From IMG/VR virus record IMGVR_UViG_3300032305_001540, positions 1 to 30,587 of that record: a stretch of 30,587 bases of DNA; one strand, written 5' to 3'. Made by a program: the position numbers and the translations under genes. This stretch comes from a virus (lineage: Duplodnaviria; Caudoviricetes). Positions 1-30,587 of this stretch are shown piece after piece (position 1 is the first letter of the stretch; each line of letters begins with the position of its first letter). The notes beneath the pieces were generated by a model that searched no databases, was not told where the DNA came from, and saw nothing but the letters and a program-made list of their open reading frames with translations.

Positions 1-527
1 CTATGAGCACTTACAGTAGTCATGACATTGCTTGCAACTGCAACAGCAGCAAGGTTTCCAGACGGAACAACAAGTGGTACTGGCCCTGAAATTGGAGCAT
101 AGGACGATGAGTCCACTGAACCAAAGCCATTGTCGTATGCACCTTCAACTACAAAGTAACCACCGTTTTCAAGAAGGTTGTTTGCAGCTGTTGCGTTCAA
201 GTTCCACGACATGTTAAACGACATATACATTTCTGCATAAGACGTATTACCAATCATAGCTGGTTGGTTTGTAACTGCAGTAACTTCTTGTCCAGTAATG
301 AAGTTTGCAAACGACGAGTTGTCTTGCTTGCTCTGCAAGAAACCCATGACGTTCTTTGTGTCAGATGCAGATCCAGTGGATGTACCAGCTGCACCATTTG
401 CTAGGCCTAGTGTTGCTCCAGAGTTTGCTACATCTCCAGTTGGTGATGTAGGCGTCACTGCCAACAAGTTAGCTGCAGCCGTTACAGATGTGAACGTAAA
501 GTTCGATAGTTTAAAATCTCTTGCCAT
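1..527 (-). CDS. Virion structural protein, possibly head decoration/cement (runs off the window edge)
   Basis: Not in the ORF track. ATG at 527 follows the SD TAAGGAG directly after the capsid stop. Reads MARDFKLSNFTFTSVTAAANLLAVTPTSPTGDVANSG..., Ala/Thr/Gly/Ser-rich, and stays open to position 1. Function inferred from position. Confidence 0.6.
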   Translation of the reverse strand, partial: MARDFKLSNFTFTSVTAAANLLAVTPTSPTGDVANSGATLGLANGAAGTSTGSASDTKNVMGFLQSKQDNSSFANFITGQEVTAVTNQPAMIGNTSYAEMYMSFNMSWNLNATAANNLLENGGYFVVEGAYDNGFGSVDSSSYAPISGPVPLVVPSGNLAAVAVASNVMTTVSAH

Positions 528-537
528 AATTTACTCC

Positions 538-1599
538 TTAATCTGTGACCTGGATATTCAGGCGACCAATGGCGCGAGTATGAGGAATCCACAAGCCAAC
601 GCCCCAGTCGAACAGGATGTTGTGCATAAAGCCGTTTTCCTGACTCAGACCAAGGTTTTTAGGCTTGAATGGCTCAGACTGCCAACCAGTGACATAACCA
701 GTACCGTAACGTACAGCGAAGATGGAAGTAGCCTTACTAGCATCAAGGTTAGCACCACTAAGGGTCTGAACGTTGCTGATGACTGGGGTAACGCCATCTG
801 ACTTACGACCAACAGTACGAACCGTAGCGTTCTTGTACTTTTCGACTGGGCGATCGTAGCTGTCCTGAGTGATATCAAAACCAGCACCAATACCCATCAC
901 GCGGATGGCCATTTCAAACTGGCGCTTTGCAGCTTCAGAACAGTACAAAACGACGCCATCACCATCTGGGCTGTTCATGTTGTCAAACAACGTTTGAAGA
1001 TCAGCGATAAGGCGGTTTGCAGCCTGTACACCAAACGGAATGGATCCAGACTTTGCGGATGTACGGAACAGGTTAGTTGCCGAAATATCCTGCGAAGAAA
1101 CGATCATTTCAGATGGAATATCATAGTCTGCGTTATTTTGAAGACGATAAGAAAGACCAGGGAAACAGTCAGGGGAGTTGCCAACAACAGACGACGTCGG
1201 ATCATTATTGATCAGCTTGTCGTTGAAGTCGTAGGCAAAGCCTTCGAGGAACATCTGAATCTGGGATTCTACTGGATCAACAATAGCATTTGGCTGCTCA
1301 AGGATACGGCGGTCTACCGTGATCTTGTTGCGCAGAATGTACAGCTGCTCTTCGTAGGACTTAGGCTTGGTCTTAAAGGTCTGTGGTTCAGTGTTGAGAG
1401 GAGTCCAGTTAGGAAGTGGAATGTTCTCGTTCGTGAAACGCATACCCGTCTGACGAAGGGATGGATTGGTTGATAGAGGAATGTCCTTGACGGCATTCCA
1501 GGTTTTATGCAGACTCTTAGTGATTTCTTTGACAAGAGGGTCGTTAGAAATCGCAGCGTAGTCTGCAAGTGTAAGGGCACCATTAAAATCTACTGCCAT
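538..1599 (-). CDS. Major capsid protein (HK97-type fold inferred)
   Basis: 353 aa directly after scaffold and portal. N-terminal ALTLADYA, plus FINND-like and FDGL-like (FPGLSYRL) segments and a C-terminal RAIGRL typical of phage capsids. Confidence 0.85.
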   Translation of the reverse strand: MAVDFNGALTLADYAAISNDPLVKEITKSLHKTWNAVKDIPLSTNPSLRQTGMRFTNENIPLPNWTPLNTEPQTFKTKPKSYEEQLYILRNKITVDRRILEQPNAIVDPVESQIQMFLEGFAYDFNDKLINNDPTSSVVGNSPDCFPGLSYRLQNNADYDIPSEMIVSSQDISATNLFRTSAKSGSIPFGVQAANRLIADLQTLFDNMNSPDGDGVVLYCSEAAKRQFEMAIRVMGIGAGFDITQDSYDRPVEKYKNATVRTVGRKSDGVTPVISNVQTLSGANLDASKATSIFAVRYGTGYVTGWQSEPFKPKNLGLSQENGFMHNILFDWGVGLWIPHTRAIGRLNIQVTD

Positions 1600-1609
1600 T
1601 GTTTTTCAC

Positions 1610-2422
1610 CTACAAATTATTTGGATTACGAGTAATACCGAGAAGTTGCGAAAGTGTAGACATCGACCCTTGACGTGGTGCCTGTGGTGCTCTGCCAGCA
1701 GACTGTCCACCACCCATAGGAGTTGGTGACTGAGCTTGCAACCGTCCGGTAAGTTCTGGGACTAGTTGTTGCGCAAGAGCTTTCACTTGGTTGTGAACAA
1801 ACTCCGCAGCTACAGTTGGAGACAAACCTTGTTGAACAAGACTTGTCACAAGATCAGGCGCTCTGGATGCAAACTTGTACTGGGACATTGCTTCGTTCAA
1901 TTCTTGAGCAACCATGTACTCCTGAATCTGTCCGAGTTGTCGTTCATACTTTAACCTAGTTAACTCAGCTTCCTGCTGTGCATATGCACTTTGGGGATCT
2001 AAGATATTGGCTGATTGCAGATTTTCATATCGTTGTCGAATTTCAGATTCTTCGGCTTCTTGCTGTTGCTGAAGTAAAGCTTGTTGAATATCGGCAGCGC
2101 TGTTAAATCCCAGGTGCTTGAACTCGTCAATGACACCCCGCCATGCTTCCAGCTCTCCGCTTGTCTGTTCAGCTTGCTTGGCGCGTTCATTGACCTCGCG
2201 AAAGCGCTCGTATGGTACAGCGCCTGGTGAATCACCAAGCAATGATTCCAATAACGAATCACTATCAGCAACTTGCGTACTTGTATCAGCATTTAACGCC
2301 CTGTCTGCTGTCAATTCAGGAACGGCGTCTTCCTGAATGAAGTTTGCAAATGCTTCGCGCAACCCGCTGTCCGTCGCCCCCGCTGGTGAATCGGGAGTTG
2401 GCATCACCATCTCGTCAGACAT
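1610..2422 (-). CDS. Capsid scaffolding protein
   Basis: 270 aa, acidic coiled-coil, VPYERFREVN motif common in scaffolds, Pro/Gly-rich C-terminal linker, lies between portal and capsid. Confidence 0.75.
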   Translation of the reverse strand: MSDEMVMPTPDSPAGATDSGLREAFANFIQEDAVPELTADRALNADTSTQVADSDSLLESLLGDSPGAVPYERFREVNERAKQAEQTSGELEAWRGVIDEFKHLGFNSAADIQQALLQQQQEAEESEIRQRYENLQSANILDPQSAYAQQEAELTRLKYERQLGQIQEYMVAQELNEAMSQYKFASRAPDLVTSLVQQGLSPTVAAEFVHNQVKALAQQLVPELTGRLQAQSPTPMGGGQSAGRAPQAPRQGSMSTLSQLLGITRNPNNL

Positions 2423-2464
2423 CTAGTTATCCTCAATCTACCACATAATTAAAATTTATATACA

Positions 2465-4624
2465 TCAAGCCTGTGGTTGAGCTTGCTGATTTTGTTGCGG
2501 ATTAATACCTTGCATCAGCATTTGCTGTCTCAAATCCGCAATCTTTTGGGCTGCGTAATCGTCCTGTTTAGCACGACTTGCAGCCTCTGTTTTTGCATCG
2601 TTCTCACGAATCTTCATCTCAGAACGCATCTGCTCAGCTTCAGGATCAAATGCAGGTTGCTTAGGAGCTTGTTGAGCTTCCATTTGCTGCTGTTGCATCT
2701 CCATCATCATTTGCTGCTGTTCTTGTTGCTTTGCCTGTTGATTAGCCAGGTGCTCTAGAATAGTGCCTGTTTCTGGCAACTGAAGCATACGTACAACCAG
2801 CGCGTTTGTTTCTGGATCTGCTGGATCACCGAACAATCCCATCTGCCGTAGAATCGAAATCTTCTGTATCTTTTGATCTGGGCTGTCTTCTTGCGTACTT
2901 CCTGGAACATACACAACACGATATTGACCACCATCACGGATTGCATCAAACGTAATCACACCCTGTTGAGCAGCAGCTCTTGGATTCATTTGATCATCAA
3001 CCGAACCAATGAATGGAGCTGCAGCAAATTGTTCTACAAGTGCAATCTCCCATTCTTTGATCTTGGCTGCACTTATTTCAATATCAGCTCTGATAAATGA
3101 GTGCTGTGTGTTATCTGCACGTTGTAGGAGTCTTACGGATTCAGCTGGCGTTCCTGCTTGTGCCATACCTTGACTAACATCGTGCAAACCCGCAATGTCT
3201 GCCATATCTTTTTCAAGTACTTGAAGGAATGGGAAAAGGTCAGCGCTAATGCCAGGAGCACGCATAATTTGAGGAGGACGGCTACCAGTGTCGTGATAAA
3301 CCTTTCGATAAATACGGTTCTTGTCATTGATATCATCACCAGTGACATTAAAAGCATCTGCACCAATACGAGCACGTCGTTCTACAACGACGTAATCTTT
3401 ATTCTTTTCCATCTGTTCAACGGCACGTGAGTAAACTCGGTTATACGTAAGTTGGAGATGGGTTAGGTCAAACCCTAAGCTGTGCCCGTATGGAGTGCCG
3501 GATCTAGGCTGCCATCGAAGAGGGATAAATGGGAATTCATCACGCTTTTCATAAGGCCATATACCAGCATAAAGAAGCTGATCATCCGATGTAACGATGT
3601 AACGACCTTTAGGATATTGGGATGTTGGTTTTTCCCAGTACTCATAAACAACGGCAGCCATACGGCGATGATCTGCAGCATTTAGCCTAGCTGACGTTGG
3701 TTGAGTCCATGCTTGACCAGCACCATTAGCACCTTCAAGGTATGCATCAACGTATCCAGCCGACTGACCTGTCAATGCATTAGCTTTGACTTTCTTTCCA
3801 GCTTCACCATAGTTATCTACAAACCAACCAAGTGGTTTAATACTTGCATGTATCATCCACCTAATGTGGTGATCAGTCTGTGCATGAGGATCAATGTAAA
3901 TATTGAAACAAGGAATGATTTCTTCTTCGACATCACCCATTGGCACTTTGTCATAACCAGTTATCTGGCCGTTCATATCGAAATACGGCATTACTTGTTC
4001 AGACTTGGCGTTCCAGTAGACTTTTACAAAAGATGTCCCAGTCACACATGCCCAGCGAACACGTTCTTTTAATTGTGTTTCACGATTAAATTTTCGCGTG
4101 AAGTGCCCACAAATAAAGTTTGCTTCGTCAGATGCTGCTTGGTCTCGTTCGTTAAATGACAACGGAACTGCTCGTGCATCTGGCCCAACCTGCGTCAATT
4201 TACCAACGACACCATCAATCAAAGGTCTCATCTTATTGATAGTTATGTACCGATTTGGCTCTTTATCGTCCTGTAGTGACGCCAGATTCCTAGCAGCTGA
4301 ATTTATTCGATACCATTGGCGTCCCTCGAAGAAGGCAAGTGCTTGCATCCATTCAAGTTCCATTTCGTATCGAGTGCGATACGACGCATCAAACTGCTCT
4401 TTGACAAATTTAGTAATGTCCTTGGCTTCGTCACTATCTTCGTCAGGAGATACTTTCCAATCCTGCTTCTCGTGATCTATGCCTAGTTTCTTTAGATCGT
4501 TGAGGAGTAGGCTTTCAATATCGAAACTGCCAGGCGTGCCCTTATTATCTGGCGTATTCATAGCCATAACTCTTGGTTGCTTTGCGCCACCCATCAGTTG
4601 TCCTAGTAAGTCTTGAATCGCCAT
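2465..4624 (-). CDS. Portal protein (P22-like, Gln-rich C-terminal barrel)
   Basis: ~719 aa after TerL. Motifs AFFEGRQW, ITINKMRPLID, VYEYW and EFPFIP, with a poly-Q helical tail. ATG at 4624 overlaps the upstream TGA. Confidence 0.9.
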   Translation of the reverse strand: MAIQDLLGQLMGGAKQPRVMAMNTPDNKGTPGSFDIESLLLNDLKKLGIDHEKQDWKVSPDEDSDEAKDITKFVKEQFDASYRTRYEMELEWMQALAFFEGRQWYRINSAARNLASLQDDKEPNRYITINKMRPLIDGVVGKLTQVGPDARAVPLSFNERDQAASDEANFICGHFTRKFNRETQLKERVRWACVTGTSFVKVYWNAKSEQVMPYFDMNGQITGYDKVPMGDVEEEIIPCFNIYIDPHAQTDHHIRWMIHASIKPLGWFVDNYGEAGKKVKANALTGQSAGYVDAYLEGANGAGQAWTQPTSARLNAADHRRMAAVVYEYWEKPTSQYPKGRYIVTSDDQLLYAGIWPYEKRDEFPFIPLRWQPRSGTPYGHSLGFDLTHLQLTYNRVYSRAVEQMEKNKDYVVVERRARIGADAFNVTGDDINDKNRIYRKVYHDTGSRPPQIMRAPGISADLFPFLQVLEKDMADIAGLHDVSQGMAQAGTPAESVRLLQRADNTQHSFIRADIEISAAKIKEWEIALVEQFAAAPFIGSVDDQMNPRAAAQQGVITFDAIRDGGQYRVVYVPGSTQEDSPDQKIQKISILRQMGLFGDPADPETNALVVRMLQLPETGTILEHLANQQAKQQEQQQMMMEMQQQQMEAQQAPKQPAFDPEAEQMRSEMKIRENDAKTEAASRAKQDDYAAQKIADLRQQMLMQGINPQQNQQAQPQA

Positions 4625-4767
4625 CAAAGGTACCTATCTTCCTGGCTCATGGTGCGTAACATCCAAGGATTGCCAACAAGTTGTCTTAGTAACAAGTATA
4701 CGCTAACACAGGTGTACGCAATAATGGCACTGAATACACAAAGTGCACCTAGTAAAGCAGTCATCAT
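4624..4767 (-). CDS. Small membrane protein (47 aa)
   Basis: Read by hand: MMTALLGALCVFSAIIAYTCVSVYLLLRQLVGNPWMLRTMSQEDRYL. Exactly fills the TerL-portal gap with start/stop overlaps at both ends. Confidence 0.65.
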   Translation of the reverse strand: MMTALLGALCVFSAIIAYTCVSVYLLLRQLVGNPWMLRTMSQEDRYL

Positions 4768-6497
4768 AAAAAGTTATCCGTAATAGGCGGACGAAGCCAC
4801 GAAGGCGCGTACTTCATTTTTTCTACTACCTCTTCACACTTTGCTGGATACTCGCGCCACATAACGCCATATCTAAACGAGTCGAGTGCGTGGTCGCTTT
4901 TTGTACCATTGTCAAGTTCTTCTGGATCACGTGGGTCAGCCATTGCTGCTTCTAGTTCACGAATAAGGTTAGGACATCCGTTACGAAGAATGCGCAATCT
5001 CGGAATAACAGAACCCTCGTGCATACGAGACGAAGCCAGCCATTCTTTAACTCGTCTCCAACCAGCTTTACGATCTTTGACGGCACGTACTGCCGGCATG
5101 CCTTTTTTCCACCAGATCTCAACAGGATACTCACCAATACGTTGTGCAGGGTTTTCCGGCGGGAATGTGTTACCCCAGTCAAATGCAATTGCTTCAAGCT
5201 TAGTACGCCATGTCTCCTGTCGCTTATCTGATTGTATTGGTTCAGCTAACTTCATTGTCTCCAGTAGTTCGAGAGCAGCATCAGCTTGCTGACTTGAGAC
5301 CATTCCATTTTTATAAATTTCTGCAAGAACGTAAACATTTTCTACATCATCACTCGCGTAAATCATAAACGAAGCTGGACTATTAGTTCCAAAGTCATGA
5401 GATGCCCAGAATCTCCACCACGGCTTGACATCAATAGTGTCAACTACGTGCCATGGTTGACCCTTTTCGTCATGCTGTTTAAACTCTGGGAAGAATCTTC
5501 CACCAACGCCAACGTCATGCTGACACTCACGAAGGAATGAGATAAGTCCGTAGTCATCAATTTCACGCTGGCAGACCTCTAAGTTTTTATGAGACCAACT
5601 AGGTGTACCGCCTGTAATCTTATAACCCATACGGCCATCTTCTTTTTCAACTGGCTCATATCTCAAATCAATAATTGCAGGGACAATAGGTGACTGGATT
5701 CTGTTCTGCAACATATCAAGCTCACCACTGAGAACTTGAGCCATTACAGAGTTTGCGTGGATCTTGTTTTGAACAAACGCAATCGCGCAGTCGTTTGACT
5801 TTGCTGGCAAAATAGTTTGTGTTATCGTAGCAATCTTTTTATCAACCCTGTTAACTGAGTCGTCAAGTTCGTCAATATCGTCGAGAATAATAAAGTCAGG
5901 CCTAAGATGATCCAGTTTAACACCACGAGCGCCAGTATCAAGACCGAAAGCCAATACGTTAAAACCATTAGCAGTGCGAAGCTTGCTTGCATTCCATCCC
6001 TTAGAAAAGCCATAACGGTTCATAGCCCTTTCAATGCCACATCGCTCCATAGTGGTTGCGATATCTGACACGTGCCTATCAGCAGCTTCTTGTGTAGCAC
6101 ATACATACACAAGAAACCGCCTTGTACCCTTAACGGCGATTCTAGACGTTATAAGTTCCATTGTGGTACTTTTCCCACCACCACGAAACCAGCACTCAAT
6201 TAGGGCACGTGGAGGCGTACCAGGCACTATGCCTTCTGCCCACTCCCACGCACGCTCGTGATGAGCACCAAGGTCTGACGACGCTGCATGTGGAGCGTAT
6301 GTACGCAGCCACTTTTTATAATCTAGTTCAGCTCCGCTAATTTGATATGCCCTCCCCGAGTTGTAGTCGCCTGTTTCAATAACTTCTTTTAAACGTGCAT
6401 CCATCGCCTCAAGCAGTGCATGCGATAAAGGTTTGTCTGGCCTTGTAAATTGCTTAAATCGACGAGGTGTGAGCTTGTCATGATCACGCTGATTCAT
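4764..6497 (-). CDS. terL: Terminase large subunit
   Basis: Walker A-like FRGGGKST, Walker B RPDFIILDD, nuclease motifs ASHDFG and DHALDSFRY. Lies upstream of the portal. Confidence 0.93.
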   Translation of the reverse strand: MNQRDHDKLTPRRFKQFTRPDKPLSHALLEAMDARLKEVIETGDYNSGRAYQISGAELDYKKWLRTYAPHAASSDLGAHHERAWEWAEGIVPGTPPRALIECWFRGGGKSTTMELITSRIAVKGTRRFLVYVCATQEAADRHVSDIATTMERCGIERAMNRYGFSKGWNASKLRTANGFNVLAFGLDTGARGVKLDHLRPDFIILDDIDELDDSVNRVDKKIATITQTILPAKSNDCAIAFVQNKIHANSVMAQVLSGELDMLQNRIQSPIVPAIIDLRYEPVEKEDGRMGYKITGGTPSWSHKNLEVCQREIDDYGLISFLRECQHDVGVGGRFFPEFKQHDEKGQPWHVVDTIDVKPWWRFWASHDFGTNSPASFMIYASDDVENVYVLAEIYKNGMVSSQQADAALELLETMKLAEPIQSDKRQETWRTKLEAIAFDWGNTFPPENPAQRIGEYPVEIWWKKGMPAVRAVKDRKAGWRRVKEWLASSRMHEGSVIPRLRILRNGCPNLIRELEAAMADPRDPEELDNGTKSDHALDSFRYGVMWREYPAKCEEVVEKMKYAPSWLRPPITDNFL

Positions 6498-7242
6498 TTA
6501 TGATCTCCGCGTCTTGTATGTCATCTGCGTCATCACCCTTGTACAACTTCAACATCTTTTGCACGCCGGTTCGAATAGCAATCAACTCATCACCATTACG
6601 TACATTGTCTTTGACGATCTCAAGTAACTGCATAGCAAATGAAAAAGCTTGATCAACCTCGAGGGTATATGCCTTCGCATGCATCATGCGTTGCTCAGCC
6701 TCAACTATCTCGACACGTCGATCAATTAATTCCATGACATCTCTGCTGGCTGCAAATTGATCAAGTGTCTCGTTTAATACGTCGCCAATCTGTTCAAAGG
6801 CATCAATAAAGTCAGATGAACCTAATTTACTATGAGCAAGTTGGTAGGCTGCTTGTACTTTCTTGTACTGCTCAATGCCTACGCCTTCTCCAGCAGCTTC
6901 AGCACGCTTGTCCATGATCGCAGTAATGAATGCTGCGTCATCTTTCAAACTAAATAGGTCTGGGTCGTTACGTAATTCGTCTATTTGAGTAAGTAGTTCT
7001 TTACCTACTTTACTAAACCGCTTGTAACCTACGGAGTTCAACCCAGTAATAAAGTTTGGATGAGCTGGGCCAATTAGTGTCTTGCCACCATGAAATCTAC
7101 AGTAGTTTCGCCCAGAAAGGGCGATGCTATTACAAGGTCTACCCTCTTCTGAATTATAGGTACTTATTCCTCGACATAGTTTTACTTGCTTACCATTGGT
7201 AACTCGATATCTGTCATCGCCAATTTCAACAATCTCAGCCAT
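6484..7242 (-). CDS. terS: Terminase small subunit (HGGxSTG-like Cys/His motif)
   Basis: C..C..CRFHGGKT motif followed by a helical region. Overlaps the terL start. Confidence 0.7.
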   Translation of the reverse strand: MAEIVEIGDDRYRVTNGKQVKLCRGISTYNSEEGRPCNSIALSGRNYCRFHGGKTLIGPAHPNFITGLNSVGYKRFSKVGKELLTQIDELRNDPDLFSLKDDAAFITAIMDKRAEAAGEGVGIEQYKKVQAAYQLAHSKLGSSDFIDAFEQIGDVLNETLDQFAASRDVMELIDRRVEIVEAEQRMMHAKAYTLEVDQAFSFAMQLLEIVKDNVRNGDELIAIRTGVQKMLKLYKGDDADDIQDAEIINESA

Positions 7243-7266
7243 GCCAACATAATACCAACTTACTTA

Positions 7267-7764
7267 CTAGGTTTTTGGCAATCTTAATGTATTTGGAATG
7301 GACGCACCACGTTTAGGGGTACTCTGTCCAGCACCTCTAATGAAATCACCTGGGTTGTACAGTTGTCCTGATTTACGAATAGTCGCAAAGTCTTTTGAAA
7401 CATCTGCCGTAGTGCCACCAGCTGCTCGACGTTTTTTAGCTACTTCCATCAATGCAGCTAAACGATCTTTAGCAATCTGTTGTACTTGATCCCAATCATC
7501 ATCATTACGTTCTTCAAGTTGAGGTTTGTAATAATGTGGATCATACCCATCAGTATTGGTTCGAAATGTTTGCCCAAAACCCCTTTGCCTAGGAACCATT
7601 GGCAACCCATGTTCAATCATATTCTGACGAGCCATTTGCTCGGCATACGGATAGGCCATCATGGCTGCATCGATGTATGGATTAATTTTGATAAGCCCTT
7701 TTACCATCGGGCCTGTACGACCCGATAACAATATCTTTAAGAACTGCTTGTCAATTGGATCCAT
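7267..7764 (-). CDS. Hypothetical protein
   Basis: 165 aa ORF tightly packed in the minus-strand operon. Confidence 0.65.
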   Translation of the reverse strand: MDPIDKQFLKILLSGRTGPMVKGLIKINPYIDAAMMAYPYAEQMARQNMIEHGLPMVPRQRGFGQTFRTNTDGYDPHYYKPQLEERNDDDWDQVQQIAKDRLAALMEVAKKRRAAGGTTADVSKDFATIRKSGQLYNPGDFIRGAGQSTPKRGASIPNTLRLPKT

Positions 7765-7765
7765 T

Positions 7766-8800
7766 TTATCTCATCAACTTTACGTTCTTTTCCGCGTAGG
7801 CCTTATATACTGGGCCTTTCTTAGACATGCGATCTAGTACGTAACTACGAGCATCATCTGTTGTATAACCTTCTTTCGCAAGAAGATTATTTGCTTCGCT
7901 TACAATCCTTGAATATTCAGCTTGCATTGCTCGTTCGTCTACAGCAGCCGTATTAGTGTTTCCAGCGCCTGGTTTAGCATCAGGCTTCTTGCCAGTTTTG
8001 TTTTGCTCAATACGCTGTGAATTCAATTCACCTGCTATATCTAAACCTTTTGGCGCTAATGCCGTAAGTGCGGTAACAACACCAAAATTCAAAGCCCTTT
8101 TGCCAAGAGATGGTGTCTTTATAGCATCACCAGGCTTCCTAAACGGCGAGTTGAATAATGGTTTATTTGCACGCGCAAAGATGTCATCTTTAGCCATGCT
8201 TTGCAATTTGGCAGCGTAAGCATTTGCCTGATACCTAGTCTTTGGTGTAACACCTACTTCGCGACGAACTTTTTGCTGTTGCGCCCTGGTCGGTGTTACT
8301 TTGTTTTTAGAAACTTCAGGTGCTGGTGCACTTGAACCTGCAACACGACTACCAAGACCTAAATTGGTAACTGCATTTTGTACACCGGCAGGTAGTTTTG
8401 GCCGTCGTTTTCCAAATTCTTTTAGAGCGTCAAAAGCGCCTTTACTTTCACGACGAGCTAGATCCTCCGCTTGTACTTTCTGAGCACGTTGTTTCAAACC
8501 TTTAAGCCCAGCGACGTCTTCCTTTAATCGTTGTTGAGTACGTGCAGCTCTAGCTGGACTTGTTAAACCTTCTTTACGACCAGTGACTGGATCATATGCT
8601 GGACTTAAACTTTTTCGATTGTTTGGCATTGGGTCAAACAATCTACGTGCTTGATTCTGTTCTCGAATAACACGCGAACCAACCGCTTGTTTACGAATTT
8701 CGTTCCCAAGGACAGTGGCACCACCCAACACACCTAGCTTAACGCCAGGGTTGTCGATAATCCGTTGAACGAGTGACTTCTCTTTACTATCCTTGGGCAT
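7766..8800 (-). CDS. Basic Lys/Arg/Ala-rich protein (possible internal virion protein)
   Basis: 344 aa, SD-like AGGTGA, two short hydrophobic patches. Function inferred only. Confidence 0.65.
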   Translation of the reverse strand: MPKDSKEKSLVQRIIDNPGVKLGVLGGATVLGNEIRKQAVGSRVIREQNQARRLFDPMPNNRKSLSPAYDPVTGRKEGLTSPARAARTQQRLKEDVAGLKGLKQRAQKVQAEDLARRESKGAFDALKEFGKRRPKLPAGVQNAVTNLGLGSRVAGSSAPAPEVSKNKVTPTRAQQQKVRREVGVTPKTRYQANAYAAKLQSMAKDDIFARANKPLFNSPFRKPGDAIKTPSLGKRALNFGVVTALTALAPKGLDIAGELNSQRIEQNKTGKKPDAKPGAGNTNTAAVDERAMQAEYSRIVSEANNLLAKEGYTTDDARSYVLDRMSKKGPVYKAYAEKNVKLMR

Positions 8801-8807
8801 ACTTCAC

Positions 8808-8993
8808 CTACTCCGCGTTTCGATAAGGAGACATACGAGTCGCCGGATTCATCATGTTATTGATAGATCGGCCTTGACCAGTCATTGCCCTAGCCTTACC
8901 AATGACTTTCTGAGACATCATAGGCATCCTTTTTGGGGGAAGAACTACTTTGATATCTTGCTTAGTCGGTACCTGCTTAACAGCTTTTTCCAC
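8808..8993 (-). CDS. Small basic Met-rich protein
   Basis: 61 aa, GTG start, fills the operon gap. Confidence 0.5.
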   Translation of the reverse strand: MEKAVKQVPTKQDIKVVLPPKRMPMMSQKVIGKARAMTGQGRSINNMMNPATRMSPYRNAE

Positions 8994-9156
8994 GTTTCAT
9001 CCCCATAGGCATCTTCTTGCCAGAAGCAGCTTTCTTGCCTTTTGTCATCATCTTGGCTTTGGACTCTTCTTTATTTTCCATCCCCATGAGTTGACGCATA
9101 GATTTAGCTCCATGCATGGACATCTCACCCTTTGGATACGGCATTCCCTGTGGCAT
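8977..9156 (-). CDS. Small Lys/Met-rich protein (59 aa)
   Basis: Read by hand: MPQGMPYPKGEMSMHGAKSMRQLMGMENKEESKAKMMTKGKKAASGKKMPMGMKRGKSC. SD AAGGAG upstream. Confidence 0.7.
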   Translation of the reverse strand: MPQGMPYPKGEMSMHGAKSMRQLMGMENKEESKAKMMTKGKKAASGKKMPMGMKRGKSC

Positions 9157-9157
9157 A

Positions 9158-9382
9158 TCAATACTCCTTCTGAATTACGATCTTCCCATTACGAAGATGC
9201 TCTTTACGTTCCATTCCCAACAACTGAGACATAGTCGGTTTCTTTTTCAGTCCGTGTTCTTTCATCTCAGCATTCATCAAATTCTTTTTTGTAATCTTGC
9301 GACCATGCTCAATTGATTCTATAGCAAGAAGGTTTTTTTTCAGGCTCAAATGATTCATGTGCTTGTTCATTTGATTGATCAT
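9158..9382 (-). CDS. Small basic protein
   Basis: 74 aa, TAATG-coupled to the upstream gene. Confidence 0.65.
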   Translation of the reverse strand: MINQMNKHMNHLSLKKNLLAIESIEHGRKITKKNLMNAEMKEHGLKKKPTMSQLLGMERKEHLRNGKIVIQKEY

Positions 9383-9543
9383 TATTTGACCTTCTTAAGG
9401 CGTGGATTTGCCTTTTTTGCTGCTGGTGATGAATTGCGAGATGACGCAGCAAGTATTGCTCCGGCACTCTTCATGGATATCCCTTGCTTAGAAGCAATCT
9501 TAGATTGGACTGCTTTAAATCCAGGATGTGCTTTTGTTTTCAT
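9382..9543 (-). CDS. Small basic protein (53 aa)
   Basis: Read by hand: MKTKAHPGFKAVQSKIASKQGISMKSAGAILAASSRNSSPAAKKANPRLKKVK. Overlaps both neighbours; SD-like AGGAAAG. Confidence 0.7.
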   Translation of the reverse strand: MKTKAHPGFKAVQSKIASKQGISMKSAGAILAASSRNSSPAAKKANPRLKKVK

Positions 9544-10181
9544 TTCTTTCCTGCTACAAATCGAAGGTTACCATCTTTACCAACTACCCATCTATTTGCT
9601 GATGGTGGTGTAGATCTATTCCTATACGCAGGTACTATGTCGGCTCTCGTACGTTTCATCTCTTGAAAACTTGGTTGCTCGTCCATTACTAGAGCTGCTG
9701 CACCTAAAGCCTTACCGCCAATAACACGCCCTGCGTCGCTTGCAATCTTACTCCCAGTTGACTTTGCTGTGTTAGCAATAACGTTACTAGCAACTTTAAC
9801 TTTACTTGTAGATGCCTTTTTGGCTGCAAACTCTGCATCAAGACTACGTTTGATGGCTGCTTCTGTTTTAGACTGAATCGACCTTTGAGATAATCTATTT
9901 TTTACAACATTGACATTGTTGGCATCTCTAGCCGTTACAGCTCTTGACGCAACTGCATTTGATTTTGACTCAATACCTTTTACAGTACTAGGTGGCAACT
10001 TAGACTTTGCAGTTTTTAGTTCCGTTTTACTAAGGCCAGCTTTTCTACCGGCATCTCCAAGAAGTCGTGATTGTACTTGACGACTAGTCGGACTAGTTGT
10101 ACGCACCTCGCCAGTAGCCATGGATTTCTTGTCAACTAAGCGAGCTTCTTTCCTGGTCGTTATCTTCTTTTCATTAGCCAT
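9540..10181 (-). CDS. Lys/Ala/Ser-rich basic protein; first gene of this minus-strand operon
   Basis: 213 aa low-complexity basic ORF. Confidence 0.65.
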   Translation of the reverse strand: MANEKKITTRKEARLVDKKSMATGEVRTTSPTSRQVQSRLLGDAGRKAGLSKTELKTAKSKLPPSTVKGIESKSNAVASRAVTARDANNVNVVKNRLSQRSIQSKTEAAIKRSLDAEFAAKKASTSKVKVASNVIANTAKSTGSKIASDAGRVIGGKALGAAALVMDEQPSFQEMKRTRADIVPAYRNRSTPPSANRWVVGKDGNLRFVAGKK

Positions 10182-10247
10182 GTTATACTTACCTACTAGC
10201 CTTGAATGTCACAATCTTGTCACGATTGTACTATAGGAGGGTGTTGA

Positions 10248-10559
10248 ATGGAAGAACCAAACCGCGATGGTATGTTTTTTGATGGCTATCAATGGCGATC
10301 AAAAGATGAAGCAGCAGATACAACATCTCAGAATGCATCTAACAGTCAACTTGACTACGAGTTAAGTCCACGTGAACTAGAGATTCTCAAGTCTATGTCT
10401 TCTAAGTTGACAGCCAAACAAATTGCTACAGGCCTTGGGATAAGCCACAGGACTGTCCAGTTCCACATGGACAGCATGTACTGGAAGCTTGGATGTAGTG
10501 GAGCAAAAGCACGTGACCAGGCAGTTGCTAAAGGGCGCAAAGTCGGAATCATTAAATAG
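10248..10559 (+). CDS. LuxR/GerE-family HTH transcription regulator
   Basis: LSPRELEILKSMSSKLTAKQIATGLGISHRTVQFHMDSMYWKLG matches the LuxR HTH consensus. SD AGGAGG. Confidence 0.88.
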   Translation: MEEPNRDGMFFDGYQWRSKDEAADTTSQNASNSQLDYELSPRELEILKSMSSKLTAKQIATGLGISHRTVQFHMDSMYWKLGCSGAKARDQAVAKGRKVGIIK

Positions 10560-10587
10560 TAGTACAATGTCACAAAGGAGTGACAAC

Positions 10588-10827
10588 ATGCCACAAGATA
10601 AATCAATGGGTGGACGATATGAAGTCCGCAACAGTTTTAAAGATCGTTTAGAAGGCGCAGCATATAGCAATAAAGCTAGGGTTGATACAAATAGTAAAGA
10701 TCCAGAAATGCGTTTTCAAGAGCTTGGCATGGAAGCAAAAAAACTAGCTGCATCTAAGGCAAGTGCTAGGTCAAAATCAAAGCCTAAGCCAGCGCCATCT
10801 ATGCGTAGTTTGTTGAAGATGAAATAA
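10588..10827 (+). CDS. Small basic protein
   Basis: ATG 10588 after AAAGGAG (MPQDKSMGG...). The upstream GTG start in the track is less likely. Confidence 0.6.
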   Translation: MPQDKSMGGRYEVRNSFKDRLEGAAYSNKARVDTNSKDPEMRFQELGMEAKKLAASKASARSKSKPKPAPSMRSLLKMK

Positions 10828-11075
10828 TGGGCGTTACCAAAAAACATCAAAATCCTGCAGGTGGTCTTAACGCAGCGGGTCGTGCGTATTTTAAAAAGAC
10901 TACCGGTGCTAAACTTAAGCCACCTGCCCCAGATCCTAAAACACCTAAAGACGCAGCTAGACGGAAGTCTTTTTGTGCTCGCATGTCTGGGATGAAGGCA
11001 AAGAACACTTCATCCAAGACAGCTAACGATCCAAATAGCCGGATCAATAAGTCACTACGAGCTTGGGACTGCTAG
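10827..11075 (+). CDS. Conserved small basic phage protein (DUF6321-like)
   Basis: NPAGGLNAAGR...RRKSFCARM...SRINKSLRAWDC, recalled as a widespread aquatic-phage family. DUF number is from memory. Confidence 0.7.
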   Translation: MGVTKKHQNPAGGLNAAGRAYFKKTTGAKLKPPAPDPKTPKDAARRKSFCARMSGMKAKNTSSKTANDPNSRINKSLRAWDC

Positions 11076-11341
11076 TCCCATCCAGTGTTGATGAACATTG
11101 GTGTCATCTCGCCTACGTAAGTATTGAATGTGTTGAACTCTAGGAACTCAATAGCTTCTTCATCAGATAAGCCATCTTGTTCCATGATTGCACGGATACA
11201 CAGTTCTTTACTGTACACGGCGACACCATCATCTGTTACACCAATGAACGCAGCATCAAGCCCATCAGCAAGTAACGTGTTGTCGCGATCGACAATGTTA
11301 CAGACCTCTATGATCTTTTCACGTGTAATATTGCGGAACAT
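11072..11341 (-). CDS. Conserved hypothetical phage protein
   Basis: ADGLDAAFIG...AVYS...EEAIEFLEFN...YVGEMTP motif pattern. Confidence 0.7.
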   Translation of the reverse strand: MFRNITREKIIEVCNIVDRDNTLLADGLDAAFIGVTDDGVAVYSKELCIRAIMEQDGLSDEEAIEFLEFNTFNTYVGEMTPMFINTGWD

Positions 11342-11724
11342 TATGCGAATGGATCCTCGATGTCGTCTGTCGCGACTGGCGTTCGAGCTGGCTTGGATAC
11401 TTCGCCTTGCTCGGTTTTCCTGGAATCAAGCGGGTGCGCCTCATCAATAATGATCTCCCAGACCTTCCGCTTGGATCCATCTTGGGCGTCATACGAGCGT
11501 ACACGGAGGTTACCCATGATTGCGACCATCCGGCCCTTGTTCAAGTAAGTAGCAACAAAGTCGCCAGTCTTACCAAACGCCACACAGTCAAAGAAGTCCG
11601 TCTCTTTCTCACGGCCCTTACGATCTACTGCTATACGTACCTTGACAACACTAGTCGCACTTTGCGTATTCATAACTTCAGGATCTGCAACCAAGCGTCC
11701 CGTCAAAATAACCTTATTCAGCAT
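11341..11724 (-). CDS. ssb: Single-stranded DNA-binding protein
   Basis: MLNKVILTGRLVADPE N-terminus, OB-fold motifs (TDFFDCVAFGK, GNLRVRSY) and an acidic DDIEDPF tail. Confidence 0.93.
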   Translation of the reverse strand: MLNKVILTGRLVADPEVMNTQSATSVVKVRIAVDRKGREKETDFFDCVAFGKTGDFVATYLNKGRMVAIMGNLRVRSYDAQDGSKRKVWEIIIDEAHPLDSRKTEQGEVSKPARTPVATDDIEDPFA

Positions 11725-12052
11725 CCTTACCTCCTACATGCTTTGCATACCACTGTCCTGTAACTTCATTCTCAATATGCTCTTTCACATAGTTCAACAA
11801 GATGTTGTCTTCTGATCCGTGAGCACGAACAAGTTGCATACCAATCAAGTTTCCATGAAGCCACTTACGATCAACCTGCAAGATGTCTGCCATCTTATTG
11901 ATTGACTCTTCGTACGGCATTCGTTTACCGCTCATCCACATCGAAACGTTGGGTCGATCAACGCCCATCAGCTCGGCAAAATACTTCTGAGTCATACGTT
12001 GCTTGTCAAGCAAGTGATGCAAGAACGTACGTGGTGTGTATCCATTACTCAT
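11714..12052 (-). CDS. XRE/Cro-CI family HTH regulator
   Basis: MTQKYFAELMGVDRPNVSMWMSGKRMP HTH_3 pattern. SD AAGGAGG. Confidence 0.82.
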   Translation of the reverse strand: MSNGYTPRTFLHHLLDKQRMTQKYFAELMGVDRPNVSMWMSGKRMPYEESINKMADILQVDRKWLHGNLIGMQLVRAHGSEDNILLNYVKEHIENEVTGQWYAKHVGGKDAE

Positions 12053-12101
12053 ATATCGCCACCTCCTTAATAAGTTAGTGCGTTTATGTTATCACGATAC
12101 A

Positions 12102-12136
12102 CAAACAAAAACCCCAGCATGTGCCGTGCCGGGGTT
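12102..12136 (-). terminator. Intrinsic terminator after the endolysin gene
   Basis: Minus strand AACCCCGGCA...TGCTGGGGTT stem followed by TTTGTTTG. Confidence 0.6.
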
Positions 12137-12181
12137 CCATTTGGTTAGTTGTTAGTTATTTTCGAACGATCTAAATATACC

Positions 12182-12739
12182 CTAGAAATCGAGTTTTATA
12201 AACCCACCTTTAGGGCCTAATTCAGACCAGTTTCTGACCTTCGGGTAGTATCCGTCGCCATCACGATCTACAAACTCAGAATCGTCCAATTCTGGGCTTG
12301 TGTTGCCCTCTATTGTATGCACTCCCCAGTCGCCAATCTTATCAATTACACCCATGTGTGCATGGCGCCCCATCTGCGGAAAGTGAAAGCATACAATATC
12401 TCCTTCGCGGAGAAGTTCAGGGTTTTCTTTTGCCTGAGATACGCTTATCCAGTTACCAGTACGGTATGCCCAAGCTACGTAGTCTGGCGTGTATCCAGTA
12501 CGTGGCATAGTCACATCGTAGGTAAACCCTAGATCTCGCGCTGCTTGTCGGAGTCTGAATCTAACAACAGCCACACACCAGGGAGCGCCGGGTGGGAGAG
12601 CTGGAACACAGCTAGCCAAATAAGATTCAACTGATTTTCCACGATTCTCTCCGCCTTCTTCAGTTACTCCAATGTTCAAACGGGAATTTTGGATCGCCTT
12701 GATCGCAATCGGCCTCTTGCTTGCTCTTGTCATTGTCAA
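12182..12739 (-). CDS. CHAP/NlpC-P60-type peptidoglycan hydrolase (probable endolysin)
   Basis: PWCVAVV (catalytic Cys), GDIVCF, HMGVI (His) and TIEGNT motifs. Confidence 0.82.
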   Translation of the reverse strand: MTMTRASKRPIAIKAIQNSRLNIGVTEEGGENRGKSVESYLASCVPALPPGAPWCVAVVRFRLRQAARDLGFTYDVTMPRTGYTPDYVAWAYRTGNWISVSQAKENPELLREGDIVCFHFPQMGRHAHMGVIDKIGDWGVHTIEGNTSPELDDSEFVDRDGDGYYPKVRNWSELGPKGGFIKLDF

Positions 12740-13013
12740 TATCCTTATACTTGTTATGCAGTTTCACTAGCTCCACAACCATACCGCATAGGGTTTTGTT
12801 CTTAGATATAGCGTACACCAAATACCAGATAGCTTTTAGAAGGTCGGATTGACGTGTGTTACCGTCCTTATTTCCCCTGCGATAAAGATACTTGAGTGTA
12901 CTGAACTCATATCGATCTAGTCCCCAAGCATCAGCTACATCAACCGGCTGCATGTCGCGAGCGCAACTGTAATGGCTATTAAGATCCTGTGCTTCCGAAT
13001 CCTTTGTTTCCAC
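12660..13013 (-). CDS. DUF3310 (SaV-like) protein
   Basis: SHY...PVDV...LKYLYRRGNK...DLLKAIWYL. GTG 13013 chosen because GGAGG lies upstream; start uncertain. Confidence 0.7.
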   Translation of the reverse strand: METKDSEAQDLNSHYSCARDMQPVDVADAWGLDRYEFSTLKYLYRRGNKDGNTRQSDLLKAIWYLVYAISKNKTLCGMVVELVKLHNKYKDIDNDKSKQEADCDQGDPKFPFEHWSN

Positions 13014-13437
13014 GCTCCGTATCCTCCATGAATAAATCACCTGTCACCACCTCGGTTAGTTCTACATCTGGCAGCTTATTGATCACCATCTGTGCAATCC
13101 GTGCCCCTGGTTCGACCCAGAATAGGTCACCACCGCCGTTATAGAGGATAACGCACACTTCCCCCTGATAGTCAGAATCAATCGTTCCTGGGCTATTTAA
13201 CACCATCACGCCATTCTTTGCAGCTAGTCCGCTTCTACTTCGGATCTGTGCTTCATAACCACTGGGGATATCAATACGAATGCCAGTTCTAACAATAGCA
13301 TGCTTTCCTGGATGGATAGGAATGCGTTCAGCAGTTCCGTTTGCGAGATCATAACCAGCTGATCCATGTGTCTGTCTAGCCAACTTCTGCGCTCTTGAAC
13401 GCTCGCGCATGCGTGTGTATGTAATTACTTGTGTCAT
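12979..13437 (-). CDS. dut: Trimeric dUTPase
   Basis: Motifs AGYDL, RSRSG, GTIDSDYQGE, RIAQ and RGNKGFGSTG. Confidence 0.95.
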   Translation of the reverse strand: MTQVITYTRMRERSRAQKLARQTHGSAGYDLANGTAERIPIHPGKHAIVRTGIRIDIPSGYEAQIRSRSGLAAKNGVMVLNSPGTIDSDYQGEVCVILYNGGGDLFWVEPGARIAQMVINKLPDVELTEVVTGDLFMEDTERGNKGFGSTGS

Positions 13438-13441
13438 ATGC

Positions 13442-13828
13442 CTATCTGTATTTTGCAGTCTTAGCTGCTATTGATTTTGGCTGAGCAACAAACTGTTTGC
13501 CAGCCTTGTTACCAGCAGCCTTTGCTTTGTTTGTAGCAGCTTTTTCTCCTGGAGATAAACCACTCCAAGCTTTAGCTGGAAGATAACGTTTCTTACCTTC
13601 ACTTGGTGTACCGTCACTAGTCTTCCATTTTTGTTCTGTCCATTTAGAAAGACTGTTGTCTCTAGGCTTAGGGCCAACGTATCCGCCACCAGATCCTTTG
13701 TACTTTTGCGTAGCCAGCTGCGCTTTACGCGCAGACCATTCACCAGGATCTCCACCTTTAGTACCAGCTTTTACACTAGCAACGATGGACTTCCATTTAC
13801 CCGGATCAGTTTTCTTCGCTGATGACAT
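13442..13828 (-). CDS. Conserved basic phage protein (DUF5872-like)
   Basis: WSARKAQL...GGGY...SLSKWTEQKW...RYLP...KQFV pattern. DUF number is from memory. Confidence 0.7.
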   Translation of the reverse strand: MSSAKKTDPGKWKSIVASVKAGTKGGDPGEWSARKAQLATQKYKGSGGGYVGPKPRDNSLSKWTEQKWKTSDGTPSEGKKRYLPAKAWSGLSPGEKAATNKAKAAGNKAGKQFVAQPKSIAAKTAKYR

Positions 13829-14063
13829 CGTCGTTACCTCTGCCTGGTAGTCCAGATACTTCTACCCCTGGTAATTTGCTTAATTCCCATAATGCGTAGT
13901 ACTCATCAAAAGCACTTTCATCTATTGAGTGTACATTTACATCAATAGATACTAACCACTTTTTAAATTTACCGTACTCAAAGTATCCAGCTATATAGTC
14001 ATAGATGTAGAACGCTAACGACGTAGTCGCCACACCTGCAATAAATGCTTGTAACCAGTTCAA
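13806..14063 (-). CDS. Small protein with an N-terminal hydrophobic segment
   Basis: 85 aa, TTG start after GAGGT. Confidence 0.6.
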   Translation of the reverse strand: MNWLQAFIAGVATTSLAFYIYDYIAGYFEYGKFKKWLVSIDVNVHSIDESAFDEYYALWELSKLPGVEVSGLPGRGNDDVISEEN

Positions 14064-14075
14064 TTGTTTACCTCT

Positions 14076-14972
14076 TTAAATCTCCAACGTATCTGTTACA
14101 ACTACACATGCACCATTACCTCGTACTGCACCCGGTTTTGATGTTTGTAAATTTAACATAAGCCCACCTTTAGGGAGAGTGGGAGAATCCCACAGGGCAG
14201 CGTAAGAATCTTTACGTCCATGTTTAATGAGATTTTCGCTCGTTGTCCCAGAATAAGTATCCATATACGATCCGGTTCTTAACGTAAGAACATCCCTGGT
14301 TTGTACTCTATTCTCTGGCTTAAGCACACTCTTGTGAAAAACTACCTTACTGTCACGTCCCGCTTGACGGTGGTGAGTATGCCCACGCCAAATAGCATCA
14401 GCACCTTCGATCCACATAGCAGCTCGCGAGAAAGTGATAGCACCTTTGGTTACAGGAGCTGCACCACCTGAACCGTGATGGTAATGGATAATATAATGCC
14501 CAACACGACTTGCTTCTGCGTATGGTCGCATCTGTATATGAATGAATCCGTGATATCCACCATACTGAATTTTGCCAGTTCCGCCATTTAGCATGACGAC
14601 TAGTTGTTTAACAGGCTCTATATGGTGGTACCTGGCAACGCTATCATCATGGTTTCCGTCGCCAATCATAATGATGTCGTCTTTGTATGGCTCTAGTATT
14701 TCGTAGGCCCATCTAATGCTCTCACCAAGCATGTCATCTCCGGCAGAGAACATGCGAGGATGCAAATTATTAGCCCGGTATCTTTTACGATCACCGGGCA
14801 TAATAGCGTCAAAAACATCCCCATTGATAAGGATCTTAGCTCCGCGTTTCTTAGCAGTCGCAAGCTCCTTTTCAATTAAAGCGTAATCAATATGCAGACC
14901 ACCAATATGGAGGTCACTCATTAAGCATAACAAGACGTCAGCCGTGTCAACGCAATAGTCAATAACTGTCAT
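14076..14972 (-). CDS. Calcineurin-like metallophosphoesterase
   Basis: DLH, GDVFD, GNHD, HHG and GHTH motifs in canonical order. Confidence 0.88.
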   Translation of the reverse strand: MTVIDYCVDTADVLLCLMSDLHIGGLHIDYALIEKELATAKKRGAKILINGDVFDAIMPGDRKRYRANNLHPRMFSAGDDMLGESIRWAYEILEPYKDDIIMIGDGNHDDSVARYHHIEPVKQLVVMLNGGTGKIQYGGYHGFIHIQMRPYAEASRVGHYIIHYHHGSGGAAPVTKGAITFSRAAMWIEGADAIWRGHTHHRQAGRDSKVVFHKSVLKPENRVQTRDVLTLRTGSYMDTYSGTTSENLIKHGRKDSYAALWDSPTLPKGGLMLNLQTSKPGAVRGNGACVVVTDTLEI

Positions 14973-15008
14973 TGGTTACCTCACACTATTAGTAATCAAT
15001 GACAGTAT

Positions 15009-15037
15009 ACAAACAAAAACCACCGCAAAGGGTGGTC
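15009..15037 (-). terminator. Intrinsic terminator
   Basis: Minus strand GACCACC-CTTTGC-GGTGGTT followed by TTTGTTTG, the same tail as the 12102 terminator. Confidence 0.55.
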
Positions 15038-15092
15038 TTTGTCTAATCCAGAACAGGGCTTTCTTTGTGATGCTCACCTCTTGGTGGCGTGT

Positions 15093-15383
15093 TTATTTTA
15101 CATTAGACGTGTCTGATTCTGTGTTTAACTTTTTGTATTTTTCCACAACAACTCGAATAGCGTTGTCTCCCCAAGGCACAGTCATTGGTGGGCCAGGTAC
15201 GTTCATGTCAATCAACATTTGTGACATCTGACGCCGAGTCTTACCTTCTTGATACCAAACCCAGATCATTTCCTGCGCAGCTGGATCAATCTGATCAATC
15301 AGTTTGACCATAGGCTTATAGTCACGCTTACGTTGATCACGCTCACATACAGAGCCAACCGTCTTAGCATTCATCAGGCTCAT
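15093..15383 (-). CDS. Small protein resembling a stand-alone serine-recombinase 'Recombinase' DNA-binding domain
   Basis: YQEGKTRRQMSQMLIDMNVPGP...W...IRVVV resembles the G-S-x-x-x-I-A-x-x-L-N...W...V-x-x-I-L pattern. No catalytic domain is visible. Confidence 0.5.
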   Translation of the reverse strand: MSLMNAKTVGSVCERDQRKRDYKPMVKLIDQIDPAAQEMIWVWYQEGKTRRQMSQMLIDMNVPGPPMTVPWGDNAIRVVVEKYKKLNTESDTSNVK

Positions 15384-15676
15384 GGGATACGTACACCGTC
15401 TCCATCTGGCTCACCAGCCACGTCATACTCGTTCAACTTACGTAGGTATTTCCAAGTAATCTCACCACAGTCTCTATAATATTCAGAGTGACCTGGGCGA
15501 TAGATCAACCCAAGCAAGTTATTGTCTTCAAAGTGCTGCCCATCACGGTAAACACGTATCAACAATAACTCAGGATCAGCATCAAACAACTCACGGCACT
15601 TGCGATTCAACACATCTATATGAGCTGCTTTCTCTTCAAATATCAAAGCAGTCATAATCAACGACGTATCAGTCAT
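15380..15676 (-). CDS. Hypothetical protein
   Basis: 98 aa, overlaps both neighbours. Confidence 0.6.
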   Translation of the reverse strand: MTDTSLIMTALIFEEKAAHIDVLNRKCRELFDADPELLLIRVYRDGQHFEDNNLLGLIYRPGHSEYYRDCGEITWKYLRKLNEYDVAGEPDGDGVRIP

Positions 15677-15900
15677 CTAATCCACCAAGCTTTCTTCTCT
15701 TCTTCATGGAGAAACTTATTGTCACTCATCTTCACTAGCTCGTTAACCACATCCTCAACAGACGTCTGCAAACGAACACCAATACCAAAACTAGACTCAG
15801 CAATTTGCATCCTCCTGCGGAAAACCTCCACACGATACTGCATTACAAGCATGTCTGCCAAGATCTGATCATACTCTCTACGTAACCCTTTGTCGCTCAT
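15673..15900 (-). CDS. Hypothetical protein; first gene of the leftward arm
   Basis: 75 aa, SD AAGGAGG, and TACAAT -10-like hexamer at 15932-15937 on the minus strand. Confidence 0.65.
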   Translation of the reverse strand: MSDKGLRREYDQILADMLVMQYRVEVFRRRMQIAESSFGIGVRLQTSVEDVVNELVKMSDNKFLHEEEKKAWWIR

Positions 15901-15949
15901 TAATTACCTCCTTGACGCTACGCACGTAGGTATTGTATCGTAACTTAAT

Positions 15950-16112
15950 TGTGGGGTTGGTATTTTCTACGGTGGGAGAAGGAGTAGTTGGAGATGATCT
16001 TCTGTAGGGGTGGGGGACAATATATATAAATATAGGTATAGGGGGGATTGCCATGTGGGGGTGGGGAGGGAGGGGAGGGGGAGGGATAGCTGGAGGGGGA
16101 GGGGTATATATA
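15950..16112. other. G-tract / TA-alternating low-complexity junction between the divergent arms
   Basis: GGGGGTGGGGAGGGAGGGGAGGGGGAGGG and TATATATAAA runs; no credible gene. Confidence 0.7.
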
Positions 16113-16116
16113 AAAA

Positions 16117-16271
16117 GCATACGCACCATCCGTAGGTACTGCGCATTGTCTTACCCTCACGATCTACACCCCTCACGTAGGTATAGGTATGTGGTTATGG
16201 TGGTATGCGTGGTGTATTCCCTATGATTATGTCAAGGGTTGCACGGTGATGTAATCTTTAGACGTTGGAGG
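16117..16271 (+). repeat. Cassette-head repeat R1 (boxes, -10-like hexamer, leader hairpin, SD)
   Basis: CGTAGGTA, CGATCTACA-N7-CGTAGGTAT, TGGTTATGGTG-N19-TATGAT, GTC...GAC hairpin, GGAGG. Confidence 0.85.
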
Positions 16272-16279
16272 TATGCATC

Positions 16280-16552
16280 GTGCATATCACAAAGTTTGCC
16301 TGTATCGGGCATCGTTGCAAGGTGGTGCAATATCCACCACATGACTTCGCTATCCTTTATGTTGAAGGGTACGGTTCAACAGCGTACCGCAACTATTGGA
16401 CAACGCGTCAAGTTCGCTTGGCTGTGTCAATGGTGGTGTTCAAGGAATCGCTACGACGCTCAGCACAGGCGGTAGCGCCAAGTTGCCCCGAGTGCGGTCG
16501 CGGAACCTTTGACGGTCGCGACTGTCATGAGTGCGGATACTTCACGCACTAA
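16280..16552 (+). CDS. Small protein with a C-terminal zinc ribbon
   Basis: GTG 8 nt after GGAGG; CPECG...CHECG. Confidence 0.7.
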   Translation: MHITKFACIGHRCKVVQYPPHDFAILYVEGYGSTAYRNYWTTRQVRLAVSMVVFKESLRRSAQAVAPSCPECGRGTFDGRDCHECGYFTH

Positions 16553-16606
16553 TCGTAAACCAGAGGGCGGTGACAGCGCCCTCACTTTATGGAAAGGAAA
16601 AACAAT

Positions 16607-16747
16607 ATGCAAAAACAAAAATCTTTTGGCCGACGGCTCTTTGGATGCGTCATGCTAGTTGCAACAGTTATCTGCATCTGGTCAGGCTATTCTGTTATAG
16701 CACCGGTGTTCCTTGGTGCGATAGGCATTTCTGCCTTAATCGACTAA
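16607..16747 (+). CDS. Small membrane protein (46 aa, two hydrophobic segments)
   Basis: Read by hand: MQKQKSFGRRLFGCVMLVATVICIWSGYSVIAPVFLGAIGISALID. SD GAAAGGA. Confidence 0.65.
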   Translation: MQKQKSFGRRLFGCVMLVATVICIWSGYSVIAPVFLGAIGISALID

Positions 16748-16754
16748 TCACAAT

Positions 16755-16789
16755 AGGGGAGCGCAGCTAGACTGCGCGATGATCCTTTT
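16755..16789 (+). terminator. Kink-turn-containing hairpin with a U tail, copy 1
   Basis: AGGG-GA-GCGCAG-CTAGA-CTGCGC-GAT-GA-TCCT-TTT. Confidence 0.6.
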
Positions 16790-16792
16790 AGT

Positions 16793-16952
16793 GCACCACA
16801 CACACCCTCCGCAGGTACAGGTATGTGTTATATGGCCACTCGATTTACATGCCACTCGTAGGTATGTGTCTATAGTTGTGGTGGCATCGGTGCGATATTC
16901 CCTATAATTATGTCAAGCGTTGCACATCGATGTAACGTTTAGACGGTGGAGG
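16793..16952 (+). repeat. Cassette-head repeat R2
   Basis: CGCAGGTA, CGATTTACA-N7-CGTAGGTAT, TAGTTGTGGTG-N19-TATAAT, leader hairpin, GGAGG. Confidence 0.85.
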
Positions 16953-16960
16953 TATGCATC

Positions 16961-17278
16961 ATGCATACATTAGAATCTCGCATCATGGGGTGCGACACGT
17001 TGATACGGTTTGACGGCAACACGGTTGCCGTTGAGCCTGATTCCTGCGAAGGAATCACCGCTACATCGGACATCACGCTAGATGACTTATACCATCTAGT
17101 GCGCAACCAAATATGGGCGATGCAGTATCGTCATCGCATATGGTTGCAAACCCGCGTGATTCCATGCGAGGGATGCGGACGTGACAAGAATCACGACACG
17201 TCGGCTTGCTCGTGTCCGGGATGCGCGTCATTCCGCGAACCGATGCCGTGCCAGTTTGAATGCCGGTGCGGTAAATAA
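16961..17278 (+). CDS. Small Cys-rich protein
   Basis: ATG 8 nt after GGAGG; CEGC...CSCPGC...CQFECRC. Confidence 0.7.
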   Translation: MHTLESRIMGCDTLIRFDGNTVAVEPDSCEGITATSDITLDDLYHLVRNQIWAMQYRHRIWLQTRVIPCEGCGRDKNHDTSACSCPGCASFREPMPCQFECRCGK

Positions 17279-17327
17279 TCGTAGGCTCGGGGCGGTGACA
17301 GCGCCCCGTTTGACTTTGGAGGTATGT

Positions 17328-17573
17328 ATGAAACCATTTGACGACTTCCGGGATTTCCACCCGGTACCCGGCGTTTGCACGCCCGGACATTACTTTGCAT
17401 CACCTGACGGAAAGCGGACGGTGATGCTAACTATCACGAATAGTCGTGATGGAGTGTACGCTTTTGTTGATGTGACAATCAACGGTGAACACACTCGAGT
17501 TCACGGCGAAGATGCATATTATGACTGGAAAGGCTCACGACCTTTACCAGGCCATAAAAACGGCTGGTACTAA
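17328..17573 (+). CDS. Hypothetical protein
   Basis: ATG after GGAGG (MKPFDDFRDF...). Confidence 0.7.
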   Translation: MKPFDDFRDFHPVPGVCTPGHYFASPDGKRTVMLTITNSRDGVYAFVDVTINGEHTRVHGEDAYYDWKGSRPLPGHKNGWY

Positions 17574-17578
17574 ACCAA

Positions 17579-17614
17579 AAGGGGGAGCGCAGCTAGACTG
17601 CGCGACGATCCCTT
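17579..17614 (+). terminator. Kink-turn-containing hairpin, copy 2
   Basis: AAGGGG-GA-GCGCAG-CTAGA-CTGCGC-GAC-GA-TCCCTT; weak U tail. Confidence 0.55.
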
Positions 17615-17620
17615 GTCAGA

Positions 17621-17757
17621 GCACACACTCGCCCCGCTGGTACGAGCATGTATAGCAACGTCGCGAACTACATGCAACTCGTAGGTATGTGTGTTTAGTT
17701 ATGGTGATACTGCTACGGTATTACCTATATAGATGTAGTCAGAGGAGGCTACAACGT
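17621..17757 (+). repeat. Cassette-head repeat R3
   Basis: CGCTGGTA, CGAACTACA-N7-CGTAGGTAT, TAGTTATGGTG-N19-TATATA, SD-loop hairpin. Confidence 0.85.
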
Positions 17758-18261
17758 ATGGTTATAATCCTTGCACTGCTATGCGCAGTGTTCGCTATTC
17801 TCGGTGGACTCGCGTTCATCGAAGTTCGCTCCTTGCAGTACAGACTGCAAGAAAAGCAAGGGCATTACGACGAGGCTATTATTGCCTTAGACGTATACCG
17901 TGCACGTGTCGAATTGCACAACAAACGTATCGAGTTCTACCGCACCAGCAACAACGTTGCATCTGAGTGTGTGGGCACACTGTCGAAGATGGACACGCTT
18001 CATCGTGGACGGATAGCGGAACTTACGAAAGAACTCAATGATTACAAGTTACATGCAAAGGTAGCACAGGAACTCATTGAGCGACAGACGTTTATCCTTG
18101 ACAAGCGCACCGATGAACTAAAGGTACTACGGTCGCAGTTCAACGAACACGAACTGTTGAAGCAAAAGCACGATGAACTGGTGATTAAACACCAGTTAAT
18201 CATCGATTCATTGCCTGACTGGGCCGGCGGTGAAGTCATCGACGACGAGGACGAGGACTAA
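17758..18261 (+). CDS. Membrane-anchored coiled-coil protein with an acidic tail
   Basis: N-terminal TM segment (MVIILALLCAVFAILGGLAFI), heptad-rich body, DDEDED end. Confidence 0.75.
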   Translation: MVIILALLCAVFAILGGLAFIEVRSLQYRLQEKQGHYDEAIIALDVYRARVELHNKRIEFYRTSNNVASECVGTLSKMDTLHRGRIAELTKELNDYKLHAKVAQELIERQTFILDKRTDELKVLRSQFNEHELLKQKHDELVIKHQLIIDSLPDWAGGEVIDDEDED

Positions 18262-18263
18262 AC

Positions 18264-18289
18264 GGAGGGGCTTCGGCCCCTCCACTTTT
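18264..18289 (+). terminator. Intrinsic terminator, cUUCGg loop
   Basis: GGAGGGGC-TTCG-GCCCCTCC followed by ACTTTT. Confidence 0.85.
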
Positions 18290-18299
18290 CTTGATCAGA

Positions 18300-18453
18300 G
18301 CACATACACGCCCCGCTGGTACATGTATGTTGTGCCACCTCGCGATTTACACCCACCTCGTAAGTATGTGTGTTAGTTATGGTGATACTGCTACGGTATT
18401 CCCTATGTTTATGTCAAGCGGTACACATTGATGTATACGTTTAGACATGGAGG
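18300..18453 (+). repeat. Cassette-head repeat R4
   Basis: CGCTGGTA, CGATTTACA-N7-CGTAAGTAT, TAGTTATGGTG-N19-TATGTT, leader hairpin, GGAGG. Confidence 0.85.
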
Positions 18454-18461
18454 CAATAACG

Positions 18462-18632
18462 ATGAGATTCGTTATCGCTATCGCTATCGCGATACTCGGC
18501 ACTATCCACGGACTCGTTTCCGTTTGCAACGCTATCAATACCGGTACAACATTCTGGTACGTGAGTTTTCTCACAAGCGTCTTCGTAGTCATCTGCGCGT
18601 CCGGTTATGTGGAAACAGAGTCCAAACCGTAG
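18462..18632 (+). CDS. Small two-TM membrane protein
   Basis: ATG 8 nt after GGAGG; two hydrophobic segments. Confidence 0.7.
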   Translation: MRFVIAIAIAILGTIHGLVSVCNAINTGTTFWYVSFLTSVFVVICASGYVETESKP

Positions 18633-18677
18633 TCACGTGCCCTGCTGGTGGGGCGAAACACCAGCAAGGAGTATGTT

Positions 18678-19034
18678 ATGAACAAGCCTAGTATCCCGGT
18701 GTTTTCACACCTTTATTACGACTATGGATGCATTGCATCACTGTTACTGACATTCCAATGTCATGACAAAGAATTCAGTGTTGATTGTATCCCAGCACAT
18801 GCACGTTACTACCAATGCAATGAGCACGGCATTGCTGTGTACGATGATGACTTTAGAATCCTCAAGGTAGCGCCTATGCAGTCCTACTTCTTGCACAGTT
18901 ATGAAACAGGCATGAAGGTGGAGCGATTCTTCTTGATGCATGTTTACGACAACAATCTGTTGCGTCTTATCCAGCAATCAAAGATGACTCCGCTTGTGAC
19001 GGAAAACTCAACAGCGATACCACGATATCACTGA
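18678..19034 (+). CDS. Hypothetical protein
   Basis: ATG after AAGGAG (MNKPSIPV...). Confidence 0.7.
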   Translation: MNKPSIPVFSHLYYDYGCIASLLLTFQCHDKEFSVDCIPAHARYYQCNEHGIAVYDDDFRILKVAPMQSYFLHSYETGMKVERFFLMHVYDNNLLRLIQQSKMTPLVTENSTAIPRYH

Positions 19035-19037
19035 CAC

Positions 19038-19064
19038 GGAGGGGCTTCGGCCCCTCCACCTTTT
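19038..19064 (+). terminator. Intrinsic terminator, cUUCGg loop
   Basis: GGAGGGGC-TTCG-GCCCCTCC followed by ACCTTTT. Confidence 0.85.
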
Positions 19065-19071
19065 GCTGATC

Positions 19072-19230
19072 AAACCACACACGCGCCCCGCTGGTATGCG
19101 TATGATTTAGCTGCCTCACGATTTACACGCCTCACGTAGGTATAGGTGGGTAGTTATGGTGGCGATTGTGCCGTATTGCCTATGATTATGTCAAGCGTTG
19201 CACGTTGATGTAACCGCTTAGACACGGAGG
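19072..19230 (+). repeat. Cassette-head repeat R5
   Basis: CGCTGGTA, CGATTTACA-N7-CGTAGGTAT, TAGTTATGGTG-N19-TATGAT, leader hairpin, GGAGG. Confidence 0.85.
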
Positions 19231-19238
19231 TATTCCAC

Positions 19239-19865
19239 GTGGAATACGATTACCTGACGGAGCGCTTTGGCGCCTCCCGTCCTACGTCATATGACCGTTC
19301 ACACGGCAGTTTTGCGAACGCTGAGCCACACAAAGATTGGTTTGTAGTGCTCGGGCAGAATCGCGACAGTGACGCGCTCGCAAAGTCAAACTTTGAGTGC
19401 GCTACCGATATCCTCAAAGCATGGGGAGACAGCGCGTACACCATTCATCGCTTCGGTCACTGGGGCTGCGGATGGTATGAAGTGCTCATTGTAAATAATG
19501 AGGATGAAAACGCGTGCGGTGACGCTGAAAGTTTGCTTCGTGCACTCGCTGATTATCCTGTAGTGAACGATGAGCACTACAGCGCCAAACAATGCGAGGA
19601 AGGCGAATGCGAGTGCGATTGTTGCCCAAAAGACTGGTGCGATTGCGATTCATGCAAGAAAGCACGCGGTGCTGACGACGACGACGAAGACGGGGATATC
19701 ACCCTCGACGACGACGACGACGACGACATACCAGTCAAGAACGTGGAGCGCAACCAACCATGTCCTAAGTGTGGGCAACCATGCAAACTGACGTCGCTCC
19801 AAGTGCTGGTCGGGTACTCATGCGACCGGTGTATGTACGGGGATAGCAACGACCCCGGGTACTAA
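19239..19865 (+). CDS. Acidic, Cys-rich phage protein
   Basis: GTG 8 nt after GGAGG; FGHWGCGWYE and LADYPVVNDE motifs, a Cys cluster, poly-Asp and CPKC...CDRC. Confidence 0.78.
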   Translation: MEYDYLTERFGASRPTSYDRSHGSFANAEPHKDWFVVLGQNRDSDALAKSNFECATDILKAWGDSAYTIHRFGHWGCGWYEVLIVNNEDENACGDAESLLRALADYPVVNDEHYSAKQCEEGECECDCCPKDWCDCDSCKKARGADDDDEDGDITLDDDDDDDIPVKNVERNQPCPKCGQPCKLTSLQVLVGYSCDRCMYGDSNDPGY

Positions 19866-19868
19866 CAC

Positions 19869-19894
19869 GGAGGGGCTTCGGCCCCTCCTCTTTT
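19869..19894 (+). terminator. UUCG hairpin inside cassette 5
   Basis: GGAGGGGC-TTCG-GCCCCTCC followed by TCTTTT, then directly by an SD. Confidence 0.7.
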
Positions 19895-19908
19895 GAAAGG
19901 ATAGAACA

Positions 19909-20151
19909 ATGAAGAATCAAGACCTCAGCCATGAAATATGGCTACACTACGGCGACGACATGCAAGAGGAAGTTATGGAGAATAAACAACCCATAACGGC
20001 GCAACGATGCGAAGACATTATCTGGGAAGACTTTGAACCTTCCCTCAATGTAATCAGCGGTGCACTCCACAGCATCTTTGCGAGCGTAATCGTAAACGAT
20101 GTGGACTGGGACTACATCGCGAGAATGGTTAACCTCTGCCTGGAGGACTGA
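19909..20151 (+). CDS. Small acidic protein
   Basis: 80 aa, SD GAAAGGA, VDWDYIA motif. Confidence 0.72.
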   Translation: MKNQDLSHEIWLHYGDDMQEEVMENKQPITAQRCEDIIWEDFEPSLNVISGALHSIFASVIVNDVDWDYIARMVNLCLED

Positions 20152-20155
20152 CAAC

Positions 20156-20181
20156 GAGGGGCTTCGGCCCCTCACTTTTTT
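20156..20181 (+). terminator. Intrinsic terminator, cUUCGg loop
   Basis: GAGGGGC-TTCG-GCCCCTC followed by ACTTTTTT. Confidence 0.85.
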
Positions 20182-20189
20182 GATCTGAA

Positions 20190-20324
20190 GCACACGCACA
20201 CCTCGCTGGTATGTACATGTTTCTATTGCCCCACGATTTACAAGCCCCTCGTAGGTATATGTATTAGTTATGGTGCTAGTCTTTGTGCATTCCCTATATA
20301 GATGTAGTCAAGGAGGCTACAACC
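20190..20324 (+). repeat. Cassette-head repeat R6
   Basis: CGCTGGTA, CGATTTACA-N7-CGTAGGTAT, TAGTTATGGTG-N19-TATATA, SD-loop hairpin. Confidence 0.85.
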
Positions 20325-20672
20325 ATGCAGAAACTTATATCTGAGCAGTACAAGGTTATGACCTTGGGCATGCTCATTGACGCAATCGAGATATGCCTTC
20401 CCGCATCTCTCGGCACCGTGTGCCTCAACACGTCTGAGGTATACGACATCTATACCGAGGTGTGCGATGTTACCGTCGATGGCAACCATATGGGAACCAT
20501 CGTTTCCCTCGAGCATACTATTGAGATGTTCGAGCATGCAGATGTAGCACACGAAATGTGGATGTTGCACAACATCCCGCACAATGACTGGCACCTTGCC
20601 ATGACAAAACTGCGTGAAGTATGGAAGATGACCGCAGACCCCAACGCATGGTGCGTTCTCGTTACTGGCTAG
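20325..20672 (+). CDS. Hypothetical protein
   Basis: ATG after AAGGAGG (MQKLISEQY...). Confidence 0.72.
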   Translation: MQKLISEQYKVMTLGMLIDAIEICLPASLGTVCLNTSEVYDIYTEVCDVTVDGNHMGTIVSLEHTIEMFEHADVAHEMWMLHNIPHNDWHLAMTKLREVWKMTADPNAWCVLVTG

Positions 20673-20675
20673 TGT

Positions 20676-20701
20676 GAAGGGGCTTCGGCCCCTTCCTTTT
20701 T
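20676..20701 (+). terminator. UUCG hairpin inside cassette 6
   Basis: GAAGGGGC-TTCG-GCCCCTTC followed by CTTTTT, then directly by GGAGG. Confidence 0.7.
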
Positions 20702-20715
20702 GAATGGAGGAAGAC

Positions 20716-21135
20716 ATGACAGAAGCACAGAAGAAGGTATACGATTCCTTCGTAGTATCGGCTAAGGCATGGTTTGAGATGGAGGCTAAGCGCCTTGAAT
20801 GGACAACCATGAAGAACATCTCTAATCTATGCAAAACATACCTTGCATCGTTTGTAGAGGATGTAGAGGATGGCATCACATGTGTTGATAACAGATTGGT
20901 GCTTGAACTTGGCGTCTTTCATGACTGTTCACGCACACCGACAACAGCATGTGATGGGTGTAGTGAGGTAGAAAGCATCTTCTACTGCATCAGCACCGAC
21001 AGTGACAGCAACGAGCTGTTGCAAGAATGGGAAGCATTGTTCAATGATGACCCATCACCATTCATGCCGGACTGCTTCCGGTGGGATGGGGACAACACAG
21101 ACCCGGACATGCCGGAGGACGAGGACGAAGACTAA
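20716..21135 (+). CDS. Acidic hypothetical protein
   Basis: ATG after GGAGG (MTEAQKK...); ends EDEDED. Confidence 0.72.
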   Translation: MTEAQKKVYDSFVVSAKAWFEMEAKRLEWTTMKNISNLCKTYLASFVEDVEDGITCVDNRLVLELGVFHDCSRTPTTACDGCSEVESIFYCISTDSDSNELLQEWEALFNDDPSPFMPDCFRWDGDNTDPDMPEDEDED

Positions 21136-21137
21136 AT

Positions 21138-21163
21138 GAGGGGAGGCGAAAGCCTCCTCTTTT
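21138..21163 (+). terminator. Intrinsic terminator, GAAA loop
   Basis: GAGGGGAGGC-GAAA-GCCTCCTCTT followed by TT. Confidence 0.8.
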
Positions 21164-21174
21164 CTGTTTTAACA

Positions 21175-21311
21175 GACCCCATGCACGCCTCGCTAGTATG
21201 CACATGGTTGCAGCAGCTCGTGATTTACAGCGCACTCGTAGGTATGGGTATTAGTTATGGTGGCACGTGTTGCGGATTCTATATAACAGTGTTACTAGGA
21301 GGTAACAAAAC
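21175..21311 (+). repeat. Cassette-head repeat R7
   Basis: CGCTAGTA, TGATTTACA-N7-CGTAGGTAT, TAGTTATGGTG-N19-TATAAC, SD-loop hairpin. Confidence 0.85.
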
Positions 21312-21803
21312 ATGGTTAAGTTTCTTATAGCTCTCGCAGAGCTTTTCTCGTCATTCAGCGCCAAGCTTCACGATATGTCGAACGACATAGAGGAGCCAGA
21401 AGCACCTTCCATTGACATCCACGACCACAAGCGCGACATTATTGACATCGTGCAACGCGCTATTAATCGTGGCAACATCGAACTCGGTGATAATAATGTA
21501 TCTACCGATGACATCGATGGGCTGGAAGATTACGTAATGGGTTGCATTCCAGACCCGGAAGAAGCGATTGGTCGCATACTGCGTTTCCGACAGCTTCGCG
21601 ACGTTGTTTTAGATTACGCGACAATGTACGGGCATCATCGCGGTATCAGTCTTACTCGCGAAACTGCACTCCTGAACCAGTACATGCTGGATAGGATTAC
21701 AGCGTGGACGAATGAGCAGACGCATGGCGAGCACGACACGCCTTGTCCTGCTACGCTTAAACTCTCGGACGGGACAACTGTCAGAGAGTTTCGTAATCAC
21801 TAA
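21312..21803 (+). CDS. Acidic hypothetical protein
   Basis: 163 aa, SD AGGAGG. Confidence 0.75.
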   Translation: MVKFLIALAELFSSFSAKLHDMSNDIEEPEAPSIDIHDHKRDIIDIVQRAINRGNIELGDNNVSTDDIDGLEDYVMGCIPDPEEAIGRILRFRQLRDVVLDYATMYGHHRGISLTRETALLNQYMLDRITAWTNEQTHGEHDTPCPATLKLSDGTTVREFRNH

Positions 21804-21806
21804 CAC

Positions 21807-21835
21807 GGTGGGGGCTTCGGCTCCCACCTTTTTTT
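21807..21835 (+). terminator. Intrinsic terminator, cUUCGg loop
   Basis: GGTGGGGGC-TTCG-GCTCCCACC followed by T7. Confidence 0.88.
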
Positions 21836-21844
21836 GTGCTTGGC

Positions 21845-21973
21845 GCACCTCACGCACGCCCCGCTGGTATGTGCTAGTTATGCCACCTCGTGATCTACAC
21901 GCCACACGTAGGTATAGGTGTTAGTTATGGTGCTACCGTGCGCGGATTCTATATTATGTTGGAGGTAAACAGT
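21845..21973 (+). repeat. Cassette-head repeat R8
   Basis: CGCTGGTA, TGATCTACA-N7-CGTAGGTAT, TAGTTATGGTG-N19-TATTAT, GGAGG. Confidence 0.85.
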
Positions 21974-22804
21974 ATGAAACTGGTTACAAAGAACGGCACC
22001 AATGCCGTGAACACCGTGCTTGCTTGGGTAGGCACATCCCCCATCGACGGCGAAACCATCGGTTTGTTTGTTACGGGTCTCAAAAAGACTAACACGCCAA
22101 ACACAAAGACCGATGACATGGTGCAGACATATATCCTGCGCCTTGACATGCATCCCCAAGAAGCGCTCAAGCTTGGCATGGATGCAACCATCTGCGGGGA
22201 TTGTCCACACCGGTACCAAATGCGTACCCGCGTCCGTCGCACCAAACGCGGACAATTGAAGGTAGAAACCAAGCGTGTGCGCACGTGCTACGTTCGCGTT
22301 TCCAACGCGCCGGGTAGCATCTTCGGTGCCTTCATGCGTGGTAACGTCCCAACGGTCTCCCTTGACGTTGTCAATGCAATGGTATTGCGTGCCGATAAAC
22401 CGGTGCGCATGGGCGCCTATGGTGATCCTGCCATGGTTCCTGCCGATGTGTGGGATGCTATCCTTCACAAGGTATCCGCATGGACGGGATACACGCACCA
22501 ATGGCGTCAAGCTTGGTCGCATGGTCTTATTGGACGCGTTATGGCGTCATGCGACAATGCGCAGGATAAGGCGGACGCTATCGCGATGGGATGGCAGGGT
22601 ACATTTACCGTGCTACCGCATGATGACTTTGAGACGCATTTCAAGTCGTTGCGTGGTACGCGTTCATGTCCATCCGATCCACGCTTCAAGGACATAATGG
22701 ACTTGGTTCCATGTGCGTCCTGCAAGGCGTGTATGGGAACGCAACACCGCGCTATCCGGTCGCACGGTAGCACAGGGTTGTGGGTCACACTCAACACAGT
22801 GTGA
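21974..22804 (+). CDS. GP88-like Cys-motif protein (putative metal/Fe-S enzyme)
   Basis: NTKT..MVQTYIL, ICGDCP, CYV, RMGAYGDP, GYTHQW, MASCD, CP..CxxCxxC..HG. Family recalled, not searched. Confidence 0.62.
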   Translation: MKLVTKNGTNAVNTVLAWVGTSPIDGETIGLFVTGLKKTNTPNTKTDDMVQTYILRLDMHPQEALKLGMDATICGDCPHRYQMRTRVRRTKRGQLKVETKRVRTCYVRVSNAPGSIFGAFMRGNVPTVSLDVVNAMVLRADKPVRMGAYGDPAMVPADVWDAILHKVSAWTGYTHQWRQAWSHGLIGRVMASCDNAQDKADAIAMGWQGTFTVLPHDDFETHFKSLRGTRSCPSDPRFKDIMDLVPCASCKACMGTQHRAIRSHGSTGLWVTLNTV

Positions 22805-22810
22805 TCCAAC

Positions 22811-22846
22811 GGGCGGGGGCTTCGGCCTCCGCCCAAACGCCTTTTT
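22811..22846 (+). terminator. UUCG hairpin/terminator
   Basis: GGGCGGGGGC-TTCG-GCCTCCGCCC with a delayed T5. Confidence 0.65.
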
Positions 22847-22847
22847 G

Positions 22848-22969
22848 GCACCCCACGCACGCCCCGCTGGTAATGCATGGATGTAGGGTTATCGATTACT
22901 AACGATCTTACACACACACGTAGGTATGTGACTATAGTTGTGGTCTGGGCGCTACGGTGTTGCATATCA
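22848..22969 (+). repeat. Cassette-head repeat R9 (divergent; no SD or gene follows)
   Basis: CGCTGGTA, CGATCTTACA-N6-CGTAGGTAT, TAGTTGTGGTC-N19-TATCAG. Confidence 0.75.
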
Positions 22970-23073
22970 GGGGGAGGGTGCAGAATCTGCGGGGTTACCC
23001 CTGCGTTTTCTGCGGGGTAGGGGTGCAGAATCTGCGGGGTACCCAAAAGGGGAGGGTGCAGAATCTGCGGGGT
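22970..23073. repeat. Iteron-like cluster
   Basis: GGGTGCAGAATCTGCGGGGT exact at 22976, 23021 and 23054, plus a related inverted copy at 22997-23018. Confidence 0.85.
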
Positions 23074-23290
23074 AGGTAGTTGGTAAGTATTGTTAATGTA
23101 GGACTGCTGGAGAGGCAAGCCCATCCAGACAAACAAAACCAGCCTATGCCGTCCTTAAATTCCCTCAAAAAGCGCCTTTTGCCTAGTCACTGGGCGTTAT
23201 CTCGTCGATCGTTGCGTTGTCCTGTGTATGGTCAACGTGGAAGCGCACAGGATGTATTGTGCGTATAGTTTCCCTTGAGGAGTATTAGCA

Positions 23291-23800
23291 ATGGCTAACA
23301 GTGTAGAGAGTGTTGTCCGTTTGTACGGGTCTGTGTCATCAATCTCGTTGTTCGAGAAGGTTCACATGAATGAAGCGAAGGACGATGTGTTGTTCGAGCG
23401 CTTCCTTGGTGAGGGTGAGTCATCGTGTGGTGCTTATGTTTGTGACGCTTGCTACCGTGAGGGTGCGGATGCTCAGCCATACGAGGCGTCCTTGTACCTG
23501 TACATCGATTCTCGATGGGGTGAGCCTATGGATTGGTTCCGCAAGATCGTTGCGCTTCATCATGACCTCACGTTTGAGATCTCGTGGAGTTCAGCTGAGA
23601 GTTTGTTTGTAGGATCCCTTGATGGTGTTGACGGTCTCGTGACCAAGGAAGAGCATCGCTCAGACCGTGAGTTGACTGTGAACGACCTGTTCATCATGGG
23701 CATTGGTGACTGTGAGGCGTGTGAATGCCCAAGCGTAGAGGTTTTGTTTGGTGAGGAGTGTCCTACTTGCGCTGAGCGTGAGTTGGAGGGAGGTAAGTGA
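23291..23800 (+). CDS. YubB/DUF1281-like ferredoxin-fold domain protein with a C-terminal Cys cluster
   Basis: DSRWGEPMDWFRKIVALHHDLTFEISW resembles the F-x-T-x-W-x-P-P pattern. SD GAGGAG. Confidence 0.55.
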   Translation: MANSVESVVRLYGSVSSISLFEKVHMNEAKDDVLFERFLGEGESSCGAYVCDACYREGADAQPYEASLYLYIDSRWGEPMDWFRKIVALHHDLTFEISWSSAESLFVGSLDGVDGLVTKEEHRSDRELTVNDLFIMGIGDCEACECPSVEVLFGEECPTCAERELEGGK

Positions 23801-24051
23801 TGAAGAACGTAGACCTTTCCGGCTGTGCATCACAGTACGCGATTATAAACATCAAGACGGGTGGCTGTATATCGTTCCACAGCTTTGACATTGCTGAGGC
23901 GGTTGCAGAGGCGGAAGCATGTGTCAGTCCATGCGTCATCATTGACATGGAAACCATGCAGATCATTGACGTGTTTGGTGATGGGGGACGTTTGGTTATC
24001 GGCGCCGGTGGCGTTCTTGTTCGTGAGACGGAGGTAAGTGATGTTGAATAG
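23800..24051 (+). CDS. Hypothetical protein
   Basis: SD GGAGG, TGATG coupling to the upstream gene. Confidence 0.65.
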   Translation: MKNVDLSGCASQYAIINIKTGGCISFHSFDIAEAVAEAEACVSPCVIIDMETMQIIDVFGDGGRLVIGAGGVLVRETEVSDVE

Positions 24052-24514
24052 GATTGTTGGCAATAGCGTATCGGACGCTATCGTAGCGAAGATTCAGTCG
24101 ATGCAGTTGTCATCGTCTGTTGTTTCCCGGATTGCTTGGGAGCATGTCCACGGTTACGAGCTGTGCAAGGCGCTCCTGCCCTTGTGTGAGAAGCACGGGC
24201 TTGTGCTTATGCTCTCGGACGGTGAAGACAAGTACACGATCAGCACACCGACTGACATCATTCCTGTGATGAACCAGTGCGACGAAGAGTACCTGTGCAT
24301 CACGGATGGTGAGGTAAACGAAGAGGACGAAGGTGAGACAACATACGTATCTGTGTTGCTCATTTATGGCAACAACGCGGATGACCCTGAGACAGGACGC
24401 GGAGAGATGGTCGCTGACTGGTCTGGCTGTGCTGACTGGTACGAGATCTTCGACCCAGTGCTGGATGCGTTCATCGACAATCGTGAGGTAGAGGTAGAGG
24501 AGGTAGCAGAATGA
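24041..24514 (+). CDS. Acidic hypothetical phage protein
   Basis: SD GGAGG; LLIYGN...VADWS motif. Confidence 0.7.
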   Translation: MLNRIVGNSVSDAIVAKIQSMQLSSSVVSRIAWEHVHGYELCKALLPLCEKHGLVLMLSDGEDKYTISTPTDIIPVMNQCDEEYLCITDGEVNEEDEGETTYVSVLLIYGNNADDPETGRGEMVADWSGCADWYEIFDPVLDAFIDNREVEVEEVAE

Positions 24515-24825
24515 CAGTACGTGATTTTTACAACATGGTGTTGCGTGATGTGACCAACCTTGATGGCAAGGTAACGCTGACGGTGCATTGCCCCTACGGG
24601 GGCAATAGCCTCCCTGTTGAGATTAACACCATCTCATTCAACAATGACCAGTCAGAGGTCTTCTTCAACCTGTCTCCAGCAGACGGTGTTGAGTTTGAGG
24701 TCTGTGACATACAAGAAGAGGAAGACGACGACGAGCCAGACTTTGGCAAGTGTGGCAAGTGTGGCGAGTGGGTTCACTTCCCTTGCTCTAACTGCATTGC
24801 ACGTGAATTGGAGAGAGGTAGATAA
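24511..24825 (+). CDS. Hypothetical protein with a C-terminal zinc-binding motif
   Basis: ATGA overlap; CGKC...CSNC. Confidence 0.7.
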   Translation: MTVRDFYNMVLRDVTNLDGKVTLTVHCPYGGNSLPVEINTISFNNDQSEVFFNLSPADGVEFEVCDIQEEEDDDEPDFGKCGKCGEWVHFPCSNCIARELERGR

Positions 24826-24827
24826 CG

Positions 24828-25241
24828 ATGACATTTGAAGAGATGATGGCAAGACTGCGCCCACATGCACCAATTTTGGTACAGCTCCTGACTGCAATGC
24901 ACGATCGCCCAGACGTGGCTCAGCTTGACGATTGGGTCTACTGCTGTAGTGAGACGTACGCAACGCTTGGCACACTCCTGTCTGAGTTGCACCCTGCATA
25001 CGATGGGTTGGAGATTCCAACCCTGACGCCAACCCTTGACGGACACAACGCCTTCGAGGAGTTTGTCATCCGGGTCTGGGACGCCATTGCACGTTACAAC
25101 AGCGCATTCGACGGACACAAGTACGACATCGACGAACTGGCAGACATCCTCTTCATGAATATCATGTGTGAACGCGCACCAGACGAGTACGAATGTCGCG
25201 ATGAACCAGCGACAGATGACACTGGTGGAGGAAGGTATTGA
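24828..25241 (+). CDS. Hypothetical protein
   Basis: 137 aa, SD GAGG. Confidence 0.68.
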   Translation: MTFEEMMARLRPHAPILVQLLTAMHDRPDVAQLDDWVYCCSETYATLGTLLSELHPAYDGLEIPTLTPTLDGHNAFEEFVIRVWDAIARYNSAFDGHKYDIDELADILFMNIMCERAPDEYECRDEPATDDTGGGRY

Positions 25242-25242
25242 T

Positions 25243-25605
25243 ATGAGAGTGGACATCACCGTATGGGACGAGATCGGGTGGCGCTTGCCACCTGACCTTA
25301 TCGCTGAAGACTGCCTTGAGAGCGACGAGAGCGCACAACACGTGGCGTTTGAGTTGATTCAGGTGGAGGCGCTGGTGCAGATCTGCAAGGACGCTGACGC
25401 CAACAGGATCCCCGTGCCAGACTTCTCTGTTGAGTTCAACAACAGTGTCTCCGAGTACATTCTCGCGAACGACCTTGAAGCCGACACAATCGACGACTTC
25501 TACTTGACTGTTCACAAGTGGGCTACCAGCGTCAATGAGAGCATCCAGGCACAAGCAGAGCAACAGCTCGAAGATCGCGAATCAGGCGATTACTGGAGAG
25601 AGTAA
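25243..25605 (+). CDS. Acidic hypothetical protein
   Basis: ATG 25243 after GGAGGAAGG (MRVDITVWD...). Confidence 0.68.
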   Translation: MRVDITVWDEIGWRLPPDLIAEDCLESDESAQHVAFELIQVEALVQICKDADANRIPVPDFSVEFNNSVSEYILANDLEADTIDDFYLTVHKWATSVNESIQAQAEQQLEDRESGDYWRE

Positions 25606-25713
25606 ATTTATTATCGCCACATGTCACATCCTGTGCCTCGTGGGCGATAATATTAGTGTAGTTGTTCGAGTGCCCTGCTGGTGGGGCGAATCACCAGCAT
25701 GGAGGATATCACT

Positions 25714-26124
25714 ATGGTCAGATTGACCGATGCACACGCAGAAGCCCTTGCCCTTGTTGGGACAGGCACACTCACCCGCACACAAGTGGAGAGCATCCTT
25801 GAGGTCTTCACCCATCGCTCACACATCTCTCACATCCCGTTCTACTTCAGTGAAGGCGCTCTGTCAGACGCATGCTTCACCGTTTACGCTTACACGGGGA
25901 AGCAGTATCTCAAGCTTGCAAGCGTCTCTGCTTCGTGCGACACCGATATCGAGCCAATCGTTCGCATGTTCATCCACAGTGAGACGTGGAGCGACCTTGA
26001 AGTCGAGCTTGTTGAAGGACACGATCACTGGGACTACCAGCTATCCTTCAAGGACAACACCAACAACGTGTTTGGTGGGTTCTTCTTCGCTCTCAGCCGG
26101 ATCCCGCTCAAGATCATCGACTAA
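25714..26124 (+). CDS. Hypothetical protein
   Basis: ATG 8 nt after GGAGG (MVRLTDAH...). Confidence 0.7.
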   Translation: MVRLTDAHAEALALVGTGTLTRTQVESILEVFTHRSHISHIPFYFSEGALSDACFTVYAYTGKQYLKLASVSASCDTDIEPIVRMFIHSETWSDLEVELVEGHDHWDYQLSFKDNTNNVFGGFFFALSRIPLKIID

Positions 26125-26131
26125 ACACTCA

Positions 26132-26161
26132 GCCCTCCTGCCTCGGCAGGGGGGCATTTTT
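26132..26161 (+). terminator. Intrinsic terminator
   Basis: GCCCTCCTGC-CTCG-GCAGGGGGGC followed by ATTTTT. Confidence 0.8.
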
Positions 26162-26210
26162 GCAAACCACACGCAGGGCACGCAGGTACACCCACTAGAC
26201 TGGAGAGATT

Positions 26211-26372
26211 ATGTCACTCATCGAATTCATTGCCGGATGCATAGGCATCCCTATGGTTGCTTTTGGCTTGGTTTTGGCACCACTACTTCTCATTGCGATG
26301 GTACTCTCACCATTGATGCCTTTTCTTGAGCTTTTCTGCGCTCTCAACGACAAGCGCATCAGGAAGGGATGA
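26211..26372 (+). CDS. Small membrane protein (53 aa)
   Basis: Read by hand: MSLIEFIAGCIGIPMVAFGLVLAPLLLIAMVLSPLMPFLELFCALNDKRIRKG. SD GGAG. Confidence 0.62.
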   Translation: MSLIEFIAGCIGIPMVAFGLVLAPLLLIAMVLSPLMPFLELFCALNDKRIRKG

Positions 26373-26767
26373 TTATGAGCAAGGAAACATACATCGTACG
26401 CGAGCTGCTCAACCGTTGGGGCAGGGAAGCAGACCCAGAGCTTCAAGATAACTGGCACAACGTCCGCTACAACATTTGGCAGCATAGAGATGGTGCCACA
26501 ATGGTTACACTTCAATGGGCAGCACTAAAGCTTGACATTGCAACATTCAAATTGCCTGAGACAACTGATCAAGATCCAACAACAGATCAAATGCTCGTAT
26601 TCAATAAGCCTGGACGACATCCGATGTTCGTAGCACAGAGCAAATACAAGGAAGGAGACTTAGTAACCGTACCTGAAGTCGTTGATGCGTTTCTCGCACA
26701 CGAATGGACGCCACACTGGATGTGCCAGACGTGTAGGAAACGGATCCAGAGAAAGCTGTTCCCATAA
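26369..26767 (+). CDS. Hypothetical protein
   Basis: 132 aa, coupled to both neighbours. Confidence 0.68.
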   Translation: MIMSKETYIVRELLNRWGREADPELQDNWHNVRYNIWQHRDGATMVTLQWAALKLDIATFKLPETTDQDPTTDQMLVFNKPGRHPMFVAQSKYKEGDLVTVPEVVDAFLAHEWTPHWMCQTCRKRIQRKLFP

Positions 26768-27282
26768 TGAAGTTCTACAGAGTGCAAGTGACCGGCAAAG
26801 CAAACAGATGGGAGTGGACTCTTAACTACGAACATGCCAAGTCTGTTGCACTTGAATGGGCAAAAGCAACCACACTCAATCGAGACACAAACACGATCGC
26901 TGTTGACCTAGTCAACTTCAGCTACAGAAAGTATGCCGACATCATAGACATACTCAATGGCATAAGACCCATGCAACGCGTCTACATGATCGCTATAGAC
27001 GAAGGCATCGTGAAGTCCGAAACAGAATGGAAGGCAAGACATCGTAAACATTACGACCCTGTAAACACAAGCGCACACCCAACACACAAACACGCTGATT
27101 GGATACAGACCATACATAAGATACCGGAATACCAAGCGATCATCAGATCAGCACCAGACCCTAAGTCATGCATGCTGGCCCTCAAAATCGCCAAGATCGA
27201 CGTTAGCTTATCTGGGTACCCGATTAATCCATCCGTTGTACGTTATTGTTGGGATTGGGTTAACTGCAAAAGCAGATCGTGA
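26767..27282 (+). CDS. Hypothetical protein
   Basis: 171 aa, TAATG coupling. Confidence 0.68.
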   Translation: MKFYRVQVTGKANRWEWTLNYEHAKSVALEWAKATTLNRDTNTIAVDLVNFSYRKYADIIDILNGIRPMQRVYMIAIDEGIVKSETEWKARHRKHYDPVNTSAHPTHKHADWIQTIHKIPEYQAIIRSAPDPKSCMLALKIAKIDVSLSGYPINPSVVRYCWDWVNCKSRS

Positions 27283-27388
27283 TAGACTTCTCCTGTACGG
27301 AGAAACGAAGACGGGCTACCCGTGACAGAGGTAGCCCGTTGAGCTAGAGGAGGTAGGACAAAACATTCGCTCACTGTGAGTATACATC

Positions 27389-27793
27389 ATGGCGAGTACA
27401 GAATCACAATTTCAAACACTTGTTCGAAACACGCTGGGTTTTCTTGGATATACCGTGATGGAGACAGGGAAGGCACGCCGTAAGGTTCAATGCCCACGCT
27501 GTAAGAATCTACACTATCCAACCGGATGGCAAGGTAACTCCCTTGGATGCCCAGACTTATACGTTCATTGTCAACACTGGCAACTGCCAGTAGCACTCGG
27601 CATCGAGCTTAAAACCAAGACAGGCACTGTTCGTAAAGAACAAAAATGCATGGCAGATCAAAACATGACCATCATTTGTCGCACCTTGGAACAAGTTCTG
27701 GATGCGCTGCTTAAATACGAACGCATCTACGGATGCCCTAAACAGGTTGAAAGACTGGAGAAGTTTATTGAACGCAACACCTTTGGAAGTTGA
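27389..27793 (+). CDS. VRR-NUC / PD-(D/E)XK nuclease (possible resolvase) with a zinc motif
   Basis: TESQFQ, GCPDL, IELKTKTG..RKEQ and CPRC motifs. Confidence 0.8.
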   Translation: MASTESQFQTLVRNTLGFLGYTVMETGKARRKVQCPRCKNLHYPTGWQGNSLGCPDLYVHCQHWQLPVALGIELKTKTGTVRKEQKCMADQNMTIICRTLEQVLDALLKYERIYGCPKQVERLEKFIERNTFGS

Positions 27794-28448
27794 TTGGTTT
27801 TTTACTGTTGACCACGACCCTCGTGGCATGTGCTATGTCGCTGAAGGCGAAGACGGAAGCACACTTATTGCCGGTACAGGACAACACGATTGCGTGTTTG
27901 TAGCTGACACGCCTGAGCTGCTCTTGCAGCTGGTCGAAAAAATCCGTGGATTCTCAGATGAAAGCATCATTGCTCGTCCCATCACTTGGTCAAGCCTTGG
28001 ACAATGCTTCCGCATGATTGTGTATCGCAACAAGATGCGCTTGTTGATGGGCGGTAAAGGATGGATTGCTTCGTCACTGACATACACTCCATCGACGAAG
28101 TCGAAGCTCATCTGTGACCCACAGACAACAGTCGTAACAGCTGAGTATAAAGGCGAATGGATCACGCACGACCAAGCCATTATCGTTGGCACGTCACTCG
28201 AAGATTTGTTCACCAACCTGTCTAGATGCGAAGTCAACGTCGATACATACAAGGACATGGACAATCTCAAATTTGTCGTGTACCCACTACTTAAGTTTGC
28301 AGATGGTGGAACTGTGTATTACCATGGCGTTACGCACAACGTTCAAGAAGCCCTCATGAATAACTATGGCTTTGTGACCGAGGTGCTCGGAGGCGATGAA
28401 GAAGACAAGCTCATCGCCAAATTGGAGGAGGAACCAAATGAAGATTGA
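27768..28448 (+). CDS. Hypothetical protein
   Basis: Long ORF; TTG 27768 after GGAG preferred, start uncertain. Confidence 0.65.
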   Translation: MNATPLEVDWFFTVDHDPRGMCYVAEGEDGSTLIAGTGQHDCVFVADTPELLLQLVEKIRGFSDESIIARPITWSSLGQCFRMIVYRNKMRLLMGGKGWIASSLTYTPSTKSKLICDPQTTVVTAEYKGEWITHDQAIIVGTSLEDLFTNLSRCEVNVDTYKDMDNLKFVVYPLLKFADGGTVYYHGVTHNVQEALMNNYGFVTEVLGGDEEDKLIAKLEEEPNED

Positions 28449-29061
28449 AGACCACTTGGTCAAAATGAAAGGGGGCAAGCTTTATGCCCCCGTGTACGTC
28501 AGGATTGCACTATTCCGTGAAGACCATCCCGTTGCTGACGGGTGGGGAATCAACGCTGAAGTCATCAACACAGATGAGTCATCCTGCTTGGCACGTGCTG
28601 AGATTGTTGACCCACAAGGACGCGTTGTATCTACAGGTCACAAACGTGAGCACAAAGCACACTTCCCAGACTTTGAAGAAAAGGCATTGACCGGTGCTGT
28701 TGGACGCGCACTACTCATGGCCGGGTACGGCACACAATACGCGCTTGACGAACTGGATGAGGGTGAACGCATCGTTGACGCACCAATCCCAGGCACCATG
28801 CAGATGAACGCTACACCAACTGTCACGAAGTCTGATCCACAGGTTGAGTACAAGCTTGCTGCAACCAACTTCATGAACGAATGCAAGCGTATCCTCGGCC
28901 CGGACATCGTGCCAGCTGACGCTAAGTCTGTGTACGCTCGGATGTTTGGCACAGAGACGATGACTACTGACAACCTCAAGACTGCATTGGTTCGCATGAA
29001 CGAATACGCAGACCTTGAAGCAGATCGGTTTGCTGCAGATCTTCTGGAGGACGAAGACTAA
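28438..29061 (+). CDS. Rad52-like single-strand annealing protein (recombinase)
   Basis: GKLYAPVYVRIALFREDHP...EKALTGAVGRAL..AGYGTQ. SD GGAGG; sits in the recombination module. Confidence 0.62.
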   Translation: MKIEDHLVKMKGGKLYAPVYVRIALFREDHPVADGWGINAEVINTDESSCLARAEIVDPQGRVVSTGHKREHKAHFPDFEEKALTGAVGRALLMAGYGTQYALDELDEGERIVDAPIPGTMQMNATPTVTKSDPQVEYKLAATNFMNECKRILGPDIVPADAKSVYARMFGTETMTTDNLKTALVRMNEYADLEADRFAADLLEDED

Positions 29062-29648
29062 TGGAAAATCAAAACAACGATGGACTCATCCGTGAAAACG
29101 GATGGGTCATCGACTCAAACACTGGTGAAGTTGTTGGCGCGTACGGATGGCTCGAAACCGGCGCTGTTGAATCTGAGCAAGACCTTTGGATCCTTCAGAA
29201 AAAGATGCTTGACGTTGACTCCCTCATCATTGGTGAACGTGCGCAGCTCAAGCGCATCCAAGAGATGTGTGAGAAGCGAATCAAGGCTCTTGAGTCAAGA
29301 CGTAGTTGGATGGAACTCAAGTATGGCGTAACTGCAACAGAGGTAGCGCGCGAGCTGTTACCTCGTAACAAAAAAACATACACAAGCCCATACGGTGAAA
29401 TTACTTTCCGCAGCAGTAAAGCAAAGATCAAGTTCACCAATCAGGAAGCAGCTGTTGCGTGGGCTAAGTGTTATCAACCTGACGCTATTAAGGTTGCCGA
29501 GTCTGTGCTTGTATCTAAGCTTTCAGCGCAATCGGTAAGCGACTTGACTACATACGAAGGAATCCGACCTGATGGTTGCGAGATCACACCAGAGCAAGAA
29601 GTAGTGAAGTTTGTCGGCTTGAAGGAGCCAGCACCTGATGAAGACTGA
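29061..29648 (+). CDS. Mu Gam / Siphovirus Gp157-like protein
   Basis: Coiled coil followed by KKTYTSPYGEITFR..K; adjacent to the annealing protein. Confidence 0.6.
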   Translation: MENQNNDGLIRENGWVIDSNTGEVVGAYGWLETGAVESEQDLWILQKKMLDVDSLIIGERAQLKRIQEMCEKRIKALESRRSWMELKYGVTATEVARELLPRNKKTYTSPYGEITFRSSKAKIKFTNQEAAVAWAKCYQPDAIKVAESVLVSKLSAQSVSDLTTYEGIRPDGCEITPEQEVVKFVGLKEPAPDED

Positions 29649-30198
29649 TGTAGTCCGCATCGGCGGAATACCCGACAACGTACACGTATCGGAGGCAGGG
29701 ATCCAGTTTACTGGTGAACTGTCTTACGAGCATTGGGAACACCTGATGCAAGTGCTAGTCAAAATGGAGGACGCATTTCAGTGGGCACTCGGTGATGCGC
29801 TCAACTACGGCGAAGGTCGATACGGTGAGAAGTACACACAAGCCATGGAACTCACCGGACACAAGTATCAAAGCTTGGCGAACTATTCGTGGGTAGCACG
29901 CAATGTACCAATTGGTGTCAGGAATCCTAAGTTATCGTGGACACACCATCGTGTTGTATGTAAACTATCACACGATGAGCAGAAGCGGTTACTCAGTGAA
30001 GCGTTTGAGAAACAGTGGTCTGTAGACGTACTGGCTGACATCATACGTGGCGAAGTACTCACACAACGAGTACGCGATCAGGTCGAAGTGCCACCAGGTT
30101 TGTCTGTAAATGCAGCGAAACAACTGCTAGAATCTGCAGCTTGCGTAAGCCGTGACGGGGTGCAAGTCTGTCAGATATGCCCATTCAAAGGTAGGTAG
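29638..30198 (+). CDS. LmbU-like DNA-binding protein
   Basis: WALGDALNYGE.RYGEKY...LSWTHHRVV motif pattern. Confidence 0.6.
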   Translation: MKTDVVRIGGIPDNVHVSEAGIQFTGELSYEHWEHLMQVLVKMEDAFQWALGDALNYGEGRYGEKYTQAMELTGHKYQSLANYSWVARNVPIGVRNPKLSWTHHRVVCKLSHDEQKRLLSEAFEKQWSVDVLADIIRGEVLTQRVRDQVEVPPGLSVNAAKQLLESAACVSRDGVQVCQICPFKGR

Positions 30199-30200
30199 AA

Positions 30201-30587
30201 ATGATTGGTATGTTCAAAGGGTCTCACGTTACACAACGGAGACTAGACAAGGGGTTCGTGGTACTTCACCACGAACTTCTTCCGTTTTTGAAGGACTTTA
30301 GCGGATCAGAATGGTTAGTCCTAACTGCACTCGCGTTACGTGCTGACGAAACTGGCTACAGTTACCCCTCTATTTCGACCATACGCGAGGATACTGGCCT
30401 AAGTGAACGAGTAGTCCAGCAATCTATCAAAAGCCTCTCTATGGTCACGACAGAGCGTAAATACACGGTCATTCGTGTTGATACTCGGCACGTTGATAAC
30501 GGTCGTCGCACTACAAACGGGTACATCATCATGCCTGATGGCTTTGGAGAGGGTGCAGAAAACACAGGGGGGGAGGGTGCAGAAAAC
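30201..30587 (+). CDS. Replication initiator with an N-terminal winged HTH (HTH_36-like), truncated by the window edge
   Basis: Not in the ORF track. MIGMFKG...ADETGYSYPSISTIREDTGLSERVVQQSIKSL..., followed by internal direct repeats. Confidence 0.75.
   Translation, partial: MIGMFKGSHVTQRRLDKGFVVLHHELLPFLKDFSGSEWLVLTALALRADETGYSYPSISTIREDTGLSERVVQQSIKSLSMVTTERKYTVIRVDTRHVDNGRRTTNGYIIMPDGFGEGAENTGGEGAEN
30549..30587 (+). repeat. Iterons inside the initiator gene (probable origin)
   Basis: GAGGGTGCAGAAAAC at 30549 and 30573 (24-bp period), a lambda O-like arrangement. Confidence 0.65.

Follow-up and report, generated by a model that had tools for sequence, protein, structure and literature searches.

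Within a 30,587-nt stretch of viral DNA (the window), we identified an array of nine repeated intergenic elements separated by small genes, which on balance we interpret as terminator plus twin-box promoter cassettes, with putative factor-dependent promoters, that are reshuffled by homologous recombination. The best reading is one of PeSL-like terminator-plus-promoter cassettes, in which the predicted promoters likely need a DNA-binding factor. The terminator-like hairpin of each module would close the preceding gene unit, the putative promoter would restart transcription once a protein is bound at two CGYHRGTA boxes, and the module copies would let homologous recombination add, drop, and reorder gene units, with the array genes probably being early or middle genes. 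All nine elements lie where an initial annotation of this DNA had placed them:

16114..16227, + strand: R1, with a CA tract, box1 at 16131, box2 at 16176, a third box at 16192, and TATGAT at 16222
16793..16908, + strand: R2, box1 at 16810
17618..17731, + strand: R3, box1 at 17635, followed by a short hairpin with GGAGG in its loop
18297..18409, + strand: R4, box1 at 18314
19072..19186, + strand: R5, box1 at 19089
20187..20300, + strand: R6, box1 at 20204
21174..21287, + strand: R7, box1 at 21191
21845..21957, + strand: R8, box1 at 21862, with the TAT hexamer 3 nt short of GGAGG
22848..22970, + strand: R9, the terminal element, box1 at 22865, box gap 54, heading the downstream operon

The nine copies are 113-123 bp long, and their C/A-rich upstream part holds the two boxes, i.e., box1 (CGYWRGTA) and, 45-47 bp further on (54 in R9), box2 (CGTARGTAT). 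Both the full pattern and the two-box pattern occurred in 0 of 200 dinucleotide shuffles searched on both strands, versus nine of nine copies in the window. The fixed geometry proposed for the downstream part, TRGTTRTGGTS followed after exactly 19 bp by TAT, was found in all nine, and the proposed YGAWYTACA-N7-CGTARGTAT held in eight, with R9 containing one extra base. R1-R8 each lead to GGAGG and an ORF, as had been claimed, and in 8 of 9 copies the 3′ end carries a ribosome site followed by a start codon; R9 has no GGAGG with an ORF nearby. Four further features border or accompany the array:

15921..15933, + strand: a lone box2 word, CACGTAGGTAT, upstream of the leftward operon
16020..16105, + strand: a G-rich tract with a GGMTTGCCAY word, the left border of the array, identified by sequence
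22971..23073, + strand: three GGGTGCAGAA repeats, resembling repeats within the replication-initiator gene (30545-30587)
26132..26189, + strand: a hairpin and then a stand-alone box1, ~20 nt ahead of the next start codon

The word at 15921..15933, or its CGTAAGTAT form, is present at that position in 7 of 7 genomes compared, with GGTAGGTAT/GCAGGTAT in L272/L273, and the GGMTTGCCAY tract is kept in 9 of 9 left flanks compared. The stand-alone box1 is a tenth, box1-only copy (26164-26189) that was overlooked at first, and it is kept together with its hairpin at the same place in L017, L018, and L227; there is little room for a promoter there, which counts against the best explanation.

In our survey, at least eight other viral contigs, as well as many metagenome fragments, had the same array at the corresponding position, with 8-10 copies in six viral contigs and 9 copies in a more distant one. 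Element matches were present in 37 of 38 metagenome loci, many of them redundant. Records L010-L013 match the window at 100% identity and were left out of the independent count, L221 and L234 are duplicates of the phage of L017, and L207 proved to be a chance match. Family-wide, only the two boxes, an AT-rich run, and the leader hairpin are conserved. The box gap is 44-48 bp in 78 of 82 distinct (non-redundant) copies while the spacer letters vary, which agrees with the earlier description of diverging spacers of held length, and GAWYTRCA-N7-CGYHRGTAT is retained in 63 of 73 copies from relatives. The TRGTTRTGGTS-19 bp-TAT geometry failed as a general rule, being lineage-specific and found in just 2 of these 73 copies; lineage-specific letters are common to the copies of one genome and are strongest downstream of box2. 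Outside the clade, the element was present in none of the 158 other loci carrying two shared genes (160 scanned, 2 positive), its pattern gave no match in GTDB genomes, and it was not found in the literature searched, a set that lacks most subscription papers. A blastn search of 16000-23100 against 50,697 phage records gave, among the matches listed, a 103-bp piece of the 276-aa gene as the sole match. The phage itself has a P22-like portal and a phrog_212 capsid, its relatives are ~60 kb in size, and its capsid protein matched Paenibacillus phages only (22%).

Folding predictions for the regions on either side of the elements identified two classes of hairpin:

18264..18290, + strand: intrinsic-terminator-like hairpin with a U run (by folding; 0 of 200 shuffles as good)
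19038, 20156, 21138, and 21807, + strand: like hairpins with a U run before R5-R8 (by folding)
16229..16265, + strand: long leader hairpin ahead of GGAGG, after R1 (predicted -12 to -14 kcal/mol)
16910, 18411, and 19188, + strand: long leader hairpins of the same class, after R2, R4, and R5 (predicted -12 to -14 kcal/mol)

The hairpin that the initial annotation assigned to every unit is present with a U run before R4-R8, and elsewhere there are variants or none: a G-rich tract takes its place upstream of R1, R2 and R3 are preceded by a different, interrupted hairpin, and the hairpin before R9 has no adjacent U run. Terminator-like hairpins also occur within two-gene units (17288, 19869, and 20676), with no element behind them, so that some read-through or processing must occur, another point against the best explanation. 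The hairpin that opens the leaders had been missed; a stem at this anchor encloses the ribosome site in 37 of 46 short leaders, versus 2 of 20 control genes, and these stems use 18 different arm pairs. Hairpins inside units that have no element, together with a stand-alone box1 directly after a hairpin, would fit one long transcript from an upstream promoter, on which the hairpins serve in processing or stabilization and an antitermination or RNA-binding factor is taken on at the boxes, and other phages (L163 and L144) do have a hairpin and ribosome site before each gene and few promoters. We give this reading only a slim chance, since the terminators precede the boxes, the spacers keep a fixed length, as expected of sites for DNA-bound proteins, and every copy ends in an AT-rich run and then the leader hairpin.

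In the cassette reading that we favor, the putative promoter role is suggested by the arrangement: a hairpin with a U run needs a restart after it, and a ribosome site comes directly next. We infer that transcription would start at, or immediately ahead of, the RTGT with which the leader hairpin begins; box2 would then lie at about -50 and box1 at about -95, positions at which activators bind. The elements contain no TTGACA-like -35 box, as first reported, and no sigma-70 consensus. A sigma-70 scan gave 20 sites versus 15.0 ± 4.2 expected, and among the + strand TAT hexamers of the elements it matched only that of R2. The position of the R8 hexamer relative to GGAGG fits poorly with a -10. The presumed core of the promoter differs from lineage to lineage, so that neither a -10 nor a -35 can be assigned, which also counts against the best explanation. 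Two genes in the window encode possible box-binding proteins:

10248..10559, + strand: stand-alone LuxR/GerE helix-turn-helix protein, candidate box-binding factor (Pfam GerE, E 3e-13)
11714..12052, - strand: XRE-family helix-turn-helix protein, second candidate factor (Pfam HTH_3, E 2e-9)

Both genes are retained in the clade. The recognition helix of the LuxR/GerE protein is almost invariant among relatives, and two lineages differ in the helix of the XRE protein. As reader of the invariant box letters, the LuxR/GerE protein is the most likely candidate, albeit a tentative one, with a host factor or the XRE protein less likely and ranked behind it. Array-less relatives of the same phage family carry a LuxR gene with a near-identical helix, and the two-box element was found in 0 of 10 such records, several of them incomplete, an observation that we counted against the best explanation; single box1-like words are nevertheless enriched in five of these relatives (6 matches of at least 15 bits, versus 0.1 in shuffles). 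The boxes could instead be operators, through which a phage repressor silences host-polymerase promoters after the first minutes. Mycobacteriophage stoperators, which lie in one orientation throughout, are the model for this arrangement, and the CGYHRGTA words across the array region number 19 on the + strand versus 1 on the other; the conserved lone boxes, one ahead of the leftward operon and one following the 26132 hairpin, and the two helix-turn-helix genes kept in the clade, point the same way. We nevertheless regard repression as unlikely, since 50-100 bp separate the boxes from the likely start downstream, a long distance for steric repression, and no strong host promoter in need of repression was visible in the sigma-70 scan.

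The lack of a host consensus, and core letters that change together, lineage by lineage, are also what would be seen if host RNA polymerase were directed by a phage specificity factor from the virion, with boxes and core co-evolving with it. This factor might be a degenerate sigma-like stretch in a giant protein of 4,000-4,800 residues, encoded outside the window, that is probably a virion protein and probably injected, as judged by size and position only. In this scheme, to which we assign a small probability, the phages inject a sigma-like module that reads private twin-box promoters, core and factor drift per lineage, and Sak reshuffles the cassettes. The giant protein is fast-evolving in its middle part (28-54% between relatives), where motifs spaced like sigma regions 2, 3.2, and 4 are seen by eye. 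The sigma-like stretch was detected in 5 of 5 array-bearing records, three of them weakly (E 3e-5 to 9e-3), but not in the giant ORF of any of five array-less relatives. In a forced global comparison, 61 of 62 control pieces scored below its region-4-like piece and 29 of 31 below its region-2-like piece. Against this, the stretch gave no Pfam sigma match even at E 5 and no PDB sequence match, its profile comparison with 11 sigma-70 proteins (hhalign) gave E 0.15, no better than other stretches, and a Foldseek search with its low-confidence AlphaFold model (pLDDT 61, pTM 0.36, 10 sequences) found nothing at E 0.001, with sigma factors absent from the matches listed. Sigma-70 region 2 was absent from 5 of 5 array-bearing records, and a literature search on a virion-borne sigma factor for early phage promoters gave no match. 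A virion RNA polymerase in the giant ORF was also considered and rejected, as no conserved catalytic motif is present.

The genes carried by the eight units, and one gene downstream of the array, are as follows:

16280..16747, + strand: unit 1, 90-aa and 46-aa ORFs, no PHROG match and one weak, sub-cutoff Pfam match
16961..17573, + strand: unit 2, 105-aa and 81-aa ORFs, internal hairpin 17288-17308
17758..18261, + strand: unit 3, 167-aa ORF of family f12, hydrophobic N-terminus
18462..19034, + strand: unit 4, 56-aa and 118-aa ORFs
19239..20151, + strand: unit 5, 208-aa and 80-aa ORFs, internal hairpin 19869-19888
20325..21135, + strand: unit 6, f2 (115 aa) and f3 (139 aa), both orders seen among relatives
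21312..21803, + strand: unit 7, f1 (163 aa)
21974..22804, + strand: unit 8, 276-aa phrog_2554 protein, DUF7227/GP88-like lead
28438..29061, + strand (downstream of the array): Sak/Rad52-fold single-strand annealing protein, candidate recombinase (AlphaFold and Foldseek)

The array cargo gave no Pfam match above the cut-off and one PHROG, of unknown function; this phrog_2554 protein is the last cargo in every complete array where it was detected. The comparison of relatives that the initial annotation proposed as a check on shuffling showed that cassette content and order do vary. For example, 7 of 112 gene-family pairs were found in both orders (24 contigs), and one contig has an entire unit, f9, that is missing from L222 and L231. 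Order conflicts affected 6 of 430 gene pairs within the array versus 0 of 1095 in the flanks (8 genomes), with the six reducing to about two events. In five close relatives, intergenic blocks are 94% identical versus 83% for cargo genes. Sequence switch points between close relatives lie inside genes in 14 of 21 cases and cross an element in 7 of 21, close to the share of columns taken up by elements (~23%; the compared pairs are not independent), so that the element, which had been suggested as a possible cassette-shuffling site, is not a site dedicated to recombination.

No tyrosine integrase is present among the 51 window proteins. Tyrosine and serine recombinases are likewise missing from all five array-bearing records, of which 3 are at least 90% complete (PF00589 search: 0 of 5 records, controls 14 of 14), which extends to these relatives the earlier remark that no integrase is visible. 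The Rad52-like protein noted at the same time is supported by Foldseek on the AlphaFold model of the 28438-29061 product (pLDDT 76; best matches RAD52, 80alpha Sak, and Mgm101, E 8.5e-4 to 4e-3), which had no Pfam match and no PDB sequence match. Switch points within genes, no integrase, and a nearby Sak/Rad52-fold protein suggest that cassette shuffling is likely ordinary homologous recombination, with the Sak-type protein possibly making the crossovers. The gene-cassette layout and the reordering, with weak arm complementarity around box1 (z about -3, kinship uncorrected), could also be accommodated by a site-specific recombination site, a folded single-strand element like integron attC, or a structured RNA. 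This reading, very improbable in our view, is already largely refuted: the element shows no folding signal on either strand (mean MFE z -0.03 and +0.26, 41 copies), integrase or resolvase genes occur in 0 of 5 records, most switch points lie inside genes, and Rfam at gathering score gave 0 matches in the window, with only a tRNA in six other loci and no match to the element in relatives. For run X1 (assembled contigs only), the joints listed included none that closed a circle between two elements at the depth of the phage itself. As regards a possible terminal redundancy, depth was 33.5 over 18473-21812 versus 19.4-21.4 in the flanks (one run, contig means only).

The term undescribed system proved too strong, since, as far as the portions of the reports available to us describe it, the layout is that of the PeSL cassettes of T4-type phages (PMC2839356, PMC4122927). 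Shared features are a ~100-bp repeated intergenic stem-loop terminator with promoter region and ribosome site, modules that precede small orphan genes in a variable region, and genes gained, lost, or moved at modules between relatives (PMC2839356, PMC4122927). For PeSL cassettes, promoter, terminator, and mini-circles were experimentally tested (PMC2839356). As described in those portions, PeSL have a sigma-70 -35/-10 consensus and an AT-rich upstream part, neither of which is present here, whereas our elements have two CGYHRGTA boxes, separated by 44-48 bp, and a core specific to the lineage. They are grouped into a single compact array (8-10 units), and the 60-kb phage that carries it has a P22-like portal and is not T4-type. 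The PmSL of Vibrio phage nt-1, in the part of the report available, combine a terminator with a promoter in which an activator box replaces the -35 (a Mot box plus -10), an arrangement predicted here; our two boxes lie far upstream, with no TGCTT Mot box and no constant -10 (PMC4122927). No MotA-type gene was identified here. In the available account of PAK_P1-like Pseudomonas phages, a clade-specific 41-nt intergenic repeat likewise occurs in 5-6 copies in a variable, putative early region, but as TTGACA-N17-TAgAAT conserved base for base, whereas here spacers vary and no such consensus exists (PMC4309531). The class I repeats of halovirus HF2, shown to be promoters, are similarly intergenic among early/middle genes and genus-conserved, but are archaeal, 58 bp long, and spread over 49 kb, and the terminator-plus-twin-box layout is not described in the available part of that report (PMC8707807).

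Two other analogies had been drawn, with the SPO1 module and with integron arrays. The SPO1 host-takeover module, which lies in a terminal repeat, is likewise a group of small genes without assigned function that are probably the first to be expressed; no shared protein family was found. Integron attC arrays consist of small unrelated genes separated by a repeat, in variable order; here there is no integrase, the element has no hairpin fold, and each unit has a terminator and putative promoter.

The cassette layout itself appears to be common. These findings bring a small clade of non-T4 phages into the range of PeSL-type cassette shuffling and provide direct comparative evidence, with a flank control, of reordering limited to the array. 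The more unusual aspect is regulatory: each genome has 8-10 promoter-like modules, none with a host consensus; their two boxes are invariant, and their core changes together in all copies of a lineage. The 82 distinct natural variants are a ready mutational scan, and they pose a clear, testable question, namely which protein reads the boxes; if that reader were an injected sigma-like factor, it would represent a new route to phage early transcription.

Our pattern scan of the window found all nine elements proposed in the initial annotation (R1-R9, about 16114-22970, + strand) to be present as described. The distance from box1 (CGYWRGTA) to box2 (CGTARGTAT) is 45-47 bp, with R9 at 54 bp, and the third box (TRGTTRTGGTS) is followed by 19 bp and the TAT hexamer in 9 of 9 window copies and in none of 200 shuffles. 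The window represents about half of a phage genome of ~60 kb, which has no cultured close relative among 50,697 phage records, and a change of coding strand marks the start of the array:
Left part of the window, - strand: capsid (phrog_212), P22-like portal and terminase genes
Right part of the window, + strand: Mu Gam-like gene and replication initiator gene

The hairpin claimed for every unit is present in strong form, with a U run, directly upstream of R4-R8 and as variants upstream of R2, R3 and R9, but the upstream feature of R1 is a G-rich tract. Similar hairpins also occur within two-gene units, and a tenth copy, consisting of box1 alone downstream of a hairpin (26132), is conserved in three relatives. 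A 38-nt hairpin leader is found twice in the window (18637-18674 and 25670-25707, 92% alike), upstream of unrelated genes. The G-rich tract at 16020-16105 carries a conserved GGMTTGCCAY word, and five independent contigs (L210, L211, L215, L224 and L244) end 27-42 bp upstream of R1 box1, reflecting either a genome end or sequencing drop-out. On the 3′ side of R9, GGGTGCAGAA repeats at 22971-23073 resemble repeats within the replication initiator gene (30545-30587). Comparable repeats come after the final element of L017, L018, L219, L227 and L235, and are absent from three contigs of the other lineage; they are possibly initiator-binding sites heading the initiator's own operon.

Pattern and protein searches identified six viral contigs with 8-10 copies and two further, more distant viral contigs carrying the element, and 37 of 38 metagenome loci, many of them redundant, contained matches. 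From the 238 copies collected, 82 were kept at <80% alike, 78 of them with boxes spaced 44-48 bp apart. Since copies of relatives keep the box2 region (63 of 73) and seldom the third box (3 of 73), it appears that the family is defined by the two boxes, each lineage having a downstream core of its own; the geometry of third box, 19 bp and TAT, invariant within the window, thus does not extend to the family (2 of 73). Core letters are shared far more within one genome than before the same cargo gene across genomes, a pattern that could arise through selection by a co-evolving factor or through gene conversion. Within-genome sharing is weaker in the spacers that separate the boxes than in the core, and we therefore lean towards selection. 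The terminal element in L293 (record G014) has three boxes in a row rather than two.

Gene order varies between relatives within the array and never in its flanks: across eight genomes, conflicts affect 6 of 430 array pairs, i.e., about two events, and 0 of 1095 flank pairs. Across 24 contigs, both orders are seen for 7 of 112 cargo-gene family pairs, among them f2/f3, f1/f2 and f1/f21; where f2 and f3 are swapped, the sequence surrounding box2 moves with the downstream gene, and the terminators with either neighbor. This variation favors the suggestion that the element is a shuffling site, but only 7 of 21 switch points in five close relatives cross an element, with 14 in genes. In these relatives, intergenic blocks are 94% identical and cargo 83%. 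The initial annotation saw no integrase in the window; neither an integrase nor a resolvase was found in five array-bearing records, and the predicted structure of the 28438-29061 product has the Rad52/Sak fold expected of the annotated Rad52-like protein. Rad52-like proteins act on diverged DNA. Shuffling would proceed by ordinary homologous recombination, with the modules providing the sole homology between non-allelic positions, which would explain all of these observations, i.e., the order changes, the switch points, the lack of an integrase and the Rad52/Sak-fold protein. The f3 protein at L018 8390-9022 has a cysteine-rich tail like that of the window's 208-aa unit 5 protein, which suggests that cargo genes exchange domains. 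As to the excised circles suggested as a check, no circle-closing joint at the depth of the phage is among those listed for the contigs of sequencing run X1, a possible source of the window. A contig of this run over 18473-21812 has a depth of 33.5, whereas its flanks are at 19.4-21.4; this would be compatible with a terminal repeat, with a packaging start or with another phage that shares the block.

The element matches no Rfam family, and neither of its strands is predicted to fold more stably than shuffled sequence (mean z -0.03 and +0.26; 41 copies). Arms flanking box1 show a slight preference for pairing with their own partner (z about -3, kinship uncorrected). A conserved RTGT opens the hairpin with which leaders begin. 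In 37 of 46 short leaders, the ribosome site lies in the loop of this hairpin, with 18 different arm pairs (control genes, 2 of 20), and long leaders have a longer hairpin upstream of the ribosome site. In our reading, this hairpin lies at the 5′ terminus of the mRNA, and the transcription start would then be at about RTGT. R8 has only 3 nt between the end of the TAT hexamer and GGAGG, which likewise argues for a start further upstream than a -10 at TAT would set. Alternatively, the hexamer may be a -10, and the hairpin may mask the ribosome site solely in messages that read through from upstream. A scan of the window showed no enrichment of sigma-70 signals, in agreement with the reported lack of a TTGACA-like -35.

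Several proteins are candidate readers of the boxes. No sigma-70 region 2 was found in five array-bearing records. One relative encodes a giant protein:
L290:15121 to L291:9287, record G011: ORF of 4,388 residues

This ORF matches no Pfam family above cut-off, nor any PHROG or PDB entry, and near its C-terminus is a stretch that may resemble the ADP-ribosyltransferase-like domains of large polyvalent proteins. Its middle evolves fast and, by eye, contains motifs like those of sigma regions 2, 3.2 and 4, in that order; this middle part was detected in 5 of 5 array-bearing records vs. 0 of 5 array-less relatives. This stretch has no Pfam match, reaches an E of 0.15 by profile comparison, gives no fold match with a low-confidence structure model, and its pieces rank near the top, not at the top, against control pieces; it is a lead unconfirmed by these tests. 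Conserved in the clade are a stand-alone LuxR/GerE protein, whose recognition helix is almost invariant, and an XRE protein, which varies from lineage to lineage. Relatives from the same family, whose terminase is 67-74% identical, retain the LuxR gene and are enriched for single box1-like words, and the two-box element was not found in them. The end of record G007, where terminase is merely 67% identical and the element absent, encodes a LuxR protein 94% identical to that of the window (L261 352-660); either the gene was transferred recently or the contig is chimeric.

In the PeSL cassettes of T4-type phages, orphan genes are preceded by a terminator, a promoter region and a ribosome site, and the cassettes are rearranged between relatives (PMC2839356, PMC4122927). 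The window module likewise has a terminator-like hairpin, putative promoter region, ribosome site, orphan genes and rearrangement between relatives, and probably works in a similar way, but it lacks the sigma-70 and AT-rich features, and the phage is not T4-type; for these reasons the module is not classed as a PeSL. Activator-box versions of such cassettes exist, namely the nt-1 PmSL (PMC4122927). The PAK_P1 (PMC4309531) and HF2 (PMC8707807) repeats are further analogues; PMC4791379 yielded nothing more for comparison. Repeated layouts also occur elsewhere: L163 1520-7886 and L144 14717-18088, from other phages, have every small gene preceded by a repeated hairpin and ribosome site, with a few sigma-70-like promoters, and L170 (- strand; 932-1006, 1251-1336, 2162-2246 and 3845-3908) has four intergenic repeats with CTGATGAG...GAAA cores directly before genes, which look like hammerhead ribozymes and score below Rfam gathering thresholds. 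Our literature searches did not retrieve a description of the element; the term undescribed system nevertheless goes too far, as the layout matches that of PeSL cassettes. The element is real and clade-wide, its layout is of a known type and its version is new, and the main remaining interest is which factor reads the boxes.
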